NCBI GenBank assembly: GCA_027031765.1
Contig: JALVPN010000226.1
Coordinates: 14,005-22,253, forward strand
Origin: Promethearchaeota archaeon
Lineage (GTDB): Archaea; Asgardarchaeota; Thorarchaeia; Thorarchaeales; Thorarchaeaceae
DNA: 8,249 nucleotides
Reading direction: 5' to 3'
The notes below the pieces were generated by a model. That model made no database searches, had not been told where the DNA came from, and saw only the letters and a list, made by a program, of their open reading frames with translations. The position numbers and the translations under genes were made by a program. Positions 1-8,249 of the stretch are shown piece after piece (position 1 is the first letter of the stretch; every line of letters starts with the position of its first letter).

Positions 1-3000
1 TGTCGTGGTGGTACGTTCTACCACGCATGGTCTGCACCCACTGAGCTGACATACTGGAACCCCGTGAGTGTCATCACGATTGACGACCAGGACTATGACG
101 GCGAGTGGGAGATAATCATCGGACACACCCATGGTTTCGACATGTGGGAACATGTGCCGGGGTCAGACTCGCAGTATGTCAAGGTCGAGCATGTCACGGC
201 GTCCCCGAACTACCCCCTCGTCAAGCTGAGGAGCATGGTGTACTCGTTCGAGTCGATTGGCCCCGGCGGTCGCATGCTCAAGGACGCCGCCAGGCTGAAG
301 GGGACCTACAGCAATACCGGCTGGGTGCTCTACGAGACGAACGGCACGCCCGGTACGGCAATCGAAATCAAGGCCTACCGCTTCGACACTCACATGTGGA
401 TCCCTGGAGTCCCACTCAGCTCTGTTGCCAACTACTCAGCCCATGGGATAACGGTCAACAATGAGCAGCACCCATCAGTCACAGTGTTCGACAACGGTGA
501 CATATACATCGGATGGGAAGCAACATCGAATACGAGCACCCACTACCTGTGCTTGCTGCGCTATGACTACAACGCAGGCACTTGGAGTGATGTGTGGATG
601 CTCTCAGACCCGTTCTGGGGCACCCGTCAGTACCCCCAGGTCATCGAGTACAACGCCACCCACCTCGCAGTGGTCTACCTCTACACCCTGTGGGGAACCA
701 GCCGTGTGAACGCGTTCCTGCTGCGGAGAGACCTCACCGGCCCCTACACCTGGGTGGCGCTCCACTTCGAGGGCTACAACCAGCTCGATGTGCACGACAT
801 CTCGGCTGTCAGGATGCCTGATGGCAGGGTCGCAATTGCAATGTCTGCGTCAAGCCTGCTCATCTCCAAGCCGGACAACGACATCTGGGTTGTGGTGGGC
901 CCCGGCGACCTGAACTTCACGGGCGTACAACCACACCAGGCGTCCACCGAGTTCAGTGAGGACATGTATGTGTCCATTGACTACCTCCGCGACCGGGAGC
1001 AGACCCTGGTGGTCACCTACGAGCGTGTGGACATGCCCCTGGAGGAACGCATAGCCATGGTGGCCAGTGCCAATGGTGGTGCGACATGGGGCGTCCCCGA
1101 GGCCATGAACACCCTCCCGTCGTACGTCTACAGGCAGGAACACGTCAACGGCTACGTCTACTACAAGGACACCCGTACTGACACACCGGTCTATGGTCCG
1201 CAGGCCTACGGGCCGGCCATCATGCCACTCGACAGTGGTGGCTTCATGTACGTCATCTCGTTCACGTACATTGAGCCGCACATGATCAGCGACCTGCACT
1301 GGGTAATGATAAACCACATGGACCTGGTCTATGGGTTCAACGACCAGTCTGACTGGAGTGACAACTCCCTGCGCAACGTGGTCGACCTTGCAGTGGGTGA
1401 CACCGACTGCGACGGCCGCCGTGAGGTGGTGGTCGCCTTCGAAGACAGGGTCGGCGTGTACGAGATGAAGGGCTCCAACAACGGCACGGGCTTCATGTCC
1501 TACGAGGAGGCATGGCTCTCTGAGCCGTTCGAGGAGGAGGCCACCGGCGTCACGGTCTACGACACCAATGGCAACGGCTGGCCTGAGATCGGCATCTCCA
1601 CCGGTCGGGGCAACGTCTACTTCATGGAGTACCGCGACCCCTCTGAGGGCGCCATGTCGCTGCGCTACTCGCAGCAGGACTGGGAGCTCGATGTGGGCCC
1701 GGTAATAGGGCCCGGGCCGAGGAACCGCTTCCTGGCCGCTTACGACTACGACAGTGACTCGCGCGATGAGGTCGTGATTGCGGAGCCGAATGGTCGGTCC
1801 CTCAGACTGGTCGACGACGACGGCACCGAGCTCTGGAGTGTGACCGCCTCCTCCTCACGGATCACTGACATGGTCCTCTGTGACCTCGACAATGACACGG
1901 TGCCGGAGATAGTCGTGACGAGCTACGACGTCACCGTGCATACGTATGAGGGTGCCACGGGTGACCTCCTGTGGACGTTCACCAATACCTCGTCCTCCGG
2001 CTTTGGCGGCATTGCTACCGGTGACCTGACGGGTGACGGCCTGCCAGAAGTCGTGGTATCAATGTACGCAGGTGGGGCAGTGGTCCTCTCAGGGTCCGGC
2101 CAGTTCCTGTCGTACCTCCACATCCCCGGACTTGGTATCATCAAGCTGCTGGTGGGCAACTTCAGCCCCCAGGCATCTCCCGGGATTGCGACGGCCTCCC
2201 TTGACGGCAGGGTGTGCCTGACCTCGGCCAATGGCACCGTGCTCTACACGTCACCAATAGGCACTGCGTCAATCTACTCCCCACTGGCATCCTACGACTT
2301 CAGTGGAGATGGCTACGATGAGCTCGTGTTCGGCAAAGACGCCCTGCATGTCTACGACTTCGTGAACGGCAGCTTCTACCACAACTCCACAACCCTCGGT
2401 GAGACCATTGACCTGCACCTTGCAGACTTCGACGACGACGGTGACATCGAGGTGCTGGTCATGACAAAGTTCGACGGCGTGTACATGTACCAGGTCTCGA
2501 CCGGCACGGCCCAGTGGGTCTATCGTCCTGCCAACGCCTCTCTGTACATCCATGATGTCGGTGTCGGCCACTTTGGAGGTGTGGGCGCCCTGGATGTCAT
2601 CATCACGGTCGGCGAGACCGACAGGAACGGTGTGCTCCTGGCAGTCGACGGGCAGAGTGGCATGCCGATGTGGTTCAACAGGACGGGTGGCGTCATCCTC
2701 CACACCGTCGCCGCAGACCTCACGGGTGACGGCACTGACTCGATTGTCGGCTGGGACTTTGAGGACACGCGACTCGTGGCAACAAGCGCCGTTGGCCCCA
2801 CCGAGTACGGACCACCAGAGGCATTCCCGATGCACGACCGCCTGTGGACGCAGAGGGCCTCTGACGTGTCGATGGTGTACGCCAAGCAGCTCACGGGCCA
2901 CTACACCGAGGAGGTGGTATTTGTGTTTGGCAAGACCCACCTGCGTGTAATGGACGGCGGTACCGGGGACCCTGTATGGGGGGTCGACCTTGACAGCGTA

Positions 3001-4095
3001 GTCATTGAGGTCGAGTTCATGACCACCTCTGCCTCTGGTCCAGACGTGGCCCTGCTCCTTGGTGACGGCAGCGTGAGGGTCTACGACGGTGACACTGGCA
3101 CACTTGTGTTCAGCGTCCCGGAGGTCTCCGGCTACTCCACAGTGGCGATAGAAACGGGCGACTTCAACCACCCCTCGCTCTTCGACGAGCTGGCCATACT
3201 ATACCACCGCCCCACGTCGCCGTACACGACATACGTCGAGTGGTACACCGCCCAGGGCAGTAGCCTCTACTCCACGACCTCGTTCACAACTTCCAGCTGG
3301 TCGCTAAAGATGGACTCTGGGGTCTATGCAGCAGACGGGACGCGCTGTGTTGTGGTCGCTGGCAGCAGCCTCCAGTCGCGGTTCTATGCTGGCAACAACG
3401 GCACATACCTCGGCTCCATGGGCACCGGGTCTGTGTACAGGCTCACGTCCGGTCACTTCACGAGCACGGGCTACGAGTGCGTCGCAGTCATGAACTCGGC
3501 ATATGACATAACAGTCCTAGACTTCGAACTGGGCGTCACAAGCCCCGTGTTCTACTTTGACACCGGTCACGTGCGACAGTTCATGGCAGCAGACGTCGCC
3601 GCCAACGACGGCATCGACGAGCTCGTGGTCAACCTCGCGGAAGTGGGAGTCGTCGGCTACAAGTTCGACGGCAGCTTGGCCTGGTCGTACTACGCACCGC
3701 TCGTCTCTACAAGCGCGCGCTCGGTCAGTGTTGCGTTCGCCGACATGGACGGGGATGGCTGGGACGATATGGTCATGTCCAACAACGAGTACGTGGACGT
3801 CGTCAACGGTGCGACCCGCAGGCTCATGTGGCACTACCGCAACCCCGGCAAGAAGACCAACTACTACCCGGTCCCAATACTGGCCCACAGCCACAGTGTC
3901 AGGGATGTCCTCACCTACTCGTCGACCGACATCTACGTGATCTCAGCATCGCCACCGGCTGCATCGCCAGGTCCAGCAAGTGGCCTCTCTGTTGAGGAGA
4001 CCGTCATGATGGTCACCGCTGCGGGTGTACCACTGGTCTTCCTCTTCCTGGTCGTGCCACTCGTCCGCAGACGTCGACGAGTGCCTGTGAAGTGA
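1..4095 (+). CDS. Large membrane-anchored beta-propeller surface protein (FG-GAP-like and PQQ-like repeats plus BNR/Asp-box-like domain), 5'-truncated by the window
   Basis: Frame 1 is open from base 1 (CRGGTFYHAWSAPTELTYWNP-V), so GTG64 is probably not the true start; no signal peptide is visible. About 18 D-x-D/N-x-D-G-x-x-E/D-hydrophobic repeats (e.g. DQDYDGEWEIIIG, DTDCDGRREVVV, DLTGDGLPEVVV, DFDDDGDIEVLV, DMDGDGWDDMVM). Trp-docking motifs (DGQSGMPMW, EGATGDLLW, DGGTGDPVW). About 15 N-x-S/T sequons. C-terminal TM helix plus RRRRR; stop TGA 4093-4095. Confidence 0.93.
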   Translation, partial: CRGGTFYHAWSAPTELTYWNPVSVITIDDQDYDGEWEIIIGHTHGFDMWEHVPGSDSQYVKVEHVTASPNYPLVKLRSMVYSFESIGPGGRMLKDAARLKGTYSNTGWVLYETNGTPGTAIEIKAYRFDTHMWIPGVPLSSVANYSAHGITVNNEQHPSVTVFDNGDIYIGWEATSNTSTHYLCLLRYDYNAGTWSDVWMLSDPFWGTRQYPQVIEYNATHLAVVYLYTLWGTSRVNAFLLRRDLTGPYTWVALHFEGYNQLDVHDISAVRMPDGRVAIAMSASSLLISKPDNDIWVVVGPGDLNFTGVQPHQASTEFSEDMYVSIDYLRDREQTLVVTYERVDMPLEERIAMVASANGGATWGVPEAMNTLPSYVYRQEHVNGYVYYKDTRTDTPVYGPQAYGPAIMPLDSGGFMYVISFTYIEPHMISDLHWVMINHMDLVYGFNDQSDWSDNSLRNVVDLAVGDTDCDGRREVVVAFEDRVGVYEMKGSNNGTGFMSYEEAWLSEPFEEEATGVTVYDTNGNGWPEIGISTGRGNVYFMEYRDPSEGAMSLRYSQQDWELDVGPVIGPGPRNRFLAAYDYDSDSRDEVVIAEPNGRSLRLVDDDGTELWSVTASSSRITDMVLCDLDNDTVPEIVVTSYDVTVHTYEGATGDLLWTFTNTSSSGFGGIATGDLTGDGLPEVVVSMYAGGAVVLSGSGQFLSYLHIPGLGIIKLLVGNFSPQASPGIATASLDGRVCLTSANGTVLYTSPIGTASIYSPLASYDFSGDGYDELVFGKDALHVYDFVNGSFYHNSTTLGETIDLHLADFDDDGDIEVLVMTKFDGVYMYQVSTGTAQWVYRPANASLYIHDVGVGHFGGVGALDVIITVGETDRNGVLLAVDGQSGMPMWFNRTGGVILHTVAADLTGDGTDSIVGWDFEDTRLVATSAVGPTEYGPPEAFPMHDRLWTQRASDVSMVYAKQLTGHYTEEVVFVFGKTHLRVMDGGTGDPVWGVDLDSVVIEVEFMTTSASGPDVALLLGDGSVRVYDGDTGTLVFSVPEVSGYSTVAIETGDFNHPSLFDELAILYHRPTSPYTTYVEWYTAQGSSLYSTTSFTTSSWSLKMDSGVYAADGTRCVVVAGSSLQSRFYAGNNGTYLGSMGTGSVYRLTSGHFTSTGYECVAVMNSAYDITVLDFELGVTSPVFYFDTGHVRQFMAADVAANDGIDELVVNLAEVGVVGYKFDGSLAWSYYAPLVSTSARSVSVAFADMDGDGWDDMVMSNNEYVDVVNGATRRLMWHYRNPGKKTNYYPVPILAHSHSVRDVLTYSSTDIYVISASPPAASPGPASGLSVEETVMMVTAAGVPLVFLFLVVPLVRRRRRVPVK
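457..1338 (+). other. BNR/Asp-box (sialidase-fold-like) beta-propeller domain within ORF1
   Basis: Asp-box-like S-A-N-G-G-A-T-W at 1066-1089 and Y-D-Y-N-A-G-T-W at 562-585. Blade-like beta-strand patterns HPSVTVFDNGDIYIGW, YPQVIEYNATHLAVVY, DISAVRMPDGRVAIAM and GPAIMPLDSGGFMYVISF. No FG-GAP motifs in this segment. Boundaries are approximate. Confidence 0.6.
1396..3780 (+). repeat. Protein-level array of about 17 FG-GAP-like/PQQ-like blades (probably 2-3 beta-propellers)
   Basis: Acidic DxDxDG-type loop motifs recur roughly every 40-60 aa from GDTDCDGRRE (1396) to ADMDGDGWDD (ends 3780). Several copies are degenerate (GNFSPQASPG, GHFTSTGYEC, KQLTGHYTEE). The repeats are diverged at the DNA level. 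Confidence 0.8.
3943..4092 (+). other. C-terminal anchor of ORF1: Pro/Ser/Ala linker, TM helix, Arg-rich cytoplasmic tail
   Basis: Linker SASPPAASPGPASG; hydrophobic VMMVTAAGVPLVFLFLVVPLV (4003-4065); tail RRRRRVPVK. Confidence 0.85.
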
Positions 4096-4150
4096 CCTGC
4101 TCTGCAGCACCGCCGCCACCACTGAGGAAGACTGCGTCGACGTGGTGTTG

Positions 4151-4369
4151 GGACGGGCGGCCATCCTGCATGCGGCCCGTCCACTGTCCCCCCATCGGGC
4201 CCGTCGTGCCCTACACTTGCATGTCCGGCCCGCCCAGGCGAGACCTCTGTGCACTCGCCTCGCTCCTGCCCCCGTCTGGTGGCCCGTCACAGCCGGGACT
4301 TGACAGTTGCTGTCCTCGACAGACACCGGCTGTCTAGCCACAGTTCACATGGCACATTGTCAGTGTGCT
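4151..4369. other. Cluster of GC-rich hairpins downstream of ORF1
   Basis: GGACGGGC 4151-4158 / GCCCGTCC 4175-4182; AGGCGAG 4236-4242 / CTCGCCT 4254-4260; ACAGCCGG 4289-4296 / CCGGCTGT 4326-4333 enclosing GACAG-ttg-CTGTC; GGCACAT 4351-4357 / GTGTGCT 4363-4369 (two G-U pairs). Function unknown. Confidence 0.3.
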
Positions 4370-4447
4370 GTGCACCGTAGCTGGGCTGGCCACCGGTACT
4401 GGCACCCATTTGGCGCCAAACGCTCTGTGCCCCACACCATCTGCCAT

Positions 4448-4463
4448 GCTGGCTGGCTGGCTG
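4448..4463. repeat. (GCTG)4 tetranucleotide microsatellite
   Basis: Read directly as gctg gctg gctg gctg. Confidence 0.7.
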
Positions 4464-4612
4464 GTAGGCTTGAGACATGCAGTCCCTGTGGACGGCCTAG
4501 GGCCTCTGCACTGGCCGTAGTACTCCACCACATGACTTATATTGCTGGGCTGAATAGTCTATATCACCAGCTAATGCACGTCCAGCAGCATGCCGGTGCA
4601 GAAAGTCTGTGA

Positions 4613-4627
4613 CCAAAAGCTATAACT
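4613..4627 (+). promoter_or_regulatory. Archaeal-type promoter: BRE-like CCAAAAG plus TATA-like CTATAACT; predicted TSS near 4650
   Basis: An A-rich tract directly upstream of TATAA (4621-4625), in an otherwise GC-rich background. Standard archaeal spacing (TATA centred about -26/-27) puts the start about 13 nt before the structured RNA. Confidence 0.55.
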
Positions 4628-4633
4628 GTACTT

Positions 4634-4648
4634 GCTTGCACCGCAAGC
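4634..4648. promoter_or_regulatory. Operator-like inverted repeat GCTTGC-acc-GCAAGC between the TATA box and the predicted TSS
   Basis: Perfect 6-bp inverted repeat with a 3-nt spacer, at a position typical of archaeal repressor sites. Confidence 0.35.
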
Positions 4649-4650
4649 CT

Positions 4651-4811
4651 GTAACCCAAACAAGGGCGCAGCAGCATGATGTGGGTCGACTCCTCGCTTT
4701 GGCGTGCGGCGAGGGTCTTGCGAGAGCCTCAAAATAGGTTTCTCGGAATGCGGCGGGAAAAAGTTAGGTGGCGCGGCGATCGTCGCATTGCCCACAGAGC
4801 TGCGCCCACCT
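4651..4811 (+). ncRNA. Candidate structured non-coding RNA or cis-regulatory leader (four-way junction with K-turn-like loop); family unknown
   Basis: Hand-folded helices: P1 4664-4672/4799-4807 (9 bp, all Watson-Crick); P2 4680-4686/4790-4796 (7 bp); Pa 4688-4698/4708-4717 (10 bp, 1 bulge); Pb 4721-4729/4736-4745 (9 bp, 1 bulge); Pc 4747-4756/4780-4789 (10 bp). Junction linkers are only 1, 3, 1 and 0 nt. Promoter upstream, pyrimidine-rich tract downstream. Confidence 0.55.
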
Positions 4812-4844
4812 CATTCTGATCTGTCGTTGTCCTGTCTTCTGTCT
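4811..4844 (+). terminator. Possible pyrimidine/U-rich termination tract after the structured RNA
   Basis: TCATTCTGATCTGTCGTTGTCCTGTCTTCTGTCT is strongly T/C-rich relative to its flanks but has no run of more than 2 T, so this call is weak. Confidence 0.25.
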
Positions 4845-5085
4845 GGAGCCGGCCGTGTCCAGATGGCAGTTGGTGTCTCAGGCCCGGCGCTGGGGGCTGC
4901 TGTGTTGGTCTGCGCAGGGTGTCCCGACTGTTGGAGTACTGCCCGGAGAGTATGGTGTGTCCGGGCGGGGATGACCGTGGAATGGTGTGGCACGTGCGGA
5001 TGTGTGGGCGTGTCGACAACGGGGGCATGGGCACGGACTGGAAGGACCGGTCGCGCCTGCTCGACGTGCTGCTGTGATGGGCGCG

Positions 5086-5093
5086 CTAATTAG
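5086..5093 (+). promoter_or_regulatory. TATA-like palindrome CTAATTAG about 27 nt upstream of the ORF2 ATG (possible leaderless promoter)
   Basis: An isolated AT island in a G-rich stretch; TAATTA is centred about 27 nt before ATG5117. No Shine-Dalgarno is evident and no clear BRE is present. Confidence 0.35.
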
Positions 5094-5116
5094 GCAGTGG
5101 GTACAGTTGTCATCTG

Positions 5117-7357
5117 ATGAGAGCCCGGTCGTTCGTGCTTGCCGTGTCGGTGGTGCTGGTACTCGGACTCGCAGGTCTACCGCTGGCCCCAGACGGTGGG
5201 CCTACCGGGGGGCCACAGAATGGCACGGGTGCAGTGGCACGGCCTGCGGACCAGTACACAGTGGACAGGACATCGCGCAAGTGGCCTGTCAGGGTCGTGT
5301 TTGTGGGCTACGATGACGCAGTGGTGAACGAGTCCGAGTTTGTCGCAGGTCTGCCCGGTCCATTCGAACGGAGCTATGGGTCTCTGCATGTGGTGCACAA
5401 CATCAGCTATGAGGTATACTTTGCGGGCGCGACGTACTACAACTGGGTGCTGGAGTGGGCACGTGGGCACGCCCATACGGGGAGTGCTGCCGGTACGCGC
5501 CTTGACACTACACAGCTCGACCCGGACACACCGGACCCCTCGACATTCCTCGTGCCACGGGCCGGCATGGCTATCAATGCGACTGCCACTGAGGACTGGC
5601 TCTACTGGAACCCCTACGTGCCTGGACGGGGGGACGGGTGGACGCTCTACGTCCTCAACCTCAGCGAGCTCGACACACCGGACCACTCATACGAACACTG
5701 GTTCGAGTACACTCCCCTCGATGTCGACTCTAACACGACCCGGCCCCTACACCTGCCCGTAGTCGGCCCTGACACGTACGTGGATGCGACTGCACAGCTG
5801 ACCGCCTTCGGTGGCCGCTATGACCTCTATACGGTAGACCCGAGCGCTGACCAGTGGTACCTCCGTCTGGCCGCTGCTCTCCTCAACGGTACACTCTACG
5901 ACGGCCGACCACCACGGTACATGACTGAAGACCTGGAGGATGTCGTCGTGCACTCTGACCTGTCCACCGCTGCGGGCAGGGCCAACGTCACACAGTACCT
6001 TGCTGAGTACTGCAGTGCGCTGCTGCACGCGGTCTTCATGTCCGATGCGCATGGCGACAGTCTGGTGGACCCGCCCCCCACGTGGCGCCCGACTGTCAGT
6101 CTAGTACAGCTCAGGGTCACACTGGCCACTGTCGGCGACACGTCCTCTGCCGGAGACCTGGGCTGGATGACCGCTGCCTCGCGTGTGCGTGAGGCCCTTA
6201 CACATGCGGTGCCCGTAGTGGACTGGGATGTCTACGCGCGCCTGCTACCCATCGACGAGGAGTCCACGCTCAATAGCACCTTCTGGGGGGCTGTCACTCT
6301 CAACGACACGGATGTTGTCGTGGACTGCACGCGCCTTGCCATGGGGCTTGCTGGTGGCAGTGACCACAGTGGTGGGACGACTGACAATGAGAGCGTCCTG
6401 TCCCTCAATGTGTCTGTGTTTGTCGGCGCAGGGCTTGTCCCCATGGAAGCGTGTGGGCTTGGGACTGCTGGACTCACCGCTGTGGTCACACGCGGACTGG
6501 ACACGGTAGTGGGCCCTGGCCCGGGGGATCCGGTCGCAGGTGTGACAGGCGACATTGTACGGGCGGTACTCGCACTGCTGGGTGTAGGCTGCTCTCTAAA
6601 TACCAGCCTATTCATAGGTGACATGATGTGGGGTGTACTGACACCACTGTTCCCTGCTGCAGTCCCGTCGACTGCCACCACCGACATTCTCTGCGTGGCC
6701 CTTGTCGACCAGCTGGAGGAGGCCAGCCGCGACCTGTTGCGCGACGTAGTATCTGGACTACCGGCTACCCTGCCTTCTCGCACCGCATGGGGGATAAGCT
6801 CTGCGCTCAGGGCCATACGCCATGCTGACGACCTCGTGCTCCGTCACGACTTCCAAGACGCCGTGGCCGCTCTCCTCTCCGTCGAGGACTGGGCCCATCG
6901 GATTGTTGCCTCGCTCTCGGACTCCCTGCGACCAGAGATCCTTGAATGGGGCGTTGTACAACCACACTCATGGGACGACCCGTTCGTGGTGTGGGCAAAC
7001 GTCAGTGAGAGCGGTTCGGGGATTGAGAACGTGACGGTGGTCATCGAGGGCCCGCTGGGCGAGAGGCGGCACCTCCTCCCCTACAATGGGACACACTATA
7101 CCGCGTGGCTCGCACCACTGGGCCTCAATGCGACCTTCCAGGTCCACGTCGAGGCGTACGACTGGGCCATGAATGTGGCCACGAGCTATACCCTGACGGT
7201 CGACCTGTCCCCGAGGCCACCACCACCGTTGGACCCCTGGGTCACCATGCCGCTCGTCGTGGGGTCAAGCCTTGTGCTTATGGTCGTGGTCGTGGTCGTT
7301 GCCTACGCGTACCGGCGGCGCGTGTTCCCTGAGATGACTGCCGGCCCCCCGGAATGA
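5117..7357 (+). CDS. Secreted, C-terminally anchored surface glycoprotein (746 aa); probable inactive zinc-metallopeptidase homolog with an Ig-like stalk domain
   Basis: N-terminal signal peptide MRARSFVLAVSVVLVLGLAGLPLA. 17 N-x-S/T sequons. Ig-like domain (about 6920-7203; ANVSESGSGIENVTV...AYDWAMN). Pro-rich linker, TM helix 7241-7312, then RRR. The peptidase relationship is recalled from family patterns and is not verified. Confidence 0.9.
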   Translation: MRARSFVLAVSVVLVLGLAGLPLAPDGGPTGGPQNGTGAVARPADQYTVDRTSRKWPVRVVFVGYDDAVVNESEFVAGLPGPFERSYGSLHVVHNISYEVYFAGATYYNWVLEWARGHAHTGSAAGTRLDTTQLDPDTPDPSTFLVPRAGMAINATATEDWLYWNPYVPGRGDGWTLYVLNLSELDTPDHSYEHWFEYTPLDVDSNTTRPLHLPVVGPDTYVDATAQLTAFGGRYDLYTVDPSADQWYLRLAAALLNGTLYDGRPPRYMTEDLEDVVVHSDLSTAAGRANVTQYLAEYCSALLHAVFMSDAHGDSLVDPPPTWRPTVSLVQLRVTLATVGDTSSAGDLGWMTAASRVREALTHAVPVVDWDVYARLLPIDEESTLNSTFWGAVTLNDTDVVVDCTRLAMGLAGGSDHSGGTTDNESVLSLNVSVFVGAGLVPMEACGLGTAGLTAVVTRGLDTVVGPGPGDPVAGVTGDIVRAVLALLGVGCSLNTSLFIGDMMWGVLTPLFPAAVPSTATTDILCVALVDQLEEASRDLLRDVVSGLPATLPSRTAWGISSALRAIRHADDLVLRHDFQDAVAALLSVEDWAHRIVASLSDSLRPEILEWGVVQPHSWDDPFVVWANVSESGSGIENVTVVIEGPLGERRHLLPYNGTHYTAWLAPLGLNATFQVHVEAYDWAMNVATSYTLTVDLSPRPPPPLDPWVTMPLVVGSSLVLMVVVVVVAYAYRRRVFPEMTAGPPE

Positions 7358-7473
7358 GTGGGCCGGGGGTGAACGGTCACGTACCGGGGCCGTGCTGGTC
7401 CGTCCGCTTCCCACTCCCCGCGCGTCCACTCAGTACTGTAGAGGTGGGGCCCGTGCAGCACCTGTGGTGTGGC

Positions 7474-8249
7474 TCACCTGGGCACGAGGGACGACCAGAC
7501 GCCCTGTCCCTCCGTTGCGACTGCGAGCGGCATGTGCGGCGTGTCAAAGGCCCATGCTACATCCCCCGCACTGCTCACGAGTATGATCCCCCCGTCGCCG
7601 CTCGTCTTCTCCCGGAGCTGGCGGAGGGCAGAGTCTGCTGCCTCCTGTACTGTGTGGCCCTGTGAGAACTGGAACACAGCGGACCCGGCCATCACGACCC
7701 TGAGGATGTGTTCTCCACGGCCGGTGCAGAGGGCGCCCACCTGGTCAGTGGCATACAGTCCGGCACCGACAACAGGGGTGTCACCGACCCGTCCGGGCAA
7801 CTTCCCGGGCCAGCCACTGGTCGAGCCAGCTACTGCAATCCTCCCGTGCCTGTCCACGGCGATACAGCCCACAGTGTCGCACCCGGCCGCGAGCGGCGGC
7901 CCCTTTGGCCCTGGCCCCTCTGTGTCTGGGCCCATAGGTCTGTAGCCCGCGTGCTGCATCTCACGGTACAACCGGAGCGCCCCGTCACCGACGACCTGTG
8001 CTACTGGCGTCCTCTCAAGGACATAGCGCGCAAGTGTGACCGGGTGTGCCACACCGCGCACAGCCATCACGGCCCCGTACTCCAGCCTGCTGCCGTCCAT
8101 GATTGCTGCGTCCAGCTCCACGACGCCCTCCATGTTGGGTGGGGCCCGTGCACCTGCCGTGAAGAGTCCGCAGCCCTCCAGCCGCCGCACAGCCGCCTCA
8201 ACAGCGTCGAGTGAGCTGCCACCCCTGTCAAGGACGCACATGCCAGTCC
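7474..8249 (-). CDS. Asparaginase-2 family Ntn-hydrolase (isoaspartyl peptidase/L-asparaginase or glycosylasparaginase-like), 5'-truncated by the window
   Basis: Motifs GGSSLDAVEAAV, VELDAAIMDG, D|TVGCIAVD (nucleophile Thr codon 7873-7875), STSG, GRVGDTPVVGAGLYA, CTGRGE and GDGGII. The frame stays open beyond ATG8241 to the window edge, and the family's N-terminal HGGA-type strand is missing. Stop TGA at 7474-7476. Confidence 0.95.
   Translation of the reverse strand, partial: TGMCVLDRGGSSLDAVEAAVRRLEGCGLFTAGARAPPNMEGVVELDAAIMDGSRLEYGAVMAVRGVAHPVTLARYVLERTPVAQVVGDGALRLYREMQHAGYRPMGPDTEGPGPKGPPLAAGCDTVGCIAVDRHGRIAVAGSTSGWPGKLPGRVGDTPVVGAGLYATDQVGALCTGRGEHILRVVMAGSAVFQFSQGHTVQEAADSALRQLREKTSGDGGIILVSSAGDVAWAFDTPHMPLAVATEGQGVWSSLVPR

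Follow-up and report, generated by a model that had tools for sequence, protein, structure and literature searches.

Gene content of the window and fold of the intergenic RNA

The window, by which we mean the whole 8,249-nt stretch of Thorarchaeaceae DNA analyzed here, begins with the end of a gene for a giant FG-GAP repeat surface protein (positions 1..4095, plus strand; Pfam FG-GAP_3, E = 5.9e-25). On the same strand, positions 5117..7357 encode a secreted, sequon-rich and C-terminally anchored protein of 746 amino acids, in agreement with a preliminary description of this DNA that had placed a structured RNA between two cell-surface glycoprotein genes. In many relatives, the RNA is followed by a gene for a small glycoprotein of 180–220 amino acids that is itself secreted, rich in N-glycosylation sequons and equipped with a C-terminal anchor, and the last ∼130 residues of the downstream protein match it. 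Reading frame 5117–7357 is a fusion, and its N-terminal ∼600 residues resemble the N-terminus of the protein located downstream of the RNA in one relative (locus L013), where there is a weak match to DUF7906. Within the 1021-nt spacer that separates the two genes, only ∼4655–4820 is conserved, forming a sharply bounded block. A G/T-rich stretch of ∼270 nt at 4813–5085, with a GC skew of up to +0.26, shows no similarity in any relative.

The conserved block holds a structured RNA of 147 nt on the plus strand (4664..4810), which runs from a guanosine designated G1 to an invariant ACC. Homologues cover exactly this block, and the window copy scores 138 bits against the covariance model R1 described below. 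For 4664–4807, the preliminary description had proposed a terminal helix that leads through an internal loop into a second helix topped by three hairpins, and RNAfold returned this arrangement: the hairpins occupy 4688–4717, 4721–4745 and 4747–4789, and the linkers measure 1, 3, 1 and 0 nt. The end of the element at 4807 was likewise recovered, with the amendment that the conserved RNA continues three bases further, to the ACC at 4808–4810. The 5′ strand of the terminal helix P1, GGGCGCAGC (4664..4672), forms 9 bp with GCUGCGCCC at 4799–4807, and the first three G-C pairs are invariant. Eight P1 pairs are included in the model, four to five of which show two-sided changes, and 98% of the cells are paired; one genus carries the variant GGGUAAGG/CCUUACCC. 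The internal loop between P1 and P2 consists of 7 nt on the 5′ side (4673..4679), where both sequence and length vary across homologues (alignments A1 and A2), and 2 nt on the 3′ side. P2 is a 7-bp helix between 4680..4686 and 4790–4796, and four of its five model pairs have two-sided changes. Together, the 3′ strands of P2 (4790–4796) and P1 (4799–4807) occupy 4790..4807, with GA in between.

Each of the three hairpins mounted on P2 combines a covarying stem with a conserved loop. The loop of P3 (4688..4717), UUGGCGUGC, contains an invariant GGCGUGC at 4701–4707, and seven of the nine stem pairs covary. It is followed by the P3/P4 junction (4718..4720), which is part of a conserved UCUUGC (alignments A2 and A3). 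P4 (4721..4745) is closed by the conserved 6-nt loop CAAAAU at 4730–4735, with the consensus [C/A]A[A/G]AA[U/C] in the alignments, and all five of its inner pairs show two-sided changes. P5 (4747..4789) has a 23-nt loop in which UUAGG (4764–4768) is followed by UGGCGCGGC (4769–4777), and two-sided changes are found in eight of its nine stem pairs. The RNA ends with the single-stranded ACC (4808..4810), which is invariant and is always followed by a pyrimidine.

In a comparison with dinucleotide shuffles, proposed in the preliminary description, the excess of folding energy is only moderate: the RNA folds at −67.1 kcal/mol (z = −2.76; RNAfold), and 1 of 200 shuffles is equally stable. Given that the forward score is moderate and that the reverse strand reaches z = −3.11, folding energy alone decides little. 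A mutual-information scan of the homologues did not find an additional helix. Two candidate pseudoknots were rejected. For pairing of the CCACC tail with a loop GGUGG, the GGUGG is lost in variants carrying an insert, and the sixth pair shows no covariation. For pairing of CUUGC in the P3/P4 junction with GCAAG in P5, one-sided changes are left uncompensated.

Conservation of the structure and distribution of the gene

It is comparative evidence, and not the energy of a single sequence, that decides for a conserved RNA gene over a chance fold. Forty-seven homologues were aligned with MAFFT, which is blind to structure, and R1 was built on that same alignment. In it, 95.8% of the cells pair, compared with 81.5% in shuffles and 33–45% in slid registers. 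Two-sided changes occur in 29 of the 41 pairs, and the covariation score is 0.52, as opposed to 0.23 for column shuffles. The observed pairing and covariation measures were reached by none of 500 shuffles. Among 62 homologues derived from the model, 97.3% of the cells pair and 30 of the 41 pairs show two-sided changes, values to be read knowing that this alignment leans to the model structure. Covariation in all five helices, which the preliminary description had suggested checking, is supported when the alignment is set against the shuffle and slid-register controls, and P1 through P5 each contain several compensatory pairs. The homologues contain 251 G-U cells and 13 A-C cells, establishing that the plus strand is the RNA strand. 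Median pairwise identity is 66%, and the lowest value is 50%. None of the frames remains open throughout the homologues, and the lengths of most gaps are not divisible by three, which bears out the earlier remark that no convincing open reading frame covers the element.

Part of the data set had been fetched by a pattern requiring three motifs, and invariant positions were for this reason checked on the 62 model-derived copies. All 62 carry GGCGUGC in the P3 loop and GGCGCG in the P5 loop. The RNA invariably begins with GGG, and at the 3′ end CCC-ACC precedes a C or U in 61 of 61 copies that are not truncated. The UCUUGC and GGAA junctions, like CAAAAU in the loop of P4, are almost without variation. 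The spacer between UUAGG and UGGCGCGGC in the P5 loop is variable; it is 0 nt long in the window copy, which is the shortest form, and reads UGG in most genomes. In three genomes (G011, G161 and G198; loci L138, L168 and L169), hairpins of 30–65 nt are inserted at this spacer and the motifs on either side are preserved, a pattern to be expected of a loop on the surface of a folded RNA. A search of the source genome for extended antisense targets of the conserved loops found none beyond chance.

Exactly one R1 match per genome was found in 68 of 86 Thorarchaeaceae genomes, representing all 16 genera of the family. Among family genomes that are at least 90% complete with no more than 5% contamination, 21 of 23 carry the RNA. 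No R1 match was found in 125 Asgard genomes belonging to 26 other families (Infernal with stricter filters). Weak matches in G025, a genome of another family, and in G010 are false, the former being located inside a methyltransferase reading frame. In a BLASTN comparison of 4560–4900 with 40 relatives, 22 of the 24 genomes of the same family gave a match, 19 of them at E < 0.001, and the aligned block was the element. Homologous loci identified by a pattern scan of genome contigs come from Candidatus Thorarchaeota / Promethearchaeota, and ∼35 bacterial matches of the pattern scan are due to chance and were rejected by nhmmer. The source genome (2.95 Mb in 229 contigs, 95% complete) contains one copy of the RNA, and an exact-pattern scan of viral contigs did not find the RNA pattern. 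A repeat or mobile element of the MITE type was rejected on the grounds of the single copy in the source genome and in each of the 68 genomes, and of the result for viral contigs.

G160, which is assembled as a single contig, has no copy of the RNA even though its congeners carry divergent copies, and it does have the FtsX-like permease considered below. In G194, the copy (L167, G194:C268:1680-1900) is without its 3′ third, the break lying between two TCATTA direct repeats. This deletion, which is either real or an assembly artefact, fuses the P5 loop to the region upstream of an FtsX-like gene. The absence of the RNA from permease-positive G160, together with the truncated copy in G194, indicates that the RNA is not strictly essential.

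Putative promoter, trailer and neighboring genes

Upstream of the RNA is a putative BRE/TATA-like promoter, GACCAAAAG-CTATAAC-T (4611..4627, plus strand), which matches the consensus and whose TATA part ends 37 nt before G1. The motif RACCRNAAG-N-TWTAWC is located upstream of nearly all homologues, ending 23–45 nt before G1, and a short 5′ leader of variable length is therefore predicted. To judge by the conservation of this box, the earlier suggestion that the RNA has a promoter of its own appears to be correct. A scan of the window for bacterial-type promoters and terminators, whose coverage does not extend to archaeal promoters, called nothing. On the 3′ side, a pyrimidine-rich trailer (4811..4845, plus strand) is the likely termination zone; its sequence is not conserved, and it resembles the trailers of tRNA genes. 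In the tRNA genes of the source genome, as called by ARAGORN, TATA boxes end 22–51 nt before the mature 5′ end, and the genes finish in CCC-A-CCA (for example tRNA-Met, tRNA-Ile and tRNA-Val) followed by CU-rich trailers. The RNA gene thus has the layout of a tRNA gene in its promoter geometry, its GGG/CCC helix and its trailer, except for a pyrimidine at the position of A76. The acceptor-type end is invariant in its GGG, CCC and ACC, and where the tRNA genes of the source genome have CCA, position 76 is C or U in all 61 copies. ARAGORN called only 24 tRNA genes in the source genome, which is 95% complete, and the well-called ones all encode CCA; many others were probably missed through introns or assembly gaps.

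Presence of the RNA in RNA libraries was seen for a relative. With the RNA of locus L102 as query, nine RNA-library matches were obtained in several studies, and it is covered by contigs of four of these libraries, metatranscriptomes belonging to three studies. In one run, G1 is the exact end point of two contigs. One metatranscriptome contig extends beyond the predicted TATA box, including 57 nt ahead of G1, and may be derived from DNA or result from read-through. In the four RNA runs, the regions flanking the relative's RNA are uncovered, to which we give no weight, as contigs cannot prove silence. For the window sequence itself no RNA library is listed, and the only libraries are DNA libraries from a hydrothermal vent sample. 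Contigs carry no information on transcript ends, strand or abundance, and so these data support presence in RNA libraries and little more. With regard to the discrete transcript that the preliminary description had suggested looking for, they place the relative's RNA in metatranscriptomes and cannot resolve a discrete species.

At about two thirds of the loci, the RNA is linked on the same strand to the gene for the small glycoprotein and to a gene for an FtsX-like permease of ∼930 amino acids. The next gene elsewhere is unrelated in many genomes, encoding a zinc-ribbon protein, an Fe-S protein, a response regulator or, on the opposite strand, an M1 peptidase. At eight loci (L081, L050, L095, L036, L056, L037, L072 and L053), 0.6–3 kb of variable genes lie directly 3′ of the RNA and before the glycoprotein and permease genes, an arrangement that recalls the variable islands adjoining tRNA genes. 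In the source genome, the FtsX-like permease homologue is located on contig C208, apart from the RNA. Downstream of the RNA in the window, a TATA-like box, CTAATTAGG (5086..5094, plus strand), is situated 22 nt before the ATG of the following gene; it lies outside the RNA and marks a separate transcription unit. Boxes resembling CTAATTARG are found 18–38 nt before the start codon of homologous glycoprotein genes across genera (for example at L109, L033, L088, L057 and L041), which predicts mRNAs that begin downstream of the RNA and have a short leader or none. On the other side of the RNA, at ∼15 of 45 loci, a gene for a PIN-domain protein of 610–640 amino acids is located 0.2–0.6 kb upstream on the opposite strand. 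This candidate partner occurs in genus g6 and at some g3 loci (for example L050, L057 and L093).

Relationship to known RNAs and proposed nature

The RNA matches no catalogued family. Searches of the window and of 14 homologous loci against Rfam 15, with the gathering score and with a threshold of E 10, gave no match at the element, and a permissive Rfam scan of the intergenic region returned chance-level matches only, none of them credible at the element. Absence of a match even at E 10 upholds its status as undescribed, and a full-text search of the literature did not find a description of such an RNA. The genome also holds archaeal SRP RNA and archaeal RNase P RNA, in keeping with the earlier designation of the element as an archaeal noncoding RNA. 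We conclude that the RNA represents a new family of a familiar general type, that of orphan structured small RNAs.

We favor, with a probability of roughly 65%, the view that this is a free-standing gene whose product is a stable small RNA that acts in trans and constitutes a new family confined to the Thorarchaeaceae. The preliminary description had offered a noncoding RNA or a cis-regulatory leader; the former is better supported by the TATA box that the downstream gene possesses and by the unrelated next genes, and the latter is less likely. As a leader, the RNA would sense a signal and set read-through into a surface operon of the glycoprotein and the FtsX-like permease. We consider this unlikely, although several observations speak for it. 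In most genomes the RNA is upstream of those genes on the same strand, with a frame starting within 150 nt at ∼20 of 45 loci, and the trailer has only weak T runs, such that read-through is conceivable. Two genomes of the family, G009 and G010, have neither the RNA nor the permease with the queries used, and this joint absence, together with the same-strand link, would also fit a functional or cis link. Multi-helix junctions with invariant junction and loop bases, such as that of the RNA, are typical of aptamers. Nevertheless, the conserved box 18–38 nt before the start codon gives the downstream genes a promoter of their own, the first downstream gene varies, extra genes are inserted in several genomes while the RNA remains intact, and the permease homologue of the source genome is on another contig. 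A conserved alternative helix or expression platform is also absent, because conservation stops at ∼4820, and a switch helix was rejected since its proposed partner region beyond ∼4820 is not conserved. A riboswitch is recognized by an expression platform and by a constant position within the 5′ UTR, ahead of genes that are functionally related, whereas here the downstream gene has its own box and the first gene varies.

The tRNA-like gene layout raises another reading, a true functional tRNA mimic that RNase P would cut at G1 and whose 3′ end, once trimmed to ACC, would be extended to ACCA by the CCA-adding enzyme. Such an RNA would work through the machinery that binds tRNAs, for example as a decoy, acceptor or processing signal, or else would be an integration site in the manner of tRNA genes. 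In its favor, the GGG, CCC and ACC correspond to G1-C72, G2-C71, G3-C70, A73, C74 and C75 of the tRNA-Met, tRNA-Ile and tRNA-Val genes, promoter spacing and trailer are like those of tRNA genes, the four-way junction has its arms in tRNA order with similar linkers, and the genes adjoining the 3′ end of the RNA vary between genomes. Against this, a T-loop, a D-loop and a 7-nt anticodon loop are all missing, neither ARAGORN nor the Rfam tRNA model gives a match, a pyrimidine replaces A76 in all 61 full copies, and a variable internal loop and second helix intervene between P1 and the junction, unlike the stack of acceptor and T-arm. We regard such a mimic as distinctly improbable. It is far more improbable still that the RNA is a divergent housekeeping RNA (SRP, RNase P, 5S, tRNA-Sec, or an H/ACA or C/D guide) missed by the models. 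A single copy that is nearly universal in the family would be in line with a housekeeping role, but SRP RNA (111.7 bits), archaeal RNase P RNA (170.1 bits) and 5S rRNA (58.8 bits) are all present at full length on other contigs of the source genome, and a tRNA-Sec gene is found on contig C107. For the guides, the 3′ box is ACC and not ACA, and both the would-be guide pocket and the GA/GA arrangement lack conservation.

Several specific assignments were tried and rejected. For tRNA, ARAGORN called no tRNA or tmRNA gene in the window, RF00005 gave no match at E 10 in the window or at the 14 loci, and the P4 loop is 6 nt long. For a K-turn with box C/D, whose hallmark is conserved tandem G-A pairing beside a 3-nt bulge (C box RUGAUGA, D box CUGA), the window has GA opposite GA, and the loop sequences differ in most homologues; as the GA/GA arrangement is not conserved, a K-turn is unsupported. 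For an H/ACA guide, every copy has ACC as its box, and an internal loop that differs between homologues in both sequence and length cannot direct the RNA to a fixed target. For a Y RNA of a Ro RNP, whose Ro/TROVE protein is usually encoded close by, a search of the 95% complete genome for the TROVE domain (PF05731) found nothing, and Rfam gave no YrlA match. For a relationship to the SRP Alu domain, there is no resemblance to the sequence of the SRP RNA of this genome.

Comparison with known systems places the RNA near several of them and within none. We take tRNA-like small RNAs, such as mascRNA and the tRNA-like elements of Haloferax volcanii, to be among the closest. A four-way junction closed by the ends of the molecule, the GGG and CCC strands, ACC, the promoter spacing and the pyrimidine-rich trailer are shared with tRNA genes, whereas the RNA is ∼150 nt long, is without D-loop, T-loop and anticodon loop, has an extra helix and an internal loop below the junction, and carries C or U for A76. 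Bacterial Y RNAs of the YrlA type (RF02553) have in common with it a stem formed by the ends and containing an internal loop, a multi-helix tRNA-like module, a single copy and a 3′ pyrimidine or U tail, but the RNA described here is archaeal, has no Rfam match and comes from a genome in which no Ro/TROVE gene was found. The raiA motif RNA is presumably comparable as an orphan structured noncoding RNA of narrow distribution found by comparative genomics; it too is free-standing, with multiple covarying stems, invariant loops and loose synteny with one gene. There is, however, no similarity of sequence or model between the two, and the RNA here is specific to Asgard archaea and carries tRNA-like ends. 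With archaeal H/ACA RNAs it shares a lower and an upper stem separated by an asymmetric internal loop, as well as a three-letter single-stranded 3′ box; it differs from them in having ACC instead of ACA and a three-hairpin junction on top instead of a K-loop.

Returning to the free-standing small RNA, we propose that it would be transcribed from its own BRE/TATA promoter with a variable 5′ leader of ∼0–15 nt, and that transcription would end in the pyrimidine-rich trailer. Because its gene layout resembles that of the tRNA genes of this genome, the RNA is probably matured by the enzymes that process tRNA ends. The work of the RNA would be performed by its invariant unpaired parts, namely GGCGUGC in P3, UUAGG and UGGCGCGGC in P5, CAAAAU in P4, the UCUUGC and GGAA junctions and the ACC tail. 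The GGCGUGC loop of P3 and the GGCGCGGC loop may be in contact, with the two similar GGCG(Y)GC loops pairing through CGUGC and GCGCG. Such loop-loop pairing could lock an L-shaped, tRNA-like fold, or alternatively the loops could bind protein. Our best guess is that the RNA is the scaffold of a lineage-specific ribonucleoprotein and not a base-pairing regulator. The ideas of loop pairing and of a protein scaffold both rest on invariant bases, and so covariation cannot test either. More speculatively, and as a long shot, the RNA might be a working Asgard mimic of tRNA that engages the CCA-adding enzyme, an aminoacyl-tRNA synthetase or a transferase for a non-translational task, perhaps one tied to the surface genes.

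Asgard archaea are the closest known relatives of eukaryotes, and to our knowledge almost nothing is known about their noncoding RNAs. The new RNA class merits an Rfam family and annotation in ∼70 species-level genomes. In addition, the tRNA-like layout and ends on a body that is not that of a tRNA lead to concrete, testable hypotheses: that RNase P and the CCA-adding enzyme process the RNA, that it has a dedicated protein partner, and that it is connected with the surface-protein genes.
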